Assembly (NCBI GenBank): GCA_001179505.1
Contig: CDMY01000571.1
Location: 248,001-312,000, forward strand
Length of the DNA: 64,000 nt
Direction: 5' to 3'
Source of the DNA: Vitrella brassicaformis CCMP3155
Lineage: Eukaryota; Protista; Chromerida
Program-made: the position numbers and the translations under genes
The notes under the pieces: generated by a model
The model's input: the letters and a program-made list of their open reading frames with translations, nothing else
What the model was told of the DNA's origin: nothing
Database searches by the model: none
Shown: piece by piece, positions 1 to 64,000 of the stretch
How positions within the stretch are numbered: position 1 is the first letter of the stretch
Layout: every line of letters begins with the position of its first letter

Positions 1-251
1 GTGTAGAATGTGGCGACGATGCGGCGGAGCTTGTTGGTCTTGACGAGTGACCAGAGGGCGGCTGTGGTGTGGGGGCTGGCGGCGAGCTGCGCTATGGCGG
101 AGCGAGCACGGTGGGCGGCTTTGGTCAGCCACTGCTGGTTGTGTGTCTGTCTGGCGTGCCACCAGAGGCCTGACAGACAGGTCAACAGACAGACAGACAG
201 ACAGACAGTGGATGAGGGAAGATCCCAAGCTGCATTGAGGAGGTCTCTCCG

Positions 252-287
<36 letters not shown>

Positions 288-3169
288 TGTGTCTTACTGA
301 GCATCAGGTCGCAGAGGTGCTTCATGGCCTTGTCCGCCGTGTCAGCACCACCACCATCAGCAGCGACAAGAACTACTCGCCCCCTCAGCGCTCCAATCAG
401 CCACTCACACAGCTCCCTCTGCACATGCGCCACCGTCATTGCCAGCACGATGCTCGCCCACACCTGAGTGGCGCCACTCAGCAGCTCGCCGCCCCCCTCA
501 GCAATGGCAGCATGCAGCGACCGCACCAGCAGGGACCCATAGAGCTGCCGCAGCACCGGGGTGATCTGCGCCCCTGCCAGTGCGTCCCTCAACGAGTCGC
601 GCCTCTCCAAGTTGTCTGTCTCGGAGCTCGACGGCCGTCGCAGCGACAGGCCGAACTGCAGCTGGATGACCCTGTTGTCGAATGGCACCTTGGCAAGGAG
701 GCCGTCGAGGGAGGCCAGAAACGAGGCCTCTGCAGGGGTGGGTGTGGCTGTGGGTGGCTGTGCTCCGAGGTCACGCAGTAGAGGGAGGGCGGAGTCGCCG
801 TGGAATGGCGCTGTTGATGTAGAGGGGTGTGGCTGTGGCTGTGGCTGTGAGGGTGAGAGCACTGGGCGGCACGTCGACCAGAGAGCGTAGGTCACTATGT
901 GAGATCTCGCCTGCAAACACAAGAGCCAGCAGCGCGCGTGTGTGTGTGTGTGTGTGTGTGAGAGGGGTTGGGACCTGCAGCAGCCCGACGGACTGCTTTG
1001 TGATGTCCTCCAGACACCGCGACACGTCACCCCACACCCCACCATCACCAGCGCCACCACCAGCAGCACACCCAAACAGCCACTTCATCAGTGCTGACGG
1101 CTCCAGCCGCCTGTGACACCCACCACGACACACACACGCTCTCCCTCTCTCCCTCTGTCTCTCTGTGGCACTTTTCGCTCACCGAATGGCGGCTGCAAGT
1201 ATGTCCATCGCCCAGCACTGGACCTCCTGGTTGCAGGACGAGAGCAGCTCCACCAGCAGCCGAGAGAAGGGGCCGCCCGACGTCAGCCACGAGGCGATGA
1301 AGCGGTTCGGGAGGAAGTGCGTCAGCTGGGAGAGCAGACACGCCACCTTATACCTGTGAAGACACACACGCGCACCCCACACACACTCCCTCCGTCTCTC
1401 TCTCTCTCTCTGAAGGGTCATTACTTGAGCGTCGCCTTCAACTGCGCGCCCTCCTGGCCCATCTTGGTGGTCGGCAGGAGACACAGCTCGCTCAGCCGGC
1501 CAACCACAGCGGCCTGCCCGAGGGGCACCAATGCGCTCGCCGCCTCGAGCACCGCCCCGCTCTCTCTCCGCCCTCCTCTCTCACCCACGCCCCATGAGAC
1601 CACAGCTAAGGACGGTTCTTGTTGGTCTGTGCGGTCAGCTGTCGCTGATGCGGTTGCGGTGAGGAGTAGGCTGAGTGCGCCGTCGATGACGGCCGTGGTG
1701 GTCTGCAGCTCCTGGACCAGCTGCACCAGCTGCCCGTTGGCTGAACCACACAGGCAACGAGGCACCACACACACAGACACGGACAGAGGTCTCTCTCTGT
1801 CTGTCTGTGTGAGTGTGGGTGTGTCAGTGGTGTGGGTCACCTGACAGCAGAATCGCCTGTGCGAGCAGGTCCCCCAAGCCGCTCTCCCCGCCCAGCAGCT
1901 CGCGGCTCAGCGCCGGCGGCATGTGCCTCGGCGGCGTCCTCAGCAGATTCAGCGCACAATACAGCAGCGGCTGGCTCCTCCTGCCCTCTCCCTCCCCCTC
2001 CCCCTCTCCCTGATCCAGCTCGTCGTGACACATACCGACGAGAACTGCCGGTGTGTGGACGGGCAGCGCGGCAGCAAAATCGAAGGAGCCGCTCAGGGTG
2101 AGCAGCAGGTTCGCCAGCAGCCTCCCCGTCTCTCCTTTGTCACTCTCTCTCGAGCGGCGCCTTCTCCGCCCGAGTGCGTCAAGGATCGCCGTGATGCTCT
2201 CTCGCTGCAGCAGAAGGGACCTAAAGCCCGGCAGCGCCGTGAAGCGGGTCAACAGGCCGAGCAGCTCGCACGTCAGCTCTTCCAGCATCAGCTCAGTGTG
2301 GCCATCGTCAGACGCAGACACGGCCACGGTGAGGCTCCAGGTTAGGAACCGCACTCGGCTCTGCCGGGTGCCGATCTGGTGGGCGATTGCGTCGCTGAGC
2401 TGCTCGCTGCTTCGGGAGAGCAGGTGCAGCGTCCGCAGGCACAGCAGCAGGCAGAGATGCGATGATGCTGCTGCTGCTGCTGCTGTGGGAGGGGAGAGGG
2501 AGGGGGAGAGGTTCCTGGCGCACCAGTCGAGTGTGCCGACCACCAGGCCGACAGAGGTGTCGTCCTTGAGAGCCTCCACGCCATCGGGGTCGAGGCGCAG
2601 CAGTCCTACACACGACACACGCAGATCAGAATTTGTTTCTCGCCGGTTCAATCGGCGTACCCAGGAAGAGCTGCAGCAGACACACAGCCGTTGCCGGCGC
2701 CATTGCGGCTGCCGGCGTCCCCTCGTCAGACTGGGCGTCTACTGCTGTGTCTTCATCTGCTAGGTGAGGGAGGGAGTAGAGGATACCCTGACCGACCACA
2801 CACACACACACACACAGGTGTCTGGTCTGGTGTGTGCAGGTCTTTCTTTCGCCCTCTTACGTGTCGGCGTATGAGCGTGCCAGTGTCGAAGGTGCAGACC
2901 TTGCTCAGACGCAGCACCACTCTCACCAGCCGCGCACCGCCCCTCCCCGCCGCAATCAGCCTCCACCCTTTAGCAATCAACTCATCCCGGCAAGATCTCT
3001 GCTCTCTTGGGGGGTTTGGTGCCGTGGCCGCTGTGATGACGGCCGTGATCTCCTCGCACAGTGCCGCAGCCTCCTCGTCTGAGCTGCTGACTGGGGACAG
3101 GGTATCGCCATCGTCGTCTGGCGACGCCAGATGGTGATATGCGTCAATCTCAGTGTGCAGGCTGTCCAT
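1..3169 (-). CDS. Large multi-exon Leu/Ala-rich helical (ARM/HEAT-like) protein, function unknown; 3' end runs off the left edge
   Basis: ATG at 3169 (MDSLHTEIDAY). GT-AG joins give LIRRH|GILYSLPHL. Long GC3-rich open exons at 1844-2800, 1045-1341 and 300-900; the exon at ~1-150 (WLTKAAHRARSAIAQL) is still open at the edge. Confidence 0.75.
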
Positions 3170-3319
3170 TGATGGCCACGGTGGGAATACCTGACGCCCG
3201 CGCTAGCTCGGTAGCAGCGGTTTCAGAAAGCACCCTAGGCTCGCAGGCGCGAGCTTGCACAAGAACATTTTTAGAAACTTGAAGTGAAGCAGGTGGAGGG
3301 TTGAGGTGTAGGGAGGGCG

Positions 3320-4616
3320 ATGGCTGTTGAGAGTCAGCAACGGTCCGCACCGAGTGCCAACACACTCTTTGGCGGCGTCAGATGTCTGCTGTGTGGAGGT
3401 GCCCATTTCACTGAGGACTGCCGGCGGACTATGATCAGCGGCGTCGGTGAGTGAGCACCAGATACGATCAGTGCGATGTCTGTCTGTCTGTCCTTGATGC
3501 GTCTGTGTGTGCGTGTGCAGGTGGCACTGGCCACCACACCGAGGACCGGCGCACCATCGTCTGTGACAGTAAGCCGCAACACCCACACAGCTGAGCTCAC
3601 TACAATCCGCCACCAGCCTCACCCCCGTGTCTGTCTGTCATTGGCTCGTTGGTTGACGACAGAGTGCGGCAGGCCGGGTCACCGGCGGCAGGAGTGCCGC
3701 GTCAATGTCTGTGGACGGTGCGGCAAGAGCGGCCACAAGGAGGCCGAATGCCACGCCGACCCTAATCTGTTCTGCAAGCGCTGCGGACGGAGAGGACACC
3801 TCGCGAGGGCATGCCCCAAGGTGGTCAATGAAGAGTCATCCATGGGGGGTCACACAGAGGTGATGTGTCTTATGGTGGTGTGTTGTCTTATGTGTCTGTG
3901 GTGCAGTTTGTGTGTCGGTGGTGCGGCCAAATGGGACACAGACCGATCAACTGCCCAAAGAACCCCAATCAGTGAGCCTGGCTGTCTGTCTGTCTGTCTG
4001 TGTCACACGTGTGTGTCTGTGTGTGTGTGTTCAAAGGGTCGACCGGCGGCTGCGGAGGATGGACCAGCGCGCCAAAGACACCAGGGCCTTCCACATGTAC
4101 GCCACCGACACACACACATAGCAGTCAAGTTACTCATGTGTGTGCGGTGTTCGTGTGATGGTGTGTGCAGGGAGCGTGCCAATGCTGAGCTGAGTGAGCC
4201 CGTCGGCGCCTCACTGCTCAGAGAAATCGCAGCAAAGTACACAGACACACTCACCCCACCGACCCCTGCACACCTCAGTGTGTGTGTGTGCGTGTGTGTG
4301 CAGCAAGCAAGACGATCTCGTGCCCCCGCCCCCCTCAGCATCAGCCGCGTCAGCATCGCCACCAGCGGCCCCCCTCCCCCTCTCTAACCAGCAGCCGCTC
4401 ATTCGGATAAAGCGCAAGCACACCGACACAACTGTCGCAGGGAGAGAGGCAGAGGCAGAGCAACAGCCAGAAGGAGACATCAAGAGGGTCCATCGGGACG
4501 ATGACAGCGACACCGCCGCGGTGGCAGCAGGGAGGGGCAAAGAGGTCAGTGAGGGTCTGATGGCTGCCTTGCTGTTGGGTTATGGTGACGATGACGATGA
4601 CGATGAGGGCGGGTGA
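3320..4616 (+). CDS. Spliced CCHC zinc-knuckle protein (3 canonical knuckles plus 1 variant), putative nucleic-acid binding
   Basis: ATG 3320 MAVESQQR..CLLCGGAHFTEDC; exon near 3660-3830 encodes CGRPGHRRQEC / CGRCGKSGHKEAEC / CKRCGRRGHLARAC; GT-AG introns; acidic C-terminus ending TGA 4614-4616. Confidence 0.8.
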
Positions 4617-4994
4617 ATGATTGAGGGGCGAGAGGGACGCATCGATGTGCCATCTGTCAGTGTCTTTTTCGATGGCGTGTGAGCGCCACGTATGTCATGC
4701 CGTCATGTTGATACATATCGACGATGGACAATTTTCGACGACCAAACCGAGCCAATGGTTGGTTCCTGGCTACCCCCTTCTTGGCAAGATGTTGACAGAA
4801 ACGGATCACCGAAATGTCGTTGGCGGATATTCCGCGGGCGAGGGTTTAAGACAGGAGATTAAGGGCTTAACAAACAATACATTCACTCCTCAGCACGCCA
4901 AGTCGATTACAGACATTAACACACATCATCACAATTGCATCATCAGGCAGGCCACCGAGAACAGTACATCTCTCCCTCCCTCCCGCCCTCCCTC

Positions 4995-6776
4995 TCAGTT
5001 GATGCCGAGTGTCACCCACTGCCCCCGCTCGTCGATGCGGCCCAGCTGCTGCCACCCACCATACTGACAGTCCTCATTGCCCAAATGGTCGTTGAAGCCC
5101 TTGTTGATGGCCCCCTCCTGTATGCCGTGTCGGGCCGCCTCGTCCAGCCGGGCCCTTTGCACCACCTCACGCACACCAACACGGCCCCGTGTGTGGACCA
5201 CCTGGTGTGGGCGGCTGTCGGCCCTGATGGCGAAGCACTGCAGCGGCACCCGCACCGTCACGCCGCCCACATTGGCCGTCCCGCCCACCACCTCCCTGTT
5301 GCTGCTGGCATACAGCGCCGACTTGATGAAATGGTCGACGGCCGCACACACGCGGCGGGCCATGTCGCTGTGCCGGATGACGATGTTGGCAGTGATGGCC
5401 TCGTTGGCGGCGTCTTGGTCGAAGCACATGGCGGCGATCCGCCAGCCGATGGCCTCTGCCTCGTGTGGGCCGTAGCCAGGGGGGGCGGGGAGGGGGGCGG
5501 GGGGCGGATCGGCCGCAGGTGTGCCAGGGGGCTGCAGCAGGTGGGGGAGGAGAGTGGGGAGCGATCTCATCAGGAAGGCCGCCAGCGACCGCTGAGGGGC
5601 GAGGGCGGCATTCACAGCCGCCATCGCCCCCGTGTGCACGTCGGTGTTGAGGACTGTCGTGCAGTGGGGCAGCACCAGGTCGCGAAAGCGGCGGTCGTGC
5701 TCGGTGTCTGTGGGGATGCGGCCGATGTCCGCCCCGCTTCGCAGCAAGCTGCGGATGATGGTTTCATAAAGGGGAATCTTCCTGGTGGCTTGGTTCTTCT
5801 CCCATTCATCCCTGTCGTCGTCTTCCAAGATTTCAAACGACAAGTCGAGTTGATCACCGGCCACGTAAAGGGGCGTTTCGTTGGGGTTGAACCGTGTTTC
5901 TCTGTTGATGTCCGCTGGCAGAAGATGGCGGCACAGATTGTCCGCCATACAGGGAGCACCGTCACCAAAAACGACACCTGCCGCCTTGTGTAGGTATGAA
6001 CATCCATACGCATCCACTGCCGTCACATTGGCCCCGTTGTCCACCAGCAGGTCGAGATATGAATCAATGAAGGCCTGCGAATAGCGGCCTAGCTCGTTGG
6101 AGCATGCACTTGAGATCAAATCGCGTTCGGTTGCGAGTGTGGCGTCGTGGAGGATGAGCCGGCGGTAGATCGACAGCAGCCGCTGCTCATAGGCGAGGGA
6201 CACCTGCTGGCCGATTCGGTCGTCGGAGACGGATTTGGGCAGCTCCATGATCAACAAAGGGCCATCAGGAGGGCGCACCGGAGCGCCATGCGCCAAGAGA
6301 ACCCTCACGGCCTCCTCGTTTCCCAAACGGATTGCCATCTTGATGGGCCGGTCATCCGAAAGGGCCGGCCGATTGACGCGGGCGCCTCCGTCGATGAGGG
6401 AATTGATGATGACCGCTTCCAGCTCAGGCGATGACCAGTGAGGCAAGGCTGCGAACGGCTGCAGGCCACCGTTGCTGTCTGTCACCTCGCCAGTCCACAT
6501 GGCATTGTCGCTGAGGTTGTCGATAGCGAGCGAGAGCAGCCGATACCGCCACCCATCACTGCCGCTGCCCCGCACACGCAGCCCGATCTCACGATTGGGG
6601 TCGGCACCATTGTGGATGAGGTTTGTGACCTGCTGCTGGTGGGTGAAGGTCCGACGGAAGATGCCCTCAGCCAGCCGTCGGGTCGCATCGCAGCTGTCGT
6701 CACTTTGGGCGATTTCGATGTCCTCGAGCCCCAGACAGCCGTCAGGCTGCTGGCCTTCCGCACTGCCAGAGGCCAT
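4995..6776 (-). CDS. Intronless 593-aa ankyrin-repeat-like protein with a lineage-specific C-terminal domain
   Basis: Single uninterrupted ORF from ATG 6776. Ankyrin-like segments LIHNGADPN, LIDGGARVN, PIKMAIRLGNEEAVRVLLAHGA, LLVDNGANVTAVDAYGCSYLHKAA. Probable 5'UTR intron (donor near 7180, acceptor near 6786). Confidence 0.9.
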   Translation of the reverse strand: MASGSAEGQQPDGCLGLEDIEIAQSDDSCDATRRLAEGIFRRTFTHQQQVTNLIHNGADPNREIGLRVRGSGSDGWRYRLLSLAIDNLSDNAMWTGEVTDSNGGLQPFAALPHWSSPELEAVIINSLIDGGARVNRPALSDDRPIKMAIRLGNEEAVRVLLAHGAPVRPPDGPLLIMELPKSVSDDRIGQQVSLAYEQRLLSIYRRLILHDATLATERDLISSACSNELGRYSQAFIDSYLDLLVDNGANVTAVDAYGCSYLHKAAGVVFGDGAPCMADNLCRHLLPADINRETRFNPNETPLYVAGDQLDLSFEILEDDDRDEWEKNQATRKIPLYETIIRSLLRSGADIGRIPTDTEHDRRFRDLVLPHCTTVLNTDVHTGAMAAVNAALAPQRSLAAFLMRSLPTLLPHLLQPPGTPAADPPPAPLPAPPGYGPHEAEAIGWRIAAMCFDQDAANEAITANIVIRHSDMARRVCAAVDHFIKSALYASSNREVVGGTANVGGVTVRVPLQCFAIRADSRPHQVVHTRGRVGVREVVQRARLDEAARHGIQEGAINKGFNDHLGNEDCQYGGWQQLGRIDERGQWVTLGIN

Positions 6777-6849
6777 ATCTCCAAACTGCAAACATCGTCA
6801 CACATAAGTAGCAGCACATCACACACACGCGATGCCTTTTCCCATCCTC

Positions 6850-6881
<32 letters not shown>

Positions 6882-7301
6882 TGTGGACCCATTCGCACCT
6901 TCTCTGTGGGTGTGTGCTGCGTCGAGTCAGTCTTCACTGCCCACCGAGAGATCAGTCAGTTCACTGCAAAGCACACGCAATCAACAAATGCCATCAGCCC
7001 TCTGCATGCCTCCCCTCCCCGCACCTCAAGACTGAACAGATGATATTGACAGCAATATGCGACAGGTGTGGTCCAACAAGGAGGAGCTACCTCTGCCAAG
7101 CTCAGACTGGAATCCTCCGTGTTTCTCTCCTCTCCTCCCCTCTCCTCTCCTCTCCCCTCCCCTTCCTTCCCCTCTCCTTACCTTTCGATCTCGCAAGTCG
7201 CGCGGCACGCCGACGGAAGAAACAGAGGAGCTGAATGTCTTTATCACGCAGATCTCGCATAACGAAGCTGAAACGAGAATTTTTGCAACCTTGGTAGAGA
7301 C

Positions 7302-7314
7302 GGGTTTAGGGTTT
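7302..7314. promoter_or_regulatory. Telo-box-like motif (GGGTTTAGGGTTT) upstream of the ankyrin gene
   Basis: Exact telomere-unit sequence in a microsatellite-free, promoter-like stretch; regulatory role is inferred. Confidence 0.4.
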
Positions 7315-7848
7315 ATGGGGGTCGAGAAACCCTTGACCCTGCCAAACCGCTGCTGCTTGACCCTGCCAAACGAATGGCGGGCCAAGCTGGCCATGTGACG
7401 CTTTCGCAGCAACCATGATGGACGATGGGGTGGTGGATGAGTGGTTTGAGGTGGCGTGACGGACCGATTTTGGCTACAACGGGGGAACCACGGGAACCAG
7501 CACTGTGCGCTGCTGGACAAGCGGTGTGAATCATGCAGTCAGTCGGACGACTAACCTACTAGACCGAATCGGTCGACTTCGGATTGACTCGATCTTTTGT
7601 CCAAGTCATGCGCACATGGCAGAATCAACCAACGTGTCGACAAACACGCCTCCTAGGGCTGAGTCGATGGTTCTCGTCCTAACCCAAATTACGTGCATAT
7701 CATTCCCCCCCTCGCACACACATGCGTACTTTCACACATCCATTGAAATGGGTGGCTCATTGCGATGCATCAACCACCGACAAAGACGCCACAAAACTGC
7801 ACAAGTGACGATCTTGACAGCATAAGAGCAAGAACACATACAGAACAA

Positions 7849-9138
7849 TCAGCAATAAGCCGCCCCATCGACTCCGATGACCTGCCCCGACACCCAGCCC
7901 ATGTCTTCGCTGGCGAGGGCCACACACAGGGCCGCGACCTCTTTCGCCTCGCCGATCCTCTTGAACGGCGACATGGCCTCTCTGTCTTTCCTCATGGAGG
8001 CAGGGAACATACCTTGTGCACACAGAGACATAGGCTTTAGGACACACAGATGACTAGCGAAAAAACGCGAAGTTCGCCCTTGTTCTTTCTTCTCTCGACC
8101 TGGCAGCACTGGTCCTGGGGCAACAGCATTGACCCGAATGCCCTTCTCGCCCGCCTGTTGGAGCGTGGAGGCACACAGGCAGGGAGGGGAGGGGAGGATT
8201 ATGAGCGTGTGTGGGTGTGGGAGGTGTGCAGAAATCACCTCTTTGGCCCCGCACTTCGTGAGCATATTCACAGCCGCCTTAGTATAACTCGTATGATACA
8301 AGGAAAGCGAATGAGAATGGTAGGATCTTTACTACTATAGTGATTCAGAAGACCTTGGACGCGCAGTAGCAGACGTGGTCGGCAATCGGATGGCTCCCCG
8401 CCACGCTGCTGTTGAGAATGATGACGCCCCCCTTGCCCATCCGCTTGATGGCCTCCTGCATCGAGAAGAACGTTCCCTGCACCCACCCATTCCCCCCGCC
8501 ATACGCAGAGATGCTGTTACGTAGAGGCCTGCTTGTCTCTCTCTCTCTCTCCCCGTTCCCTGTCAGGGTATGTGTGTGTACCGACTTGCCGACCTTGACG
8601 TTGACGTCCATCAGGTGATCGTATACATCCTCTGGGGTGTCACGGATCGTCCCCACATGGAGCACACCCGAGTTCAAGAACACAACATCCAAACTGCCGA
8701 AGCGGGCATACACCTGCAGGCAGGCAGGCAGGCAGGACACGAACATACAAACAAACAGATGAGAAGAGGAGGATGGGTTAATGAGAAGTGGCCGACGAGT
8801 CCTCCCACACACGAGCATCCGTATCATCTGACCTCATCGTAGAGTCGAGTGATCTCACTGACGCGCGAGAGGTCGGCCTGGAAGATCGCCCCGCTCCCGC
8901 CGGCCTTCTCGACGGCCTCGAGCGTCGCCTTTGCCTTGGCCTCATTGCCTGCACACACCGAACAGAGAAACACACAAACACAAATCGATGAATGCAGGCA
9001 GGCCTGTGCTTGGATACCCCTCACCAGAGTAGTGGATGGCAATCGTAGCGCCTTTCTCGGCGAATGCGACGGCAGCTGCGTTACCGATACCTCCACTGGC
9101 TCCAGTCACCAGCACCACGCGGTTATGGGTTTATGCGT
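7849..9138 (-). CDS. Classical short-chain dehydrogenase/reductase (FabG-like), copy A; N-terminus out of frame as assembled
   Basis: VVLVTGASGGIGN (TGxxxGxG), LDVVFLNSG, catalytic YCASK, IRVNAVAPG, GQVIGVDG, stop 7849-7851. An in-frame TAA (9133-9131) precedes VVLVTG with no ATG between. Confidence 0.85.
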
Positions 9139-10143
9139 CTGCAGACAGACAGACATCGACGCACAGACCGAGCCATCCACACCCAATGGCATGCCCGCCG
9201 CAGTCGGCTATGTGCTCTGGTGCCTGGTGGTGGGCGGGTAAGGGGCTGACGCGCGGCTGTAACCGTCCCCCGGCGCGGCGCGAGCGGTTCGGGGAGGCAC
9301 AGAACCTTTACTCACACACGCGCGCACACACCGAAATGAACACCCACACAGCGGCAGCCTCTGTCCGTCCCTCCGTGTGTCTGTTTTGTGTGCGTACCAG
9401 CGCCCTGCTGCAGTGACGAACAAGGAAGGGAATGATGAGATCCCTGCCTGCTGCATACAGACAGACAGATACACACACACACACACAGACAGACATACGC
9501 GCGCAGGTATGTGTTCGGTCAGCGTCTGTTACGTACGTCAGCGTCTGTCAGCGGTGGAATGTGGGAGCCCACTCGTAGGGTCATAGGGTTTGTCGCCTGC
9601 GAGCTTAGGGAGGGAAGCGCGGGTAGCTTGGGCGAAGGGGAGTTTTTTCGACAGCGCAGTGGCAGATCTGACACAAGAGGTATGCTTCTCACTCGTGCAT
9701 TACGTGTTTGGGGCCGCAAAGAGGCAGGCAGTGGCGGCACACAGACCAGCCTGAGGAGGGGCTGACTGACCCCAGATAGACAGAGAGGAGAGCACAGCTA
9801 GGCAGAAGCAGAGCACACACGATGGATGACGTGGCAGCACGCTGCGCACCGGAAAGAGAAGGAAGCATAGCAATCAATGGTCTGACTGACTGACTGACTA
9901 CCTGGTGCCTTGTGGTGTGTTTCCCTGTTTGTGTGTGTGTGTGTCTATATGTGTGCGGCCATTAGGTGATCGATTTGTCATGAGTTTACTGAGAGCTGCC
10001 ACTGCCCATTTTTGCGTCATTTTTGACTCTTGCCTGTGTGCTGTGGCGTGTTTGCCAATGCATGTGCGTTCCCCCGCAGTTTGCCTTGGATCCGTTGCAT
10101 TTCATTCTCATCATCCATCACACAACACTCCCTCGGGACCATC

Positions 10144-11609
10144 ATGTCCAAACCTGCTCGTGTGGTGCTCGGTGAGCCACCGCAACTGATGACTCGTGTG
10201 AGTGTCTGTCTGTCTGTACGTGATCATTCAGTGACTGGAGCCAGTGGTGGTATCGGCAATGCAGCTGCCGTCGCATTCGCCGAGAAGGGCGACATCGTGG
10301 CCATACACTACGCAGGCAAGGCATAGAGGGAATGATCTTCCCGCGCCCAGCATCCATACCCGTGTGTGTGTTTCCCTTCTTGCAGGCAATGAGGCCAAGG
10401 CCAAGGCGACGCTCGATGCTGTGGAGAAGGCCGGCGGGAGCGGGGCGATCTTTCAAGCCGACCTCTCGCGCGTCAGTGAGATCACTCGACTCTACGATGA
10501 GGTCAGATGATACTGATGCTTGTGTGTGAGAGGCCTCGTCGGCCACTTCTCATTAGCCCATCCGCTCTCTTCTCGTCTGTTAATATCTTTTCTGCCTACA
10601 GGTGTACGCGCGCTTCGGGAAGGTGGATGTTTTGTTCAACAACAGCGGACTGTGGGGCGAGGCGCACATCAAAGACACCACAGAGGAACTCTATGACAGG
10701 TCAGGCAGGTCAGGCCATGGTGACTGGATCCGGGGATGAGCGAACGACGCTTTCCCTTCCTTTTACTCTCTCTCTCCTTCTCCCTCTCACTCATTCAGGC
10801 TCATGAATCTGAATGTCAAGGGGATCTTCTTTTCGATGCAAGAGGCCATCAAGGTCCAGATCTGCTGCCTCCACACCACCAGCAGCACGCCACACACACA
10901 AACATACAAACATCTGTCTGTCTGTCTGTCTGTTAGCGCATGGGTAAGGGCGGCGTCATCATCAACAATAGCAGCGTCCTTGGCAGCCACCCCTTGCCCA
11001 TGGTGGCCTGCTACTGTAAGCTCAGCAGAGAACACCATTGATTTGTGCGAGTGCATTGTGTGAGCATCAAATGACTGAGTTGCTTGTGTGTGGTGGGTGC
11101 AGGTGCGACCAAGGCGGCGGTAAGAGATTAGATGATGCATTGGACTGGACGGCGGGGCGGCCTGACTGACCACAACAGACAGACGTGGATGTGTGATTCT
11201 TACAGGTCAACATGCTTACCAAGTGTGCCGCAAAAGAAGCCGGCGAGAAGGGCATTCGGGTCAATACTGTTGCCCCAGGACCCACGTTGCCCGGTGAGAG
11301 AGCATTGATAAACGATGGATAGATGCCACAGACAATTATGCGTGTGTCTGTGCGTGTCTGTGTTGTGCGTGTGTGCAGGATTGCTTCCCGAGGACTTCAA
11401 GGTAACGAAAGACATGGAACGAGTCATGCAGGGCGACATCATTCACACGCTCTTCTTGCCGTGTGCAGAACCAGATGGAGCAGATGTCGCCGTTCAAGAG
11501 GATCGGCGAGGCGAGGGAGGTCGGGTCCCTGTGTGTGGCGATCGCCAGCGACGATATGGGCTGGGTGTCGGGGCAGGTCATTAGCGCTGATGGGGCGGCC
11601 TTCTGCTGA
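10144..11609 (+). CDS. Classical short-chain dehydrogenase/reductase (FabG-like), copy B
   Basis: ATG 10144 MSKPARVVLV|TGASGGIGN, VDVLFNNSG, spliced Y-C-A-T-K, IRVNTVAPG, GQVISADG, TGA 11607-11609; one GC-AG intron (10316-10385). Confidence 0.9.
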
Positions 11610-12592
11610 CTGACTGAGTGCATCGGCCCCTTCATCCGACCGTCGTCCGTGTGTGGCTTTTTGACCCCTGCGTACGACGGAATTTTGGCTCGTTGCGTGC
11701 GTGTGTTGTCATGAGTGAGAGTTTCTTCTGCCGAGTATGGGAGCGTTTCTCTCCCACTGTCGGGTGGGTACATACGTCGTCCAGATGACCCACATGGATT
11801 TGAAAATGCCATGGATTTGAGCACGTGTGGTCAATGCATCCATTCATACGTCCGTTCATACATTGATAAGAGCATGCATGGAGTGTGCGGCCGCCATGCG
11901 TGTTGGGGTGAGAGACGTGTTTGGGTGAGTGAGTGGTCTGTCTGTCTCTATGTGTCTGTCTCTTTGGTCTTGATTATTGGACAGCACGCTGCTGTTGATG
12001 GTGCGACGCACGGGGGTGTGTTTTCTAGTGGTCACACACTAAAGCTCATTGGGGTGCATGTGTGTGTGTGTGTGTGTGTGTGTATGCACCGGCCGTCGAC
12101 TTGATACATGTAACCTGATCAATCGACTGACTGACTCAGCCACATGCTTAATCCATGGGAAGAGTCCACTTGACGGCCGTCACCCGCGGCACACACACAG
12201 GCAGACACACTCCACCACACAGTCACCACGAGAGAGAGATATGGCCGGCAGGTGAGTCAGCCAGGCAGTCAAACACACTCACACATCGGCCGAGGCATCA
12301 CATCAAATCGGCCGGCAGCGGACCGGACCGCACCAGATGCACCCACACCCATCAGAGCCACGCCAGCCATTCGAGCACACAGCAGCAGCAGCTGGTCCAC
12401 ACAGTGAGCGGTGGGCGATGTGTCCTGACGAACAAACCGATCGGCGACAGAGATGAATGACGACAACCAGCACCCAACTTGAGATGCACTCCTGACAACA
12501 CACACACAGAGGGCAGGGCGGCACTCAGCCACATGGCGACACTGGGGATGTATCGCTGCGCACCCACCAGTGCGTGTTGGCTGATGGATCGA

Positions 12593-14242
12593 TCAGCCGC
12601 CACCCTCCGCCTCAGCCGCGGCACCCTCACCTGCCCAAGGCACAACACACACACACACACACACACGAGTGTGATGCAGGTCACTGCTGCAGGTCGACGT
12701 GGGGTTCTCTATGGTGTGTGTGGCTGTCTGTGTACCTCCGCCGCCCTCTCCGCTGCCGTCATCCAGACCATCACCCTCATCGCCGCTGCCATCGTCCGAA
12801 TCTGCACACACCACACACAGACAGAGAGAGAGAGAGAGAGAGACAGAGAAGGCACATCTTCCTTTCTTCCACCTGTGTGTGTCCGTACCATCGTCGCTGT
12901 CATCATCATGTTGTTGTTGCTGCTGCTGCTGTACTTGTCCGTCGAATACGAATGACGCCACTGCACCCAACGCCACGCGAGCCATCTGAGTGGTCACCGG
13001 ACAACGGTGCTTGAACAAAACACCCTCACACACAGCCGCCTCAGTCGTGTAGACAAACACAATCACTGCGCACAAGGGCAAGAAACACTGATGAGATTCG
13101 ACCAGCAGCAGTCCCTCTCTGTGATTCTGACCGTCGTTGTCTTCTCTATCCTCAATCTCGATCCACGCGACGAATGGGTGGCTGGCGTCGGTCAGCACCA
13201 GCTGTCGCGCACGACCGTCCCAGCTCATTGTGGTTGTCCAGCCGGTCACCAGTGTGTGGGGCGACTCGGTGAAGAGGTCATTCAGACGACCGCCACCGAC
13301 ACCCCTGAAACAACCACACCAACACATGACTTGTGGTGTCCCCTCTCGACCCCATTGGTTCCCTTGGTGTGTTACCGATTGAGTCGAGTCGATGTCTGAT
13401 TTTTCTGGCGATCCATGTGGAAGTGGTCGACGATCTTTTCCTTGGCAAACGACAACACTGACGCATTGGTGAACCCCTGGCCACCGAATGACATCCATCC
13501 GCCGATGATGCCCCAGTACTCGATGCGGCTGCGCACCGGTGGGTCATGTGGCTGTCGATGCTGCTGGTATAGGTGGCCGGCAGGGAGGGGCGGGTCGACC
13601 TCCAGCTCGAAGTCGGGCTCGTCGATGATGGCCCGCACCTCACCGTTGCCGTGTTGGAACAGCTGGAGGCAGCTGCCGTCACTGAAGCGGACGTGGGGGC
13701 CGACCATCTTGAGCTGCGCCAACACACGGGGAGCCGACACATAAGCCTACACACACGACCACACACAGACACACAGAGAGAATGAGGCCCTCTCCTTCCG
13801 TCCCCTCCCCTCCCCGCCCGTCTGTTTGCCGGCTCACCGTTATGTTTGCGTGTGTGTTGATGTCAGCCCCACTGAGGGTCACAGGCAGCTCACAGTTGCC
13901 GCACTGCTCCCCCAGCTCAATCACCTCGCCCACCTCGCCCCAGTCCCCTTCCTCCACCACACACACAGCCGCCAGCAGATCATGTTTGCCGAACTGGTCG
14001 TCGTCGAACCGCAGCAGCTGCACTTGCTGCCCATTCACCGCCCGCCGCAGCAGCCCCGCCTGTGAGCCCAGCGAGTGGCTGAGCCGATCTCTCAGCTGCG
14101 CTTCTCCGAAGAGCTGTTTGAGCCAGGTGCAGGTGGCCTTCAGCCGCACGACGTCCTTGACGCTGAGGAGGTACCGGCTCCTCCGGCCCACACACAGGTA
14201 TGACACGGGGTGCTGCCGCTGCTGCTGCTCGTGGTGCTGCAT
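12593..14242 (-). CDS. Member of an expanded lineage-specific family with a possible degenerate F-box-like N-terminus; subtelomeric copy 1
   Basis: ATG 14242 MQHHEQQQ..YLLSVKDVVRLKATCTWLKQLF; open GC3-rich exons 13837-14242, 13374-13748 and ~12880-13300; acidic low-complexity tail. The 3' end is approximate. Confidence 0.8.
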
Positions 14243-15710
14243 GGGATGGATGGGCCAAGACGGTCAGATGAGTGAGTGAGGCGGTGGTCGACGAGAGGCT
14301 GCACAGGGCGACAGCCGACAGACACACAGAGAGAGAGACAGACAGACAGACAGAAAGGCCAACGCATTCATTGAGGTCAGTGGATGAGCGCATCACTCAG
14401 TCAGCGAGTCAGTGAGTGTTGGGCCTCCCTTACCTCCGATGTCTGTCAGCTCAACGGCCCGCCACCCACCAAAGCAGTCGAGAGGACGACTGACTGACTC
14501 CCTTGGACTGACTAGGGACTCTTCTCGCCCTCTTGTCTTGTCGGCCGAGTGCCTCACTCTCGCGGCGCACAGCTGTCCGACAAGGCGCACAAACAAAACG
14601 CCGCACTTTGGCCTCTCGGGAATGGGGCGATAGGGTAACAAACCCTTTGACCCCTCGTCAAACCGGCTCTTTCGGTTGTTGAGATTTAGCCGTGTCCTCA
14701 TTCCCTTCGTTGCGTGGTCGGCCCAGCCCACACGAACGTGTCAGTCAGGCGGGGCGGCTGCTGGCGGCACTGACAGACACAAACCGGTGTGGCGGTGCCT
14801 CAGCCAGGTCAGTGAGTCAGTGAGTGAGGCCTCGAGCATCGCCAGCCATGATGCTTGTCATCTGTGTGTCTGTGTGTCATCAGCGCTGATGGTGACGACG
14901 ATACGTGCTGAAAGAGGACAGATCGGCCGAAGCGCCGACACCTGAGTGACGCGTCTCTCTCCCTCTCCCCCTCTCTGCCTCGTCGACTGACCAAAGGCAC
15001 CAAGACAAGGCGATACCTCTGACGGCGGGTGTGCCCGTCTGATGGTACGCAGACACCAAAAGGGAAAGGGACATACAGAAAGGCCGATGACGTCTGTTTG
15101 TCTGCGGCGGTGTGTGTGTGTGTCAGCTTTGACCGATGTGCTGATTTTGGGACAAGCGAGACGACGACCGAGCCCTCTATCTCTTTGCCTGCTGAGTGCT
15201 GCTCGTCCGTGTGTGTGTGTGTGTGTGTGTGGATCCATTTGTGTGTGGGAGGCAGGATGATCGGCCGATGAGTCGACGGACCCCCTCTCTCTCTGTCTGT
15301 GTCTGTCTGTCTCTCTGTCGCTGTGTGTGTGAGGTGACGGCTGTCGTGTGTTGGTCGGCCTTATCTCTCTGTGTGTGTGGACTGTGTGGGGTTTTGCGTG
15401 TGGGCCGTCTATCTGCTGCCGTGAGTGTGTGGGCCGGTGAGTGGGGGGAAATCTCACAGACAGACAGACAGACAGAGAAGGGGACGATTGGCTGATTGGC
15501 TGCACAGAGAATCGCTTTGTGGGGCGGTGTTTGGCCTGCCGTCTGGCTGTGAGATGCTCGAGTGGGATGGCTGTTGGCGAGAGCGTGTTGATCTCTCGTC
15601 GGTGCATCCGTCACACACGGGCGGCTCACAGACAGACAGACAGACAGGCCGACAGGCCGACACACACACCGATCCGTCCGTTCGCCTGGATTGGAAGGAG
15701 AGAGAGAGAG

Positions 15711-15761
15711 ATTGTCTTCCCCTCTCTGTGCATCTGGCTTGCACAGAGAGGGGAAGACAAT
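15711..15761. repeat. Perfect 22-bp inverted repeat with 7-nt loop
   Basis: ATTGTCTTCCCCTCTCTGTGCA (15711-15732) is the exact reverse complement of 15740-15761. Confidence 0.95.
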
Positions 15762-15793
15762 GCACACCACCTCTGTGGTGAGTGGTTTCCCTC

Positions 15794-17127
15794 TCCCTTT
15801 GTGGGCATCTTGCACACCAACCGGCAACCTGAGAGCATCAGCCCATGTGTGGTGTTGGTGCTTTGGCGTTGCCGGGTGGTGACAGAGATGCACACAGAGG
15901 GAAATGGACAGACACGCGACAGTGTGATGATTCGATGTCGACACACACTGACGCACATGCCCGTATGGATCTTACGGATGGGTGCCTGCCTCTCTCTGGT
16001 GGTGTGAGTGTGTGTGGGTGCCCGACGCATGACATAGTAAGGTGGTGGGTGCGCTTTTGCCATCCCACCCACATGACCCACCGCTGACACCCACGGAGTG
16101 GATGCCCCTCTCTCTCTCTGCCGACGGGTGAGTGGGGGGCCTGGCGTATTGTCGAATGAACTGAGGCTTTATGTGTGTGCATCACATAATGGTGTTATGT
16201 CTGTGTGTGTGTGTGTGGGAAGGAGAGAGAGAGAGAGAGGCGTTTGTTTGCTTCCCTTTGATGCGCATCGTGTGCTGGTGCGCTGATTGTGAGCTGCTTC
16301 ATGGACACGTCACACATTGAGTGTAGGTCCCCACTCTCTGTGTGCGGTAGCCATCGAGCGACTGACAGACAGACACTGTCCACACACGCACGTTCCATGC
16401 ACACAAAGGAGGTAAAGACAGCCGACTGCTGCCGGTGGGTCATATGACGTGGATGAATGGATTTCCCTCCGTCTGTCTGTCTATCTATCGGTCTGTCTGT
16501 CTGGTGTGATGTGTTGTGTGTGACACTCGCCATGTTCTTCGATCTGCTGATGCGCAATGGGCGCTGTTGGCTGTCAACGTGTGTGAGGGAGAGAGAGAGA
16601 GATTTTTCTGTTTTCGCTAGCTGTGATCTGTATGGCATTAGTGTGGCTTTGCTGCCTTCGTGTCCCTCTCTGTCCTTTTGTGGACATGTCACAGCGGTCG
16701 GCAATCTCAGAGTGGCAGCGTGTGGCTGTGTCTGTCGCTCTTTGACTTCCGGGCGGCTGCCGAGATGCACACAAAAGGGAGAGGGGGGCTGTCTGATGGA
16801 CACACTGACACAGACATACACTGATGTGATGTGTGGATGTGCCTCTTTGCCACTCTCCGCTGACGGCCATGTGTATGTTGCCGTCACGGCTCTCACCTGC
16901 TGGCCCGTCTGTCTCTATGTGTGTGGGTGGGTGGGCAGGAGAGAAAGAGGCTGTTTTGTTTCTGTCTGTTATCGTGTCTTCAGTTTTCCTACCTGCCTTC
17001 CTGTCCATCTCCCTTTGTGGGCATCTCTGTCACCGCCCGGCAACGCCAGCGCATCAGCCCATGTGTGGTGTCGGTGCTTTGGGGTTGCCGGGCGGTGACA
17101 GAGATGCACACAAAGAGAAGAATGGAC
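15794..17127. repeat. Three paralogous ~110-125 bp fold-back elements (A 15794-15902, B 16664-16785, C 17003-17127)
   Basis: Shared right arm CCGGG(C/T)GG..GAGATGCACACA(A/G)A..G. In copy C, 17021-17044 is the exact reverse complement of 17084-17107; A and B retain outer stems. Confidence 0.85.
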
Positions 17128-17405
17128 CCACACACACGACTGATCACCCATCCCACCAAATATGGCAGTGGATGTGTCCTCTTGCCGTCCGTCTATGCAG
17201 CCACACACGCACATGGATGGATGGATGTGTGCTTTGCCTTTTCTACATGAATCGACGCTGGATATGTCTGTGCGATACGTATAGTGGAAAGAAGAGAGGT
17301 ATAAGATGAGCGCATTAGCTCTCATGTTTTACAGAGGAGAGAGTGAGGGAGAGGTCTGTTCGCTTCCTTGTGGTGTCAACGTATTGGCGTGCTGACACCA
17401 GTGCT

Positions 17406-17482
17406 TCTTGGTGACCGAACACATTAAGTGTTGATCATCGCTGCATCTTGGTGACCGAACACATTAAGTGTTGATCATCGCT
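17406..17482. repeat. Direct tandem duplication, 37 bp identical, period 40
   Basis: TCTTGGTGACCGAACACATTAAGTGTTGATCATCGCT at 17406-17442 and 17446-17482. Confidence 0.95.
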
Positions 17483-17795
17483 CTCTGTGTGCGATGGCCG
17501 TGGAGCGGCTGACAGACAAGACACAACCCAGAAGCGGATGGATGGACAGAAGACAGCTGTGTTGACGAGACGGAACAAATACACTGTGACTCGCACACAT
17601 TAATGCATCCGTCATTGTACCTGCGTGTGCATCACATGATGCAGTCACGCTAACCCACACACCACATGCCGTATTACGCACACATACATCGCTCAGGCCG
17701 CCACAGTGGGAGTGAGCCGCTGCCACACATCCTCACACACATGCCGCACCTCAACCACCTAATTGAATATCACACACACACATAACATCCAGCTC

Positions 17796-18088
17796 TTTAG
17801 GGTTTAGGTTTTAGGGTCTAGGGTTTAGGGCTTAGGGTTTAGGGCTTAGGTTTAGGGTCTTAGGGTTTAGGGTTTAGGGTTTAGGGTTTAGGGTTTAGGG
17901 TTTAGGGTTTAGGGTTTAGGGTTTAGGGTTTAGGGTTTAGGGTTTAGGGTTTAGGGTTTAGGGTTTAGGGTTTAGGGTTTAGGGTTTAGGGTTTAGGGTT
18001 TAGGGTTTAGGGTTTAGGGTTTAGGGTTTAGGGTTTAGGGTTTAGGGTTTAGGGTTTAGGGTTTAGGGTTTAGGGTTTAGGGTTTAGG
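17796..18088 (+). repeat. Telomeric repeat array (TTTAGGG)n, about 42 units, with degenerate proximal units
   Basis: Direct reading. Variants TCTAGGG, CTTAGGG and TTTAGG occur in the first ~70 bp, then perfect units run up to the N gap. Confidence 0.98.
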
Positions 18089-18388
18089 NNNNNNNNNNNN
18101 NNNNNNNNNNNNNNNNNNNNNNNNNNNNNNNNNNNNNNNNNNNNNNNNNNNNNNNNNNNNNNNNNNNNNNNNNNNNNNNNNNNNNNNNNNNNNNNNNNNN
18201 NNNNNNNNNNNNNNNNNNNNNNNNNNNNNNNNNNNNNNNNNNNNNNNNNNNNNNNNNNNNNNNNNNNNNNNNNNNNNNNNNNNNNNNNNNNNNNNNNNNN
18301 NNNNNNNNNNNNNNNNNNNNNNNNNNNNNNNNNNNNNNNNNNNNNNNNNNNNNNNNNNNNNNNNNNNNNNNNNNNNNNNNNNNNNNNN
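18089..18388. other. Assembly gap (300 N)
   Basis: Run of N. Confidence 1.
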
Positions 18389-18666
18389 ACCACACACACA
18401 GCCGCCAGCAGATCATGTTTGCCGAACTGGTCGTCGTCGAACCGCAGCAGCTGCACTTGCTGCCCATTCACCGCCCGCCGCAGCCCCGCCTGTGAGCCCA
18501 GCGAGTGGCTGAGCCGATCTCTCAGCTGGGCCGCTCCGAAGAGGTCTTCGAGCCACGTGCAGGTGGCTCTCAGCCGCACGACGTCCTTGACGCTGAGGAG
18601 GTAGCGGCTCCTCCGGCCCACACACAGGTATGACACGGGGTGCTGCTGCTGCTCGTGGTGCTGCAT
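18389..18666 (-). CDS. 5' part of a close paralog of the 12593-14242 gene (copy 2), truncated by the gap
   Basis: MQHHEQQQHPVSYLCVGRRSRYLLSVKDVVRLRATC..; 18389-18700 aligns almost base-for-base with 13956-14280. Confidence 0.85.
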
Positions 18667-19274
18667 GGGATGGATGGGCCAAGACGGTCAGATGAGTGAG
18701 ACGCTCGACGAGAGGCTGCACAGAGCGACAGGGCCGACAGAGGATCATGTCCATCAAGCATGCTGCTCACAGATCTGTGTGCTGCTCACCTTGTTCGATG
18801 GTCGCGTGGGGGAGAAGGGGGGAGGCCGACCCGACAGACAAATCTGGGGTAATCTGGGCGTCTCTCGCTGGTCACACCGGGGGAGCCACACCGGGATTTG
18901 TCTCTTCCTCTTGAATCCCAGCCAAGCTCGCAGATTTCCAGGCAAGCAAAAGCGATCGCGAAGGGAGAGCTTGAAAATTCAAACATTGCGGCTTCTTTGC
19001 ATCAGGGAGACGACGCCATCGCTCAGAAAACTCCCTCTCTGAGATAACATCGCATTTCTGCTGTGTTTGTCGTAAGCCCTCCCGTCTTGTGCGGCGTTGT
19101 GATTCGGCTCATTGACCCATCGGCTGACTGATTTGCTCGTCGGACATTCGCTGCCCTCTCACCAGTAAGCACACGCACAAGAGATGACAGACAGACGCGC
19201 GAACGACACACTCACTCACTGCGCCATTGTGTGTGTGGTGGTATTCAGGCGCCGTGAAGCCAGCGGGCGGCAGC

Positions 19275-19968
19275 ATGAGCAGCACATCGGCATCAGCAGC
19301 TGCTGCAGGTGGGCTGACTCACTGAGTGGGAGAGGCAGGGGAGGGGCTCACCTGTGTGTGCTGTGTGTGTGTTGGCCAGGCAGTGGTGGACATAGCGGTG
19401 TCGTTGCAGTCATCAATCACAGCGCCACACAAGACGATGAGCAGTCGGTGAGCCATGGTGCGGCCACACAAGCAAAGACCGTCATGTGCTCTCTGAGTCT
19501 GTTTCTCGTGCGTGATGATGTTGTGTGTGTGCGTGCCGGCCTCCTTTTTCAGAAGTCGTCTGATCTGTTGGCGCGCATGGTGAAGTTGCACCATCAAGTA
19601 GGTGGCTTGGCTGCAGACACAGACGAGAGGACATGTAGGCAGACCTGAAGATGGATGGATGGCTGTGTGTGCAGATGAGCGACTCGATCAGATATCTCGC
19701 TGCCAAGGTCAGTCAGTGGGTCGACAAATGGCTGGCTGAGCACACCATGCACGCTGTGTCATTTGTCATTGCCCACTCCCTCCTCCGTTTGCCTGTGTGT
19801 GGTAATACCTGTGGTTGTGTGCAGGGGTCTGTCGGAAAGAAGCACCTGCCGATGCTGGAGAGAGCCATCGCAGACAGCTCTAGTGCACTCGACCGACTTG
19901 ATGGCTTGGCACTGGTATGCACACACGCATGCATCATTGATCCGCCCTCCGATCCATTCTGAGCTTTG

Positions 19969-20004
<36 letters not shown>

Positions 20005-21800
20005 CTCAGCTGGAGGGCCACTTCAAGAACTTCGCACTCGCCCCTCCTGACGATGAAGTCGAGGAGGGATGGGGGAGGATCGAGCCCTTCTTTGCAGAGG
20101 CACGTGTACCCATCGATTCGATGGACGCACACCGACATTGTGGCCGGGTGGACTTAATTGCCGCATCTGATCTGCAGGCGCCGTCCATCACCATCAGTGG
20201 GGATCTCTCTGACCACTCATCCGACGCAGTCGACTCGCAGACAGAGACGCTGGCACAGGTACGAACAGGTACAAAGCCACGTATGCTGTACCTGTGCCTT
20301 TCGTATTGCATATCTGCTTTTGCTCCAGGGCCCCGGCAGCCGATTTGCCGACAAGGCCGTCACTCATGAGACCACTAAGGCCACTCAAACACAGAAGAAG
20401 GTACGACAGCGGAGCTGGTACACCGTGCTGCCGACATCATGACGGCCGACGTATGCTGTCTGTGCGTGTCATTCGTTGTCTGTTAGGCTCACTTGATTGG
20501 GTTTGAGTTCGTGCGGCAGCTATACGCCCTGCCCGAGACCCTCATGCACGGCACACTTTTCCCCCTCATCCACCAGCACCCCCACACTGCACTCGCCAAG
20601 GTCAGCAGTGCCCTCTGCTGCACCTCACCGGCAGTCGGCAGCGCCGTCGCGGCCGCCCTCATCGCACAAATCGACAGCATCATCGAACGCCTCAAGGGAC
20701 TCATCGGCTACACCCAGATCCGTCGGCACCTGCAGTGGCACCCGGGTCGGTGTGTGGATGTCCGTCGGCCATCCCGACTGATCCGCCTTCACTATGTGAT
20801 GGTGACGGGCGGCGACTGGACGGGCAGCGCGCCGCTGCTGCGGCTGGCCAAGAGCTGCAGTGAGATCCAGTCGCTGCCGATCGAGCTGACGGCTGAGGAT
20901 CTGTGGCGTGCGGGCAGCAAGGCCGTCATAGACAGCCGCCCGCCCAGCATGAGGCAATACGCCCTCTTCAGCCACCGACTGGGAGAGGTCAGGCACCTGT
21001 CGCGCGATGCCAACGGGCGGGAGAGGCTGGGCGGCGGTGTGGTGACGGTGCACACACAGCAGACGGTGCCGGTCAGATATCGAGATCGATTCGATGCGGC
21101 CGATCCCCCGTGCCGACGTAGGAGAGGGGAGGGCACAGCACCACAGGGGAGCCAACTTGACATGGATGGTGTCTGCCGCTGTGTGTCTGTGTGTTGCTGC
21201 AGACGTTCGTGACTTCGGCAGCTTCCGTGAGTTGGTCATCGAGAGGTAAGCAGCGAAATGAGAGAAACACCAATGTCTCCTGCTGTCTGCCTTTCCGCTT
21301 CCTGCTCTTTCAGTATGGTAGTAGAGTCGTCGTTGCTTCAGGTGTGGGATCGTTGGTGTTATGAATCAGATCCGCACTCTGCTGAGTTTGACCGCATCTG
21401 TGCCCTGATCGACCAGCAGCCGCCCGTCTGCCGCACCATCAACTACGGCATTGCGATACACACGGACGGCATGAAGGGCCGGCTCGTCATACTGCATGGC
21501 GACGAGAAGGGCGACAATTTCATGGCATACATGGAGATGGCAAAGTGGAGTGACGTGTGTTCATCCATCCACCTCTGCACCACCGAGGCGCCCCATCAGG
21601 GCGGCAGTGGTCCTGCTGCCTTCCCGCGGACAGTGGCCATCGCCAACAAGAGGATGGGCGACGCCGTCACGCTACTCCCAGAGGTCAACAACGCCATCAA
21701 CACGGGTACATACGCACGAGAACACCAGATGAGCCCAACACAAGAGTGAGACTGTCTCTTGTTTCATGACTGCAGCTGTCGGGGTGACGTCGACGTGACT
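19275..21800 (+). CDS. Multi-exon lineage-specific hypothetical protein, distant relative of the subtelomeric family
   Basis: ATG 19275 MSSTSASAAAA; a series of GT-AG exons; long exon 20487-21120 with TGGDWTGSAPLLRLAKSCSEIQSLPIELTAEDL; 3' exons near 21340-21800. The end is approximate. Confidence 0.7.
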
Positions 21801-22146
21801 GAGGTGGGCTTGGGCGGCGGCACGCACGACATCGGAAGTAGCTGACGTGCAGTGGGGCGGCAATGGGAAGGGCGCGAGATGGACCGACCAGCCTGTCTGT
21901 GCTGCCTTCATCTGTGTCTGTCATGTGTTTGCTCCCGGCCGTTTTTCTTCCTCGTGTGTCGATGTGGTGCGTTTATCTGTCTGTCTGGATGGACATACAC
22001 CGCATGAACCGAGTGCGTGAGTGGTCGGACTGCATCTGTGCACGAGCATCCTTTGGCTTGATGACACACCAAACGTCAATCTGAGTCTGTCAGTTTGTTT
22101 GTTGTGTTTGTTACTCTACTATAAGCTGCTCACTGCACATGCACAC

Positions 22147-22236
22147 TCATGCGACCCATCCATTTGGTGATAAAGTCGTTGCCTCGTCCACAACGATAAA
22201 GGCCGGGAAGTTCTCCACCTCTATTTTCCACACAGC
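22147..22236 (-). pseudogene. Isolated, frameshifted last exon of a class I (Fe-S) fumarate hydratase
   Basis: CAG acceptor, then AVWKIEVENFPAFIVVD; the next conserved block GNDF follows in a shifted frame (GTG GAC GA GGC AAC GAC TTT versus canonical VDDKGNDF). No other fumarase exon was recognised nearby. Confidence 0.75.
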
Positions 22237-22629
22237 CTGCACACATCGCATCCATTGCACCCAGAGAGAGCGGCATCCAAATGGCTGTATCATATTGCAT
22301 TTATCATATTGTACTCACTCCGGCAGACAGACAGGGAGACATACATGTGAGCACAATATGACCTTTCATCTGTTGGCTGGCCGGATGGGTGAATGGATGG
22401 ATGTTGTTGCTTGCTGATAATTCATTCAGTCGAGCTAGAGGGGAGAAAGGTCCCGTACGCATTGTGCGACTGTACCCGTGTTGTGTGTGGGGTTGTGGCT
22501 CTTCTGCATGGCTGAATGAGTGAGACAGAAATGCATCGCTCCCTTCACACGTTAGACAGTGTCGGTCGAGTGTCCACCAGAAGCTGCCTCCTCCGGCACT
22601 CAACACCCACTCTGCGTGCCCTGCTTTCT

Positions 22630-23290
22630 TCAAAGAGACTCTCGGATATAAAATGGAGGCACCGATCGATGGCCGCTGCCGCCAACAAACACACACATAC
22701 ACACAAAGAAAAACCACACAAGACCGCATGTCTCTCTTCCCTCCGCCCTGCCATGTATCAGGTGCACTATTATGGCCATTTGCACCCGTCGGGCTCCTGG
22801 ATGGTGACAGGATATACACACATTCGCACACTTGAAGCACATCCAGACAGACAGACAGACGTGACCTCTTGTCTGTGTAACTAATGCCATGCTCATGTAC
22901 TTGGCGAGTGCAAGGAAGCATAGATGTACCACTCGAGAGCTCATCAGACCATACTTTCGCGCCACTTCAGCAACAATGGGAAAGCACACGGCTAATTCTA
23001 GAGAACACAAGAAATGATGTTAGCACAGAGGCGTCTTTGTGAGAGGCTGCGCACCTTCAGCTCTTGGGCCATTCGAGGCTTCGCCGATCTTCTTTAGAGC
23101 CGACTCAATGACTGGCAGATCTTGGTCCAGGTCTCCTGTGGCAGAGACGTGTATGCAGAGGAAAGCATCTATGTGTCTCTCTTTTGCTGCTGGTCGGTAC
23201 CCGTGAGGCTTCTCAGGTCGGCAATGATTGATTATGTTTGGGACTTGAGTGTTGTCAATGCTCGTCTCATCTAGCTTGGATGGTGCGGCG
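22630..23290 (-). pseudogene. Frameshifted duplicate of the C-terminal (ARM-like) exons of the kinesin gene at 29209-34289
   Basis: [27 protein letters not shown] versus kinesin [27 protein letters not shown] with the same exon boundaries; VAEVARKYGLMSSRVVHL versus [19 protein letters not shown] 4-nt duplication (GATTGATT 23226-23233) breaks the frame. Confidence 0.8.
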
Positions 23291-24032
23291 CCAGCCGCTC
23301 CGACATGCCGCTGTTTCTGACGGCATTAGGGGCTGCAATCTAAATGACAAGCCTTGAGCTGCCGCTCCATGTCGCTCTTGATCTCGGCATTCAGGTCATT
23401 GCCGAGGTCTGACGGCACAGCACAGCGCAAGCCGTGCGTGCGGGCCTGACCTGGAGTGATACCACCGTCGCCATCATCTTGTCAACTTCCTGAGCGCACA
23501 CCCACAGACTAGCGCTTCCGCTACACAGTGGAGACATGACGATTGTACACTTCCCACCCTCGAGTTGATGTCCAGATCGGTGTCCGTGTCGTTGGATGCC
23601 GTCCGTGGTCGGCTGATCCTTGGCCAACACGGATGGAATCTGGATGGCCCTCTGGATGTTCCAGAACATGACGCCTGTGACATTAGGGCCTGCAAACATC
23701 ACGCCACAATACAGACAATACCACTTTGACACACGCATGGTTCTGCATCTTGTGATATGTATGTTGTCAGTTCGGTATCCTCACCCGAACGCGGCGTCAT
23801 GGGTGAAGGCGGAGAGCGGCCCGCAGGTGTTCGCGCCGTTATTGTGCTTAAAAGCGATGAATGACGACTTCGCTTGGCCTGTGTTGGTGTCATCGATGGC
23901 CGCTTGCGCTTATCATCATATGACAAGCTGCAGAAAGAGAGACACGTCCACCTTCGTCTTATGAATGATACAAGGTATATGACGCGCACACACAGATCCA
24001 CGTCACCTTGAAATGCCTTCGTGGCGGCCGCC

Positions 24033-26157
24033 TCAACCGCGCTGCAATACTGCCAGGTCGGCGCTGCCCGGCATGGCGACAGGACAAGGGGTGCGAAAAA
24101 CACCAACAACACAAGGACCTGCCGCCACAACAACAGCACACCACAATGCATGACCCCACACAAGCCCCCATCGATGGCTCGCAGTTGGGAAGTCTTGAAG
24201 CTGTCTTGTCCGTCTGTCTGCGTTGATGGCTGCTGCTCTCATCATCTCCTTACACTTCACCAAAGGCGTTGCTGTGCACGCACACAGACAGAGAACCGGA
24301 TCCCATTATTGCGCATACCTGAAAGCGCTGATGTCTACAAGATGAGGCTCTGAGTCACACACACACAGATGGAGAGAGAGCACCAATTCGCTGAGTGTGT
24401 ACGCTCCCCTCGGTCCCTCACCTGCAGTTGATGGTCTTGAGTGCCACTTATGTCCTCGTCTCTGCAGGTCTGCAAGACGAAGTACAGGTCTCGATCAGAT
24501 GCATTGTCTGCCGGCTCGTCACAGAGCCGTCTTCGATGGGAGGGGAGGGGAGGGGCAAAGAAGTCGGGCGGACTGAGTTGATGGTCGTTGGACGTCCGGG
24601 CCTGAATGTTCCAAGGAATCCGATCAACAAAATCCATAAACGATGATTCGGCGGACTGAATGAGAGTGTTTCTGGTGCATGAATGCGTCTACCTGCCGCA
24701 TGAAGCGACGGTGTATCTTTTGTCTGGCTTGTTCGTACTTCCTCCATTCCACCCATGCTGTCCTCTAACGCGCCGCCGTCGGCCTGCTCCACAGCCGACT
24801 TGGAAGACGAGGGGCGACTCGGCGGTTCGTTGGTCAGAAAGAGTCGTCGGAACGTGAGATGAAGAGCCAGAGGAAATATGAAATGCAGACAGCGATTGAG
24901 AACTCACTGACAATAAAGACACATGGGAATAATGCATGAGTGCAGGGGTATCGTGTGCAAAATGTTCACCTGCCTCAGGGACGGCGAAGGAGTCTCTTGG
25001 CTGATGTCTGTGGGGGCCGCTGCCTGCTGCTGCTGCTGCTGTGGGGAGGTGGCAATGGGGAAGGAGCGCTGCAGCTGCCTCTTGTCGACCGCCGGGCTGG
25101 GGGGCGAGTCGGGGAGGCTGAGGTCGGTGTAGGAGCGTTGGAGGGCTGTGGTGGATCGCCAAATGGGTGGCGAAGAGGCGACCGTACTGGCAAGAGACAA
25201 GCGGCGGGCGGCACCCTCCTGCACCTTGTCATCATCGCTGCACGGATGAGAGGACACAGACAGAAGCGACATATATATAAATCCATCGATGTCCCCCATT
25301 CATATACGTACGCTGTATGTACGCTTACCCCTTCACTGCTTTGGCGTCAGAGGGGCGGTCACTGAGGGCTTCGACGGCGCTGCTGAAGCTCTCCTCCAGC
25401 TGCTTCTGGACGCCCAGTCGCCACTCAGCACTGACACATATAGTTGACATACATACGCTCATGTGCCATGCATACCTGTTGCTATGGCTGTCGGTCGACT
25501 CACGCCTTTTGGCGATCTTGTTCCCTGGCTGCCGTCAGCTCCTGATTAGCCGCTCCACCCGGCCCTCTCTGGCCTTCTCGCTGGCCTGCAGCTTCTGCAC
25601 CGTGTCGCGCACCTCCCTGCCGACGTCCTCGGCGTCGATGCGCTGCTCCATGCGATGTATCTCCTGCCTGCAGCGCAGCGCAGCCCAGAGAGACATTTGA
25701 ATGAAGAGACCAAAGTCCAAAGTGACCGACCAGGTGCGGGTGGGCGATGTGCCTGCCTGCCTGCCACGAGTGTGTGCCCCTAAGTACATATGTAAGTATT
25801 GCTCACTCACTTGAGCCTCTCGTTCCTCCCGCGCTCCTCTTTCTGCTGAGGCTGGGGTGGGCCCAGACAGGGCGTTTTGGCGGTACAGAAGGCGTCAATG
25901 GCCGCCTCCGGGGAAGAGGAGAACAATGGACTCGAGAGAGTGCGATGAGTTTCTGTCTTACCAGCCTGACGCTGGGAGATTGCCAGTTCTGCGGTGGCCT
26001 TGGATGCCTCGGCACGCACCTGAACTAGTTCCTTGTCAAGCCGATGACGCCAAATGGCAGGTTGTCTTCTCGAGAATAATTGCTTCGAATTAAAATCATT
26101 CTCGGCAGTCTCCTGCCGAGCTGCCGAGAATCTTGCCGTTGCTGTCTTTGCACCCAT
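24033..26157 (-). CDS. Multi-exon coiled-coil / Ser-Pro-rich protein with an apparent 1-nt frameshift near 25550; may extend further left
   Basis: ATG 26157; exons EIHRMEQRIDAEDVGREVRDTVQKLQASEKAREGR / NQELTAAREQDRQKA|AEWRLGVQKQLEESF / GDDDKVQEGAARRLS with consistent GT-AG phases except at 25542-25558. Confidence 0.6.
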
Positions 26158-26250
26158 AGCTTAGTTTCTGACAAACTTTGTGTCCGTTAGCAAACGGCTG
26201 AGCTTCGCGAGCTTAGCTTGGCCGATCTCCCCACTAGCTAACGACGGAAG

Positions 26251-26426
26251 AAACCCTAAAGGTGCACATTTAGGGTTTCCTTTTCGGCCTCATGGCGATG
26301 TCAAGCGCCCGCTGGTGGTTAGAAAGGTGCGCTTCTCGAGTCGCGCGGCACAGTATCTCGCGAGCATAGTGCAATTCGATCAAGATCTGGGCCCAAGGGA
26401 CATTCAAACCCTAAACCCTGAACCCC
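26251..26426. promoter_or_regulatory. Telo-box cluster in a divergent promoter: inverted pair AAACCCTAAA / TTTAGGGTTT plus AAACCCTAAACCCTGAACCCC
   Basis: 26251-26260 and 26269-26278 are exact reverse complements; 26406-26426 has three degenerate units. Confidence 0.5.
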
Positions 26427-27177
26427 AACCGAGCGGCTTCAGGCTTCTGTTGCAGAACCTATAAAGACGTGCGCCGAGGTGGCGTTGTCAACCTTATTAC
26501 TTTGCCCGCTCCAGCTTGAGCTCCTCGGGATCCACCGGCCGGCACAATACTCGTCTTACTTATACTGTGATTGATTCACCAACTTTTCGCGAGTGGCGCG
26601 TTCTCTCTCGGGTTAAAAGGTGCGCCACTTCGTGCCATTGCCTGTGCTCTGGCGTCGCGGCCTGGGGCGGCGCGGGTGGCGAGAAAGGACCGGAAATGTC
26701 GGTCGCAAAAAGCTCGCAGATGGCCAACTCGGCAAAGACGGGAGGCTGGCGCGGGGCGCCACGCCGGTTCGAATCGCGCAGGCGGTCGATATGCGGGTCA
26801 GTAACGGAGAGTGTTACGGTAAGGTCAGGGTAAGGTCATGATTGTCCGTGACGTCCACATGCCCTTCTTCATGAGTGACGAGGGCGGCGAGTCGCTTTGT
26901 GCCTGCCTACTGACCGAAGCCACGGGTCAGCAGCGGGGGGGTCGCGGGTTGGAAGGAAGCGCCTTGTGCAACGGTTTGTTTGAGTGCATGCTGCCTGTGT
27001 CCTGATGTGGACAGTGTAGCGTCGGGCTTAGGAACAGGTGTTTCGTTAAACCACTTAAGCAAGCGGGTCTCCCAGAAGCCCGCGCAACGCGCGGGCGAAC
27101 GCTAGTCTTCCTTTGGCGAAGGAGGATTGAGAGGCTCAGGACCTGTGTGTGATTGATCTGTGTGTGTGTGTCACAGA

Positions 27178-28490
27178 TCATGACGGCCGACTGATTGCTG
27201 CAGTTCAAGTACTTTGAGCAGGTGAGGGAAGGCGAAGAGGCGTAGGATGGCGTTGAAACGCATTCATTCTGTTTTCTTTCTCGTCTGCAGGTGCTCGTGG
27301 CGGGTTCATTGAGGGCCAAGCTTGCGACATCTGCATCGAAGACATGGTTGACCGCAGCACTGCCGACATCGTGCTGCGGCAGGAGCTGGACATCGTGGAG
27401 ACCCTCGTCCCCGCCCCTCCAGTTCGACGTCGACGCCATCCTCTCGGGCAGCAACCAATCCCTGATGACACTCATAAAGAAAAAGGTTGCTCACAGTGCG
27501 TGATGTGAGAGGTTGGTGGTTGCGTGTGATGCTATGGTTTGCTTGCGCAGGCTACCTCCGCGGGCTGGCGTGACGACCCTGCTGTTGCTGACGCCATACT
27601 CGACAAGTCTGGTAGGTCGGCTGCATGCATGCATACACTATAACACACACACGTGGTTGCTGCTTGCGTGTAGGTGCCTGGCCCGCTTCACCTGCGAAGG
27701 CCGGTTCTCCTCTGAAGTCCGCCGCTGTCTGCTGCCACGGGTGCTCAAAAAAGAGGCCGGAAGTCATCCGCACCTTCCGGATAACCTACAAATGGCGGGC
27801 GGACCACGAGAGCAGTATATGGCGTGCGGTATACTGGACGCAGGGTGCTGTGCGACAGCACTGACCTCGGCATCAAGATGGCCATCAGCCTCATATCCGA
27901 CCTGGCCACGTCGCTTTCGAGCGACACGATTCACGCGTCGATACAAGACCTGGGCGACTTTCTCATGGGGACCACTCAGTCATCAAACATAGCCGGTGGA
28001 TAGCAGTGCTGGGTGAGGTGATCGGTGTCGGAATGCAGCACACGTGCTTCTTGCAGGCTCAGGTGTGTGCATTGCGTTTGGAGTGTCAGCGAGACCAGCA
28101 AGACGCCGCCAAGGCCAAACAGCACGACGAGAAGTTGCAGAAGGGAAGCCGAGAGGTACGCATCGCGGGAAAGATGGAAGAGGGGGCAGAAAGGCTGTGT
28201 GTCCGTCAGGTTGCGTGCGCGGATAGCCACGACAGCGAGCCTGCCGATCTCTCGTTAGCGACGCAGACGACGCTGATCAGCATACAGATGGTATGCGTCT
28301 CCTGCAGCAGCACCACCTGCAGGTGGGTATGACACTCACCACCGCGCACATACACCCGACACTTCCTGACGCTCCTCTTCGGTTCAGGCCGTCGCGGAGA
28401 ACGAGCACGTGAACGAGCGCGTCGTTGCGGAGAACGAGCGCCTCCGTCAAGAGCACAAGACTTTAAAGGACAGTCGAACAGCGCACACAC
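27178..28490 (+). pseudogene. Spliced hypothetical protein with coiled-coil C-terminus, disrupted reading frame
   Basis: GC3-rich frames DICIEDMVDRSTADIVLRQELDIVETLVPA and QFDVDAILSGSNQSLMTLIKKK are offset by one base at a C-run (~27413-27420); later exons VLCDSTDLGIKMAISL and AVAENEHVNERVVAENERLRQEHK. Confidence 0.5.
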
Positions 28491-28665
28491 ATGGGGACAC
28501 GGACACATAGAGCCGTACACCGAGGAACGGGGCAAGCTGGGTGTGAGGCTACTGCTCTTACGTTGTGTCGACGTGCTGTGTGTGTTGTGCAGCTGAACCA
28601 CCCGTCCAGACATCTCATACAAGCGGACAATGCATTTCAATGTGTGTGAGGATCGACCCATTTCA

Positions 28666-28696
<31 letters not shown>

Positions 28697-29208
28697 ACGT
28701 GTCCATCGCAAGTTCGTTCATTCACAGAGGTCGCGACCTCACACAAAGATGCATAGGCCGTAGTCGGGTGGATGCTCCTGTCATGATCCACCAATGTCGA
28801 ACACTGTATATCAGCCAATTCACACGTTCGATTCAGTCAGTGACCGCCACTTCAGTGTCCAACAAACAATCCTCAAACAGACAATGCCAGACAACCCAAT
28901 CACCCCCAAAAGAAGCAGTGCAGCGGAATGCAGAGAGGTGTTAGTTAAGGGAAACCGAAGTGTTTGTTGGTTTGTCTGTGTATGTGTGTGTGTGTATGTG
29001 TGTGTGTGTGTGTATTTGTGTGTGTGTAGAGAGAGAGGGAGACAAAAGGAGAGACAGCAATCACACCCCAAAACAGCAACAACAGCAACCACTTCTAATC
29101 ACTACGGACGATGGCCCAAAAAACGATGCACAGCAGAGGACACTCCCAATCAATCAGTGAAGCGAAAATCCCTGCCAAAACAGACCAAATTTGGTCCATT
29201 CATCAGCA

Positions 29209-32200
29209 TCAACGCCCCACTGCAGTGCCTTGGCGAGAGAACAGCGCCCTGAATCGCCCAATTGCTTTCTCAGCTTCAGCCCAGCCGACCTCTTCCACGG
29301 GATCTCTGCCGGACTTCTGGTGCTCCTTTGTGATGAGATCCATGCTCGCATCGAGCGTCTTCTGTATCCCCGCGCGTTTGATGAGGATCTCCTGTACGGA
29401 TTGGTTGCACTTCGGGCTTTTGAATGCAAGCTGGTGGAGCACCAATGCCACAAATCTACACAGAAAGGAGGACAGAAAGAGAGACACGTGCAGGCAGATG
29501 CGGTGCAGCAAGGAGAGCGGGTTGTTAGCAAAGCTCACTTGACAAGGCTCGTGTGTGCGGGATGCACTTCTATGCACTGAATGAGCAGCTCAACCCCCTG
29601 TCAATGCACCAACCGGGCGAGCACCGTCATACAACGTTACTTCGTGTTCATGAAATTGCACGTCTCACCTCATTCTCAATGATCTTGTAGTGCCCAAGAT
29701 CCATTCGGATGCAGAAACTGCATGTACAGACACAGAGACAAGCCAGACGACAATGGGGACTCCTCGACAGCGGCAATGGGATGATGACAAGTAAACCTAC
29801 CAATACACGACTTGCGCGACGGCGTTGCAGCACTTCTCATCCTCGAGAAATCTCCTCAGCCCTGAAAAAATCCTTGTGAAGCCATCTTCGTTAAGCAGCT
29901 TGGCGCGGAGAGTCGAGTCATTGGCCGACATAGATGCAATCGCATGGCAACCTAACCCAAACGCATCCTTGTCGTTCTGATGCAAGCACATGGCCTCCAT
30001 CACGTGACCTGTAAGTCGAGGACAAACACAGTGCGACCGATCAGGCGCTACATGCGTATCTCGTCACTTTCCAGTCAGTGCATACCCAGCGCCAGCTTCG
30101 TGTCGAAGCTCTGGATGCTCTCCTCGAGACCGATGACGGAAAACAGCTTGAATGCGCTCTGCTGGACCTTGGGGTCGTGCTTGTGGATGCCCACCAACTC
30201 CACCATGAAGCTCAGGTTCTCTCGGAAGGGGAAATGAGTCACTTGGCGGCGGTTCGGCCTGCTCTTGAAGCACATCTTGGCCAAGGCGTAGAAGCTCAGA
30301 TGCACCACGCGGGCGCTCATCGGACCATACTTGCGGCAGACTTCAGCAATGGCGAAAAGGCACACATGCAAACCTGTGTGGTTGGCAATGGAAGAGACCA
30401 GAAATGACGTTGGAACACAGGCCGCGTCTTTGTGGGGATGTCGCACCTCCAGCTCTGGGGCCGTTTGACGCTTCGCCAATCTTCTTCAGAGCCGCTTCGA
30501 TGATTGGAAGATCCTTTTCCAAATCTCCTGCGTGTGACAGAGATTTGAACAAGGAAAGTCGTTTGGATGTCGCTGTCTCTCTCCTGGTCTTTGGCACTTA
30601 CCTGTCAGGTTTCTGAGCATTCTGTTGATTTCCTCGGGCAGGTTGATGTCATCAACGCTCATATCATCAAGTTTGCAGCGAACGCCACCTTCCGCGACAG
30701 GCGACTCCTCCTGACCGGCGCTGCTGAGCTCGCCCTCGGCGCTGCTGAGCTTGGCCTCGGCGCTGCTCAGCTGGGCCTCGGCGCTGCTCAGCTTGGCCTC
30801 GGCGCTGCTCAGCTGGGCTTTCTGCAGACAAACCCCAAAATGTCTGGGGCTGTGCCGTGCGGTCGTGTCTCTCTCCTTTGGTTGCCTGTTCGTCTAGGGT
30901 GGTTGTGTAGTACGCTTGTTGGGCTGCCTTCTCCTCCTCCAGGGCCTTGTAGGCGCCGATCATCTCCTCCAATTCAGAGTCCTTTTTGCTGACCTGCACA
31001 TATTGGCACCAATCGTCCGTGCATCATGTTTTAGTCATGTTGTCCACTGACCTGCCCTCGCATGGCGTCCAGCTCTCCCTTGAGTGTTTCTACCAGATCT
31101 TTGAAGGTCTGCATCGTGTCCCTTTCTGCTGCGATCTGTCTTTTGAGATCATCATTGACGTCGTCCAGCCGCTTGCCCGCCTCCTTCTCTCGCTGAAGCT
31201 CCAACACAGCCTTCTTGAGGGCCTCGTCCTTCTCCTTGAACTGACGCCATGAAGCAAAGAACGAAACACGAAAATCACCGCAAGATGCATCTTTCGAAAA
31301 ATGACCTTCTTCACCATTTACCTGAGCCTCGAGCTCTGCCACACGATTCCTGAGAGATGCGACACTTTCTAGAGCCGTGCGCTCGCCCTCCTTGGCATCA
31401 GACACCTCCGAGTCCTTAGCTGCCAAGCGGGCCGTCACGTCCTCCTTCTCCTTGTTCAGGGCGGCAGCACTCTCGTCCGCTGTGGCCTTGGCGTCGGCGA
31501 GACGGCTCTCTAATGCCTTGGTCCGCTCCAGCTCCTCCTTTCGCATCTCCCCTATCCGCCGGTCTCTCTCGGCCAGCTCCGCCTCCTTTGTCGCCAGCTC
31601 CGCCTCCTTTGTCTTCAGTTTGCCGTCCAGCTCGGCCTCCTTTCTATCCTTGCTGTCGGCCTGTTTTTGAAACACTTGCAGTATCGACTCATAGTGCTCC
31701 TGCTGCCTGATCTTCTCTGGAGACACAGACGAGAGGAACAGAGACATAAGACACATGATTAGGCCTGCAGGCGTGTGGCTGGCGACTGATGTGTGTACCT
31801 GCTTTGAGAGTGTACACTTCTTGGTTGGCTTCATCCAGTCGGGCGCTTTTCTCTTTGAACAACTAGAGAGACAGAGCGAGAATGGGATGGCCACGGAAAG
31901 CCTAAGGATATTGTGTTTCATCCTAGCCCACTGTCTCCTTGAGTTTGTCCTCCGCCCCGGTGTTCACCAGCTTGCTCTCAATGTTCTGAACACACACACG
32001 CACACAGTCACACGATGCGAGCAGCTTTTGCGCACTCGTCTGTGCCGTATGCCATGTGTCCATTAATGCGACTGACCGCCAAGGCTTCGAGTATCTGCAC
32101 CTGGTTCTCCTCCAGGTCCTGCTTTTTGGCCAGAGCTACCTCAGGGACTTGTGCAGGAGGAGGATTCCGGGGCTGCATCAAGCACACAAGGACATGGAAA

Positions 32201-34289
32201 TCCATGCTTCGGGTGATGTGATATTCTGTTTGATTCTCACCGCTGCGGCGAGCAGATCTTGCAGTCGGGCTATCTCAGCCTCCAACTCGCAGAGCTTGCC
32301 GTCCTTTGGATCAAAGTTGATCTTTGGCTTGTTCTGTACCTGTGGACATAAAGCCAAAGCGCTCCTCTCTGAGGTGAGGCCGTCCATCTGCGGTCAGAGT
32401 GGTCAGGGTCTGTACCAGGGTAACACGTTCAGCGAACCGGAGTGTGCTGAGGGTGTCCTGCATCTGCTTCGCTCCGGGACAGATGCACGCCACCTATGCC
32501 ACCCAGAAACAGACGGAATGTATGCACATGCAAGTAGCCACAGTCCCCTTATTACCATCAAGGTTTTTGAATTTCCTCCGAGGGAATCCTGGAGCGCACA
32601 CACACAGCCGCACACACGAATGACATTCTCGAGAGACCTCTTGGCTCTCTGTCTGCTCGTTTCAACCTGCAGGACTCGCGTCAGCTTGGAGTCTCTGTAG
32701 GGGATGTGCGTTGGTTTGTGGGGTTGCTTGATCTGTTTGTTGAGCGCGTTGATAACGTTGCCTGCAGTAAGAGAGGTACATATGCAGTGATACAACTACT
32801 ATGGAAGACGGTACCGAGAGCAGAAAGGGACGTGTTGATTGACGTTGCCTCTTTCATGCCATCTCCTTCAACGCCTGACCAAAATGCAGTTTCTATGCTC
32901 AGGTCTTGTTGCGTGCCTCTGCCGCTGACCAGACTGCTTGACGTGCTCGCATCCAGCGAGATCGACAAGATTCAATTTCCCAAGACGAATCTATTGAAAT
33001 GCAGGCCAGCAAATTTGGCAGGTGACCATGTGTCTGCGCTCGTCGATGCGATGGCCTCACCTGCCTTCTGCCGCCTTCGGCCTCAGCTGACGACTCCACT
33101 ATCACAGTGAAGATCGAATGACTCCTGAGGCACGAGACAGACACAATTAAATGAAGCTTTTTGCGCCATCCTCTCTTGCCTTACCGTGACGAGTGTTGGT
33201 TCATGTCTGTGCACCGGTGGTGTTGGTATTTGCGGCCCTCCTCCAGCACTTCCATCATAGCATGCACGTTCTTTGCCTGAAAACATCGGTGCAAAAGCGA
33301 AGCTCGGGTAGGGCATGCTCCGTGCCGTGCATGGATGCTCACCTCTCTCTGCGTAAGCTTGTCGACCCAGGGGCTGTCCTCGCCCCTCAGTTCCAACGCC
33401 ACGCCTCTCTCCTCTTTGCTTCCCAGCAAATCGTAGAGTTTTTTATCATACATCTCCATGAAGGAGACACGAACAAGGAAGCGACGCTCGCCTCCCACTC
33501 TCGGAGTGCCTTGTTCAATGGGCGCTCGGGGCGTCTCAGGCATAGACAGGCTACCGCCGCTCGCTCGGCGCTCGAGAGGTTGGTGGGAGCCGATCGCGTC
33601 ATATATCTGAATTTTGTAAAGATCCGTACAATCGCACGGGGAGTGAGCACACACATGTCAAGGGCATCTCTTGGCTACCTGTTTGACGGCTCGTGGTATG
33701 ATGCCCAGCCGTTCATCGAAGATGGAGCTGTGAGTGTCGGAAGTGACTTTGGCTTCATGGGGGCCCATCTGATGACAATGACACTTATAATGTTACGCCT
33801 TTGTGCAGGATCAAGCCGCCTTACTTACCATTGTGTAGGTCTTTCCACTCCCAGTCAGCCCATATGCGAATATCGTCCCTGGAAAGCGGAGAGGCATAGC
33901 ATTACAGACACAGTTTCCTTCAAGTTCCTGCCAGCCTGTTTACCGTTGAAGCCCTGCAGAACCGATTCCACGATCTCTGCGGCTGTGGCATCGTACACAT
34001 CTTTCTGAGTGGATGCCCAGTCGAAGACCGCGTCGTACCTGCGCGTCTTTTCACTCGTCTGATTTATCCTGCATCACAACAGGCAACCACAATCGACGGT
34101 TTCCCCCTCTCTCCCTCTCCCCCCTCACAGAATGGAGGCATTGTCTGTGTCAATGACGAGATTCTCATCGCTCTTTTTGTCCTCTCCCTTCAGGAAGGGC
34201 CGGCAGCGAATGACGACCTTTATCGTCTCCTTGGACTCGCCCCCTGGTGCCCCGGGCAGGGCGAGTTCGGGAACTGGCGATGCGGACAT
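29209..34289 (-). CDS. Kinesin (kinesin-2/KIF3-like motor) with long coiled coil and ARM-like C-terminal domain
   Basis: ATG 34289 [18 protein letters not shown]; [18 protein letters not shown]; P-loop [10 protein letters not shown]; NQHSSRSH; LVDLAGCE; [12 protein letters not shown]; [23 protein letters not shown]; TLSTLRFA; neck [11 protein letters not shown]; coiled-coil exons 30700-31900; helical tail 29209-30640. Confidence 0.9.
30715..30820 (-). repeat. 21-bp coding tandem repeat x5 (heptad A[Q/K]LSSAE) in the kinesin stalk
   Basis: GGC(G)CTGCT(C/G)AGCT(G/T)GGCCTC-type units repeated five times on the plus strand. Confidence 0.85.
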
Positions 34290-34300
34290 CCTCTCACATC

Positions 34301-34368
34301 AACATCGAGCGGAGAAGCCCCAAAAACATCGAGCGGAGAAGCCCCAAAAACATCGAGCGGAGAAGCCC
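34301..34368. repeat. 24-bp tandem repeat x2.8 between divergent genes
   Basis: AACATCGAGCGGAGAAGCCCCAAA at 34301 and 34325, partial at 34349. Confidence 0.95.
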
Positions 34369-34487
34369 GCGGTGCGGGAGGTCGCCCTTCTATCGCTCAT
34401 TCCTCCCTCGGCCCCCATGGGCCCCCACCAAGCTCGCAGTCTCAAAAACCTTGGTGTGTGGAGGGTGTGTGTGTGTGTGTCTGAAAC

Positions 34488-35588
34488 ATGTCGCTCAAGG
34501 ATCCGTTGTGGTTGGGTGAGAATGAGGACAAGATCCAGTACCACAACTTTGTGCAGCGGTGGATGGACTTCCGCAAACACACCATCCGGCAGCGGCTGAG
34601 GGAGGGGGAGCGGCGGCAGGGCTACACGTGGGCGCAGCTGCACAACTACAAAGAGGACTACTGCCTGCCGAAGCTCCCACCCGACATGCCGGTCACTGCC
34701 GTGCCGCAGGTGGCCACCTGTGAGCTCTACTTCAACTGGGTCGACCGCTGCGTCACCCAGGGCATCCTCAACATGAGAGCCAGATGGCCACTCGCCAGAC
34801 TCCAAATCTGCAAACCAAACTGGGTCAGTCAAGAAGGGGAAGGAGAGAGACCATCTTGTGGTGGGACTGCCGCTTCCTCTGTGTGTGTCAGACGCTGCTG
34901 CGCCGCTGCTGCAAGCGCCGGGATGCGGCCATCTTGCAGGCTGTCGAGCAGTGGGAGGCAGACCACGTCAAGAGACTCTCACCCCAATACCAGTACGCAC
35001 CAAACGACAGTACTCTCACAAGAGAGGTGCAGCACTGATTTGTATTGGGTGGGTGTTTCATTCAGGCAGGAGTACGTTGACGACTTGGACCAGAAACTGC
35101 GCTACCTGTCGGTACGACGACACCTGCATATCACACCTGACCTTCCGCCCATTGAAACGCATCGCTGCTCTTTGCCACTCGTCTGTCTGTCTGTCTGGCA
35201 GTACATCGATGCCCGCACACAAGACGAGCTGGACCTCCTCAGGTGGGTACCTCAGTGACACAACAAAAGGCCGAGCGTGTGAAGGCGCCTCCCTCATTGT
35301 CAGGTTGTGTGTGTGAATGTATGCAGGTTGAAGCGTGACGTGGAGGATTTGAAGCGTCGCGCCAAGTATTTGGTCAAGAAGACCAGGCTGACCCCGAGCC
35401 CCTACCTGGCGTACCAACACCCAGAGGACATACCCTACTACATCAGTAAGACCACCCACTGCCAACTGCCCCTGCCTGTCCTCATCAACATGTTGCTCTG
35501 CCGCGGTTGCAACTGTGTGTGTGTGTGTGTGTGTGCTGCAGAGGAGGGAGGCGACATGCCGATACCCCGACAGACGACGCTGGGATGA
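34488..35588 (+). CDS. Multi-exon hypothetical protein (~250 aa), aromatic-rich, function not recognised
   Basis: ATG 34488 MSLKDPLWLGENEDKIQYHNFVQRWMDF; phase-consistent GT-AG exons TLLRRCCKRRD / QEYVDDLDQKLRYLS / YIDARTQDELDLLR / LKRDVEDLKRR; TGA 35586-35588. Confidence 0.85.
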
Positions 35589-36126
35589 GAGAAGTGAGTG
35601 CGGAAGCAAGACCAGAGAGATGCGTTTGCTCTCCAACGGGGGAGGAATGAGTGACAGGCGGTGAGGCAGGCAGGCAGGCAGTTGCGTGTTGGTTGTATTG
35701 CGCTGTGTGAGTGAGGGAGGTTGGTGGTTTCTGTGGGTCTGTATCATCTCCCTGATGACACAGCTGTGAGGGGACGGGGTCTCCCACACGTATTTGGGCA
35801 GCGTCTCTGGGAAGTTGGTTTGGATCCACAGGTCAGCCCAGCTATCGCCAGTGTACACACATGAGGGGTGAGGTGATGCGAACTGACCACTGCCAGTGGC
35901 CGTAGAGGATGCGTGATCCAGTGAGTCAGTGAGTTAGTGAGTGAGTGAGTGAGGGAAGTCTTTTTGCGTGATGGATGGATGTATGATTAATGATGAGTCA
36001 ATCCGTCAATTCAATTGACTACTGCCATTCAATAGCTGCGTACGCACACGACAAGGGTCGACTGTCACCATCGCACCAACACATGCACCACTCATGCGTA
36101 AATAAAATGTCATGCACTTCGCTACG

Positions 36127-38538
36127 CTACTGCTCTCCCCCCTGCGGCCCAGTCTCGCTAGTGCTTGAGTGTGTGACCTGTTGGTCACCTCCTTCTTGGC
36201 TTGAATGCACCTCTACTCCTTTGGCACGCAACCTCTCGGCGACCTCGTGCAGTGGCGGCATCTCAGCCTCGCCATCCACCAGCCCCTGGAACATCATGAT
36301 CACTGCACCACCACAAGCGACACAGCCATCACCACACGGCAATAAGACAAACAGTGGCGGATGGATGGATGGACCACGGGCCGTGGCTGCCTGTGACATA
36401 CGTACCTGCGTTCTTGCCAGCTCCCTTCGTGTAGTCGTTTTCTTCCTCCTCCTCCTCGTCAGTGTCTCGTTCGCCGCTGTCCTTGTCAGGCTCCTGTGCG
36501 GGTGTTGGTGCGTTGGGGAGCGGCGCGAGCTCGACTCGGATGGGGAATGCATTCCACATCAACGGCAGCTTGATAAGAGCACCCAACTCCTCCATGATAG
36601 TCGGTAACCAGACGGCGTCATCGGTGAAGTCCGCCATGCGGCTGTAGCCCGTCACTATGCACAGCTGATGGATGCATAGATAGATAGATAGATAGATGGA
36701 TTGACACACACAATAGATAAAGAGGTGACATGGTGCCGAAGGGGGCACGAACCCGTTGCTCCCCTCCCTCCGTCACCTTGTTGTTTTTGAGGAGGTGTGT
36801 GAGAGTCGGCAGCCAGGTGTCGAGTGATCTGTCGATGGACGGGTTGGACAGCAGGCACAAATCCGCACACAGGCCGCCGCCCTCGGCCACATCGTCACCA
36901 TACACCTACACGACACGACACGACACGACACGACACGCACCCAACCGTTTTTCACGGCGGGTCATCACAGCAGCCACCCAGTGTGTCTGTGTCACCTGTG
37001 TGAATTCGTGGTAGAGGCCCCTGAAGTGTCGGCACTCGAGCGTCTGCCCGCTCTCGAGTGTCTTGGGCAGCGGAGGACCGAGCATGCCGTATGTAAGCTC
37101 CTTGCCCCACCTGTCACCCTCACCTAAGAAGCCCACCAGCACCTGCAGGCAGGCGACACAAACGCAGTGAGTACAACATCACACTAGCTGACAGCGCTGC
37201 TCGCCTCGCTCTCTTTCCCCCTCCCGAGCTGACAGACAGCCGTGCTGAATGGGTGACTGACCACGATGAGCTCCTTCAAGCTGGGCACGCGTGTGAGTAT
37301 TGCCGACCACTGGGCCTCGGCCTCATAGTCGCCAGCCACTCCCACCACGTGCATGACCACGCGTGGCTTGGCCAGCTCATTCACCGGTGGCGGATGCAGC
37401 TGGTTGAGGGCGTTCAGCACCGTCAGGGGGTAGGACAGCAGCAAGGGCCGCCTGTCCTTCTTCAGGGCATCCACTGTGTGGCACTGCCGCCACAGCTGGC
37501 TGCTCAGGTCATCGGGGTCGAAGAAGATGTACTTGTCCTCCTCTGCATATGACGAGGACGCGACGGCTGCCTCTGGAGTGCTTTCTTGGCCAGTCTCGAA
37601 GCAGCCCTCCTCGAGGGCCGACCGCATCATGCCGGCGTAGAGTTTGGATGTCTGCTGAGCGGCCCGCCTCTTGTCTGCCTTGACCGTCGCCCGCAGCTGC
37701 TTGGCGGCCGCATTCTCGGGATCGACGCTGAGCAGCCTGTCCACCGTGCTAAGCGACTTGTCCCAATCCTGAGTGGGTGGGACGAAGAAAGAAAGAAAGA
37801 AAGAAAGAAAGACAGACCTACGTTGAGTGGTCGGAGAGCCAGCACTTCTGCCCTGCTGTCTGTGTTTCCCACCCACCCACCCACCTGCATGTGGTGGTAT
37901 GCGAGCGCCAGCCTGTAGAGGGCCTTGACGTTGTCCGGCCGATGATTGAGGACAAACTCACACTGCACCCGTTCCATGCAGCACACAGACACAGACACTA
38001 CTATCTGTCAAACGCATGTGTGTGTTTCCTCGCCTGTGTGACGGTGTTGTCGGGCTCGTCCAGTTTGAGGTAGCCCTGGGCCATGTTGAGGCGGAGTGTC
38101 AGCTGCTCCTCGAAAGAACCACCGCCGCCGCCGCCTGCTTGCTCTTGGTCAAGGCGACTTGCCGCCACGCCGGCCTTCAGAATCTCTTTGAGCGCCAGCT
38201 GCATGGAAGAAACAGACAGCAGACAGACGTCATGCAGTGAATGTAATGGTCTGTGTCTTTGCTTTGCTTGCCTTCCAGAGGTCCACGGCCGCCTTGTACT
38301 CGCCTCGTTTGAAGGCATCATTTCCCGCCTGCTTGACTGCCAGCGGGTTCAACGTGTCGTCTTCGTCATCATCGCCGTCGCTACCCGGGTAGTCGTCGCT
38401 CTCATCATCATCGCCATCTTCGTAGTCTTCCACGTCACCATTCCTCTCGGCTGCCGCCGGTGGAATGGGCGCATTCTCGTTCGTATGGCTGCTGGGGTGG
38501 TCCTGGGGCTGCTCTGTTTCATCATGAGGAAGGCTCAT
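36127..38538 (-). CDS. TPR-repeat protein with acidic N-terminus and an MSS51/ZMYND15-like C-terminal domain
   Basis: KQAGNDAFKRGEYKAAVDLW, LRLNMAQGYLKL, DNVKALYRLALAY, DPENAAAKQL (Hsp90-co-chaperone-type TPRs); then LSYPLT, VMHVVGVAGDYEAE, LCLLSNPSI..TWLPTL (MSS51-like pattern). Confidence 0.75.
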
Positions 38539-38741
38539 CCTCACCCAAGCAGAAGATCTGCGAGCCAAGCGCGCACACAGGATCGCCGAAGAAGCTTCGC
38601 GCGTGATTTCCCCAATGGTTTGGGCCTCGATAGCCACAGACATATTGCATTCATACGGGAGTCGGGAAAACTACTTTGCAAAAGTAGACTGGAACACTCC
38701 GTTAATGCAGTCTGCCACTCCTTAATTAGCTACCAGCTCAT

Positions 38742-38795
38742 TCACACGGAGTGTAGCTCTCGACTGTGCTCCCCTCCCCTGCTCGTCCCGGCCCT

Positions 38796-38826
<31 letters not shown>

Positions 38827-41269
38827 ACACTTATCCGTCGTGTGTGTTTGCGCCTCTCTTCTCGCCGTTTCTTGGCCATCGACCGACACCACAGCCGCAG
38901 CGCAAAGGCACATGCGATGATGCCGCTGCCCAGGCCGACCAGATCGGCGTAGAGGAAACACTTGGACCCCATGCACTCGAGGTTGGCACCCGTGGGGTCA
39001 CTGCCCTGCTGCAGAGAGGGCACCGCCCCGCTGGAGGTGTCGTTGGTGGCTTGGTTGCTCATCTTCTGCATGACCAGGGCGGCCTCCCTGTCGGTCAGGT
39101 TGCTGCTGCTGCTGCCGGCTGCTGCCGGTGCTGCCAGGGATGATGATGCTGGCTCGAGGACGATAGTGTCGCCCTCCAATTTATCAGCGAAGACGTCGTA
39201 GAAGGTCCCGGCAATGAGATTGAAGACAGTGGCGAACAGAGAGAGGAAGGACACCAATGTGCCGAAGAGGAAGCCCAACGAGTTGTTGCCAAAGGTCTCC
39301 TGCACGCGTCAATGGATGGAGCAGCACAACAGAGGATGAATCAATGAGTGGTATGGATGGCTGACGGTGTCGGTGTTGCGTGCCATGCCACACCGTGATA
39401 AACACAGGCGTGTACGAGAAGTTCATGCCATAAACAAGGCCGACCAGCGAGATACATGCGGCCAATGACGAACCTGAACCACATGATGCGAACGCGGATC
39501 GGATCTGTGTCGATGGCTGTGAATGATTTGTTGTGTGTGTGTATCACCTCACTCACCTGGCGGGTCTCTCAAGGCATCCACAACCAGACTTATCTGAGGC
39601 AGGCACCACCGCACACACGCAGAGGCAACAATCCCGGCCGGCTCTCATGTCTTCAGTGACTCTGTCTCTGTCCGTCTCATTCACTTCACTCACTTGTGCG
39701 ATGATGAACAGCACAGAGCCGAGCACGAAATGGAAGGCCGTCACGACAACACTTCGACAGCCGTCCAGCAGCAGGCCGCCGACAAAGCGGCCAGCACAGT
39801 TAAAGTAGCTCAGCAGCTTCACCAGCTCGAACCTGGCGCTCTCGCTGTAGCCGTATGAGTGGGATAATAACGAGGCGTTGCCGATAACCATGGAGCAGCA
39901 GCCCTGCACCACACAGAAGTACGCCCCGAGCATCAGCATGTCAGCAGAAAGCACCATCCGCATTTTGTCGTTGAAGGTTGCAGTATGATGATGCGGCTCC
40001 TGATGTGACGCCGCTCCCTCCGCCCCTTGTTGTTGCTGTGGCCCCTGCTTGATGGCCATCTGAGCATGTGCATGGGCCGCCGTCCCGCCCCCTCTCCGCC
40101 TCGACTCGTCCGCGGCCTCCTCCCCGCCGCCCTTGTCGCCATCTCTGCCCTCGAACATCACTGGGCTGGCCGGGGGAGTGGCACGCAGCCTCGGCCATCC
40201 GACGCGTGTGGGGCTGAGGCCGCCGCCACCACCCCCATCTGCAGCCGTCGGGCTGCCGGCCGGTGGCGTTATCTCGCCAGATGGCAGCTTGTGGTACCGC
40301 CGCATCTTGCCCGTCAGCCACCTGAACACCCTTCCAGCAGCGGTCTTCCCCACCTCATCCCCTGAGTGCCTGTCGGCGCCATTCTGGACAGCTGCGACCG
40401 ATCCGTTGACGGATCCTGCGTCCGTCGAGGTCTCCTCATCGGCGGGTGGCAACGTTACCGAATCAGATGGGGCCACCAATGCCTTGTCGACTGGTGAGGT
40501 CGGCTGTGCAGGGGCAACTAGAGGCCTCTTGCGCAGCAGCAGGGCGCCGGAGAGAGCGGCGCTCCCCAGAAGAGCCGCTAGGCAGTAGAGGAAGGGGATC
40601 AGACGCTGTGGGCCGAAGAAGGTCTCGAACAGCAGTCCGATGAAGGCGGCAGAGAGGCCGTATGCCGAGGCCAATAGACCGACGATCCGCCCCCGATGCT
40701 CTGCGTGGAAGTTGTTGAAATTGGTGAACAGGGCCGAATAATACATGGCGACGGACCCTTGGCCAGCCAGAAAGTAGCAGAAGCCCAGCAGAAGGGCGCT
40801 CGGTGATGAAGACAGGACGTCCAGACAAAGGGCGAAGCCACAGTAACCTGCCACGCACAGGTACCCATGACTCGCCACGAGTGCCTACCATTATGTATGC
40901 ACACCGCTCTCTCACCAGAGAATGCCAGCACCGCGCCAACGAGCGCTGTCAGGTTTGGCCCCGCAGCGTCGTAGAGCATGCCTCCCAATATGCCCAAGTA
41001 CTGACCAGTGGCCCTGCAGGGACAATGCGCACGCACAGGAAACATGTGAAATGCACCCTTAGTGGTTGTAGTGCGTGAAGTGAATCTTGCCCCATGGAGT
41101 AGATCAGTTCAAGGTCTCTCGTGCTGAGGTGGTAATGCCTCTTGAGCTCGAGTGAGAAGACGCCGAAGCCATAGATGCTGCCGCTGCACAAGGACATGCA
41201 CGTGCCGACAACCAGGGACGGCACAGACGGAAGGCATGGCGCAGACGCCTGGCTCTTGAGAGATTTCAT
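38742..41269 (-). CDS. MFS transporter, nodulin-like / Mch1-type
   Basis: ATG 41269; SGSIYGFGVFSLELK, ILGGMLYD, GRIVGLLASAYGLSAA, FNCAGRFVGGLLLD, FGNNSLGFLF, AGTFYD; about 12 hydrophobic segments. Confidence 0.9.
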
Positions 41270-41542
41270 CTCATCACAGGCCGAGCACTCTTAGTTCTGC
41301 ATTGTCCTGCACCGTTCACCCCGAACTTTTTTGCAACGAAGCTCGCACGAGGGGCTCGTAGTGATCGGCGGTGTGATTTGCTGTCCGGGGGGGTCAGATC
41401 TGGCAGCAGAAGGTAACTGCAACAAATCACACACATACTTCACTCGTCCCTGGCTCATTCCTCATCCTCTCTGTCGTGCTTGCGCCGACAGGCCCTGTAC
41501 CCAGGTGCTGAGGTCGCTAGTCAGCTTGTCGTCTCGTCAGTC

Positions 41543-42865
41543 ATGACGGATTCCAGCTCGGGCCTCTCCGCCTTCCCGACTCATGACGGTACCGCGAAGC
41601 TCATCAAGGTTATCCAAGACGGCCCTCTCTCTGGCAAGAAGGTCCGCCGCCTCATCAAGAAGAAAGGGGCTGATGCTGCAGTGCTCGTCGGCCATCTGAG
41701 CCTCATTGAGATTGCCCTCAAGCATCATGGAGAGGGCCCCGTCAGCGACCGCACTCTCCACGCCATCGCAGAGCTGCTGTCGGGCGGCGCTGACCCTGAC
41801 CATGGCCGCGTCGTTTGCAGGGCAGTGCGGTGTCATGACTATGCGCTGGTGGACCTCCTGCTCGACAACCACGCCGATCTGAAGGGGCTGTGTCTGCTGC
41901 ACATGATCGCTGAGAGTGACCACCAACCGGCCGCTGAGAAGCTGCGGCTGGTAAGACAGCTGATCGACCACGACCCGGCCATCGTCAAGGAAGTCGACAC
42001 TCACGGCCGCCATCCCCTCTCGTGCTTCTGCCGCCATCCCCTGCCAGAGGCTTGGCTGCAGGAGGCCCTTCTCGACCTTCACTACCAGAATGGAGCAAAG
42101 ACAGACACCCCAGACAGTGACGGCTACCGGCCGCTGCACCACGCCATGCACACTGGCGACAAGACCACGGTCCGCTGGCTGTGTGGCAAGACCAACGACA
42201 TCGATGCCAGGGCCAGCCGGGTCACCGCCCTCAAGCTGGGTGCACTCAACGGCCTGCCAACGAAGCTCCTGCGTGTGCTGCTGGTCCACGGCGCGTCGCC
42301 ATCCGAGGCCACACTGAGGGCGGGCCGCGCACTCAGGAGCGAGGAGTGGGAGAGGCGGGTCACGAGGGCTTATCTCGATTACCTCAACAAGAACGTGCCC
42401 CGGCTGGTCATCGAAAACATCAACCGCACCCTTCGCGCCCTCCGCTCGCCCTTCGCTTCCCGCGAGTGGCGGCGATCCTTCCCTCGCGCATCCCTGCCAG
42501 CGGAGATGGTCACACACATCCTGCAGTTCGCCGCCCACCCTCGCCCCATCCCCATCGCTGACGAGAGGCTCGCCAGCCGCATCAACACCGCCGTCGGCCA
42601 CTACTGTGCCCTCACCGCCAAGCTGATCGCCAAGAGGGGCAATGGAGAAAACGTCGGTCCGATGCGATGCTTCATGGTTGGCGGTCGCCGTCTGGGTGTG
42701 TGCGAGGTGGTGTCTCGAGCAATCAAGGATGAGGCCCGGCTGTACCAGTGCGATTGGCGGCCCTCCGCATCGACAACGGTCTTCCCGTGGCAGCATTTGG
42801 AGGGGCTGCACCTGTCTGGTGATGATCTGGAGCACGAGATGTTCGAGTCGCTGGGCCTCGAGTGA
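41543..42865 (+). CDS. Intronless 440-aa ankyrin-repeat-like protein, same family as 4995-6776
   Basis: LLSGGADPD, GRHPLSCFC, GYRPLHHAMHTG, VTALKLGALNG, LLVHGASP; C-terminus RINTAVGHY..PMRCF..RLGVCEVVSRAIKDEARLY matches the other copy. Confidence 0.9.
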   Translation: MTDSSSGLSAFPTHDGTAKLIKVIQDGPLSGKKVRRLIKKKGADAAVLVGHLSLIEIALKHHGEGPVSDRTLHAIAELLSGGADPDHGRVVCRAVRCHDYALVDLLLDNHADLKGLCLLHMIAESDHQPAAEKLRLVRQLIDHDPAIVKEVDTHGRHPLSCFCRHPLPEAWLQEALLDLHYQNGAKTDTPDSDGYRPLHHAMHTGDKTTVRWLCGKTNDIDARASRVTALKLGALNGLPTKLLRVLLVHGASPSEATLRAGRALRSEEWERRVTRAYLDYLNKNVPRLVIENINRTLRALRSPFASREWRRSFPRASLPAEMVTHILQFAAHPRPIPIADERLASRINTAVGHYCALTAKLIAKRGNGENVGPMRCFMVGGRRLGVCEVVSRAIKDEARLYQCDWRPSASTTVFPWQHLEGLHLSGDDLEHEMFESLGLE

Positions 42866-43139
42866 GTGATGCGTGTGGGTGTGGTCTGGTGTGGTCAAGA
42901 CTTTATTCGTCGAGCTGCGTGCAGGATGGTCCTCTCTGTACTGAGTTGCTTGTTGCATGATTGCATGATTGATTGGACGTTGGCGATGTGTGCGTGCACT
43001 CGTGCGGTGAGAGAGTGTATTTGCAGGACAGACATGGATGAGATCTATGCATACAGACACTAACTGGGTGCATCAAAAGGCATGCGGGGGCCCCCGAGGG
43101 GCGCGAGCTAGACGGAGGCTACTCTCGAATCTCGCCGAG

Positions 43140-45106
43140 ATGGCGGCACCCGCCCAGCAGCAGGAGCAGGAGCAGGAGGAGCCGCCCAACGTGGCGCGGC
43201 TGGCCTTCAACTGCAAGTGCGAGAGAACCAACCCCGGCGAAAGTGTTAACGTGAGGATAACCAGCCCGGACGACAGAAACCTCTTCCGGGTGAGCTGGGG
43301 AGGGCAGGGAGACCCTCCTTCTGCGTCATGATGGCCATGAGACACGGTTGGTGTGCTCCTGCAGGCTGTGCGGCTCACCACAACTCCTGTGGCGTGGCCC
43401 CAATGGAAGTCAAGTCTGCTTGACTTTGACACTCAGGCAAGCGACAGGAGATGGCCACGTTCGGCTTGGGGCCGGGTTCACAGAAAGGTCTTTGGCCTGG
43501 CTGCAGGATGCCCTCAACCTCAACTACAAGTATTTCTTGCAGAATGACGTGGGGGACCACCGGCGCGAGGAGGTGAGAAGGTCGAGGGACAACCATGCAT
43601 GTCGACAGACAGGCAGTCTTTCTTTCGCCCATCTCTCTGCTCTGTGTGCGCAGGGGGGATTGGACTGGGTTCCCGCGAGAGCACTCAATGAGGTCGGTTT
43701 CTGTTTCTATCAGCTCGATTGTTTGTTCGTTGCGGTCATTGATTCTTTCCATGTGTGTCAGACGGGCGGTAGCGTTCGTGCCGTGTGTCTCGTGCGCGGC
43801 TACAAGACCGTTATGCACGACGTCTGGGGCGACCCTGAAGAGACTCGCGTCGATGTCGTCGAAATGCCCAGAAACGTACGCACCGAGCCACCAAACCAAT
43901 ATGCAACCGCCCATTGCCCCCGCAACCGGAATCGGTGTGTGTCGCCTTCCATACCTGCCTCCCTCCCTCCCTGTGTGTGTGTGTGTGTGTCTGTCTGTGT
44001 CCTGTCTCCATTCTGCTGACTCATTCAGTATGGCCAGCCGCCGCCCCCGCGCCCTGCGCCAGTGCAGGCGGTCCGCGACATACGAGTTCTCAACGAAATC
44101 ATGGCAGATCTACGCAACCACCGAAACAACCAAAACGCCGGGGAAGCCAACCGAGGTGGCGGAGCGCGGGCACTGCTCCAACCTCCCCAGCCACAGCCAC
44201 AGCCGCAGCTGATTCCCCGGCCCCAGCCTGCCGTCGCTGATGCCCCAGCTGCGGCCGCTGCTGCTGCTGCTCCAGCTGCGGCCGCTGCCCGGGATGTTGA
44301 TGCCCGGAATGCTGCAGCCCGGGCTGCCGCTGCCCGGGCTGCTGCTGCCCGGGCTGCTGCTGCCCCGGCCGCTGCTGCCGCTGCCCCGGCTGCTGCTGCC
44401 GCTGCTTCGCCGGCGTCATCCTGCTCGTCGTTTGAATCCGCTGCCTCGTCAAGGCCCTCGTCGGCCACCCACTGCAAGCGGCCCCCTGCTGAGTCAGAGG
44501 AGGCCAAGGGCGCCAAGAAAACCATGAACGAGTCGCCCAGCCGCGGCGAGCTCAGGACGGCCCTGGCGGGGGGCAGTATGCTGGCGCGGGATGTGGTGGA
44601 GGGCCTGCCACTGGAGATCGTCAAGGTGGGTGGATGTGTGGATGTGTTGGTGTCTCCTTAGTAGGTGATGTCTCGCCCATTTTGTGTGGTGCTGGGAATG
44701 AATGGCATATGGATGCAGGAAGTGTTGGCTGAGCGTAACAAGGAGGTGGAGATGCTCAGCACCATCGTGGGCAAGAAGGAGTACGAGCAGTCCAACATGT
44801 GCGTTGTCTGCATGGAAGCACGCAAGGAGGTCGTCCTTCTGCCGGTAGGTACTACACATCGTGCGTGTGCCCTCTTGGCTTTTCTGCGCATAATCGATGT
44901 AGGCCTTTCTGTCCGTTCACCTGCAGTGTCGGCACCAGTGCATCTGCCGGGACTGCGCTAACAAGTTGCGGCAGGGTCCGGCGTCCTGGAAGTGCCCCAT
45001 GTGTCAGCAGATGGCCAACGAGATCATCGTAAGTGAACTCCTCGACGCAGGCGCGAGCCTCCGAAAGCGTTTTCTTTGCTTTTAACAGGTAGTGTTCATC
45101 CCCTGA
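43140..45106 (+). CDS. CBM20-like domain + Ala-rich linker + C3HC4 RING (putative E3 ligase), paralog 1
   Basis: N-terminus ARLAFNCKCERTNPGESVNV..AVRLTT..WPQWK..NYKYFL..LDW; RING CVVC-x11-CRH-x3-CRDC..CPMC; final exon VVFIP* at 45089-45106; one GC-AG intron. Confidence 0.8.
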
Positions 45107-45620
45107 CTGACCGAGCCATCCATCGGCACATACATGGAGCATTCACTATCATACACCACGCAGAGGGAGAGGGGGGCCACTCATTCTGCATGCCTATACT
45201 CGATTTTTAGCCATCAGGTTGCATAACACCAAGATTTTGGCCATACGAGACAATTGGGAGAGGGCAGGGAGGCAGCCTCAGGGGAGGGGAGGGGAGCGAA
45301 GAGTGGGGTGAGGGACACAATGCAGTCGGGAGCACCACAAGGATGCGACTGGTCTCACACTCGTACATGAATGAGTTGGAGGGAGACATCGAGATACTGT
45401 GTAATCAGACTGCCGGTGAGTCTCAAAGATAAAAACGCGCTCGGCAGAAGGTCGACCTGGCGCGAGACGCTCGTCAGCCCTAAGCAGCTGTGTAGCTATA
45501 GGATGCGCTGAGCTCCAGTTGTCCTTGGCCATTTCGGAACGCATGCCATGCTTGGGGGAGGCCCCCACGAAGCGAGCTTCCCACTGGCAGTCTCCGTTTT
45601 TTCGGCCTCTGGACTCAAAG

Positions 45621-47001
45621 ATGGCGGCGCGTATCCAATTCCATTGCTTGTGTGGCATCACCGTGCCTGGGGACATTGTGCACATCACCATCCGCGGCCC
45701 CGACGCTGGACCACTGGAGTATCCGCTGCTGACGGACAACAGGGAGTGGCCCCACTGGAAGACCCTCCCGCTCGAGTTTGTGGTGCGCGGCGCCCTCAGA
45801 CTCACCTACAAGTACTTCATCAAACGAGACGACGGGGGAGGATTCCTCAGAGATGAGGTGAGGAGGGGTGGGGTGGGGTCCAGAGGAACGCCCTCTCTCT
45901 ATGCATGATTGTTGATGCTCCCTACCTCTCCTCTGCGTGTGTGGCCTGTGTGTATGCAGTTTCACTGGGGCAGCCGCTCGGTGACGTTGCTTCAAGGTCA
46001 CGCACACGTCGTTTCCGACTTCTGGGGTGACATCCAGCGCACACGCGTCGAGTGGCAGCGCATGGCACCGGCACCGAACCCTGCACAGGGCCTCCAGCCC
46101 GCATGGGTACACACAGACACACACACAGCCTCGCACTCATTTCAACACATCCTTCCACCCCTCCCTATATCTCTCCCCTTGGCAGCCACCAGCAGCAGCA
46201 GCGGCAGCCCCACAGCAGCCAGCGGTGGGTGGTGCGGGTGGTGCGGTGCTGGCGAATGCCGTGTCTGCCTGCGCGCTGCGGTTGTCCAAGGAGGAGGAGT
46301 TGAAGCAGCAGGTGCGTCGCGCGGCCAGCAACAGCCTGTTGGTGCGAGAGAACCTGGAGGAGATGCCGCTGGAGATGATCCGCGAGTTGATGCACGACAG
46401 GCGGCGTGACCTGGAGTTGCTCGCCGTTATGGTGGGCAAGAAGGAGGCGCAGGAGCAGGAGACATGCATCATCTGCTGCGAGAAGGTCCAATAGCCAGTG
46501 AAGCAAGGCAAAGGAATGTCGATTGCGGAGTATGAGACACGCTGCTGTTGTTCTTCTGTGTTGTGGATTGTGTGTTGGGTGGTTGTAGGAGAAGGAAGTT
46601 GTCTTCATACCGGTACGCACACTTGTTGTGTTGGTGGATAGGCCAGTGGACGGAGGGAGGGAGGGAGACAACACTCGCTGTATCTCTGTGTCTCTGCCTC
46701 CGTTTGTGCCTCTCTGTCTGTCTGTCTATCTGTCTGTCTGTCTCTCTGTCTGTCCGTTTGTCTTCCACATTTGGCCGCACTGCATGCAGTGCCGTCACCA
46801 GTGTATCTGCTCAAGTAGGTGCCGGCCCCTCCAGTGCCAGACCGATGGCTGTCTGTCGACATCACTCCCTTCACCCATGTCTATCCGCTTGTGTGTCTGT
46901 TTGTGTGTGCAGCGTGTTGGCGCAAGCTGCGGGATCGCGGCATCTACAAGTGTCCCATTTGCCAACAAATCCCGGCGCGCATCATCCTGCCCGCCAAGTG
47001 A
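45621..47001 (+). CDS. CBM20-like domain + C3HC4 RING, paralog 2
   Basis: MAARIQFHCLCGITVPGDIVHI..WPHWK..TYKYFIK..FHW; RING CIIC-EKEKEVVFIP-CRHQCIC..C..CPIC; TGA 46999-47001. Confidence 0.8.
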
Positions 47002-47973
47002 CACACCCACCCGTCACCCAACCTACACCTACATTGGCAATCAAACACCATTTTTGCATCGTTCATCGGTTCTGGTCAATGGAGGGTCTGAGTTTCTGTT
47101 CTGTTTTGATCGATCCATGTATGAGTATAAGGCAGTGTGAGGGAGGCAAAGAGGGGGGAGGGGGTGAGGGAGATCGGTAGGACTATTGTTAGGCAGACCC
47201 CGGCACAGCAGAGGGATAGATACCCCGTGACGCGGCGCCGCCGTGTGTGGAGGACACAGACAGGGACACACACACACACATAACACATGGGCTTTTGAAC
47301 GGTTGACGGTGAGACAGAGCGTCAGGGCTTTGTGGTCTAGGAGGGGAGGGCGTGGGTACTCAATTGTCACTCACTGCTCTGTTGTCTGTGGCCGATCATG
47401 TGTGGTCCATCGGTAAGTGAGTCAATGGTGTGGGGCATGGATGGGAAATGGGCGACACGGGGAGGGAGGGAGGGAGGGAGGGGTGAAGTGCTTGATAAAT
47501 CGATGCAGACACACAGATGGACATATCATATGCACACGCGAGGACATCTTTCAAGCAGATGTTAAAGGCAGACGCAAGGACTTAAATGTCCCTCCATGTC
47601 CGTCTCTTGTCTCGTCCCAATACTCATTGCGATGCGAACGCAGGCACAGAGTCGGCGAAAGCCATGTTGCAGTCATACAATGCATGACCTTCATCCAACT
47701 CATGCCCAGCGCATGCACCGCAACAGCAGACAGGAAGATAGCCGCACCCATCGAGTCGAAAACGTATGGCAACACGCCCATTACCGGTGAGTGCATCGGC
47801 ATCATACACACGAACACGCAGATTCACTCACTCACTGGCCCTCACGTCGTCACTACTGTACGTGCACATCAACACGGATATAAAGCGTGGCCAAAACTGC
47901 ATGGGCGCCTGAGTGAATGAATGAATGAATGAAAGGACGGACGGATGGATGGATGGAGAGAGCATGATTGGAT

Positions 47974-48273
47974 NNNNNNNNNNNNNNNNNNNNNNNNNNN
48001 NNNNNNNNNNNNNNNNNNNNNNNNNNNNNNNNNNNNNNNNNNNNNNNNNNNNNNNNNNNNNNNNNNNNNNNNNNNNNNNNNNNNNNNNNNNNNNNNNNNN
48101 NNNNNNNNNNNNNNNNNNNNNNNNNNNNNNNNNNNNNNNNNNNNNNNNNNNNNNNNNNNNNNNNNNNNNNNNNNNNNNNNNNNNNNNNNNNNNNNNNNNN
48201 NNNNNNNNNNNNNNNNNNNNNNNNNNNNNNNNNNNNNNNNNNNNNNNNNNNNNNNNNNNNNNNNNNNNNNNNN
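47974..48273. other. Assembly gap (300 N)
   Basis: Run of N. Confidence 1.
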
Positions 48274-48299
48274 GGGCGATCTTTGCCGGCTTGAAGCGG

Positions 48300-48432
48300 A
48301 TATCTATGTACGTACGTACTTACGTATATATATACGGATACATACGGATACCTACATACATATATGTATATATATATGGACACATAGATATGCAGAGGGC
48401 ATATGTATATGAACGTGTATACGTACGTATAG
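48300..48432. repeat. AT-rich degenerate TA/TACG low-complexity tract beside the gap
   Basis: TATGTACGTACGTACTTACGTATATATATACG.. contrasts with the GC-rich surroundings. Confidence 0.8.
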
Positions 48433-48621
48433 AGACGGACGGACGGAGGGGTATGGAGATAGATATAGAGAGAGGGGTGGAGGGGTATGAAGGCACCGGC
48501 TGAGCCAGCCTAATCTACATGCGCACACCACACAAACGCACATCCCACGCATCCCCCCCCCTCTCTCCCCCCCCCTCTCTGGCTGCGATGCACCTGCTTA
48601 AACGCCCTATCTGTTATGATG

Positions 48622-51083
48622 TCAGATTCTGGCCACAGGCAATGCACACATCACCATGAGCTGCCCACCCCGCAGCGGCCCGTCTCCCCGCCGCAAGTTC
48701 CACTGCGCAGAGGACGCCACGCGGAACTCGCCGATGAAGAGCCCATCCATCACGCTGTGCACGTCTTGCATCATCGACCTACGGATGTGATGCAGGACAA
48801 GCTTCACCTCGCGGACGCCCCTGGCCGCGACCAGCGACGCCATGCTCGTACTCGTAAACTCGCCGGCATCGGTGTCGCTCGGCACTGCAGACACAATGCA
48901 CACGCAACGAATGATCTCTGTCTACGTGCACCCTGTCCCGGTCTCCTTACATTTGGTCCAGATCTCGAGATTCTTGACAGATGGCAGCCCCTCCGCCTGC
49001 GGCCATTTGATGGCCCCCGTGGCACTCTTCAGCTCGACATACAGTGAGTCGAGCCTCGCCTCATCGCCAATGGCCGCCAAGACGGAAGACGCCTCATCCA
49101 CAGACACACCGTCGAAGAGCAACACCCCTGCCAGCGCTGGCAGCCGCACACCTGCCTGCATGATGTGTTGCATGGCTGTGCAGGCCACACTGCCCCTGAG
49201 ATGCACCCTGGTGACGCTGGGGAAGGCGTGGCGGTTGATGAATGCCGTGTGTGCGATGATGTGGGCGGGGAGCTGTGTCGGGTTGGTCTCGTCCGTGACG
49301 ACCTTCAGAGAGGCTGCCTTTTTGAAGGTGAGGGATGCGGCGAGCTCCTCGGCCGCAGCAGATGATGCCTTGTCGCCTCCCCCGTCGTCACCGAGTTTCC
49401 ACACGACGTCCTCTGTGTGGTCGGCCAGGTCGCTGAGCGCCGTCTTGACAAATGGGGTGGTCACACGAGCGGATGCACCGAGAAGGGCCAGATCGAAGAC
49501 CGACGAAGAGCCGCTGGTGAAGTGGAATATGATGGGCGTGTCGGGCGATTTGCTGACCGCCGCGTGGAGGAACTCGAGTGCCGCGAGTTTCGGGATGATG
49601 GATGCGTCGACGTGGGTGCCGACATGCGCTTCGATGGACGTGAGGGAGTGGCATTTGCGGGCGACCAACGCATCCTTGAAACAGACCGACAGGGAATGTG
49701 AGGGTGAGGTGAGGGAGTCCGTCGCGTCATCCGTCCTTCGACTCACGTACCTTGAGTCGCATCAGGTCCTTGTCGGCTCCCTTGCCATCGATGTGCAGCT
49801 CCCCAATGCTCTCGAGCTGAGAAGCGGCACCCATGCTCTCCACTATCGCCGCTTTGTCGGCCAGGGAACATGAGGCATCCAGCCGCGTCAGTGTCGTCAG
49901 CCCCCCAACGAACCCACACAGCGCTCCACCGGAGCAGATGTGGCCGCCCGTGGAGTCCACAGCCAAACAGCGCAGCGAGGGCCACTGCCAGCCCCGCCCA
50001 GCCGCCGCCTTGGCGAGCACACGATGGCCGTATCGGATGCCGCTTATGCTCACGAGTGCTGGCAGGGATGTGGGGTGCGTCGACTTGGGTGGGAGGAGAT
50101 CCGGGGTGGGTCGCTGCTGTTCGTCGGTGAGGGCAACGTCGACGCTCTCGAAGCTGATCGACGTCAGGGTGCCTTCTCTCAGCTGCGACACCTGCAGGTG
50201 AGAGCGGGCGTGCCGCACGACCATCGCTCGTCGAGCAGCGGCATGGCCCTCGATAAGCGATATCAGGCTGGTGAGGCACCAGGCTGGTGTCTTGTTGGGG
50301 TACTTGAGGACGATCGACTCCAACCGGGTAAGCCGCTTGCCCCACAGCCAACAGAGGACGGGCTTGGCTGACAGCATGTGCCAGAATAACTGCTCGGCCT
50401 CGGTGGATGCGTCGATGGTGAGGTGGGTGTACTGCTTGCTGACGTCGGGCAGCAGGGAGCGGGGGAGGGCGGCGAGCAGGTGGAAGGGCACGAAGGAAAA
50501 GACATCCCCCAAAATGACGAGAGACTGCAAACAGATTCACAAGCAGCCACACACACACAGAGCGACAGCACATAGACAAGATCCACATCCGGTGTGTGGT
50601 TCTCTGTCTCACGTGCGATTTGGCAAATTTGGCGAATGTCTTCAGGTCAATCTCGCCATTGTTGCCAACTCGCATGGCCGGCTTACTCCTGCGTCTGGTG
50701 CTGGTGCGCCGCTTCTTATTCTGCAGGCCACAAACATCACACACAGATGGACCGACCACACGCCGCCAGTATGGGGAGCCTCAGCGTACCTCAGAGCGTA
50801 GGATCGTGCGCCCCTTACGATGCTTGGGCGGCCAGCGGCTTCGTGTCGTCGGCTGTGAAGGGACGCCGTCTCCTGAACGCCACACAGGCACATGCATCAA
50901 TGACCCAGCATTTGTTCCACGTGTGTCGGGAGGCTCACCTGCATTCACAAACGCTATGGCCTTCCTCTGCCGCCCGCACGTCGTACGTGTCACGATCTGA
51001 TAGCGGCCCTCAGTCGCCGGATCCGTGGCGCGAATGGCCGTCAGCAGCGCACTCAGCTGCGCCTCCTCACTCGCGCTGCCCAT
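48622..51083 (-). CDS. Lineage-specific protein with possible F-box-like segment and degenerate LRR-like repeats
   Basis: ATG 51083 MGSASEEAQL; exons ..LVILGDVFSFVPFHLL.. (49727-50530) and 48922-49746 with LxxLxxL repeats (LPALVSISGI, WPSLRCLAV, LTTLTRLDA, LPSVKNLEI); stop 48622. Confidence 0.75.
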
Positions 51084-51415
51084 CCCGCCACCACCGCCAG
51101 CGCCCCTGGTCGCCAGAGAGGCCCTCCCGACACTGCCAGGAACACCACGATGAGTTATGATGAAAGATGGAGAATGAAGTGTTTCCGTACCTGGCGGAAT
51201 CCCTGCGCCGGAGAGGAGGGGCGCGAGGGAAAAGAGGGGTGCCGCCAAAGGCAAAGCTCGCAGACGGATCTGGGAGGAGAAACGGCTTCGAAGGGGCTTA
51301 TTCGGAGTACCACTGGGTCAGATCTCCCTTCATGTTCGCAAAATGGATCAAAGAAGGGGAACTCATGAATGCATCTATGCGACGAATACCTGGTCTATGT
51401 GCTTCCTTCTGCAGG

Positions 51416-52588
51416 ATGAGGCCTTCGGTATCGGGATCTACCTCACTCATGCTGCTGGCATTGAGCTTTTCTGACGCTTTCACCACTCCCAAGCTCACAC
51501 CATCTCGCCTGCCATTCACTTGGCGAACACGCCCGCCAGCCGGGCTGCTCAGCCCGGGCCGCTCTTCAGTTCTGTACACGCAGCAGCAGCAGCAGCAGCA
51601 GCAACAGCAACAGGCGTCGGCGTCGGTCATGCCGTCCAAGCGGCAGCCCAGGAAGAGGTCAATGAAAGGCTTCTACGTCCGGCCATCGAAGGCGCTTGAA
51701 GTGGGAGGCGGATTCTTCGTCCCTGGTACGCACACACAGGGCAGGACAGGGCAGGAGGGCAGAAGAAAGATACGCCCAGCTGGATTGGCGAATGTCGATC
51801 TTGTCCTGTGTGCCCACGATGTGTCAGGTTTGGAGGGTTGGAGGCTGCCTGTGGCTGGAGGGTTGTTCTTCGCCGTGTGTTTGGCTGTCAACCACCTTGC
51901 CAGTCTGGAGGTGGCCATTGGCCAGACCATCACCGAGGCCATCGGTGCCATTGCCGTCCTGACGCTCATCCTACAGGGCCTCTTCCGCCGACAGCTGGAC
52001 ATGGCCGCCAAGTCGGGGGAGCTGTTTGCGGATGTGCTGGAGAGACAGCGAGTGGCTTTTGTTGACGAACAGTTTGAGCGCGACTATGTGGAGAGCGACG
52101 CCTTTGAGTCGGTGGGGTGGATGGTGGAGACCCTGCTCAATATCATGGGTGCCACGGCTGTCGTGCTGGCAAGCCGCGAGAACGGTGCAGACGGGGGCGG
52201 TGGGCTGCAGGTGGTGCTGCGTGCTGGCGACTACACGGCTGACGAGAACGCTGCCGTGATGGACGAGAATGCTGTGCTATGGGATGATGGGCAGAAACAG
52301 CAGAGCGGTGATGGTGGGCCTTGTCGGAGTGTGCGAGTGGTCGAGAGGCACAGGGTGAGGGGCGGCAGTGAGGCGGCCAGTGTGGTGTCGCTCTTTCCCG
52401 CCAACACCAAGAGCATAGCGGTGTTTGAGCTGCCCTTCTTATCATCACAGGGGCAGACGGGCGGTGCACTGTCTGAGTGGTGTCTGTTTGCTGGGCTGCG
52501 AAGTGGGCCGTCGAGTGTGTCGGCGGACGATGCATACTGGCTTGACAAAATACAGACATTCGCAACGGTGCAGACCAACTTGACGTGA
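51416..52588 (+). CDS. Plastid-targeted cofactor assembly of complex C subunit B (CCB2/CCB4-family) protein, cytochrome b6f heme ci biogenesis
   Basis: Signal peptide ending SDA-F followed by a Ser/Thr/Arg-rich transit region (bipartite leader); FFVPG|LEGWRLPVAGGLFFAVCLAVNH resembles CCB2 IPGLDE..LLNH; one intron at 51729-51828. Confidence 0.7.
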   Translation: MRPSVSGSTSLMLLALSFSDAFTTPKLTPSRLPFTWRTRPPAGLLSPGRSSVLYTQQQQQQQQQQQASASVMPSKRQPRKRSMKGFYVRPSKALEVGGGFFVPGTHTQGRTGQEGRRKIRPAGLANVDLVLCAHDVSGLEGWRLPVAGGLFFAVCLAVNHLASLEVAIGQTITEAIGAIAVLTLILQGLFRRQLDMAAKSGELFADVLERQRVAFVDEQFERDYVESDAFESVGWMVETLLNIMGATAVVLASRENGADGGGGLQVVLRAGDYTADENAAVMDENAVLWDDGQKQQSGDGGPCRSVRVVERHRVRGGSEAASVVSLFPANTKSIAVFELPFLSSQGQTGGALSEWCLFAGLRSGPSSVSADDAYWLDKIQTFATVQTNLT

Positions 52589-52902
52589 ATGGCCATGGAT
52601 GGCGCCGGTAGCCGGTGCTGATGTCTGTGCGTTCTGTGAGGTCAGTCGGTTGTGTTTGTGTTGATGCTGGATGCGTGTTAGAGAGGAGGGGATGTAGGTG
52701 TGAAAGAAGGGCACGTGTGTGTCATGACGATTGATCCATAGCGTTTGAAACATCGTGTACAGTGTGTCTCTGTCGGAGTCTCATGAATGCAATCATTACA
52801 AAGGAACCAACTTGTGTCGGTCATTCGTTACAAAAGAACGTGTGTGTCCCCTCTCTACTTTAGTTAGTCATCGCACCGCTTGTCTTTGTCAGCACTCTTG
52901 AG

Positions 52903-54167
52903 CTACTTCTCCTTCACGTCCGCCTCTGACACACACACATACACACAAGGGGTGGGCGCCCACACCCAACACCAATACATACTGCATACTCTGCTCACTT
53001 ACCCATCCAGTATTCGGCGATTTTTCTATCCTTGGCATCGTCGTTGGCCTTCGTCACGTTCATCTGCACACACAGAGAGACACAGACGTGCTCACGCCAT
53101 GTCAGACGCTTCCTTTGCTCACCCAGTATTGTTGCTTGCTGATCTTGTTCTCGACGGGGCTCCCGTGCAGCTTCAGGATCTGGGAGATGGTCTGCTCCGT
53201 CTTGTCCCCTCGGTCTATCTTGAGCAGCATCAGGTTCAGCTCCTCCACGTTCTTGACCTTGATGCCCTGCCCTCCACCTACGGCGCCCGTGACGAGCTGG
53301 CGCACATTTTGCTGCACACACATACGGACGGACAGAGAGACAGAGGGAGAGCACATTGAATGATCCCTCCCCGTCTGTGTGCATGTCCCATATATCAGTC
53401 AGCGCACGCGAATGGCCCCGCCTGGCATCTCCCACAGCGCCACGTGGTGGTCTGCCCAGCAAACATTGCATACAATGCAGTGTGATGCGTGGGGCAACAC
53501 ACGCGTCTGTGCTGCTGTCTTCTCGCTCATCTGCTCGTGTGTGAGCTTCCTTCGTACCACTGATGTCGGTCTCCCGCAGGATCTTGGCCTTCTCAGGTAT
53601 CTCCTCCTCCTCAGGGGCCCAGTCGGGATCGTCGCGGGCGGAGCGGGCCCTGCCCTTGCCGGGACTGCCGGCGCGGCTGCCCTTGGACGGGCTGCGATGG
53701 GCCCCCCCCTCTCTACCTTCTCCTTCTCCTTCTCCTCCTGCTCCTTCTTCTTGTCGTCACCTTCGTCATCGTAGTCCTCTACAGCGGCACCGAAAGCCGC
53801 AGCCGCAGCAGCCCGGCCCGACCCCTGCCTCAGTGGGCCTGAGACACACAGACAACATCATGATGCATGTCGGTGCAGGGCGGGATCATGCAGCGCCTGC
53901 ATGTACCTTCGGGCAGCCCCACGGGTGGCGAGTTCTCCCTCGTCATGAACGCCCCTGACGTGACTGCAAACAGCAAAAGGCACGTGCAGGCAGGTTACAT
54001 GCCCATGCATGAATGTACTCATGGATAAATCCACCGCAAATCGGCTCACCGTTGGCGCTCTTGGATCTCATCTTGGCCGACGCTCTTTCCTCCCTCCTCG
54101 CCAACTCCCTTCTGGCATTCATCTTCGACTGCAGAGAGCGTTTCTTAACGCGCGGCGGATCCTCCAT
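52903..54167 (-). CDS. Multi-exon hypothetical protein, charged
   Basis: MEDPPRVKKRSLQSKMNARREL; exons EDYDDEGDDKKKEQEEKE, GIKVKNVEELNLMLLKIDRG, MNVTKANDDAKDRKIAEYWM|EADVKEK*. Confidence 0.65.
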
Positions 54168-54276
54168 CTCTACACCACCACCGCCGCGTTTCCCTTTCTG
54201 ATGCGAGCTTCTCGTCTCGCATGTTCACAGAATTTTACAGCTTTCCAAGTGTTGTTGAGCTCCCCGTTGTTCCAAT

Positions 54277-55813
54277 ATGAGTCAGTGTGCGGGTGCTGCC
54301 GGCACCGCGCGTCAGCGAGGGCTTTTGAGGAGTCAGGCTGGGATACGCCCTGGTGCTGGGGGAAAGGGTGGGGCGGCAGGGAGGGCGCGCAAACCGCCAG
54401 AAGGTTCCTCAGGAGGGCATTCCGGTGACGCCCATGTGGTGGAGGGGAGGCGGAACAAGTGCTGCATATGCCAGGAGGCGAGAGACGATACCGATAAGGT
54501 GCGTGAGACCAACTGATGCTGTGTTGAGGAGTCCCTGCATCCTTTGTCTTGTGTGCAGGGCATACTCTCCTGTGGGCATGAATTTTGCTTTGATTGCATT
54601 GCGCAAGTAAGCACAGACACTTAAGGGCAGAGAGAACCTGATCAATCCCGTAGCGCATGCATGAATGTGTCGGTGTCTTGTTTCCGTTTCCATTTCCAGG
54701 CTTTTATCGCTCGCACCAAGGCCGGCCATGCGTGCCAGTGCCCGCTCTGCCACCAGAGCAAAGTCAGCCCCATCGTCACGCGCGAGACTCTCGTCCGCAC
54801 GACGAGGTCCAGGAAGCGCAAGGCCCAGGACATCTCCGAGGAGGAGGGCGACCCTTCCTCATCGGAGGGGTATGCTGTGCGCGTCGAGGACAAGTTGTAA
54901 GCCGCATGCACGGAAAGAAAGGAGTCTTGCTCACACACAGCACTACTCATTGCATGCTGTCATGCTGTCTGTCTGTGGTATTGACCATCGATTGCAGCGA
55001 GGTCCGTGTGAATGAGGACGGCGTTGAGGAGGTGTGGCGGATCTCCAAACAGGACCTCTCACACAAGTATGTACACGCGGACGCACTCACCTGCAGACAG
55101 CGCACAGCACATCCCCGGTGTGTGTCCATCCATCTCTTTCTGTGCAGAGGTTTCAGAGGGCCGATGAAGGGCGGGGAGATGTGGCCGCCGGCCGATTTTG
55201 ATGTGGATCAGTTTATGGAGGTCATGTCGGACGCGGACATCGACTACGTCACTCGCAAGGCCGTGTCAGTGCACCACAAGTGGACGGAGGACTCTCAGAT
55301 GAGAAAGTTTCGCCGACTGCAGACCGGTACAGAAGAGTGACGGCAGACACTCGGAGTAAACGACCCCTGCCCATCCCATCTTGTGTGTGTGTGCACGTGT
55401 GTAATGCTTCTCAGTTATGGATACGCTGACTGCGCAGAAGGAGTACTGTGAGGTGGAGAGGATCAAGGAGATGATCGACTGGCCAGGTAAACGACGCGGG
55501 GGATGTCCGCCATATCTCTGTCTCTGCCTCTCTCTCTGTGCATTGATCAACAGAGCCCGGCGTAGGGGCGTGGAACAGGACGCACCATCGTGGGCACATC
55601 GACGGCGCGCTGACTCAGCAGTGGGTCCGCGAGGGCAAGCACAAGCACTTCCACAAAGATTTCTACGACCGCTCCCACTGGACAGCCTATCAGTTCATGG
55701 ACGCCGAGCTGCTATGCGACCAGCAGCAGACGCGCCGGCTGAAGCGCTCCACAAGGGACCTGCTCTACCAACACGATGTCAACTGTGTCCTCACCTCAGC
55801 CTGGCGACCATAG
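54277..55813 (+). CDS. C3HC4 RING-finger protein with unknown C-terminal domain
   Basis: CICQEARDDTDK|GILSCGHEFCFDC..CPLC; later phase-consistent exons to QT|VMDTLTAQKEYC and EPGVGAWNRTHH..TSAWRP*. The last exon is not in the supplied ORF track. Confidence 0.75.
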
Positions 55814-57396
55814 CCTGCCTGGTTGCCATGTCTCGCCGCTTCCTTCGTCGTCCATGTCTCGTTCATCCGCGTCTGTTTGATGTCTGTCGGCCTGCCTGGA
55901 CCCTCTCTCTCGTCTTTCTTCTGTTCCCTATCGTGGCTAGCTATCGGATCCCATCGATCGCAGCTCCAACCGTTCACCCATGCCCATCGCCCGCAGTCCC
56001 TCCCTCCCTCCATCTCGCCTCGCCCCTCCCCAGCCGCCCTGAGTCACCTCTGCCCAACCCAGCAAACGCGGCCAACAGTCGCTGAACCCTCCATCGTCTT
56101 AGATGGGCGCCCTTTCATCTATCGTCATCTGCTTATCACAAGGGCACCAGAGTGCTGGCTACGTACTGGCTGAGTCGACCTTTGCGGTGCGGCCGCCTGA
56201 CTGATCCACTCGTCTGTCTACGCCATCCCAATGGGCCGCCCGGACTTTGGCTGACGACGTCCACACCCCTCAGCGACTCGTCGCCGCAGCAGACCAAAAC
56301 AAGCCATCCACCGCCCTCTATGTATCGATATGGATTGCCTGCTATCGTCTGTCCGGTGTTTGTGGTCCGTAGCCAGCACAGTGCCCCATTCAGAAGCCGG
56401 CCCCTTGCTTATGGCGTCGATCGTGCCCTACGTCTCTCGCTGCCAAGGCGAGCACAAAGCAGACATCAGAGGGCGAGCACTCGACGGCTGTTCTCAGAAG
56501 ATCCCTGTCGCGATCCAACCAACGCCCAAACCAACAGGGCAGCGGCGTCGATTCTTCATCAAGTCGGTCCAGAGGCGGCACATCCATCTGCGTCTCGTCC
56601 ATCCGCCTGACGGCAAGTCTTATGACGGCTCGCGACGTCCATCGACAGCCAAGCCGGCCCAGGCGCAGCAGGGCACAGCCGCCAAGCAATCCGTCTGAGG
56701 GCCCATGTGCGCGTGTGAAGCCGAGCGGCGTGTCGCGCCGAGGGCGTGTGATAGAGCATCTGCTCGGGGACCTCTTTTGGCTCTTCTTATGTCTCGTCTC
56801 ATCTGCTGACTGCATCCCCCCCACCCCCACCCCCGCAAGCAGCATGATGGTATGGCCCACCGGCTGAGAGACAAGAGAGGACTCGAGGGAGTGTCAGGGA
56901 AGGAGCCACCGAGTGGGATGCGCACGAGAGGGACGAGGGGGGCGGGCAGGGAGAAGTGGCGATAGTCGGACAAGTCATTTGCGGCAGATTGATAGCATTC
57001 ATCAGTGGTCTTGCTAGAGAGGCTGATAGGTTGCAGGTTGACGCGTACATGTATATGTGTGTGTATGACACAAACCCGATATGGTACCTTCGTGTGTGAA
57101 TGTATGAGATACATTGACGTGTGAAGGTGATCGATCAATCGTTCATGGCCACCGGCGTGAGGCTTTTGCATGTCATAAATGGCGTGGGTAGCCATGCAGG
57201 GTGGTGTCTCCGATGCTGTATGTGTACCCAGCTCATGAGAGAGTGACAAGCGTGTCCGCTGACTGATAAAACAGACCAGCCCCATTCACCCACCGACAAA
57301 GTGACTAACAGGTGTGGTTGAAAAAGTGACAAACCACTAAGAAAACACCACCATGCATCTATCTATCTATGTGTCTCCCTCGCCGCCACCCGCATC

Positions 57397-60300
57397 TCAA
57401 GAAGCGAGTATGCTGGCTACCTCGTGGTAGGCTCTCTTGGGCTTGTAGTCGCGCGTGAACAGCAGAGGGTGGTCGCCGCTGATCAACAGAAGCCAGCGAC
57501 ACAATGCACGGTTGCGAGGTGAATGTTCAACGCTCGATTCATCCTCACCGCAGCCATGTCGCTCTGTCGGTGAAGCCCCACAGGACGAAGCCCACACAAT
57601 TGGGCTCCTCCAGGCAAATCTTCAGCAGAGAGCCGTACACCATCGCCTGACAGACAGAGACACACCACAGGGGTGCAACGAATGTCCCCTCCCGTCTTGC
57701 TGTCAGTTCACCTGAATGTACTGTAACTCTGGGGTGAAGGTCGCGCACGGCGCCCACTTCCCGTCCTCCCAGGAGCCACAGGGCACATCAACTTCGGTGA
57801 AGCACACCTCCACACCTATTGCAGCATACCTGAATGGGCATTACCCACACATACACACACACTTTGGCTACAGAGTGGTGTGGGCCAATGTGGATTACCT
57901 CCGTATGTTCTCTCGGACGCCGTCAAAGTCAGCAAAGGCTGTGGTGATGTGCGTCTGGAATCCGACGCCATGCACAGTGAATGATCGCTGCAGAAGCCCC
58001 AATATCATGCCGTAAACAGCAGCGCTCTGAGACAAGAAAGAGACGGACGGCAGATACGTGCGGTGCTCATTCATATGTCTCATCTTGCCTTTCTGCCTCG
58101 GCGCGAATGGGGTGTGGCTGTGAGGATACTGTAGTCGTTGTAGTACATGCGGGCCTTGTTTCCGGGCCGCGCCTTCTGCACCATGGCTGCTGTGCGGAAG
58201 GATATCTCCACCCAATCTGGGACTTTCGACAGCCAGCTCTGCCGCCACTTGGGGTTGCTGACTGGATCTGCGGTGGGCTGATCATCATCCACAGCTGCAG
58301 ACAGACACACAGAAGGGGCCAAAGGGGTGTGCGGCGGCATGTCTCGTTCTTGCCTTCGTTGGCCACGTCAAAATGAAGCATGTGCGGCATGTCGATATAA
58401 TGCTCCATCACCCCCTCCACCTAATGGGCAAAGGATGATTGCAGAAAGTACCTTTCGATTGGCATGATGCGCTTCTTGCCTGCTTGATGATGATGTCTCG
58501 AAGTTCCTCCTTTTTGGTCTTGAAGATCCATCCAGGGACCCCGGAGTACCTGCGCACATGGAACGACAAAAAAAAAGTGGGCTCTTCTTTGTGCAGCGCC
58601 CTCTTATGTCTCACCAGACAGCAGCGTGGAATCGCATCATTTGCCCGTTGGTCTTGGCGAGGTCCGCCATCTTGTCGCAAGATGCGAAGTTAAACTTGGT
58701 GGCAGTGGGACGGATCCACGACATCTTGCACTCGTTCTCGGCAACTAACGAATTGAACCTGATGTGTAAGCAGGCAGATTAGAGGAGTAAGGGCATCACT
58801 TGTCGCTGGCTTACTCTCTCGCAAGGACGTCTCTGTAAGTTTGGCCACCGACGAACCAGTTTGAAGCGGCTGCACCGATGTAGAGCTTCTTCTTGTCAGC
58901 CAGTGCGCGCAATGAGCCTGCAGGAGAGTCCAGAGATACGCCATCGGAACGCTCTGTTTTGAGGTACCTGCCTCGCCCTGCACAGAGGGCGCTGCGAAGC
59001 CACGCAGTCTGAAGTCGACTGAAGAAGTGGGTGCGTATACACGGCCTGATGATGACAAAACAGACAGAGTATGTGTGGACCAGCCACTTTGCTATCCGTC
59101 GGCTGGCTTACGGTCGAAATGGCAGGGCGGTCTCATGGTGTCTTCGCAGGTCTTGGTGAAGTCAGTGACGATCTTGTCTCCACAGCAGTTGGGCCGTCCG
59201 CCTGGACGATTCTCGCATCCGACGCCCCCACATGTGCCACAGTATGCCGGGCAACACGCATCATTGGCACTGCACAGACCATCCCATAATGGCAGCTTTG
59301 TGTAGTGTGTCTAATCATCTCCTTACGCGTCATATGTTCCGCCGAGCTGTCTGGTGCAGAAGGACGCGTGGCTCGTGACAGGGTATGTGAGAAGAAGGCT
59401 GGGAGTCAGGTTGCACGGCGCCGTGTGCAGCCCGCACTGACGATCTGTCTTCTTGATGGCGTTGGCGCAGCAGTTCTGAGGCCCAACTGACAAAAGAAAC
59501 GAGGCCTGAGACATGGAGCAATCCATCCCTGTGCTTTACGTGGCAGTTTGTGGCATTCGGCGCCGCCGCATCGAGTGCATTCCTTCGGGCAGCACACAGG
59601 GCCGTTGTCGTTCCAGTAGCCGTTCACCTTGTCGCACAGAAAGTGGCCCTCACTCTCACTCAGCGGAGACATATCTGTGCAGACATTGTGGGGTATATGA
59701 TGGGGAATTTTTTGATGGTCTCACGTACCCTCAGCGCAGTACTTAGGCCCCGACACGACGGGCCCTGGCACAGCGGTCTTGCCGCCAGCTGCTGCGGCTC
59801 CCTTGAGAAGGCAGTTGGCGGGCGGCCAGGTGAATGCCTGCCAAGACCAAAAGTAGCACTCCGGCTCTGCCTGACAATGCCTCTGGCACTGCTGGGGAGA
59901 GACACTCTGGGGCACTGCATAGATGTCGCTGCCTTTGTACTCGGTCCTCTCGTGAAAGCAACCTGGCGACACAAAATGGTGATGTGGCCATGTTTTCCGC
60001 GTCCTGTGTGTATTTGTGTGCTGACCAGCAGCTTGTCCGCATAGCAAGTCGCCCGATATGGTTGCTCCAGGAGACCACTTTCGCTCGCCAGGCATCCAAG
60101 ACTGCAACGCCATCCAGGGTCTGCTGAAAAGCTGTGTGCGCTTGGGTAACTTACCTTGAGGTAGCACTCATTTGTTTTCGTCTGAAAGGAGTAGAACTTG
60201 CACATGGCCGTGCGGTGACAGGCCAGGTGACACATCTCGGCAGAGGAAACCTCAAGCGGCTTCGGCTGGAGGTCGTTGCCGGGGTAGTCAAAGTTTCCCT

Positions 60301-62356
60301 TCCAGCAGGCTGACAAAATGACCAAGAAGACAATGAGAGACATGCTGCGATCTGGATATTTCTCCTATGTGCACCTTCGGAGCACTGCCCAGGGCCGGAC
60401 ACGGCATTGTGTTCCGTGTGGTAGAATGGGAATGTCCTGACGATGTCCGACTTGTACAGGAGGCACTGCAGTGGCCCCAACAGGTAGCTGAACCGGCGAC
60501 ACTCAGAGTCCATCGCACACTCCTGAACGGAGACATTGTGAATACGCCCAGAATTAAATGCATGAATAGCTGTCCTCACCTGTTGGCACTCTGCGGCCGA
60601 GTGTATGCCTTTGATCTCTCTGATAAAGGGCCCCTCATATTTGGTGTAGGGCTCGTAGCAATCTGATGGAAGAGAGAGACAGAAACAGCGTCAGAGGCGT
60701 GTGAGAAAGAAACCTTCCATGGAATGTACCATATAGACATCTCTTTGGTCCAGAAATGGCACTGGTGTCATTTGTGCGACCAGTCATCGTCCGCATCAGC
60801 ACACAATCGCCCCTCGCCTTGAGATATGTGAAGAACTTGCAACCGCTGGAAGCGCTGCACAGCGCCTGGCATGCTGGTGCCGAACCGACGTTTGTTGATG
60901 TCGCCATTGTATCGCCCTTGTAGCTGTAGTCGTACTCCGCACAGTGGGGCACTTTCTGTGAGAAAAAGGACGGAGAGGAGTGCAAGCATGCCTGCTTGGA
61001 GTATGGAGCGCTTCCCTCACCTCGAAGGCCATGTCGCTTGTGATCGTCTGAATAGAAGACAGGCCTCGTAGCGGCAGAACACCGTACGCTTCAGCCCCCT
61101 ACGCGACACATATTGATTCGCTGCTCGTCTATATACAGGGCATTGCAGCTGGGCACTCTCACCGTGTTGTCTGTGAGCTTCAGTAAGTATCCCGGCCGCC
61201 ACTTGTTGTTGGGCCATGAAACCGAGGCAAGAGAGCTCACATTCACCTGACAGAGATAACGAGCCATGCAGCTCTCTCAGCTTTGAAAAGCTGTGTGTGT
61301 CATACCGTGAACGCCCCGAGCTCCTTGTACGTGTCGACGAACGCCTTGCTGTCCTTGTGCCAGATGGACATCTTCACGATACCCACTGGGGAGTTGGACA
61401 CTTGCAGCTGACAGACACCAGGATACCGTGTCTCCTCGGTCTCACTGCGTGTTCTCCTTTATGTCTCTCACCGCCAGCCAGTAGGCCGTGCTATCGGCAG
61501 TGAATGTGAATTTGAGAGTCGTCCCCGTATGAGCGAGACCTCTGCAGACATTCGATTGCAATCGAACACATCATCGTCAGCAAGCGGTTTTCTCTGCATC
61601 CCTCCTTACAGCTCTCGCACGGTGGCGATATCAGAGGCGTTCTTGTCTGTTGCGTCCGCATCAGCCAGAGGAGAGACACTTGCGGCAGAGGGACACGGGA
61701 TTGCATGCCATCGTATCTGCGCAGAAGAGAGAAACAGGAAATATGCTTGAAGAATCAAGTGTCGTCCTTCGAACCTCTGCAGTGTCGTTGAGCCCCAGAT
61801 TGGCATCCACTCGGAGGTCCCCATCAGCACATTCATGGCAGCTGCACACATGAACCATGCAATGTAATCCTTCAGCGAGCATCGTGTTTCTTGGTTGCTC
61901 ACAGGTCAACGACAAGGGCGCGGAATGTCTTGACAGGTAAGTGGCCGCCCGCAGCCGAGAGGAGCTCAACCTGTGCACAACAAATCACAGGAGCGAGGTA
62001 CAAGACGATGAATGACTCTGCATTCTCACCTCAAGGCAGGTGCCGCAGGCTTCGAGGCCACCATGGACATCAAAGAAAACGGGACTGGCAGCAGCAAGCG
62101 TGTCGATACCGTCACTTCCAGTGGCCGTCAGGGGAGAGCACATGCCTGGCCGGTCCTCACTGATGGTGAGATCTGGCAGTGCCCTCCCTGACACGAGCAT
62201 CCACGAGCAATGAATGGGTGAAGAGCCAATGCATGCGCGCAAGGGCATCCAGGTGATATGCTTACCATGCAAGTTGTCCTCGTATCCATGTATTCCCGTG
62301 CACAAGCTCACTACGGAGAGAAAAAGCGCCACAAACGTCGACATCCAAGGAGACAT
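57397..62356 (-). CDS. Secreted multidomain protein: expansin-like (DPBB + CBM63) - 4x PAN/apple - 2x Cys-rich repeat - GH10 glycoside hydrolase (xylanase-like)
   Basis: Signal peptide; AAASPVFF..GGLEACGTCLE, VVDL-CHECADGDL, IRWHAIPCP, YWLA|VQVSNSPVGI; four C..C...C PAN units ending ISG(P/D)..C; GH10 motifs SLRALADKK.LYIGAA, ENECK, MRFHAAVW, FDVANE, YYNDY, GVGFQTH, FTEVDV, LWGFTD, DYKPKRAY. Confidence 0.85.
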
Positions 62357-62395
62357 TCAAGTTTACAACACAGAGAACGCGCATCCTACCCCCCC

Positions 62396-64000
62396 ATGAC
62401 CATGATGCTGCGCTTTTTGGCTTTTTTGGCGCTTGCGTTCATCGTGGCATGTGCGGGGGACGACGCTCCACCCACCAATGACGCCCCTCCCGCGGTTGAT
62501 CTCGTTGAGGGGCTTGACCAACTCCAGGTGAGCAAACCATCCGCCGATGGGAGATGGGTGGACCTTTGTGACGGCTTATCCATCCCTTCGTTGGTGGTGT
62601 CTGATGGTCTGCTCAGGGACTGTCATTCACTAACGCCACGGAACCTGATGCACCGCTACGTGAGCTGAAGAGGGAGCAAGGGCCGCTTGGGGCTGGGCGG
62701 GGAGGGTGGGGCCATGAGATCTTTGCGTGTTCAGGGATGCTCAAGGCCAAGTCCTTCCGACATCTCTTCAAAAAAAGCAAAAAGAGCAACAAAAAAGGTG
62801 GGATAAGACCATTGGTGCCGTCAAGGCAGTCCACGCACCATGCTCTTTCTATGCGTCCTTGATGGGTTGCCGGTTGTGCAGGTACGCTTCGGTTCCTGGC
62901 TCAGAAGAAGAAGATCTACGTTGGTGCGGCCATCAACCAGGTACCATTCATGGGCTCACGCAGAGAGGCTAGCGAGGGGGCGGTCAGGCATGACATTTCT
63001 CGCTGGTTGATGATTTGCTGTCTGTGTTTGATGGGTGGGTTGATGGATGGATGGATGCAGTGGAACCTGAAGAAAGCGCAATACATGAACACAGTCGCCA
63101 GGGAATTTAGCATGATCGTTGCGGAGAACGAATGCAAAATGAACAATATAGTCACACCCAAAAGTACGCCAACCCGAACACACCGAAACACAGAGAATCA
63201 CCCCTGCAAGTGACTGTCTCCCTCTTTGTGCTCATCCATCAATTTGAACTGCATCACCGACATCAGAGCAGTACAACTACGGCACGTGTGACCGCATTCT
63301 CAACGTGGCCAAGAAGAACGGTCAGGAGATGCGCTTCCATGCCCTCGTCTGGTACAGGGCGGCCCCCAAGGTGCTGCAGGCGGAGTCGAAGGCCAAGGTT
63401 GCCGCCTCACTCAAGAAGTTCTGTACCACCGTCACCAAGCGCTACGTCGCCAAGGGCGTCAGATGGTTCGACGTCGTCAACGAGGGTCAGTTAGCAGTCA
63501 CCAGGAAGCCGACGGGTCGCTGATTGAGAAAGGTCATTGCTTCCCCCTTTTGTTTGTTGTCTGTCTCTTACATTCATCCATCCATTTGCCAGCGTTTGCT
63601 GACAAGCAGCCGAAGAACAGCATCAACAAGCCCTCGTGGCGCAAGGCGTGGCCGTACACCAAGCTCCCCAACTGGGCCGAGGTCTCACTGCGGGCCGCCG
63701 CCAAAGGCGCCGGAAAGAAACGCAAACAGACACGGTAAGAAGTGTGACAACAGAGCAAAAAGCCACCCGTCCGTCAGTCACTTATGTGCGTGGTGCATGT
63801 CTGCACGTATGCAGTCTCATGTACAATGGTCAGCATGACCGAGAAGGGGAGAGATGGACGGAGAGAAAAAGAGGGTGAGCACATGTATATGACCATGTGT
63901 GTGCCTTTGTTGCGCAGACTACGGCATCGAGAGCATGAAGGGCTACATGAAGGGCAAGTCCGACGCCGTGTTTTGGATGGCCAAGACGTTCAAGAAGCGC
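62396..64000 (+). CDS. Secreted GH10 glycoside hydrolase (xylanase-like), runs off the right edge
   Basis: Signal peptide MTMMLRFLAFLALAFIVACAG; REFSMIVAENECKM, KNGQEMRFHALVWY, WFDVVNE, DYGIE. Confidence 0.85.

Follow-up and report, generated by a model that had tools for sequence, protein, structure and literature searches.

Hairpins beside a telomere of Vitrella brassicaformis: probable modules of a composite non-coding repeat with one-armed conservation

Chromerids are free-living relatives of apicomplexan parasites, and we know of no publication on their chromosome ends or repeat families. Here we ask what the long hairpins are that lie next to a telomere-like tract in Vitrella brassicaformis CCMP3155, and whether they should be regarded as small-RNA genes, as mobile elements or as parts of something larger. 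The genome paper of this organism makes no mention of telomeres or Argonaute (PMC4501334). The hairpins are located in a window of 64,000 nt (contig CDMY01000571.1, positions 248,001 to 312,000, forward strand), and the coordinates below are those of the window unless a contig or locus is named. The original prediction, made from the letters of this window, described three paralogous hairpins (A, B and C) as a subtelomeric cluster with retained pairing, and proposed that they are either precursors of small RNAs or a family of decayed fold-back elements.

All three hairpins are real and lie on the + strand. Copy A (15788-15911) and copy C (17003-17127) belong to the main type, hereafter H2, and copy B (16662-16789) is a member of a smaller subfamily with an invariant right arm of its own. 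The perfect 24-bp stem predicted for C is formed by 17021-17044 with 17084-17107 and its outer pairing by 17003-17008 with 17122-17127; when mismatches are allowed, the stem grows to a 44-nt arm pair. As had been described, A shares the loop and the right arm with C (86 % identity across 116 nt) and has a drifted left arm. Its right-arm 24-mer fits the degenerate family pattern with 0 mismatches (C571:263868-263891). The fold of B, diverged as it is, contains the pairs claimed for it. Folded as + strand RNA, the three copies reach -77.3 kcal/mol (A, z -7.6), -68.6 kcal/mol (B, z -4.9) and -93.5 kcal/mol (C, z -10.3), and none of the 200 shuffles used for comparison was equally stable.

Two further structures of the same region were missing from the predicted list. 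The first is hp1 (15531-15652, + strand), a long quasi-palindrome of 122 nt which belongs to the repeat unit of A and folds to -66.5 kcal/mol on the + strand (z -5.5) and to -53.4 kcal/mol on the - strand (z -3.6). The other is a mini-palindrome at 15711-15761, a perfect 22-bp inverted repeat with 100 % complementary arms and a 7-nt loop (-42.9 kcal/mol, z -8.0). It is unique to the unit of the window, as the corresponding alignment column is empty in 29 other units, and it looks like a recent product of template switching or internal deletion. The arms of the mini-palindrome are similar to the lower stem of the main hairpin. Mechanical ORFs of up to 259 aa are present between 14.8 and 17.8 kb. 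Ten ORFs of this region were looked up exactly in a collection of 15 billion proteins and none was present, and a homology search of the protein collection with the ORF running through hairpin C recovered no relatives, in agreement with the prediction that the region holds no convincing ORF.

The hairpins are not private to this locus but belong to a family. We searched the V. brassicaformis assembly of 72,700,666 bases in 1064 pieces, which was produced from short reads using velvet/SSPACE (PMC4501334). The 24-base core of the right arm has 75 matches genome-wide with up to 2 mismatches, 43 of them exact, and a 35-base core has 70 matches with up to 3 mismatches; reversed-pattern controls for these cores resulted in 0 matches. 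The DNA search with copy C scored 40 places, and a covariance model based on 49 copies recovered around 100 places on around 45 contigs, with scores of approximately 130-150 bits on the + strand and 50-70 bits on the - strand, the + strand being always far higher. The hairpin-bearing repeat unit is present about 75-100 times in V. brassicaformis. The B subfamily, with its own invariant right arm, has 12 copies genome-wide. A single one of the 75 matches is a left-arm mirror of the right-arm 24-mer, namely that of copy C (17021-17044), and its perfect 24-bp stem is the exception and the sole such case in the genome. Metagenome scans with the invariant arms of H2 and of hp1 returned 0 matches each. 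Two sites of the invariant right arm, separated by 14 nt, are polymorphic, and the exact-match copies include all four combinations of their variants, which points to recurrent CpG transitions or to very short conversion tracts between copies.

To place the hairpins in their context, blocks of the window were compared by BLAST with 120 kb of arrays, and approximately 50 loci were annotated for the same motifs. The hairpins turned out to be parts of a unit of about 1.15 kb, which consists of a short telomere-like palindrome followed by the hairpins hp0, hp1 and H2, a D1 or D2 block, sometimes an extra H2 or B-type hairpin, and one or two b2 blocks. Both the module order hp0-hp1-H2-D-b2 and the orientation are constant in the roughly 50 annotated loci. 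Head-to-tail arrays of the unit were found on contigs C315, C217, C523, C347, C437 and C72, where the units alternate with TLDc-domain genes of the opposite strand whose exons lie between the units. The TLDc domain was the only Pfam match among ORFs neighbouring the array units. The TLDc family has at least 71 exon-level matches on many contigs, most of them outside the arrays. Between contigs, array units share about 95 % identity along their entire 1.15 kb, compared to 70-84 % for the adjacent gene segments. Short telomere-like palindromes open every array unit (e.g. L031:9018), and copies of the TLDc gene (e.g. L031:7282-7836, - strand) from the arrays on C315, C217 and C523 are 70-84 % mutually identical.

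On either side of 55 copies we found only the conserved modules next in the unit or microsatellite; direct repeats bordering a copy, such as target-site duplications (TSDs), were absent, and no copy among the loci examined stood alone in unrelated sequence. Since the original prediction had defined a MITE by dispersed copies with TSDs, these two results rule out a MITE in that sense. The more general idea of a decayed fold-back family came close, as the family numbers at least 75 copies and the variable segment of the left arm has a consensus still nearly complementary to the right arm, but the hairpins are not free-standing elements.

The window contains the final one and a half units of one chromosome end, with the modules in the order hp1, mini-palindrome, A, D2, b2, B, C, D1, b2 and telomere. 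Alignment with array units revealed a diverged version of the upstream part of the unit at 14323..15530 (+ strand), including a remnant of the telomere-like palindrome (around 14631-14646, +) and, in decayed form, the first hairpin, hp0 (around 15398-15465, +), the folding of which no longer beats shuffles (z 0.3). Of the two alternative post-hairpin blocks, D2 (15916..15941, +) is common to other copies and D1 (17137..17174, +) to many array copies. In arrays the hairpin is followed by the conserved block b2 (16269..16375, +), and b2 is also the final conserved module ahead of telomeres. A second b2 (17380..17520, +), which is the last before the telomere, contains a local 40-nt tandem duplication (17402-17482, 97 % match). 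The telomere postulated nearby is represented by a (TTTAGGG)n tract at 17796-18088 (+), with about 42 units and variant units at its inner edge.

This telomere tract is internal to the scaffold, not at its end, and is directly followed by a scaffold gap of 300 N (18090-18389). The segment 18390-18756 repeats 13957-14322 with about 95 % identity and then diverges, and the homology to array units begins at the same point of divergence, at 14323. A telomere-ended contig was scaffolded beside a second copy, paralogous or allelic, of one and the same gene start. Either the scaffolding is a mis-join, or the two copies represent a structural variant and one of them is a chromosome end.

On six contigs (C571, C310, C374, C542, C802 and C104), hairpins and telomere tract are separated by about 0.6-1.4 kb. 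The orientation of the hairpins to the telomere is the same at all six ends, where their + strand is the G-rich one and leads into the telomere, and at several ends the units occupy the last 1-3.5 kb before it. In three aligned ends, H2, a D block and b2 are succeeded by 100-400 bases that the ends do not share and finally by the telomere, so b2 is the last block common to them. The predicted subtelomeric position is borne out by these six ends, but in this fragmented short-read assembly it is established only partly, because a near-telomere match was found on only 4 of the first 13 telomere-bearing contigs listed and the large arrays on C217, C315, C523 and C347 are on contigs without telomere tracts. 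At about 22.9 kb of C658 (L027:1446-1530), a head-to-head telomere-like palindrome takes the place of the hairpin left arm and abuts the hairpin loop and right arm. It could be the scar of a hairpin breakage followed by telomere addition and fusion.

We tested the pairing on an alignment of 49 H2 copies using a three-helix model (14, 7 and 10 pairs). In this model 92.3 % of cells pair, compared to 38-53 % when the partners are slid. However, only 16 cells were changed on both sides, versus 4-17 in the slid controls, and the helices are almost invariant. At the family level the H2 pairing is inherited and not compensatory, contrary to the view that compensatory changes had retained it: the right arm does not vary and the changes in the variable stretches of the left arm are uncompensated. 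The two-arm difference between A/C and B, which had been read as such a change, is a difference between subfamilies, and only about half of the six examined B copies retain it.

The variation is concentrated on one arm. The left arm of H2 carries an island of 11 nt (11 nt long in 47 of 54 copies) and another of 3 nt, in which column identity is 0.3-0.7, while the facing bases of the right arm show 0.9-1.0. The consensus of the island is still almost the complement of the right arm, yet on average only 6.96 of the 11 island positions are able to pair (null 6.09 +/- 0.14). As the 5'-arm islands are hypervariable, they form internal loops in most copies. The apical segment of about 22 bp contains only a 3x3 mismatch, most copies have an 11x11 internal loop in the lower half, and the longest uninterrupted helix has a median of 11 bp among copies. 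The situation in hp1 is similar: in 47 aligned copies, column identity reaches about 0.9-1.0 on the right arm, and variable islands of 10-11 nt and 2-3 nt interrupt the left arm. In hp0, hp1 and H2, all hypervariable stretches are on the 5' arm and face an invariant 3' arm. Near hp0 and the telomere-like palindrome, island length is variable, as at ordinary hot spots.

The H2 islands form sub-themes, which suggests gradual divergence and not random replacement. A search for a complementary partner of the island within 1 kb on either side gave 9.67 of 11 positions in the own unit versus 9.8 in other units. An 11-mer is expected to occur about 35 times by chance in the 72.7-Mb genome and is too short for a target search. 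Several readings of the islands were considered and rejected. Variation resembling that of diversity-generating systems (DGR-like) would be confined to positions opposite adenines, and the islands change at all positions; RIP or deamination would leave only transitions, and transversions are included; coding sequence does not fit either, as the length differences are non-multiples of three. Neither uniform decay nor homogenisation of the whole unit nor selection for a Dicer substrate accounts for variation limited to the 5' arm.

The two strands differ in their folding. The + strand folds better in 53 of 53 copies (-79.0 versus -59.6 kcal/mol) and, when composition is controlled for, in 47 of 53 (z -6.98 versus -4.81). 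The upper helix includes four conserved G-T wobble pairs, which are mismatches on the opposite strand. The strand-biased fold together with the wobble pairs favours a structure of the single strand over an ordinary DNA palindrome. At permissive thresholds, an Rfam search of 13-18.1 kb recovered only sub-threshold microRNA-like matches (the best being mir-253, with 33.2 bits versus a gathering threshold of 72), and at gathering thresholds no match was obtained in 111 kb of arrays. A CUGAUGA-like motif in hp0 was considered as a hammerhead and discarded, having no Rfam ribozyme match. The genome does encode domains of the RNAi type: exon-level Pfam searches found, above the cut-off, the Piwi domain at 4 loci, the RNase III domain at 4 loci and 15 RdRP matches on 4 contigs.

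We consider it somewhat probable that the hairpins belong, as modules, to a composite non-coding repeat specific to Vitrella and are not free-standing genes or transposons. On balance, we also lean towards viewing the locus as one and a half units, the last before the telomere, of a repeat that is lineage-specific and both telomere-associated and arrayed. The family would have spread, and been kept uniform, by recombination between ends and arrays and not by transposition, the possible routes being unequal exchange, break-induced copying and conversion. Each hairpin would originally have been a near-perfect palindrome, and the present pairing would be a remnant of that ancestry. Occasional copying from arm to arm, by template switching within the quasi-palindrome, may restore perfect stems, and recent corrections of this kind could have given rise to copy C and the 22-bp mini-palindrome, which both lie in the unit closest to the telomere. 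The function, if there is any, is most likely exerted in cis, through protein binding or through folding of the G-rich single strand at replication or after end resection, and production of small RNAs by a Dicer-type enzyme seems less probable than that. Some observations, the strand-biased fold among them, do not sit easily with the composite repeat. Homogenisation of the whole unit should erase the islands, yet they persist. Moreover, conservation of the unit exceeds that of the coding exons beside it. A passive repeat would need very active homogenisation to reach this level, so there may be a function at the sequence level, possibly as RNA.

Among the alternatives, the hairpins could be a cluster of small-RNA precursors, in which the G-rich strand would be transcribed towards the telomere (in the sense of TERRA) and would fold into a chain of hairpins, from which a Dicer-like enzyme would release small RNAs. 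These would derive mainly from the conserved 3' arms and would guide the silencing of chromosome ends and arrays. Hairpins do stand in rows on the same strand, hp1, A, B and C in the window and hp0-hp1-H2 in the arrays, and the better + strand fold in all 53 copies, the conserved wobble pairs of the upper helix and the presence of Piwi, RNase III and RdRP domains above the Pfam cut-offs count in favour of this reading. The segment of about 22 bp above the large internal loop has only the 3x3 mismatch, which a Dicer-type duplex would tolerate, and the conservation of the 3' arm resembles that of guide over passenger strands. However, 74 of 75 copies lack a left-arm mirror of the 24 bases of the lower and middle stem, and the longest uninterrupted helix has a median length of 11 bp. 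Conservation extends over the whole 60-nt right arm and the 1.15-kb unit, far beyond the need of one small RNA, covariation does not exceed the slid controls, and the microRNA scores in Rfam are far below gathering (33 versus 72 bits). Overall, we regard small-RNA precursors as unlikely. The units could instead be multi-copy genes of a structured non-coding RNA of about 0.5-1.1 kb each, whose scaffold would be kept by purifying selection and whose 5'-arm islands would be unconstrained loop strands or copy-specific recognition segments. This would fit a non-coding unit that exceeds the neighbouring exons in conservation, the strand-specific fold, and the discrete islands that two hairpins of similar geometry carry between invariant helices and whose length hardly changes (11 nt in 47 of 54 copies). 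Against it, no Rfam family was matched, the islands have no nearby complementary partner (9.67 of 11 in the own unit, 9.8 in other units), some of them, near hp0 and the telomere-like palindrome, differ in length as ordinary hot spots do, and the metagenome scans contained nothing similar; such genes appear highly improbable to us.

A related proposal leaves the nature of the strand broader. The units would be either multi-copy, strand-specific structured RNA genes or a structured single-stranded element of the G-rich strand, in which a scaffold of three helices displays segments of 11 nt and 3 nt. It is very doubtful, but if it were true, the displayed copy-specific segments would sit on the 5' side of two internal loops, and the units would be a eukaryotic family with a constant scaffold and variable segments at chromosome ends, without a described counterpart. 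Transposition was weighed as well, with the hairpin or the 1.15-kb unit as a non-autonomous element (fold-back, MITE or Helitron-type) and the arrays as a by-product. The about 75-100 copies over around 45 contigs, the younger appearance of the unit (about 95 % identity) relative to its surroundings (70-84 %) and a large hairpin at the 3' end of the unit count in favour of this. Nevertheless, the hairpin is never alone in unrelated sequence but has the same module flanks at every locus examined, the unit is not bounded by TSDs or terminal inverted repeats, and the orientation relative to the telomere is constant at six of six ends. Apart from the TLDc genes, no coding partner was found in approximately 250 kb of array sequence, and no Rep-helicase ORF was noticed on inspection of these arrays. 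Mobility of this kind is hardly to be expected here.

The composite repeat can be compared to several known systems. Telomere-associated repeats include the TARE blocks of Plasmodium, the X and Y' elements of yeast and the human subtelomeric repeat blocks. Like these, the Vitrella unit is non-coding, common to several non-homologous ends, fixed in order and in orientation relative to the telomere, similar between ends, equipped with internal telomere-like motifs and adjacent to expanded gene families. Unlike them, it is a chain of long quasi-palindromes with one invariant arm, it is also arrayed on contigs without telomeres, and its sequence is not known to be related to any described element. 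Some satellite DNAs have dyad symmetry and alternating conserved and variable segments. The Vitrella units resemble these in their head-to-tail arrangement, in conserved boxes split by variable stretches and in their potential for non-B DNA, but differ in being modular, irregularly spaced and interleaved with protein-coding genes, and in that the variable stretches are confined to one arm per palindrome. With fold-back elements and MITEs, the hairpins have in common that they are short, non-coding, multi-copy inverted repeats with decayed arms, although they lack TSDs, are always inside the same larger unit in the same orientation, and have arms that decay very unequally. The likeness to microRNA-like clusters lies in several hairpins of 110-130 nt on one strand, in the better conserved 3' arm and in the nearly paired apical segment of 22 bp. 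It ends with the about 75-100 near-identical copies, mostly with 11-nt internal loops, with conservation far wider than a small-RNA duplex, with the missing covariation and with scores below the Rfam thresholds.

To our knowledge, no repeat unit next to the telomeres of Vitrella had been described before, and the invariant 24-base arm of this one provides a simple marker for locating chromosome ends. The tempting designation of the locus as a microRNA cluster is removed as unsupported. Such sharp conservation of a single arm, odd in a unit that is uniform elsewhere, could reflect palindrome dynamics that depend on the direction of replication at chromosome ends, or an unrecognised RNA. Next to the repeat, at 13679-14242 (- strand), we noticed an apparent protein-coding start with an ATG near 14242, about 80 nt from the start of the repeat unit; the ORF has no Pfam match. 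As array units also begin just upstream of the 5' end of an opposite-strand gene, the unit may carry or adjoin promoters.

What the first reader, a model, noticed from the sequence alone, without database searches (positions are those of the whole stretch)
43140..47001. Tandem CBM20-like + RING fusions: a possible single-chain laforin-malin analogue that ubiquitinates starch-granule proteins
Seen: both paralogs begin with a ~100-aa beta-type domain (F-x-C..T.PG(E/D).V...W..WK..L...YKYF....W), share a helical segment (LL.R..(V/L)E.(L/M)PLE..GKKE) and end in a C3HC4 RING. Known: in animals the CBM20 phosphatase laforin recruits the RING E3 malin to glycogen; laforin homologues occur in Toxoplasma and related alveolates that store amylopectin. 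Inference: a direct CBM20-RING fusion could target ubiquitination to cytosolic storage glucan. Caveat: the usual LG-x-W motif of CBM20 site 1 is missing, so glucan binding may be altered or lost.
Basis: partly seen in the sequence, partly recalled or inferred. Interest (0 to 1): 0.85.

Follow-up and report, generated by a model that had tools for sequence, protein, structure and literature searches.

The report
Divergent starch-binding-domain plus RING ligase pair
Two neighbouring, expressed genes of the alga Vitrella brassicaformis each join a much-altered starch-binding domain (CBM20) to a ubiquitin-ligase RING finger, a compact combination I found described nowhere else, which may tag proteins on the cell's cytosolic starch but whose sugar binding is unproven.

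Summary
Window 43140-45106 and 45621-47001 (+ strand) are two tandem paralogous genes of Vitrella brassicaformis CCMP3155, giving proteins of 427 aa and 273 aa. Spliced transcript contigs in three runs join the N-terminal exons to the RING exons exactly as modelled.

Both proteins end in a complete C3HC4 RING (PF13920), closest to the cIAP, MGRN1 and MUL1 RINGs.

The N-domain gets no Pfam hit, but it is a divergent CBM20:
- Its only relatives among 1.84 billion representatives are Pfam-certified CBM20 domains, including one on a Chromera CDPK-type kinase.
- Profile-profile probability is 99% (E 9e-18).
- AlphaFold models (pLDDT 87 and 82) match solved CBM20s at Z 9-11, including STBD1 and laforin.

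The first site-1 tryptophan (LGxW) is replaced by Leu on a shortened loop. The second site-1 Trp, the Lys and the site-2 aromatic motif (WPxW) are kept.

Targeting of ubiquitination to cytosolic starch is plausible, because Vitrella stores starch in the cytosol, but it is untested. These are not laforin or malin homologues: there is no phosphatase domain and no NHL repeats. I found no other compact CBM20-RING fusion, though my survey had limited recall. An unchecked scan note reports a RING+CBM20+TLDc gene elsewhere in this genome.

The parts
43140..45106 (+). Gene 1 (P0002, CEM23845.1, 427 aa). Nine exons: 43140-43289, 43365-43436, 43507-43572, 43654-43692, 43762-43875, 44029-44625, 44719-44844, 44927-45028, 45089-45106. 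The intron 43437-43506 has a GC..AG boundary.
   Evidence: Exon model translated. The annotated product length of 427 aa and the gene span come, and the sequence. The spliced 1613-nt contig X8 rec 17 spans 43122-45417 with exon lengths that add up.
43191..43872 (+). Gene 1 divergent CBM20-like domain (aa 18-146, spread over exons 1-5). It carries an insertion (aa ~90-111) that is modelled poorly.
   Evidence: phmmer from P0001:1-115 gives E 6e-11. The AF2 model m9e6fd1efb63f has pLDDT 81.5, with loop 75-96 of the fragment below 50. VIA Z is 8-9.6 to CBM20, CBM41 and CBM26.
43654..43692 (+). 39-nt micro-exon of gene 1 (GGLDWVPARALNE). It encodes the Trp that aligns with the invariant second site-1 Trp of CBM20.
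   Evidence: It is needed to reach the 427-aa annotated length and the transcript contig length. The Trp falls in an invariant column of alignment A4.
44029..44538 (+). Gene 1 low-complexity Ala/Pro/Gln-rich linker (aa 148-317; aa 151-330 are 33% Ala)
44539..44790 (+). Gene 1 conserved helical segment before the RING (aa 318-370: ..MLARDVVEGLPLEIVKEVL..VGKKE)
   Evidence: BLASTP alignment of the paralogs; coordinates
44800..45004 (+). Gene 1 RING finger C3HC4 (aa 374-414), split by an intron after ..VLLP
   Evidence: PF13920 at 52.1 bits against a cut-off of 27; ligand pattern
45621..47001 (+). Gene 2 (P0001, 273 aa). Six exons: 45621-45857, 45960-46106, 46186-46485, 46589-46612, 46790-46814, 46913-47001.
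   Evidence: The model is identical to the deposited protein. All five introns appear as GT..AG joints in the RNA-like runs X1/X2/X8 and not in the DNA run X3.
45624..46058 (+). Gene 2 divergent CBM20-like domain (aa 2-112; exon 1 plus the start of exon 2)
   Evidence: The AF2 model mcadf29e10c83 has pLDDT 87.2 and pTM 0.79. The top Foldseek hits are CBM20s. VIA Z is 9-11 at rmsd 2.2-2.9 over 91-97 residues. hhalign gives 99%. The Atlas gives TM 0.78-0.79.
46276..46455 (+). Gene 2 conserved helical segment (aa 159-218: ..SLLVRENLEEMPLEMIRELM..VGKKE)
46465..46962 (+). Gene 2 RING finger C3HC4 (aa 222-261), split by three introns
   Evidence: PF13920 at 47.6 bits against a cut-off of 27. The closest solved RING is cIAP2, 3eb5, at E 1.1e-8. 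Ligand pattern.

Best explanation
Two tandemly duplicated, transcribed genes of Vitrella brassicaformis encode small RING-type ubiquitin ligases with no sign of a signal or transit peptide, so they are probably cytosolic. The targeting module of each is a strongly diverged CBM20 starch-binding domain at the N-terminus. It is most closely related to the CBM20 that alveolate CDPK2-type kinases carry.

The probable mechanism has three steps. The CBM20-derived domain docks the protein on the cytosolic starch or alpha-glucan surface, mainly through the retained site-2-like WPxW platform and the remnant of site 1 (Trp + Lys). The helical segment and the short C-terminal tail form an IAP-like RING unit, possibly a dimer. 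The RING recruits an E2~ubiquitin and modifies proteins that sit on the granule, such as starch-metabolising enzymes.

Shown: gene structure, expression and splicing, CBM20 homology and fold, an intact RING, and loss of the LGxW tryptophan. Inferred: glucan binding, E3 activity, dimerisation, cytosolic location and the identity of the substrates.
For: - Gene models equal the deposited proteins.
- Spliced contigs join the N-domain exons to the RING exons.
- In the exhaustive phmmer search with the N-domain, the only domain-long (full-length) hits besides the paralog are P0005, P0007 and P0008 (E 1.5e-6 to 2.8e-4). All three are PF00686 CBM_20 at E 1e-14 to 1e-18.
- P0007 is Chromera velia Cvel_32861. 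Its kinase domain is CDPK-type: E 6e-103 to a Cryptosporidium CDPK and E 1e-76 to a chain deposited as calcium-dependent protein kinase 2, 4mvf.
- hhalign of the paralog pair against certified CBM20s gives 99.0%, E 9.2e-18, over 105 columns.
- The two-sequence profile's only PDB hit is a CBM20, 7czj, at E 0.12.
- The AF2 model has pLDDT 87.2. Foldseek and VIA-align top lists are almost entirely CBM20: Z 11.0 glucoamylase, 10.7 STBD1, 10.0 GPCPD1, 9.1 laforin.
- The independent ESM Atlas model gives TM 0.78-0.79 to CBM20 clusters and a feature score of 0.97.
- K64, W82, W46 and W101 of P0001 fall in columns invariant across certified CBM20s, and the WPxW motif aligns with the Y-P-T-W of the 7czj CBM20.
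- The RING scores 47.6 and 52.1 bits on PF13920 and has all 8 ligands. It is nearest to the RINGs of cIAP1/2, MGRN1, MUL1, MEX3C and XIAP, all named ubiquitin ligases in their PDB entries.
- The domain starts at residue 2 of P0001, and transcript contigs begin only 18-29 nt upstream of the start codons, so no targeting peptide is present.
- Vitrella stores starch in the cytosol as a sheath around the pyrenoid (bioRxiv 10.64898/2026.09.25.754361).
- In Toxoplasma, CDPK2 regulates amylopectin through its CBM20 (PMC9254107).
- Bringing an E3 to glycogen with a CBM20 is enough to cause ubiquitination and lysosomal clearance in human cells (PMC13345935).
Against: - Pfam PF00686 gives no hit on either protein, even at E<=10.
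- The site-1 Trp of the LGxW motif, invariant in every certified CBM20 aligned here, is replaced by Leu, and the loop is 2-4 residues shorter in both paralogs. The Asn of the GNR motif is Ser.
- In gene 1 the segment carrying the second site-1 Trp sits in a 22-residue low-confidence insertion.
- The residue after the last RING Cys, Arg in cIAP2, is Gln in both proteins.
- CBM41 and CBM26 and a few non-CBM beta-sandwiches score nearly as well structurally for gene 1.
- The AF2 alignments contained certified CBM20s, which could bias the models, although the Atlas single-sequence model agrees.
- The neighbouring genes have no link to starch.
- No binding or ligase assay exists.
Confidence: 0.5

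Rival explanations
1. The N-domain is a CBM20 relic that no longer binds glucan. It has been re-used as a protein-protein (substrate-receptor) module, so these are ordinary RING E3 ligases with targets unrelated to starch.
For: The canonical site-1 Trp is lost and its loop shortened in both paralogs, and Asn is replaced by Ser in the GNR motif. The divergence is too great for Pfam PF00686. The gene-1 insertion disrupts the strand region that carries the second site-1 Trp. In human RNF213, mutating the predicted sugar-binding residues of its CBM20 had no effect on recruitment, so a CBM20 in an E3 need not act through canonical sugar binding (PMC11549300).
Against: Several residues are conserved in both paralogs after roughly 60% sequence divergence: the second site-1 Trp, the Lys of YKY and the aromatic WPxW motif that aligns with site 2. 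The closest relatives are CBM20s of kinases that, in Toxoplasma, act on amylopectin metabolism.
Confidence: 0.3
2. The CBM20-derived domain is a sensor rather than an anchor. It would bind soluble malto-oligosaccharides or glucan ends with low affinity and switch the ligase on or off, as the glycogen-binding module of AMPK beta modulates that kinase. Ubiquitination would then be coupled to carbon status.
For: A partly degraded site 1 with a retained second site is what a low-affinity binder would look like. The domain is joined to the RING by a long flexible linker plus a conserved helical segment that could transmit or mask activity.
Against: There is no direct evidence. The comparison with AMPK beta rests on general knowledge, and AMPK beta carries a CBM48, not a CBM20. 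No intramolecular contact was modelled.
Confidence: 0.1
3. The N-domain is a generic Ig-like or C2-like beta-sandwich unrelated to CBM20, and the resemblance is due to chance or fold convergence.
For: There is no Pfam hit. Foldseek E-values are only 1e-3 to 1e-2. Some unrelated beta-sandwiches reach Z 8-9 for gene 1.
Against: The sequence-level evidence is significant and specific. phmmer E is 1.5e-6 against a library of 1.84 billion, to proteins that are certified CBM20s. hhalign gives 99%, E 9e-18. The top 23 structural matches for gene 2 are all CBM20.
Confidence: 0.03

Closest known systems
CBM20 of alveolate CDPK2-type calcium-dependent kinases (Toxoplasma CDPK2; Chromera velia Cvel_32861 = P0007)
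   Same: These carry the nearest sequence relatives of the N-domain. The domain sits at the extreme N-terminus, and the signature F-x-C-x-C-x-x-T-x-PG(E/D), WPxW, (E/T)YK and W-G is shared. The logic is the same: a CBM20 places a regulatory enzyme at the storage glucan (PMC9254107).
   Different: The effector here is a RING ligase, not a kinase. The kinase CBM20s keep LG(N/S)W and GNR and pass Pfam; the Vitrella domains do not.
Laforin-malin complex of animals (EPM2A CBM20 + dual-specificity phosphatase; NHLRC1 RING + NHL repeats)
   Same: The functional idea is the same: a CBM20 brings a RING E3 to a storage polyglucan. The laforin CBM20 matches the model at Z 9.1 (4rkk).
   Different: This is one chain instead of two. 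There is no phosphatase domain and there are no NHL repeats (Pfam shows only PF13920). Laforin is not the closest solved CBM20 by structure: Z 9.1 against 11.0 for the best. I did not compare malin's RING.
Human RNF213
   Same: It is a single polypeptide containing both a CBM20-fold domain and a RING, with E3 activity (PMC11549300).
   Different: RNF213 is a giant dynein-like AAA+ E3 that uses an RZ finger for its E3 activity on bacteria. Its CBM20 is internal (aa 378-515), its ligand is unknown, and it serves immunity rather than storage-glucan metabolism.
IAP / MUL1 / MGRN1 / MEX3C / XIAP / CGRRF1-type RING fingers (Pfam zf-C3HC4_3, PF13920)
   Same: The RING sequence family is the same, and the RING sits at the C-terminus followed by a short tail of 12-13 residues. 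cIAP2 matches at E 1.1e-8, MGRN1 at 1.1e-6 and MUL1 at 1.6e-6.
   Different: The N-terminal targeting domains differ (BIR, transmembrane, KH and others). Gln replaces the Arg that follows the last Cys in cIAP.
Engineered FKBP-GFP-CBM20 / FRB-HOIL-1L proximity system (Nature 2026, PMC13345935) and STBD1
   Same: A CBM20 is used to place ubiquitination or autophagy machinery on glycogen. The STBD1 CBM20 is the second-best structural match (Z 10.7).
   Different: HOIL-1L is an RBR ligase that esterifies sugar hydroxyls. A plain RING ligase is expected to modify lysines of proteins. STBD1 has no ligase domain.

Membership tests
CBM20 (CAZy family 20 starch-binding domain; Pfam PF00686) | Beta-sandwich fold of the starch-binding-domain type, about 100 residues | tested here: met
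   The AF2 models have pLDDT 87.2 and 81.5. VIA-align gives Z 9-11, rmsd 2.2-2.9 A over 91-97 residues to the CBM20s of glucoamylase, STBD1, CGTase, GPCPD1, beta-amylase and laforin. The Atlas gives TM 0.78-0.79.
CBM20 (CAZy family 20 starch-binding domain; Pfam PF00686) | Recognised by the curated family model (Pfam gathering score 23.3 bits) | tested here: not met
   Neither P0001, P0001:1-135, P0002 nor the separate exons gives a PF00686 hit, even at E<=10.
CBM20 (CAZy family 20 starch-binding domain; Pfam PF00686) | Demonstrable sequence homology to family members | tested here: met
   phmmer E is 1.5e-6, 1.9e-4 and 2.8e-4 (library of 1.84e9) to proteins that pass PF00686 at E 1e-14 to 1e-18. 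hhalign gives 99.0%, E 9.2e-18.
CBM20 (CAZy family 20 starch-binding domain; Pfam PF00686) | Binding site 1: two Trp (LGxW and xWE) plus the Lys of YKY and the Asn of GNR | tested here: not met
   The LGxW Trp is replaced by Leu on a shortened loop in both paralogs, and Asn is replaced by Ser. The second Trp and the Lys are kept. The assignment of these motifs to site 1 comes from my knowledge of the glucoamylase and CGTase literature.
CBM20 (CAZy family 20 starch-binding domain; Pfam PF00686) | Binding site 2: aromatic platform in the (Y/W)-P-x-W segment | tested here: inconclusive
   WPHW and WPQW align with the Y-P-T-W of the 7czj CBM20 and with W/F/Y-P-x-W of the certified relatives. Surface geometry was not examined.
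CBM20 (CAZy family 20 starch-binding domain; Pfam PF00686) | Binds starch, amylopectin or cyclodextrin | not testable with these tools
   This needs a binding assay.
RING-type E3 ligase, zf-C3HC4_3 subfamily (PF13920) | Family model passed, and eight zinc ligands in C3HC4 order and spacing | tested here: met
   The scores are 47.6 and 52.1 bits against a cut-off of 27. The pattern C-x2-C-x11-C-x-H-x3-C-x2-C-x11/12-C-x2-C is found in both.
RING-type E3 ligase, zf-C3HC4_3 subfamily (PF13920) | Residues that activate E2~Ub (the basic 'linchpin' after the last Cys) | tested here: inconclusive
   Gln stands where cIAP2 has Arg (alignment). The effect on activity is unknown.
RING-type E3 ligase, zf-C3HC4_3 subfamily (PF13920) | E2-dependent ubiquitin transfer | not testable with these tools
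   This needs an in vitro ubiquitination assay.
Laforin / malin | Laforin: a dual-specificity phosphatase domain after the CBM20. Malin: NHL repeats after the RING. | tested here: not met
   Pfam finds only PF13920 and related RING models in both proteins. The region between the domains is a low-complexity linker plus a helix.

The most novel reading that the evidence does not exclude
These are resident ubiquitin ligases of the cytosolic starch granule in a photosynthetic relative of apicomplexans. On this reading they are a natural one-chain counterpart of laforin-malin and of the engineered CBM20-HOIL-1L system. They would control starch turnover by ubiquitinating granule-bound enzymes, or mark granules for autophagic breakdown, and they would have been built by joining the CDPK2-type CBM20 to an IAP-like RING.
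Probability: 0.3. Interest if true: 0.75.

Novelty: new variant of a known kind. Interest (0 to 1): 0.55.

Why it matters
How storage-glucan granules are regulated after translation is well studied only in animals (laforin-malin, HOIL-1, STBD1) and, for phosphorylation, in Toxoplasma (CDPK2, laforin, GWD).

A direct fusion of a CBM20-derived domain to a RING would give a simple, testable handle on ubiquitin-dependent control of cytosolic starch in the lineage that links algae to apicomplexan parasites. It would also be a natural precedent for the CBM20-E3 proximity design that was recently shown to clear glycogen.

The domain is also a useful test case for CBM20 binding. It keeps site 2 and half of site 1, so it shows what a CBM20 can lose and still be maintained in two paralogs.

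The limits are real. The family appears restricted to Vitrella, and its function is wholly inferred.

Tried and rejected
- **Pfam on separate exons and on whole proteins at E<=10.** No CBM20 hit. The CBM20 call could therefore not rest on Pfam and had to be made through intermediates, profile-profile comparison and fold.
- **phmmer of the N-domain against PDB sequences.** The only hit was a chance match to ribosomal protein uS15 at E 0.9.
- **The search for homologous proteins with P0001 and with a mixed alignment A3, E up to 10.** It returned no CBM20+RING protein other than P0001 itself. It missed the paralog P0002, so a blank from this word-indexed search says little.
- **ESM Atlas search with whole P0002.** No large cluster combines PF00686 and PF13920. 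Only clusters of 50 or more members are covered.
- **Literature searches** for CBM20 or starch-binding domain with RING and ubiquitin ligase. They found laforin-malin, RNF213 and the HOIL-1L work, but no compact CBM20-RING protein. The 2026 survey of myzozoan starch metabolism does not mention ubiquitin or RING.
- **Hits P0003, P0004 and P0006 of the exhaustive search.** I rejected these as short repeat-driven or partial matches.
- **Gene 1 without the 39-nt exon.** My first model gave 414 aa with the terminal mini-exon. I rejected it because the annotation length, the transcript contig length and the conserved Trp all require the exon.
- **Rfam scan of 42800-47300.** Nothing reached any gathering score.
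- **Not attempted.** dN/dS between the paralogs, because synonymous sites are saturated at about 40% protein identity.
Full report
**Identity of the DNA and gene models**

The window is GC-rich eukaryotic DNA. A translated stretch of the region retrieves a 273-aa protein of Vitrella brassicaformis CCMP3155 at 100% identity. The locus is contig CDMY01000571.1 of GCA_001179505.1.

I built exon models by eye from the sequence and translated them.
- Gene 2 (45621-47001, six exons) gives exactly the deposited 273-aa protein P0001.
- Gene 1 (43140-45106, nine exons) gives the deposited 427-aa protein P0002, CEM23845.1.
- Gene 1 contains a GC..AG intron at 43437-43506 and a 39-nt micro-exon at 43654-43692.
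- The finding's coordinates run from the first start codon to the second stop codon.

**Expression and splicing**

Three runs behave like RNA (X1, X2, X8). They lack intron and intergenic depth, and they carry GT..AG joints at 44843/44926, 45028/45089, 45855/45958, 46105/46185, 46483/46587, 46611/46789 and 46814/46913. The DNA run X3 lacks all of these joints.
- One X8 contig of 1613 nt runs from 43122 to 45417 through all of gene 1. The 292 nt of that contig not itemised in the table equal the summed length of exons 2-5 (291 nt) plus one boundary base. This confirms the micro-exon and the GC..AG intron.
- Another contig runs through gene 2 from 45592.
- The two genes appear on separate contigs.
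- The contigs start 18-29 nt before the start codons. No N-terminal targeting extension is present, and in P0001 the domain begins at residue 2.

**The paralogs**

BLASTP aligns the C-terminal halves at E 1e-31 and the N-domains at E 8e-20. Identity is 40% in the N-domain, 44% in the helical-plus-RING part and 57% in the RING.

Three intron positions are shared..EE|GG / ..DE|FH, the end of the N-domain, and ..P|CRHQ. The other introns are private to one gene or the other. This points to a tandem DNA duplication of an intron-bearing gene, followed by intron gain or loss. Gene 1 has a 170-residue Ala/Pro/Gln-rich linker where gene 2 has about 45 residues.

**The RING**

Both proteins pass Pfam PF13920, at 47.6 and 52.1 bits against a cut-off of 27. 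Both have all eight ligands in C3HC4 order.

The nearest solved RINGs are cIAP2 and cIAP1 (E 1e-8), MGRN1, MUL1, MEX3C, BIRC7, CGRRF1, XIAP and MDM2. All of these are named ubiquitin ligases.

The RING is C-terminal and is followed by 12-13 residues. From my own knowledge, IAP- and MDM2-type RINGs have the same layout, dimerise and use that tail. Dimerisation here is only an inference. The residue after the last Cys is Gln, where cIAP2 has Arg.

**The N-domain: sequence evidence**

Pfam finds nothing in the N-domain, even at E<=10, whether the exons or the whole proteins are scanned. phmmer against PDB sequences finds nothing meaningful.

An exhaustive phmmer search of residues 1-115 against 1.84 billion representative proteins gave only eight hits at E<=0.001.
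- Two are P0001 itself and the paralog (6e-11).
- Three are repeat-driven or partial matches, which I discard.
- Three match over the whole domain: P0005 (1.5e-6), P0007 (1.9e-4) and P0008 (2.8e-4).

All three full-length matches are certified CBM_20 domains, PF00686 at E 5e-18, 5e-16 and 3e-14, and in each the domain lies at the extreme N-terminus.

P0007 is Chromera velia Cvel_32861. Its kinase domain is of the CDPK type: E 6e-103 to a Cryptosporidium CDPK, and E 1e-76 to 4mvf, a chain deposited as calcium-dependent protein kinase 2. That is the architecture of Toxoplasma CDPK2, which regulates amylopectin through its CBM20 (PMC9254107).

Two further comparisons agree. A profile of only the two Vitrella domains compared with a profile of six certified CBM20s gives hhalign probability 99.0%, E 9.2e-18, over 105 columns. 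The same two-sequence profile has a single PDB hit, the CBM20 of a maltotetraose-forming amylase (7czj, E 0.12).

**The N-domain: fold evidence**

AlphaFold2 models have pLDDT 87.2 and pTM 0.79 for gene 2, and pLDDT 81.5 for gene 1. The gene 1 model has one 22-residue segment below 50.
- For gene 2, Foldseek's top hits are CBM20s.
- The VIA-align re-scoring gives Z 11.0 (glucoamylase), 10.7 (STBD1 CBM20 with maltotetraose), about 10.3 (CGTases), 10.0 (GPCPD1 CBM20), 9.4 (beta-amylase) and 9.1 (laforin). These are at rmsd 2.2-2.9 A over 91-98 of about 103 residues. The starch-binding families CBM41 and CBM26 appear just below.
- Gene 1 gives the same families at Z 8-9.6, but less cleanly separated from other beta-sandwiches.
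- The AF2 alignments contained certified CBM20s, which could bias the models. However, the ESM Atlas single-sequence model of P0001 independently matches CBM20-bearing clusters at TM 0.78-0.79 and at feature score 0.97.

I conclude that the domain is a genuine but strongly diverged CBM20.

**Binding sites**

In alignments with the certified relatives and with 7czj, these columns are invariant: T14, G17, P44, W46, K64 (the Lys of YKY), W82 of P0001 (FHW; LDW in gene 1, encoded by the micro-exon) and W101.

The LG(N/S/G)W motif is invariant in all six certified domains. It is absent from both Vitrella proteins: the loop is 2-4 residues shorter and Leu stands at the Trp position. The Asn of GNR is Ser.

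Which motif belongs to which site comes from my knowledge of the glucoamylase and CGTase literature. LGxW, the Lys and the xWE Trp belong to site 1; Y-P-x-W belongs to site 2. On that basis site 1 has lost one of its two aromatic platforms, while the site-2 segment is intact and even more aromatic (W-P-x-W).

Glucan binding is plausible but could be weak, altered or lost. In gene 1 the second site-1 Trp lies inside the poorly modelled insertion.

**Context**

The neighbouring genes are an ankyrin-repeat protein, an MFS/nodulin-like transporter, a TPR/MSS51-like protein, two products without Pfam hits and a CCB2/CCB4 protein. None is related to starch.

Vitrella stores amylose-containing starch in the cytosol, as a sheath around the pyrenoid (bioRxiv 10.64898/2026.09.25.754361). 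A cytosolic CBM20 protein would therefore have access to it. That survey of myzozoan starch metabolism never mentions ubiquitin or RING proteins.

**Comparison with known systems**

These are not laforin or malin homologues: there is no phosphatase domain and there are no NHL repeats. Among solved CBM20s, laforin's is not the closest (Z 9.1 against 11.0). The resemblance is one of logic only.

Human RNF213 also unites a CBM20 fold and a RING in one chain. It is a giant AAA+ E3 of innate immunity, and the ligand of its CBM20 is unknown (PMC11549300).

A 2026 study showed that tethering HOIL-1L to glycogen through a CBM20 is sufficient for glycogen ubiquitination and lysosomal clearance (PMC13345935). 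That makes a natural CBM20-E3 fusion mechanistically credible. A plain RING would, however, be expected to modify protein lysines rather than sugar hydroxyls; this point is my inference.

**Distribution and novelty**

The exhaustive N-domain search finds this domain type fused to a RING only in these two Vitrella proteins. Word-indexed searches, the Atlas and the literature show no other compact CBM20-RING protein.

These surveys have limited recall. One of them even missed the paralog. Independent fusions that use a canonical CBM20 would also have escaped the N-domain search.

An unchecked first-reader note of this scan (s1-205621) reports a RING+CBM20+TLDc gene elsewhere in the same genome. 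I could not fetch or test it. If it is real, E3-CBM20 pairing is a recurrent theme in Vitrella rather than a single accident. Another note (s1-248690) is the same stretch read again.

**Verdict**

The structural interpretation, CBM20-like domain plus RING in one chain, is supported. The functional interpretation, ubiquitination targeted to starch, is a reasonable hypothesis that no tool here can test, and I put it at about even odds.

This is a new domain combination built from known modules. It is restricted to one lineage and has a partly degraded binding site, so its interest is moderate to good rather than exceptional.

Noticed in passing
window 45029-45088 (last intron of gene 1): Nearly the whole 60-nt intron (about 45030-45083) is also carried by other contigs with different flanks and very high depth. 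The bin depth is 2703 in X1 and 36685 in X8, and about 204 in DNA run X3 against a baseline of about 21. The intron therefore copies a sequence that is repeated roughly tenfold in the genome and sits in a very abundant RNA. There is no Rfam match and no second copy in the window. An introner-like or small-RNA-derived origin is possible.
   Followed up: partly
window 43437-43506: A 70-nt intron with a GC..AG boundary in gene 1. It is supported indirectly by the length of the transcript contig. The other twelve introns of the two genes are GT..AG.
   Followed up: partly
window 44240-44410: An Ala-rich imperfect repeat, (AARAAA)n, in the gene 1 linker. It attracts multi-mapping contigs, chimeric-looking joints and weak sub-threshold Rfam miRNA-like hits, which are low-complexity artefacts.
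   Followed up: partly
window 43944-44004 and 46678-46763: (TG)n and (CTGT)n microsatellites inside introns of both genes. Read laying skipped them as repeats, and the assemblies of the public runs break there.
   Followed up: no
window ~47970-48290: A run of N (assembly gap) just downstream of gene 2.
   Followed up: no
window 41543-42865 (+): An apparently intronless ankyrin-repeat gene (annotated product 440 aa) lies directly upstream of gene 1. An almost equally long ORF (507 aa) lies on the opposite strand, probably an artefact of the GC-rich sequence.
   Followed up: no
another contig of the same genome (scan note s1-205621): A first-reader note reports a RING + CBM20 + TLDc gene elsewhere in Vitrella.
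   Followed up: no

What the first reader, a model, noticed from the sequence alone, without database searches (positions are those of the whole stretch)
57397..62356. Expansin-CBM63-PAN4-Cys-rich-GH10: a one-chain wall-loosening, adhesive and hydrolysing protein in an apicomplexan relative
Seen: phase-consistent GT-AG exons join a signal peptide, an expansin-like double-psi barrel plus CBM63-like domain (YWLAVQVSN), four PAN/apple domains, two CC-x3-C-x2-CGG-x2-C repeats and a GH10 barrel with both catalytic Glu (FDVANE, FTEVDV). Known: EXLX1-type microbial expansins loosen cellulose/xylan networks; PAN/apple domains are glycan-binding adhesins in apicomplexan micronemal proteins; GH10 enzymes cut xylans. 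Inference: this is a self-contained machine for attaching to and breaching xylan-containing walls (algal neighbours or host, or its own cyst wall), linking a micronemal-type adhesin module to a degradative enzyme. I do not recognise this architecture.
Basis: partly seen in the sequence, partly recalled or inferred. Interest (0 to 1): 0.9.

Follow-up and report, generated by a model that had tools for sequence, protein, structure and literature searches.

The report
Expansin–PAN–GH10 wall enzyme of Vitrella
A real, expressed 28-exon gene of the coral-associated alga Vitrella brassicaformis (a photosynthetic relative of malaria-type parasites) joins a cellulose-loosening expansin, four PAN/apple sugar-binding domains, two unknown cysteine-rich modules and an intact xylan-cutting enzyme in one secreted protein, a combination I found nowhere else and which most likely remodels the alga's own cellulose/xylan wall.

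Summary
On the minus strand, 62356..57397, 28 exons encode a 1097-aa protein. One spliced transcript contig runs across the gene. The public Vitrella brassicaformis CCMP3155 gene model is letter-for-letter the same protein.

**Domains**
- **Signal peptide:** present by inspection only.
- **Expansin module (bacterial EXLX1 type):** real but divergent. hhalign against nine EXLX1 proteins gives 97.4% probability, E 1.3e-11. It scores below curated family cut-offs and is absent from the public annotation.
- **PAN/apple domains:** four, each with six Cys. Their nearest relatives are coccidian multi-PAN and microneme proteins.
- **Cysteine-rich repeats:** two 10-Cys repeats with no known family.
- **GH10:** full length (Pfam E 8e-71), with both catalytic Glu and the conserved GH10 motifs.

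No search here found another protein with this architecture. A published survey of expansin fusions lists only CBM1, CBM2, CBM32 and GH5 partners.

**Interpretation**
The "wall-breaching, microneme-linked machine" reading is only partly supported. The sister chromerid's wall is mainly cellulose with 4-linked xylose and galactans, and the gene is transcribed in the RNA-derived runs I laid. I therefore favour self-wall loosening and trimming (about 0.55) over attack on foreign walls (about 0.27).

It is a new variant of known modular CAZymes. Unchecked scan notes report related fusions elsewhere in this genome.

The parts
57397..62356 (-). Whole CDS: 28 exons, 27 introns, 1097 aa (= P0003, Vitrella brassicaformis CCMP3155, contig CDMY01000571.1)
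   Evidence: Spliced contigs; splice model; identity to the public protein; organism
62288..62356 (-). Predicted signal peptide, about residues 1-23 (hydrophobic core FVALFLSVVSL)
   Evidence: Read from the translation. No signal-peptide predictor was available, so this is inference.
61693..62266 (-). Expansin domain 1 (DPBB-like), residues about 31-136, exons 1 (last base) to 5. Contains GMCS, ACGTCLEV and VVDLCHECADGDL (candidate key Asp D114).
   Evidence: Pfam EXPB1_D1 E 0.0035 and DPBB_1 E 0.12, both below cut-off. NCBIfam NF041144 stretch to profile positions 36-97. BLASTP to Clavibacter CelA. hhalign. MAFFT.
61535..61692 (-). Insertion/linker of about 30 aa between D1 and D2, absent from the bacterial EXLX1 proteins
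   Evidence: Gap in hhalign and MAFFT alignments
61087..61534 (-). Expansin domain 2 (CBM63-like), residues about 167-253, exons 6-9. Y184-W185 sit at the conserved aromatic pair.
   Evidence: NCBIfam NF041144 stretch to profile positions 102-147, E 6.4e-5 alone. hhalign 97.4%. Alignment.
60737..60943 (-). PAN/apple domain 1 (C280-C348, six Cys), within exon 10
   Evidence: PAN_1 E 1.6e-9 on the exon alone; Cys positions
60382..60660 (-). PAN/apple domain 2 (C352-C425), exons 11-12
   Evidence: Four PAN stretches in the whole protein; exon 12 PAN_1 E 0.0022
60039..60307 (-). PAN/apple domain 3 (C429-C500), exons 13-14
   Evidence: PAN_4 E 4.6e-11
59736..59960 (-). PAN/apple domain 4 (C506-C580), exon 15
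   Evidence: PAN_4 E 1.3e-9; 328 library hits, led by coccidian multi-PAN proteins
59413..59636 (-). Cys-rich repeat 1 (C596-C652, 10 Cys; CCPKECTRCGGAEC)
   Evidence: Regex match and internal alignment. No family in Pfam, NCBIfam, PDB or the Atlas.
59122..59358 (-). Cys-rich repeat 2 (C671-C730, 10 Cys; CCPAYCGTCGGVGC)
   Evidence: As for repeat 1. The AF2 model is unusable, pLDDT 41.6.
57415..58915 (-). GH10 catalytic domain, residues 761-1092, exons 20-28. Acid/base E887 (58355-58357), nucleophile E1011 (57793-57795).
   Evidence: Pfam PF00331 E 8.3e-71, profile positions 1-309 of 311. Colinear exon hits. Alignment to 1xyz, E 1.6e-48.
62396..64000 (+). Head-to-head neighbour: separate secreted GH10 paralogue (410 aa in the public model, runs off the window). 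Its ATG is 39 bp from this gene's ATG.
   Evidence: Sequence; gene table of L001; tblastn exon identities 30-51%

Best explanation
What is shown. This is one nuclear gene of Vitrella brassicaformis. It encodes a secreted 1097-aa modular carbohydrate-active protein with these parts in order: signal peptide, a divergent bacterial-type (EXLX1) two-domain expansin, four PAN/apple domains, two copies of an unclassified 10-Cys module, and a GH10 glycoside hydrolase with complete catalytic machinery.

Proposed mechanism (inferred). The protein is secreted into the alga's own thick wall.
- The expansin module, through the aromatic face of its D2 domain, and the PAN and Cys-rich modules dock the chain on cellulose microfibrils and on matrix glycans or glycoproteins.
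- The expansin loosens cellulose-matrix contacts without hydrolysis.
- The tethered GH10 then cuts beta-1,4-xylan-type matrix chains exposed nearby.
- The result would be local wall loosening for cell enlargement, or for opening the sporangium wall. That is an autolysin-like wall-remodelling enzyme, not an invasion device.
For: Architecture and expression.
- Spliced contigs cross the introns, and a single 6632-nt contig spans the gene.
- The ORF is open and identical to the public model.

Domain identities.
- GH10: E 8.3e-71, and the conserved motifs match 1xyz: ENExK, H..W, NE, GFQxH, TE.D, WGFTD.
- Expansin: NCBIfam E 7.5e-8 with two colinear stretches; BLASTP to the expansin part of Clavibacter CelA, E 6e-5; hhalign 97.4%, E 1.3e-11 over 130 columns. 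The Atlas feature neighbours that carry a family are DPBB/Expansin_C/Barwin types, apart from one CBM10 cellulase cluster in which 12% carry Expansin_C.
- PAN: four domains above the Pfam cut-offs.

Self-wall reading.
- The wall of the sister chromerid Chromera velia is about 80 mol% glucose, with 61 mol% 4-linked. It also holds 2.0% 4-Xyl, 0.7% 2,4-Xyl and 8% galactose, which the authors read as cellulose plus heteroxylan, xyloglucan and galactans (PMC9293442). Substrates for every module would therefore be present at home.
- The transcript is present in two 2015 RNA-derived runs, one at high word depth.
- Chase et al. argue that eukaryotes with cellulosic walls use expansins for their own wall extension, and they list Vitrella as the only alveolate with EXLX homologues (10.1101/637728).
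- In oomycetes, which also have cellulosic walls, PAN/apple joined to a cellulose-binding module (CBEL) serves wall integrity and adhesion to cellulose (PMC3532174).
- A diverged GH10 paralogue sits head-to-head with this gene. Unchecked scan notes describe a GH10/expansin/PAN family elsewhere in this genome. That pattern suits a housekeeping wall toolkit.
Against: - No localisation, activity or wall-composition data exist for Vitrella itself. The wall data come from Chromera.
- The growth conditions of the RNA runs are unknown to me, because ids and metadata were coded.
- EXLX1-type expansins and GH10 enzymes are typical tools of microbes that act on other organisms' walls. The expansin is closest to bacterial ones, which also fits an acquired foraging tool.
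- The expansin module may be only a binding module. Its N-terminal TxY motif is not conserved. hhalign places Arg at the key Asp position, whereas BLASTP and MAFFT place D114 there. The third CBM63 aromatic residue is not conserved.
- Both AF2 models failed, so there is no structural confirmation.
Confidence: 0.55

Rival explanations
1. An outward-directed tool. The protein is secreted to bind, loosen and digest walls of other organisms or detritus, for example neighbouring algae, endolithic or macroalgal xylans, or plant debris. The purpose would be nutrition, settlement or entry into a substrate or host.
For: - The expansin is of the bacterial EXLX1 type, and its best pairwise match is the plant-pathogen protein CelA.
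- Known expansin-GH fusions, such as GH5-expansin, occur mostly in plant pathogens (10.1101/637728).
- The nearest solved GH10 relatives are bacterial xylanases, and the closest multidomain relatives carry Pfam families that I recall as typically bacterial, such as Big_9 and CBM9.
- The PAN domains resemble coccidian microneme and PAN adhesins.
- Woo et al. link chromerid extracellular proteins to cross-species interactions in the coral holobiont (PMC4501334).
Against: - To my knowledge Vitrella is a walled phototroph with no described predatory or wall-penetrating stage.
- The transcript is present in the RNA-derived runs laid.
- The sister chromerid's own wall offers all the presumed ligands.
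- There is no evidence of apical targeting.
Confidence: 0.27
2. Mainly a structural or adhesive wall protein. The expansin and GH10 parts would act as carbohydrate-binding modules rather than as a loosening agent and an enzyme. The protein would cross-link cellulose, xylan and glycoproteins, like CBEL or oocyst-wall proteins.
For: - The expansin D1 motifs are degraded (TxY lost, Asp position ambiguous).
- PAN plus a cellulose-binding module gives a non-catalytic wall/adhesion protein in oomycetes.
- The protein holds 44 Cys in its PAN and Cys-rich modules.
- An unchecked scan note mentions GH10 pseudo-enzymes elsewhere in this genome.
Against: - This GH10 keeps both catalytic Glu and the conserved GH10 motifs over the full profile length.
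- Such conservation is unexpected for a pure binding module.
Confidence: 0.1
3. An annotation or assembly artefact. Two or three adjacent genes (expansin, PAN protein, GH10) would have been wrongly merged.
For: - The transcript contig also runs into both neighbouring genes, so contig continuity alone does not prove a single mRNA.
- One of the 28 listed joints is not in my model.
Against: - All 27 introns are removed in frame, leaving one open 1097-codon ORF with no stop or start signal between the domain blocks.
- The domain blocks are joined by ordinary short introns of 50-78 nt.
- The independently made public model is identical.
Confidence: 0.04

Closest known systems
Bacterial expansin-glycosidase fusions (Clavibacter michiganensis CelA: GH5-CBM2-expansin; Xanthomonadaceae GH5-expansin)
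   Same: An EXLX1-type two-domain expansin and a wall glycoside hydrolase in one secreted chain. The expansin part aligns directly to CelA and to nine plasmid-borne EXLX1 proteins.
   Different: - The enzyme here is GH10 rather than GH5.
- The expansin is N-terminal.
- Four PAN domains and two Cys-rich modules lie between expansin and enzyme.
- The gene is eukaryotic, with 27 introns.
- The survey in 10.1101/637728 lists CBM1, CBM2, CBM32 and GH5 partners only.
CBEL-type proteins of oomycetes (CBM1 + PAN/apple)
   Same: A cellulose-binding module joined to PAN/apple domains in a secreted protein of an organism with a cellulosic wall. CBEL acts in wall integrity and adhesion to cellulose, and it binds galactose/GalNAc glycans (PMC3532174).
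   Different: - CBEL has CBM1 rather than an expansin/CBM63 module.
- CBEL has no catalytic domain.
- No sequence relationship beyond the PAN fold was tested.
Coccidian multi-PAN/apple proteins, including putative microneme proteins (Toxoplasma, Besnoitia, Neospora, Cystoisospora)
   Same: They hold the closest PAN domains by sequence: about 35% identity per domain, and whole-protein E down to 6e-92 because of many repeats. The six-Cys apple pattern is shared.
   Different: - Among the 149 other best PAN hits, none has an expansin, Cys-rich or GH10 part related to this protein.
- Those proteins are adhesins or wall proteins without enzymes.
- Localisation of the Vitrella protein is unknown.
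GH10 endo-beta-1,4-xylanases (e.g. Clostridium thermocellum XynZ catalytic domain 1xyz; Streptomyces Xyn10A 1e0w)
   Same: Full-length match, both catalytic Glu, conserved motifs.
   Different: - Only about 30-35% identity to the closest multidomain relatives.
- An extra Cys-containing insertion follows the nucleophile motif (residues about 1015-1035).
- Substrate is untested.

Membership tests
Glycoside hydrolase family 10 | Full-length match to the GH10 (beta/alpha)8 profile | tested here: met
   PF00331 E 8.3e-71, 239 bits (cut-off 22.1), profile positions 1-309 of 311. 142 PDB GH10 chains match, best 1xyz at E 1.6e-48.
Glycoside hydrolase family 10 | Acid/base Glu in the NE motif and nucleophile Glu in the TExD motif | tested here: met
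   FDVANE (E887) aligns to WDVANE, and FTEVDV (E1011) aligns to FTEIDI of 1xyz
Glycoside hydrolase family 10 | Endo-xylanase activity | not testable with these tools
   Needs an enzyme assay
Expansin, EXLX1 type (D1 DPBB + D2 CBM63) | Significant, colinear profile match to both domains | tested here: met
   hhalign against 9 EXLX1 proteins: 97.4%, E 1.3e-11, residues 74-253. NF041144 E 7.5e-8 with D1 and D2 stretches in order.
Expansin, EXLX1 type (D1 DPBB + D2 CBM63) | Score above the curated family cut-offs | tested here: not met
   NF041144 31.9 bits against a cut-off of 100. EXPB1_D1 18.1 against 27. DPBB_1 13 against 28.8. Expansin_C not detected.
Expansin, EXLX1 type (D1 DPBB + D2 CBM63) | Conserved D1 Asp of the (H)xD/LDLS motif (D82 of B. 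subtilis EXLX1, from my own knowledge) | tested here: inconclusive
   BLASTP and MAFFT align D114 to the invariant Asp with a 2-residue gap. hhalign, ungapped, puts R116 there.
Expansin, EXLX1 type (D1 DPBB + D2 CBM63) | Aromatic triad on the D2 binding face | tested here: inconclusive
   Y184-W185 sit at the conserved aromatic pair. The invariant Tyr of the DYNxF motif aligns to a non-aromatic residue.
Expansin, EXLX1 type (D1 DPBB + D2 CBM63) | Two-domain fold, and wall loosening without hydrolysis | tested here: inconclusive
   The single-sequence AF2 model failed, pLDDT 35. No homologues were found to build an alignment. Activity needs a creep assay.
PAN/apple domain | Profile match above the gathering score, and the six-Cys pattern | tested here: met
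   PAN_4 95.7 bits and PAN_1 94.7 bits, four stretches. Six Cys in each of residues 280-348, 352-425, 429-500 and 506-580.
Apicomplexan micronemal PAN adhesins (MIC4-like) | Storage in micronemes and release at the apical end | not testable with these tools
   There is only sequence similarity of the PAN domains to coccidian PAN and microneme proteins
CBEL-like wall/adhesion proteins | CBM1 paired with PAN/apple, and no catalytic domain | tested here: not met
   Pfam finds no CBM1, and a GH10 domain is present. The resemblance is functional only.

The most novel reading that the evidence does not exclude
PAN/apple domains of the apicomplexan lineage may first have served as wall-glycan targeting modules of carbohydrate-active enzymes in the free-living, cellulose-walled ancestor. 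This protein, and the PAN-GH10 paralogues noted elsewhere in the genome, would be survivors of that state. Micronemal PAN adhesins would then have arisen by shedding the enzymatic parts and redirecting the lectin modules to host glycans. The symmetric phase-1 introns around PAN domains 2-4 would be the trace of the exon shuffling that moved them.
Probability: 0.12. Interest if true: 0.8.

Novelty: new variant of a known kind. Interest (0 to 1): 0.55.

Why it matters
- **A concrete candidate for chromerid wall biology.** How chromerids build and open their thick cellulosic walls is unknown. The Chromera wall paper notes that not even cellulose synthases are annotated. This expressed protein bundles a loosening module, lectin modules and a hydrolase, so antibodies, assays and knock-downs can address the question directly.
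- **An added expansin fusion partner.** It adds GH10 and PAN to the short list of natural expansin fusion partners.
- **An earlier job for the PAN/apple domain.** It shows the apicomplexan-type PAN/apple domain working beside a wall enzyme in a free-living relative. This bears on how parasite adhesins were recruited.
- **An annotation gap.** The expansin module is missing from the public annotation, which lists only GH10 and PAN.

Tried and rejected
- **Automatic intron search.** An exhaustive search timed out twice. A codon-usage Viterbi gave a wrong model for exons 1-7. It was replaced by hand splicing, which then matched the public protein exactly.
- **Pfam on single exons.** It did not detect the expansin.
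- **PDB search of the N-terminus.** phmmer found nothing even at E 10.
- **Word-index homologue searches.** The whole protein found only itself. The N-terminus found nothing. These searches have limited sensitivity, so absence is weak evidence.
- **Scans with the N-terminus.** Viral and metagenome contig scans found no relatives. tblastn of the N-terminus against plasmids gave only chance-level hits.
- **AF2 without an alignment.** It failed for the N-terminus (pLDDT 35) and for the Cys-rich region (pLDDT 41.6), so no fold searches were run.
- **Cys-rich region.** The Atlas scores were all 0.74 or lower, with mixed families (galaxin, CBM10, granulin, chitin-binding). I reject these as assignments. 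The only PDB hit, DHX29 at E 0.078, is chance.
- **Supplements of the expansin survey.** They hold no Vitrella accession, so I could not tell whether this protein was among their Vitrella homologues.


Full report
**1. Gene structure**

The finding lies on the minus strand. I asked for public runs holding the stretch and laid four of them on 57300-62450.
- Two runs (X2, X3) cover the stretch without gaps and behave as genomic DNA.
- Two runs (X1, X6) hold contigs that skip short segments with CT..AC or CT..GC ends on the plus strand. These are GT-AG or GC-AG introns of a minus-strand gene.

The junctions were placed in three steps.
- Fifteen were listed explicitly. After allowing for the stated ambiguity, each resolves to a canonical intron. 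Three of them are GC-AG.
- Six further introns were fixed by the exon lengths implied by contig coordinates.
- The last six, in the 5' third, were read by hand from the sequence.

The result is 28 exons and 27 introns of 50-78 nt. The ORF is open for 1097 codons, from the ATG at 62356 to the stop ending at 57397.

A search with exon 15 alone returned a 1097-aa library protein, P0003. It is identical to my spliced translation. It is an unnamed protein, 'endo-1,4-beta-xylanase' in UniRef, of Vitrella brassicaformis CCMP3155, on contig CDMY01000571.1.

In run X6 a single 6632-nt contig is the only record laid, and it has depth in all 30 bins. One spliced form therefore spans every domain. The same contig also runs into both neighbouring genes. 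Continuity alone is thus not proof of a single mRNA. The uninterrupted frame and the identical independent gene model make a merge artefact unlikely. One of the 28 listed joints is not in my model and remains unexplained.

**2. Domains**

- **GH10.** Pfam on the whole protein gives Glyco_hydro_10 at residues 761-1092 with E 8.3e-71. Hits on the separate exons are colinear. Against solved structures the best match is 1xyz (E 1.6e-48). The alignment shows FDVANE (E887) under WDVANE and FTEVDV (E1011) under FTEIDI. The ENExK, H..W, GFQxH and WGFTD motifs are also conserved. The GH10 looks catalytically competent. A Cys-containing insertion of about 20 residues follows the nucleophile motif.
- **PAN/apple.** Pfam gives four PAN_1/PAN_4 stretches, consistent with the single-exon hits. 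Each domain has six Cys.
- **Cys-rich repeats.** Residues 596-652 and 671-730 each carry 10 Cys and the CC-x3-C-x2-CGG-x2-C motif. They align to each other far better than shuffles do (92 against 35 +/- 6). They match no family in Pfam, NCBIfam or the PDB, and nothing convincing in the ESM Atlas. The AF2 model is unusable. They remain unassigned.

**3. The expansin claim**

This was the weakest part of the observation and needed the most work.
- Pfam gives only sub-threshold hits: EXPB1_D1 at E 0.0035 and DPBB_1 at E 0.12.
- NCBIfam's EXLX1 model (NF041144) matches at E 7.5e-8, with one stretch in D1 and one in D2 in the right order. The score of 31.9 bits is far below the curated 100.
- The ESM Atlas feature search with residues 25-275 returned mainly DPBB/Expansin_C/Barwin clusters. 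The top score was 0.93, to an unannotated giant-virus cluster. That cluster's model resembles EXLX1 (TM 0.62-0.75), but it is not shown to be a relative.
- For a direct test I fetched Clavibacter michiganensis pCM1, whose CelA carries a bona fide expansin module. BLASTP of the Vitrella N-terminus against CelA gives E 6e-5, aligning ACGT.L.V, the D.CH.C motif and the aromatic pair of D2.
- I then collected eight more plasmid-borne EXLX1 proteins and aligned them (A1). The profile comparison gives 97.4% probability, E 1.3e-11, over 130 columns covering residues 74-253.

So the module is a real, divergent EXLX1-type expansin. It has an insertion of about 30 residues between D1 and D2. Several details remain open.
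- BLASTP and MAFFT place D114 under the invariant Asp of the LDLS motif. hhalign places R116 there.
- Y184-W185 occupy the conserved aromatic pair of D2. The third conserved aromatic residue is not matched.
- The N-terminal GxATxY motif is not conserved.
- Single-sequence AF2 failed (pLDDT 35). No homologues for an alignment could be retrieved.

**4. Is the architecture found elsewhere?**

- The whole-protein search found only the protein itself.
- A search scored on the GH10 part, among proteins of 603-1920 aa, found 11 GH10 proteins at 29-34% identity. They carry Big_9, cadherin-like or CBM9 domains, and none has PAN or expansin.
- None of the 149 other best PAN hits contains anything related to the N-terminus, the Cys-rich region or the GH10.
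- The expansin survey of Chase et al. names Vitrella as the only alveolate with EXLX homologues. It places its expansin next to an actinobacterial/myxobacterial clade. It lists natural fusions only with CBM1, CBM2, CBM32 and GH5. 'GH10' does not occur in the text.
- The searches used have limited sensitivity, so absence elsewhere is provisional.
- Unchecked first-reader notes of this scan report related fusions on other contigs of the same genome: expansin-Cys-GH10, PAN-PAN-GH10, pairs of 4xPAN-GH10, expansin-PPC-PAN and expansin-trefoil. I could not fetch those sequences. If the notes are right, this protein is the fullest member of a lineage-specific, domain-shuffled family.
- PAN domains 2, 3 and 4 are each bounded by phase-1 introns, a pattern compatible with exon shuffling.

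**5. Function**

- **Shown:** a secreted-type N-terminus, carbohydrate-related modules, an intact GH10, and transcription.
- **Inferred:** the target.

The only chromerid wall analysis, on Chromera velia, finds the following (PMC9293442):
- about 80 mol% glucose, of which 61 mol% is 4-linked (cellulose, calcofluor-positive);
- 2.0% 4-Xyl and 0.7% 2,4-Xyl, read as heteroxylan/xyloglucan;
- about 8% galactose.

Cellulose for the expansin, xylan for the GH10 and galactans for PAN-type lectins would thus all be present in the organism's own wall. CBEL's PAN-containing protein binds Gal/GalNAc (PMC3532174). The gene is also transcribed in the RNA-derived runs laid. In addition, organisms with cellulosic walls are argued to use expansins for their own wall extension.

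I therefore favour an autolysin-like, self-wall remodelling role (about 0.55). The alternatives are:
- an outward-directed wall-attacking or adhesive role (about 0.27);
- a mainly structural, non-catalytic role (about 0.1);
- an annotation artefact (about 0.04).

The PAN domains are closest to coccidian multi-PAN proteins and putative microneme proteins. That supports 'apicomplexan-type PAN' as a sequence statement only. Nothing speaks to micronemal localisation.

**6. Verdict**

- The protein is already in public databases, annotated as a GH10/PAN xylanase. Its expansin module and the overall architecture are not described in anything I could find.
- It is a new variant of the known kind 'modular CAZyme / expansin-glycosidase fusion'. 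It has added interest for chromerid wall biology and for the pre-parasitic history of PAN/apple domains.

Noticed in passing
window 62357-62395 and 62396-64000 (+): A second, separate secreted GH10 gene (410 aa in the public model) lies head-to-head. Only 39 bp separate the two start codons, so the 5' ends of the two transcripts must overlap or share a tiny bidirectional promoter. Its GH10 is only 30-51% identical per exon to this one.
   Followed up: partly
window 58027-58088, 58295-58353, 58421-58479 (-): Three consecutive GC-AG introns lie within the GH10 part of the gene. All three are supported by spliced contigs. The other 24 introns are GT-AG, and all are 50-78 nt long.
   Followed up: partly
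window 59729-60662 (-), exons 11-15: PAN domains 2, 3 and 4 are each flanked by phase-1 introns (symmetric 1-1 modules). This is the classical signature of exon shuffling or duplication of extracellular modules.
   Followed up: no
window 57300-62450: read laying lists 28 joints, but the gene model has 27 introns. One joint, not shown in the output, is unexplained. It may be an alternative splice form.
   Followed up: no
window 57300-57396 and beyond (L001 16544-18080): The 6632-nt transcript contig of run X6 continues 2156 nt past the 3' end of the laid stretch. It probably merges with the convergent downstream gene (348 aa, no Pfam) through overlapping 3' UTRs.
   Followed up: no
ESM Atlas hit, not in the window: The nearest Atlas cluster by language-model features to the expansin module is an unannotated 279-aa protein family of Nucleocytoviricota (score 0.93). 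Its predicted structure resembles bacterial EXLX1. This may be an expansin family in giant viruses.
   Followed up: no
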